Both the position numbers and the translations under genes were made by a program. Shown here piece by piece: positions 1 through 3,569 of a DNA stretch of 3,569 bases. Source of the DNA: Escherichia phage MS2. Numbering within the stretch: position 1 is the stretch's first letter; every line of letters begins with the position of its first letter. The stretch lies in sequence record EF108465.1; one strand, given 5' to 3'. A model generated the notes under the pieces. It made no database searches. It was not told the origin of the DNA and saw only the letters and a list, made by a program, of their open reading frames with translations.

Positions 1-28
1 GGGTGGGACCCCTTTCGGGGTCCTGCTC
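1..28 (+). promoter_or_regulatory. 5' terminal hairpin of the phage RNA (stem GGACCCC 6-12 / GGGGTCC 17-23, loop TTTC 13-16, extendable with G-U pairs to nt 1-28)
   Basis: Perfect 7-bp inverted repeat read directly from the sequence, at the extreme 5' end beginning GGG, as in MS2-like leviviruses. In those phages the complement of this 5' end is the 3' end of the minus strand used by the replicase. Confidence 0.85.
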
Positions 29-29
29 A

Positions 30-36
30 ACTTCCT
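30..36 (+). promoter_or_regulatory. Upstream complementary sequence (UCS) able to pair with the maturation-gene Shine-Dalgarno
   Basis: ACTTCCT at 30-36 is complementary to AGGAGGT at 116-122 (6 Watson-Crick pairs plus 1 G-U). This matches the known long-range SD-UCS pairing, about 80 nt apart, that limits maturation-protein translation to nascent or unfolded RNA in MS2. Confidence 0.6.
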
Positions 37-115
37 GTCGAGCTAATGCCATTTTTAATGTCTTTAGCGAGACGCTACCATGGCTATCGCTGTAGGTAGC
101 CGGAATTCCATTCCT

Positions 116-122
116 AGGAGGT
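116..122 (+). promoter_or_regulatory. Shine-Dalgarno sequence of the maturation gene (AGGAGGT)
   Basis: AGGAGGT lies 7 nt upstream of the ATG at 130, with strong complementarity to the 16S rRNA 3' end. This is the classic A-protein ribosome binding site of R17/MS2. Confidence 0.9.
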
Positions 123-129
123 TTGACCT

Positions 130-1311
130 ATGCGAGCTTTTAGTGCCCTTGATAAGGAGAGCAAGACCTTCGTCCCTTCCATTCGCGTTTACGCGAACGG
201 TGAGACCGAAGATAACTCATTCTCTTTAAAATATCGCTCGAACTGGACTCCCGGTCGTTTTAACTCGACTGGGGCCAGAACGAAGCAGTGGCACTATCCC
301 TCCCCGTATTCGCGGGGGGCGTTAAGTGTCACGTCGATAGATCAAGGTGCCTATAAGCGCAGTGGGTCATCGTGGGGTCGCCCGTACGAGGAGAAAGCCG
401 GTTTTGGCTTCTCTCTCGACGCACGCTCCTGCTACAGCCTCTTCCCTGTAAGCCAGAACTTGACTTACATCGAAGTGCCGCAGAACGTTGCGAATCGGGC
501 GTCGACCGAAGTCCTGCAAAAGGTTACCCAAGGTAATTTCAACCTTGGTGTCGCCCTAGCAGAGGCCAGATCGACAGCCTCACAACTCGCGACGCAAACC
601 ATTGCGCTCGTGAAGGCGTACACTGCCGCTCGTCGCGGTAATTGGCGCCAGGCGCTCCGCTACCTCGCCCTAAACGAAGATCGAAAATTTCGATCAAAAC
701 ACGTGGCCGGCAGGTGGTTGGAGTTGCAGTTCGGATGGTTACCACTAATGAGTGATATCCAAGGTGCATATGAGATGCTTACGAAGGTTCACCTTCAAGA
801 GTTTCTTCCTATGAGAGCCGTACGTCAAGTTGGTACTAACATTAAGTTAGATGGCCGCTTGGCGTATCCAGCTGCAAACTTCCAGACAACGTGCAACATA
901 TCACGACGTATCGTGATATGGTTTTACATAAACGATGCACGTTTGGCATGGTTGTCGTCTCTAGGTATCTTGAACCCACTAGGTATAGTGTGGGAAAAGG
1001 TGCCTTTCTCATTCGTTGTCGACTGGCTCCTACCTGTAGGTAACATGCTCGAGGGCCTTACGGCTCCCGTTGGATGCTCCTACATGTCAGGAACAGTTAC
1101 TGACGTAATAACGGGTGAGTCCATCATAAGCGTTGACGCTCCCTATGGGTGGACTGTGGAGAGACAGGGCACTGCTAAGGCCCATGTTTCAGCCATGCAT
1201 CGAGGGGTACAATCCGTATGGCCAACAACTGGCGCATACGTAAAGTCTCCTTTCTCGATGGTCCATACCTTAGATGCGTTAGCATTAATCAGGCAACGGC
1301 TCTCTAAATAG
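130..1311 (+). CDS. mat: Maturation protein (A protein; pilus attachment / assembly protein), 393 aa
   Basis: A 1182-nt ORF, the first gene after the 129-nt 5' UTR. The translation (MRAFS...LIRQRLSK) is recognisably the MS2/R17 maturation protein. The start codon here is ATG, and the stop is TAG at 1309-1311. Confidence 0.97.
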   Translation: MRAFSALDKESKTFVPSIRVYANGETEDNSFSLKYRSNWTPGRFNSTGARTKQWHYPSPYSRGALSVTSIDQGAYKRSGSSWGRPYEEKAGFGFSLDARSCYSLFPVSQNLTYIEVPQNVANRASTEVLQKVTQGNFNLGVALAEARSTASQLATQTIALVKAYTAARRGNWRQALRYLALNEDRKFRSKHVAGRWLELQFGWLPLMSDIQGAYEMLTKVHLQEFLPMRAVRQVGTNIKLDGRLAYPAANFQTTCNISRRIVIWFYINDARLAWLSSLGILNPLGIVWEKVPFSFVVDWLLPVGNMLEGLTAPVGCSYMSGTVTDVITGESIISVDAPYGWTVERQGTAKAHVSAMHRGVQSVWPTTGAYVKSPFSMVHTLDALALIRQRLSK

Positions 1312-1334
1312 AGCCCTCAACCGGAGTTTGAAGC

Positions 1335-1727
1335 ATGGCTTCTAACTTTACTCAGTTTGTTCTCGTCGACAATGGCGGAACTGGCGACGTGACTGTCGCT
1401 CCAAGCAACTTCGCTAACGGGGTCGCTGAATGGATCAGCTCTAACTCGCGCTCACAGGCTTACAAAGTAACCTGTAGCGTTCGTCAGAGCTCTGCGCAGA
1501 ATCGCAAATACACCATTAAAGTCGAGGTGCCTAAGGTGGCAACTCAGACTGTTGGTGGTGTAGAGCTTCCTGTAGCCGCATGGCGTTCGTACTTAAATAT
1601 GGAATTAACTATTCCAATTTTCGCTACGAACTCCGATTGCGAGCTTATTGTTAAGGCAATGCAAGGTCTCCTAAAAGATGGAAACCCGATTCCCTCAGCA
1701 ATCGCAGCAAACTCCGGCATCTACTAA
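1335..1727 (+). CDS. cp: Major coat (capsid) protein, 130 aa including the initiator Met
   Basis: The translation MASNFTQFVLVDNGGTGDVTVAPSNFANGVAEWISSNSRSQAYKVTCSVRQ...SAIAANSGIY matches the MS2 coat protein as I recall it. A weak SD (GGAG, 1323-1326) lies upstream, and the ORF ends in the tandem stops TAA TAG (1725-1730). Confidence 0.98.
   Translation: MASNFTQFVLVDNGGTGDVTVAPSNFANGVAEWISSNSRSQAYKVTCSVRQSSAQNRKYTIKVEVPKVATQTVGGVELPVAAWRSYLNMELTIPIFATNSDCELIVKAMQGLLKDGNPIPSAIAANSGIY
1427..1433 (+). promoter_or_regulatory. Min Jou sequence, 5' partner (TGAATGG) inside the coat gene
   Basis: TGAATGG at 1427-1433 is the exact reverse complement of CCATTCA at 1738-1744, just upstream of the replicase start. 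This is the known long-distance interaction that couples replicase translation to coat-gene translation in MS2. Confidence 0.85.
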
Positions 1728-1905
1728 TAGATGCCGGCCATTCAAACATGAGGATTACCCATGTCGAAGACAACAAAGAAGTTCAACTCTTTATGTATTG
1801 ATCTTCCTCGCGATCTTTCTCTCGAAATTTACCAATCAATTGCTTCTGTCGCTACTGGAAGCGGTAATCCGCACAGTGACGACTTTACAGCAATTGCTTA
1901 CCTAA
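1678..1905 (+). CDS. lys: Lysis protein L, 75 aa, in the +1 frame overlapping the coat 3' end and the replicase 5' end
   Basis: The ORF translates to METRFPQQSQQTPASTNRCRPFKHEDYPCRRQQRSSTLYVLIFLAIFLSKFTNQLLLSLLEAVIRTVTTLQQLLT, a basic N-terminal region followed by a hydrophobic C-terminal segment typical of MS2 L. It overlaps coat across 1678-1727 and replicase across 1761-1905, and ends in TAA at 1903-1905. Confidence 0.93.
   Translation: METRFPQQSQQTPASTNRCRPFKHEDYPCRRQQRSSTLYVLIFLAIFLSKFTNQLLLSLLEAVIRTVTTLQQLLT
1725..1730 (+). other. Tandem stop codons (TAA TAG) terminating the coat gene
   Basis: Both stops are in frame with coat and read directly from the sequence. In MS2, termination here is what lets ribosomes reinitiate at the upstream lysis start. 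Confidence 0.9.
1738..1744 (+). promoter_or_regulatory. Min Jou sequence, 3' partner (CCATTCA) upstream of the replicase start
   Basis: Exact reverse complement of 1427-1433 (see that feature). Confidence 0.85.
1746..1764 (+). promoter_or_regulatory. Replicase translational operator (TR) hairpin, the coat-protein binding site and high-affinity packaging signal
   Basis: ACATGAGGATTACCCATGT has a stem of ACATG/CATGT plus G-C pairs, a bulged A at 1751 (-10), and a 4-nt loop ATTA (1754-1757) with A at -4 and U at -5. It contains the replicase SD (GAGGA, 1750-1754) and the start codon (1761-1763). It matches the canonical MS2 operator exactly. Confidence 0.97.
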
Positions 1906-3398
1906 GGGACGAATTGCTTACAAAGCATCCGACTTTAGGCTCTGGTAATGACGAGGCGACCCGTCGCACCTTAGCTATTGCTAAGCTGCGGGAGGCGAAT
2001 GATCGGTGCGGCCAGATAAATAGAGAAGGTTTCTTACATGACAAATCCTTGTCATGGGATCCGGATGTTTTACAAACCAGCATCCGTAGCCTTATCGGCA
2101 ATCTTCTCTCTGGCTACCAATCGTCGTTGTTTGGGCAATGCACGTTCTCCAACGGTGCCTCTATGGGGCACAAGTTGCAGGATGCAGCGCCTTACAAGAA
2201 GTTCGCTGAACAAGCAACCGTTACCCCCCGCGCTCTGAGAGCGGCTCTATTGGTCCGAGACCAATGTGCGCCGTGGATCAGACACGCGGTCCACTATAAC
2301 GAGTCATATGAATTTAGGCTCGTTGTAGGGAACGGAGTGTTTACAGTTCCGAAGAATAATAAAATAGATCGGGCTGCCTGTAAGGAGCCTGATATGAATA
2401 TGTACCTCCAGAAAGGGGTCGGCGCTTTTATTAGACGCCGGCTCAAATCCGTTGGTATAGACCTGAATGATCAGTCGATCAACCAGCGTCTAGCTCAGCA
2501 AGGCAGCGCAGATGGTTCGCTTGCGACGATAGACTTATCGTCCGCGTCCGATTCCATTTCCGACCGCCTAGTGTGGAATTTCCTTCCACCTGAGCTATAT
2601 TCATATCTTGATCGTATCCGCTCGCACTACGGAATCGTAGATGGCGAGACGATACGATGGGAACTATTTTCCACGATGGGAAATGGGTTTACATTTGAGC
2701 TAGAGTCCATGATATTCTGGGCAATAGTCAAAGCAACCCAAATCCATTTTGGTAACGCCGGAACCATAGGCATCTACGGGGACGATATCATATGTCCCAG
2801 TGAGATTGCACCCCGTGTGCTAGAGGCACTTGCCTACTACGGTTTTAAACCGAATCTTCGTAAAACGTTCGTGTCCGGGCTCTTTCGCGAGAGCTGCAGC
2901 GCGCACTTTTACCGTGGTGTCGATGTCAAACCGTTTTACATCAAGAAACCTGTTGACAACCTCTTTGCCCTGATGCTGATATTAAATCGGCTACGGGGTT
3001 GGGGGGTTGTCGGAGGTATGTCAGATCCACGCCTTTACAAGGTGTGGGTACGACTCTCCTCCCAGGTACCTTCGATGTTCTTCGGTGGGACGGACCTCGC
3101 TGCCGACTACTACGTAGTCAGCCCGCCTACGGCGGTCTCGGTATATACCAAGACTCCGTATGGACGGCTGCTCGCGGATACCCGTACCTCGGGTTTCCGT
3201 CTTGCTCGTATCGCTCGAGAACGCAAGTTCTTCAGCGAAAAGCATGACAGTGGTCGCTACATAGCGTGGTTCCATACTGGAGGTGAAATCACCGACAGTA
3301 TGAAGTCCGCCGGCGTGCGCATCATGCGCACTTCGGAGTGGCTAACGCCGGTTCCCACATTCCCTCAGGAGTGTGGGCCAGCGAGCTCTCCTCGGTAG
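1761..3398 (+). CDS. rep: RNA-dependent RNA polymerase (replicase beta subunit), 545 aa
   Basis: A 1638-nt ORF whose translation (MSKTTKKFNSLCIDLPRD...) is recognisably the MS2 replicase. It contains the catalytic YGDD motif, and its start sits inside the operator hairpin. Stop is TAG at 3396-3398. Confidence 0.98.
   Translation: MSKTTKKFNSLCIDLPRDLSLEIYQSIASVATGSGNPHSDDFTAIAYLRDELLTKHPTLGSGNDEATRRTLAIAKLREANDRCGQINREGFLHDKSLSWDPDVLQTSIRSLIGNLLSGYQSSLFGQCTFSNGASMGHKLQDAAPYKKFAEQATVTPRALRAALLVRDQCAPWIRHAVHYNESYEFRLVVGNGVFTVPKNNKIDRAACKEPDMNMYLQKGVGAFIRRRLKSVGIDLNDQSINQRLAQQGSADGSLATIDLSSASDSISDRLVWNFLPPELYSYLDRIRSHYGIVDGETIRWELFSTMGNGFTFELESMIFWAIVKATQIHFGNAGTIGIYGDDIICPSEIAPRVLEALAYYGFKPNLRKTFVSGLFRESCSAHFYRGVDVKPFYIKKPVDNLFALMLILNRLRGWGVVGGMSDPRLYKVWVRLSSQVPSMFFGGTDLAADYYVVSPPTAVSVYTKTPYGRLLADTRTSGFRLARIARERKFFSEKHDSGRYIAWFHTGGEITDSMKSAGVRIMRTSEWLTPVPTFPQECGPASSPR
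2775..2786 (+). other. rep: YGDD catalytic motif (polymerase motif C) of the replicase
   Basis: Codons TAC GGG GAC GAT are in the replicase frame and encode Y-G-D-D within the sequence ...GTIGIYGDDIICP... The GDD motif is the hallmark of RNA-dependent RNA polymerases. Confidence 0.95.
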
Positions 3399-3569
3399 CT
3401 GACCGAGGGACCCCCGTAAACGGGGTGGGTGTGCTCGAAAGAGCACGGGTCCGCGAAAGCGGTGGCTCCACCGAAAGGTGGGCGGGCTTCGGCCCAGGGA
3501 CCTCCCCCTGAAGAGAGGACCCGGGATTCTCCCGATTTGGTAACTAGCTGCTTGGCTAGTGACCACCCA
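3399..3569 (+). other. 3' untranslated region made of consecutive short stem-loops, ending ...ACCACCCA
   Basis: Inverted repeats read directly: CCTCGG/CCGAGG (3390-3408) enclosing the replicase stop; CCCCG-TAAA-CGGGG (3412-3425); GTGCTC-GAAA-GAGCAC (3431-3446); CCGC-GAAA-GCGG (3451-3462); CCACC-GAAA-GGTGG (3468-3481); GGGC-TTCG-GCCC (3484-3495); GGGA-TTC-TCCC (3523-3533). The 3' UTR of MS2 is known to be highly structured. Confidence 0.85.
3543..3560 (+). promoter_or_regulatory. 3' terminal hairpin (ACTAGC / GCTAGT stem, loop TGCTTG) followed by the single-stranded tail GACCACCCA
   Basis: Perfect 6-bp inverted repeat 3543-3548 / 3555-3560 read directly. The terminal CCCA at 3566-3569 is the levivirus 3' end, where the final A is added untemplated by the replicase in these phages. 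Confidence 0.85.

What the first reader, a model, noticed from the sequence alone, without database searches (positions are those of the whole stretch)
1729..1751. Possible C-to-U change right after the coat stops, creating an AUG and an Arg-to-Cys change in L
The window reads TAATAG-ATG-CCGGCC at 1725-1739, whereas I recall the MS2 reference as TAATAG-ACG-CCGGCC. If that recollection is right, the change at 1732 has two effects. It turns L residue 19 from Arg into Cys (STNRCRPF here versus STNRRRPF). It also creates an AUG at 1731-1733 directly abutting the coat stop codons, opening a 6-codon mini-ORF (MPAIQT) that ends at the TGA at 1749-1751 inside the operator hairpin. An AUG at the exact site where coat ribosomes terminate could compete with lysis-gene reinitiation or perturb the operator. 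This may simply be the normal R17 sequence; I cannot verify that from memory.
Basis: inference. Interest (0 to 1): 0.45.

Follow-up and report, generated by a model that had tools for sequence, protein, structure and literature searches.

The report
R17's normal base in coat-terminator hairpin
The ATG just after the coat stop codons is the ordinary wild-type sequence of phage R17: its middle U is the ancestral base that completes a conserved RNA hairpin, lab MS2 is the odd one out, and there is no sign that the ATG is a conserved start codon.

Summary
The window reads TAATAG-ATG-CCGGCC at 1725-1739 and MS2 reads ACG. L differs from MS2 L only by R19C. A 6-codon ORF (MPAIQT) runs from 1731 to the UGA at 1749-1751 in the operator stem.

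The window is phage R17: its four proteins are exactly ABO33464-67, which fits record EF108465.

U1732 is present in every MS2-like isolate outside the MS2 clade (14 of 14 checked). A tree rooted on fr makes MS2's C the derived state.

U1732 pairs with A1719 in a 10-bp hairpin (1714-1723 / 1728-1737, loop CUAA containing the UAA stop). This is the published "coat terminator" structure, which lies directly against the Min Jou long-range helix. Its neighbouring pair 1718:1733 shows all four Watson-Crick types across isolates. The triplet is therefore AUG, AUU, AUC or AUA depending on the wobble base of the coat Gly129 codon.

The AUG is the reverse complement of C-A-U in GGC-AUC. It has no Shine-Dalgarno sequence, is predicted fully paired, and occurs in 1 of 16 natural isolates. 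L residue 19 (R/C/F/S/Y) is a passenger. Capture of terminating ribosomes is untested and unlikely to matter. Already known; low interest.

The parts
1732..1732 (+). The variable base. It is U in the window (R17) and C in the MS2 clade. It pairs with A1719, and it is the first base of L codon 19.
1714..1723 (+). 5' arm of the coat-terminator (CT) hairpin, CCGGCAUCUA. It covers the coat codons (U)CC GGC AUC UA(C) for Ser-Gly-Ile-Tyr.
1724..1727 (+). CT tetraloop CUAA. The first coat stop, UAA, is 1725-1727.
1728..1737 (+). 3' arm of the CT hairpin, UAGAUGCCGG. It contains the second stop UAG (1728-1730), the AUG (1731-1733) and CCGG.
1718..1718 (+). Wobble base of coat Gly129 (GGC). It co-varies with 1733: C-G, A-U, G-C and U-A across isolates.
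1731..1751 (+). Potential mini-ORF AUG CCG GCC AUU CAA ACA UGA (MPAIQT*), in the coat frame. Present as an AUG-started ORF only in R17 and in two lab MS2 clones.
1738..1744 (+). 3' strand of the Min Jou long-range helix, directly abutting the CT stem.
   Evidence: pair probability 0.98 for six pairs, 0.27 for the outermost; literature
1427..1433 (+). 5' strand of the Min Jou helix, inside the coat gene.
1746..1764 (+). Replicase translational operator (TR) hairpin. It contains UGA 1749-1751 and the replicase AUG 1761-1763. Rfam RF02359 matches 1729-1764.
1678..1905 (+). Lysis gene L (75 aa), in the +1 frame relative to coat. Residue 19 is Cys here.
1335..1727 (+). Coat gene. The protein is identical to MS2 coat.

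Best explanation
The window is the wild-type genome of phage R17, and ATG 1731-1733 is its normal sequence.

U1732 is the ancestral, near-universal base of MS2-like phages. Its role is at the RNA level: it pairs with A1719 in the coat-terminator (CT) hairpin, a 10-bp stem (1714-1723 / 1728-1737). The first coat stop, UAA, sits in the CUAA tetraloop and the second stop, UAG, sits in the stem. The hairpin lies directly 5' of the Min Jou long-range helix, which keeps the replicase start closed until the coat gene is translated.

The third base of the triplet, 1733, is set by pairing with the wobble base of coat Gly129 (1718). Because R17 uses GGC-AUC, perfect complementarity forces ...AUGCC in the 3' arm. 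The AUG is thus a by-product of the stem sequence, not a start signal.

Lab MS2 acquired U->C at 1732. This gives an A.C mismatch and a stem about 4.4 kcal/mol weaker than R17's.

L residue 19 follows whatever the stem requires (Cys, Arg, Phe, Ser or Tyr). It lies in the N-terminal domain, which is dispensable for lysis.

Shown here: strain identity, base states, covariation, fold energies, lack of a Shine-Dalgarno sequence.

Inferred: that selection acts on the hairpin; that a stronger CT slightly tightens replicase repression; that the AUG is functionally silent.
For: Identity:
- The four proteins are exactly ABO33464-67, each on one 3569-nt contig.
- EF108464 carries ABO33460-63, and EF108465 is R17 according to PMC3499819 and PMC4751978.
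- ORF coordinates match the R17 row in PMC3499819.

Base states:
- 217 phage records carry the ACG 30-mer. All that I inspected belong to the MS2 clade.
- 2 records carry the ATG 30-mer, both lab-evolved MS2 clones.
- Outside the MS2 clade, J20, Hu-Sh, DL1, DL16, DL52, DL54, FrSaffron, FrHenna, FrBlood, LT898437, M12 and JP501 all have U1732.
- On a neighbour-joining tree rooted with fr, C1732 is confined to the MS2 clade, which is sister to R17.

Hairpin:
- The minimum-free-energy structure is a perfect 10-bp stem, -16.4 kcal/mol with U against -12.0 with C.
- It is predicted in every isolate. RNAalifold returns the same consensus structure.
- 96.7% of cells are paired, against 18-42% when the partner columns are slid.
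- Pair 1718:1733 is AU 4, CG 2, GC 1, UA 1. Pair 1719:1732 is AU in 8 of 9 distinct sequences.
- In a 400-nt context the CT pairs have probability about 1.0. The Min Jou helix is contiguous with CT, and AUG 1731-1733 is unpaired with probability about 0.001.

Start-codon quality:
- The best anti-SD duplex upstream of AUG 1731 is -1.7 kcal/mol. The values for L, coat, replicase and maturation are -3.3, -6.1, -6.1 and -10.9.

Literature:
[quoted passage not shown] It states that C1718U 'destabilizes CT -> may increase replicase translation'.
- The L N-terminal domain is dispensable or regulatory.
Against: - The scanning-reinitiation work summarised in PMC12548453 shows that post-termination ribosomes can pick the nearest start codon. 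An AUG 3 nt after UAA could therefore in principle be used. No data here exclude that.
- Covariation rests on one pair and only 9 distinct sequences from one species. The other stem pairs are invariant or have only one-sided (G.U) changes, or single mismatches.
- The primary papers on CT and Min Jou function (van Himbergen 1993) and on R17 RNA sequencing (Nichols 1970) could not be read. CT function is therefore cited second-hand. My recollection that the 1970 R17 sequence already showed AUG is unverified.
- The EF108465 record itself is not in the searchable collection. The identity is inferred from protein accessions.
Confidence: 0.88

Rival explanations
1. The AUG is a working restart codon. 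Ribosomes that terminate at the coat UAA have melted the CT hairpin. Some of them slide 3' by a few nucleotides, reinitiate at AUG 1731, make MPAIQT and terminate at UGA 1749 inside the operator. This would divert ribosomes from back-scanning to the L start at 1678, or help open the operator and replicase start. R17 would then differ from MS2 in lysis timing or replicase yield.
For: - The AUG is separated from UAA by one codon and abuts UAG.
- In fr coat-lysis constructs, ribosomes initiated exclusively at the start codon nearest the stop, on either side of it (review PMC12548453).
- SD-less coupling at stop/start overlaps is known in phage GA (PMC9955659 abstract).
- A ribosome sitting on the stop would hold both hairpin arms unpaired (inference).
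- The MS2 lineage lost the AUG at the cost of a stem mismatch.
Against: - The AUG is in 1 of 16 natural isolates. Twelve others have AUU, AUC or AUA there, two have ACG and fr has ACC, so no restart ORF is conserved.
- There is no Shine-Dalgarno sequence.
- At equilibrium the AUG is fully paired.
- For MS2 itself, the same review says an added nearer L start did not monopolise initiation. That fits RNA unfolding rather than pure scanning.
- R17 is a long-used viable lab phage, and MS2 clones that gained the AUG were recovered alive from two independent lines.
- Any effect is therefore small or tolerated.
Confidence: 0.07
2. The change matters at the protein level. Cys19 in L, replacing a basic Arg in the N-terminal domain that interacts with DnaJ, tunes lysis timing in R17.
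For: - R19C is the only L difference between R17 and MS2.
- Domain 1 of L interacts with DnaJ and appears regulatory. It affects oligomerisation and insertion in vitro.
Against: - Residue 19 is R, C, F, S or Y among natural isolates. It tracks the base needed to pair with the Gly129 wobble base, with no shared chemical character.
- The N-terminal soluble domain is dispensable for lysis.
Confidence: 0.04
3. The T at 1732 is a sequencing or cloning error, or a private mutation of the sequenced R17 clone.
For: The exact L protein is known from a single record and was not found in any other assembly. C<->U changes at this site arise readily in the lab.
Against: U1732 is the state in every other non-MS2 isolate, and it is the state that completes the stem. 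Parsimony places U at the R17/MS2 ancestor. An error would have had to recreate the ancestral, structurally favoured base.
Confidence: 0.02

Closest known systems
Phage R17 genome, GenBank EF108465 (Emesvirus zinderi; Friedman/Vinje set of F+ RNA coliphages)
   Same: All four encoded proteins are identical to ABO33464-67. The genome is 3569 nt with the same ORF coordinates (130-1311, 1335-1727, 1678-1905, 1761-3398).
   Different: Nothing detectable. The record itself is absent from the searchable collection, so nucleotide-level identity was inferred, not shown.
Coat terminator (CT) hairpin of MS2, upstream neighbour of the Min Jou interaction (van Himbergen et al. 1993, as cited in PMC11979748)
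   Same: Same position, same arms, same loop containing the coat stop, and the same contiguity with the Min Jou helix and the operator.
   Different: R17's version is perfectly paired (10 bp, -16.4 kcal/mol). MS2's has an A1719.C1732 mismatch (-12.0). R17's is the most stable among the isolates examined.
Rfam RF02359, bacteriophage MS2 operator hairpin
   Same: The window matches at 1729-1764 with 60.8 bits (gathering score 40). The operator stem-loop is identical to MS2's.
   Different: In the unpaired 5' flank of the model, the consensus reads AGACu where the window reads AGAUG. The finding lies in this flank and not in the operator stem.
Termination-reinitiation (scanning) coupling of the coat and lysis genes in fr, MS2 and GA (Adhin & van Duin 1990; Berkhout et al. 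1987)
   Same: A start codon lies within a few nucleotides of the coat stop, where post-termination ribosomes are available.
   Different: The R17 AUG is in the coat frame and not the L frame. It opens only a 6-codon ORF, lacks a Shine-Dalgarno sequence and is not conserved. No evidence shows that it is used.

Membership tests
Phage R17 (EF108465) | Encoded proteins identical to those of the record | tested here: met
   Exact look-up returns ABO33464.1 (mat), ABO33465.1 (coat), ABO33466.1 (L) and ABO33467.1 (rep). These are contiguous with EF108464's ABO33460-63. EF108465 is R17 in PMC3499819 and PMC4751978.
Phage R17 (EF108465) | Genome length and ORF map as published for R17 | tested here: met
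   3569 nt, with ORFs 130-1311, 1335-1727, 1678-1905 and 1761-3398. This matches the R17 row of the table in PMC3499819.
Phage R17 (EF108465) | Nucleotide identity to the deposited record | not testable with these tools
   The record is not in the phage collection. The best available matches are MS2 records at 96.1-96.9%.
Coat terminator (CT) hairpin of MS2-like phages | Local stem-loop enclosing the coat stop codon(s) | tested here: met
   The minimum-free-energy structure pairs 1714-1723 with 1728-1737, with loop CUAA. The same fold appears in all 16 MS2-like sequences; fr has a shifted-register version.
Coat terminator (CT) hairpin of MS2-like phages | Lies immediately 5' of the Min Jou long-range helix | tested here: met
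   CT ends at 1737. Min Jou pairs 1738-1744 with 1427-1433 are predicted with probability 0.98 for six pairs and 0.27 for the outermost.
Coat terminator (CT) hairpin of MS2-like phages | Pairing maintained in evolution (covariation) | tested here: met
   96.7% of cells are paired, against 18-42% when slid. Pair 1718:1733 shows AU, CG, GC and UA. G.U replacements occur at 1717:1734 and 1721:1730. Caveat: only one pair changes on both sides, and there are only 9 distinct sequences.
Coat terminator (CT) hairpin of MS2-like phages | Stability modulates replicase translation | not testable with these tools
   Available only second-hand, from PMC11979748 citing van Himbergen 1993. The primary paper is not held.
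Rfam RF02359 (MS2 operator hairpin) | Covariance-model score above the gathering threshold | tested here: met
   60.8 bits against a threshold of 40, E = 4e-13, model positions 1-36 of 36.
Functional translational restart site (termination-reinitiation) | Start codon within a few nucleotides of the upstream stop | tested here: met
   UAA UAG AUG at 1725-1733.
Functional translational restart site (termination-reinitiation) | Start codon conserved among relatives | tested here: not met
   AUG occurs in R17 only. Other natural isolates have AUU (9), AUA (2), AUC (1), ACG (the MS2 clade) and ACC (fr).
Functional translational restart site (termination-reinitiation) | Shine-Dalgarno complementarity or an accessible start | tested here: not met
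   The best anti-SD duplex is -1.7 kcal/mol. The unpaired probability of 1731-1733 is about 0.001. Neither feature is strictly required for restart by a ribosome already on the RNA.
Functional translational restart site (termination-reinitiation) | Demonstrated initiation (toeprint, profiling or peptide) | not testable with these tools
   No data were found in the held literature.

The most novel reading that the evidence does not exclude
R17 and MS2 may form a natural isogenic-like pair for an old question: is the L gene switched on by back-scanning of post-termination ribosomes, or by RNA unfolding followed by fresh 30S binding? R17 places a full-strength AUG one codon after the coat UAA, inside a hairpin that the terminating ribosome has just melted. 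If scanning ribosomes take the nearest start, R17 should divert some of them into the MPAIQT mini-ORF. They would then terminate inside the operator, lowering L restart or feeding replicase initiation. In that case MS2's U->C change, bought at the price of a stem mismatch, would be an escape from that drain.
Probability: 0.07. Interest if true: 0.4.

Novelty: already known. Interest (0 to 1): 0.1.

Why it matters
It matters little for discovery. The sequence is the deposited wild-type R17 genome and the hairpin is a named, published element.

What the analysis adds is modest:
- The 'MS2 reference' state at 1732 is the derived outlier, not the norm.
- The coat-terminator stem is maintained by textbook covariation. 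All four Gly129 wobble bases are matched at 1733.
- That pairing explains why L residue 19 is hypervariable, and why an AUG appears only when Gly129 is GGC and the stem is perfect.

It is a clean example of an overlapping reading frame (L) being dragged along by an RNA-structure constraint. It also points to a cheap experiment on restart-codon choice.

Tried and rejected
- Environmental diversity. The degenerate pattern AATAGANNNNNNCCATTCNAACATGAGG returned 1 IMG/VR contig, 1 metagenome contig and no GTDB genome contigs, both hits of the ACG (MS2) type. An operator-only pattern added one unrelated 16-kb contig.
- Exact-protein look-ups. The window's coat protein is on thousands of contigs. The 10 places returned are high-coverage MS2 genomes fused to bacterial genes (coverage in the contig names about 3,800-26,000x for nine of them), all ACG. 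The window's L protein is on no called gene, because gene callers skip the overlapping ORF.
- Fetching records. EF108465 and NC_001333 are not in the collection. fr was obtained as X15031.
- Literature. A sequence-string search (UAAUAGAUG and similar) gave only unrelated primer hits. The primary papers are not held: van Himbergen 1993, Berkhout 1985, Betancourt 2009, Licis 1998 and Chamakura 2017. Nichols 1970 is held only as a citation. I therefore could not confirm from text that the 1970 R17 sequence shows AUG, nor whether C1732U was reported in the MS2 evolution lines.
- Two independent losses of the AUG (in MS2 and in M12/JP501). I considered this as evidence of selection against the AUG and rejected it. 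The M12 state (C1718.A1733) and the JP501 state (U-A) can equally be intermediates on the route from A-U to C-G. Only the MS2 U->C change is polarised with confidence.
- Operator perturbation. Rejected, because predicted operator and Min Jou pairing are unchanged by U versus C.

Full report
WHAT THE WINDOW IS

The 3569-nt window has the complete gene map of an MS2-group levivirus: maturation 130-1311, coat 1335-1727, L 1678-1905, replicase 1761-3398. It is 96.1-96.9% identical to MS2 records and identical to none in the phage collection.

Exact-sequence look-up shows that its four proteins are ABO33464.1, ABO33465.1, ABO33466.1 and ABO33467.1. Isolate DL16, record EF108464, carries ABO33460-63. 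The window is therefore the next record, EF108465. Two papers list EF108465 as strain R17, from sewage in Philadelphia (PMC3499819 and PMC4751978). Its published ORF coordinates are those of the window. EF108465 is absent from the searchable collection, which is what one expects if the window itself was withheld.

THE OBSERVATION

TAATAGATGCCGGCC occurs once, at 1725-1739. MS2 reads TAATAGACGCCGGCC.

The window differs from NC_001417 at 130 positions, 115 of them transitions. Position 1732 is the only difference between 1638 and 1865.

L differs from MS2 L by R19C only. Translating 1719-1751 gives IY**MPAIQT*. The terminating UGA at 1749-1751 lies in the 5' arm of the operator stem (Rfam RF02359 match 1729-1764, 60.8 bits).

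HOW COMMON THE ATG IS

A 30-mer centred on 1732 needs an exact 28-base word in megablast, so it only hits records carrying the same base there.
- The ACG form hits 217 records.
- The ATG form hits 2. Both are lab-evolved MS2 clones from different lines and time points: FJ799470 (L1.G10.3) and FJ799695 (L3.G60.19).

That count is dominated by lab MS2. Reading the natural isolates base by base gives a different picture:

| Triplet 1731-1733 | Isolates |
|---|---|
| AUU | J20, Hu-Sh-YMS, DL1, DL16, DL52, DL54, FrSaffron, FrHenna, FrBlood |
| AUC | LT898437 |
| AUA | M12, JP501 |
| AUG | R17 |
| ACG | MS2, ST4 |
| ACC | fr |

So U1732 is universal in MS2-like phages outside the MS2 clade. On a whole-genome neighbour-joining tree rooted with fr, the topology is (J20/DL/Fr/GER group),(M12,(R17,(MS2 clade))). 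C1732 is confined to the MS2 clade. The evolutionary event is therefore U->C in MS2, not C->U in R17.

WHAT THE BASE DOES

Region 1712-1739 folds into a perfect 10-bp hairpin: CCGGCAUCUA (1714-1723), loop CUAA (1724-1727), UAGAUGCCGG (1728-1737). Its energy is -16.4 kcal/mol. With MS2's C the A1719.C1732 pair is lost and the energy is -12.0.

The first stop, UAA, is in the loop. The second stop, UAG, and the AUG form the upper and middle part of the 3' arm.

Every MS2-like isolate folds the same way, at -9.7 to -16.4 kcal/mol. R17's hairpin is the most stable. fr has a weaker hairpin in a register shifted by two and no tandem stop.

On an alignment of 11 MS2-like isolates (9 distinct sequences):
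- 96.7% of pair cells are standard pairs, against 18-42% when the 3' partners are slid by 1-3 columns.
- Only 1 of 500 column shuffles reaches the observed pairing, and likewise 1 of 500 for the covariation score.
- Pair 1718:1733 shows all four Watson-Crick types: A-U in the J20 group, C-G in R17 and MS2, G-C in LT898437, U-A in JP501. There is one C.A mismatch, in M12.
- Pair 1719:1732 is A-U everywhere except MS2.
- DL1 has G.U at 1717:1734 and LT898437 has U.G at 1721:1730.

RNAalifold independently returns the same consensus structure.

Position 1718 is the wobble base of coat Gly129. All four glycine codons are used, and each is matched by its complement at 1733. The triplet 1731-1733 is simply the complement of that wobble base plus the 'AU' of the Ile130 codon. 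It reads AUG only when Gly129 is GGC and the stem is perfect.

THE HAIRPIN IS A KNOWN ELEMENT

[quoted passage not shown] It says the structure affects replication. It interprets an MS2 mutation at the partner position, C1718U, as 'Destabilizes CT -> may increase replicase translation', citing van Himbergen et al. 1993.

A partition-function fold of 1400-1800 reproduces the layout. CT pairs have probability about 1.0. The Min Jou helix (1427-1433 / 1738-1744, probability 0.98 for six of its seven pairs) starts at the nucleotide after CT. The operator hairpin follows at 1746-1764.

Changing U1732 to C, or G1733 to A, alters only the mutated pair.

By the same logic as for C1718U, R17's stronger CT may slightly tighten the coat-dependent gate on replicase. 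This is an inference.

IS THE AUG A START?

Evidence against:
- The best anti-SD duplex upstream is -1.7 kcal/mol. The values are -3.3 for L, -6.1 for coat and replicase, and -10.9 for maturation.
- At equilibrium 1731-1733 is unpaired with probability about 0.001. Independent 30S entry is therefore effectively excluded.
- The AUG is not conserved.

- A ribosome terminating at UAA has both arms melted.
- In fr coat-lysis constructs, post-termination ribosomes initiated exclusively at the start nearest the stop, upstream or downstream (Adhin & van Duin 1990, as summarised in PMC12548453).
- For MS2 itself, however, the same review notes that a second, nearer L start did not monopolise initiation. 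That fits RNA unfolding rather than pure scanning.

R17 is a classic, fully viable phage, and MS2 clones that acquired the AUG were recovered from two lines. Any cost is therefore small.

I rate functional capture at about 7%. It is not excluded, and it could be tested with a four-allele reporter series that separates 'AUG' from 'stem stability'.

THE L PROTEIN

Residue 19 is Cys (R17), Arg (MS2), Phe (9 isolates), Ser (1) or Tyr (2). There is no chemical theme, and the residue is fully explained by the RNA pair. It lies in the N-terminal soluble domain. That domain is dispensable for lysis and acts at most as a DnaJ-dependent regulator. A protein-level role for R19C is unlikely (about 4%).

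HISTORY

This stretch of R17 RNA was sequenced by Nichols in 1970. That paper introduced the tandem-stop 'fail-safe' idea. I recall it showing UAAUAGAUG, but I could not read it, so this rests on memory only.

VERDICT

The direction of change is reversed. The real feature is the coat-terminator hairpin, of which the AUG is a by-product. Already known; low interest.

Noticed in passing
window 130-132: The maturation gene starts with ATG in the window (R17) and in M12, J20, DL1, DL16 and LT898437. Only the MS2 clade uses GTG. Like C1732, this is a derived peculiarity of MS2.
   Followed up: partly
window 2001-2009 (replicase residues 81-83): The 1976 MS2 reference (NC_001417 / V00642) reads GGTGATCGC (Gly-Asp-Arg). 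R17, modern MS2 sequences (GQ153927, MK213795, ST4) and M12/JP501 read GATCGGTGC or a close variant; these and fr encode Asp-Arg-Cys, and J20, DL1, DL16 and LT898437 encode Glu-Arg-Cys. This looks like a local error or a compensated frameshift in the old reference.
   Followed up: partly
window 1721-1730: The second coat stop, UAG (1728-1730), is base-paired with CUA (1721-1723) in the coat-terminator stem. fr has a shifted, weaker hairpin and has no tandem stop (UAA GAA). The famous R17 tandem stop may be kept at least partly for RNA structure rather than as a read-through fail-safe.
   Followed up: partly
L002 (FJ799695) 1703-1721, equivalent to window 1746-1764: FJ799695 is one of the two lab MS2 clones that gained U1732. 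It also carries an operator-loop change, AUUA -> AUAA (window position 1756, the -5 loop base that contacts coat protein).
   Followed up: no
L009 (LT898437) 1678-1680: The German isolate has GTG instead of ATG as the L start codon. fr's annotated L starts with TTG. The L start codon is therefore not fixed within the species.
   Followed up: no
L020-L029 (ENA assemblies): Complete MS2 genomes are fused to unrelated bacterial genes in contigs of 5-12 kb; nine of the ten contig names give coverage of about 3,800-26,000x. These look like assembly chimeras from MS2 spike-in controls. All carry ACG.
   Followed up: no
window 1745: The base between the Min Jou strand and the operator is A in R17, MS2, M12, JP501 and DL1. 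It is C in the rest of the J20/DL/Fr group, LT898437 and fr (CCATTCAA versus CCATTCCA). I did not examine it for pairing consequences.
   Followed up: no
L014 5859-5878 (IMG/VR contig, 16 kb): An operator-like sequence, ACATGAGGAAAACCCATGTC, occurs in an unrelated DNA contig with no levivirus context. It is probably a chance match or an unrelated start region.
   Followed up: no
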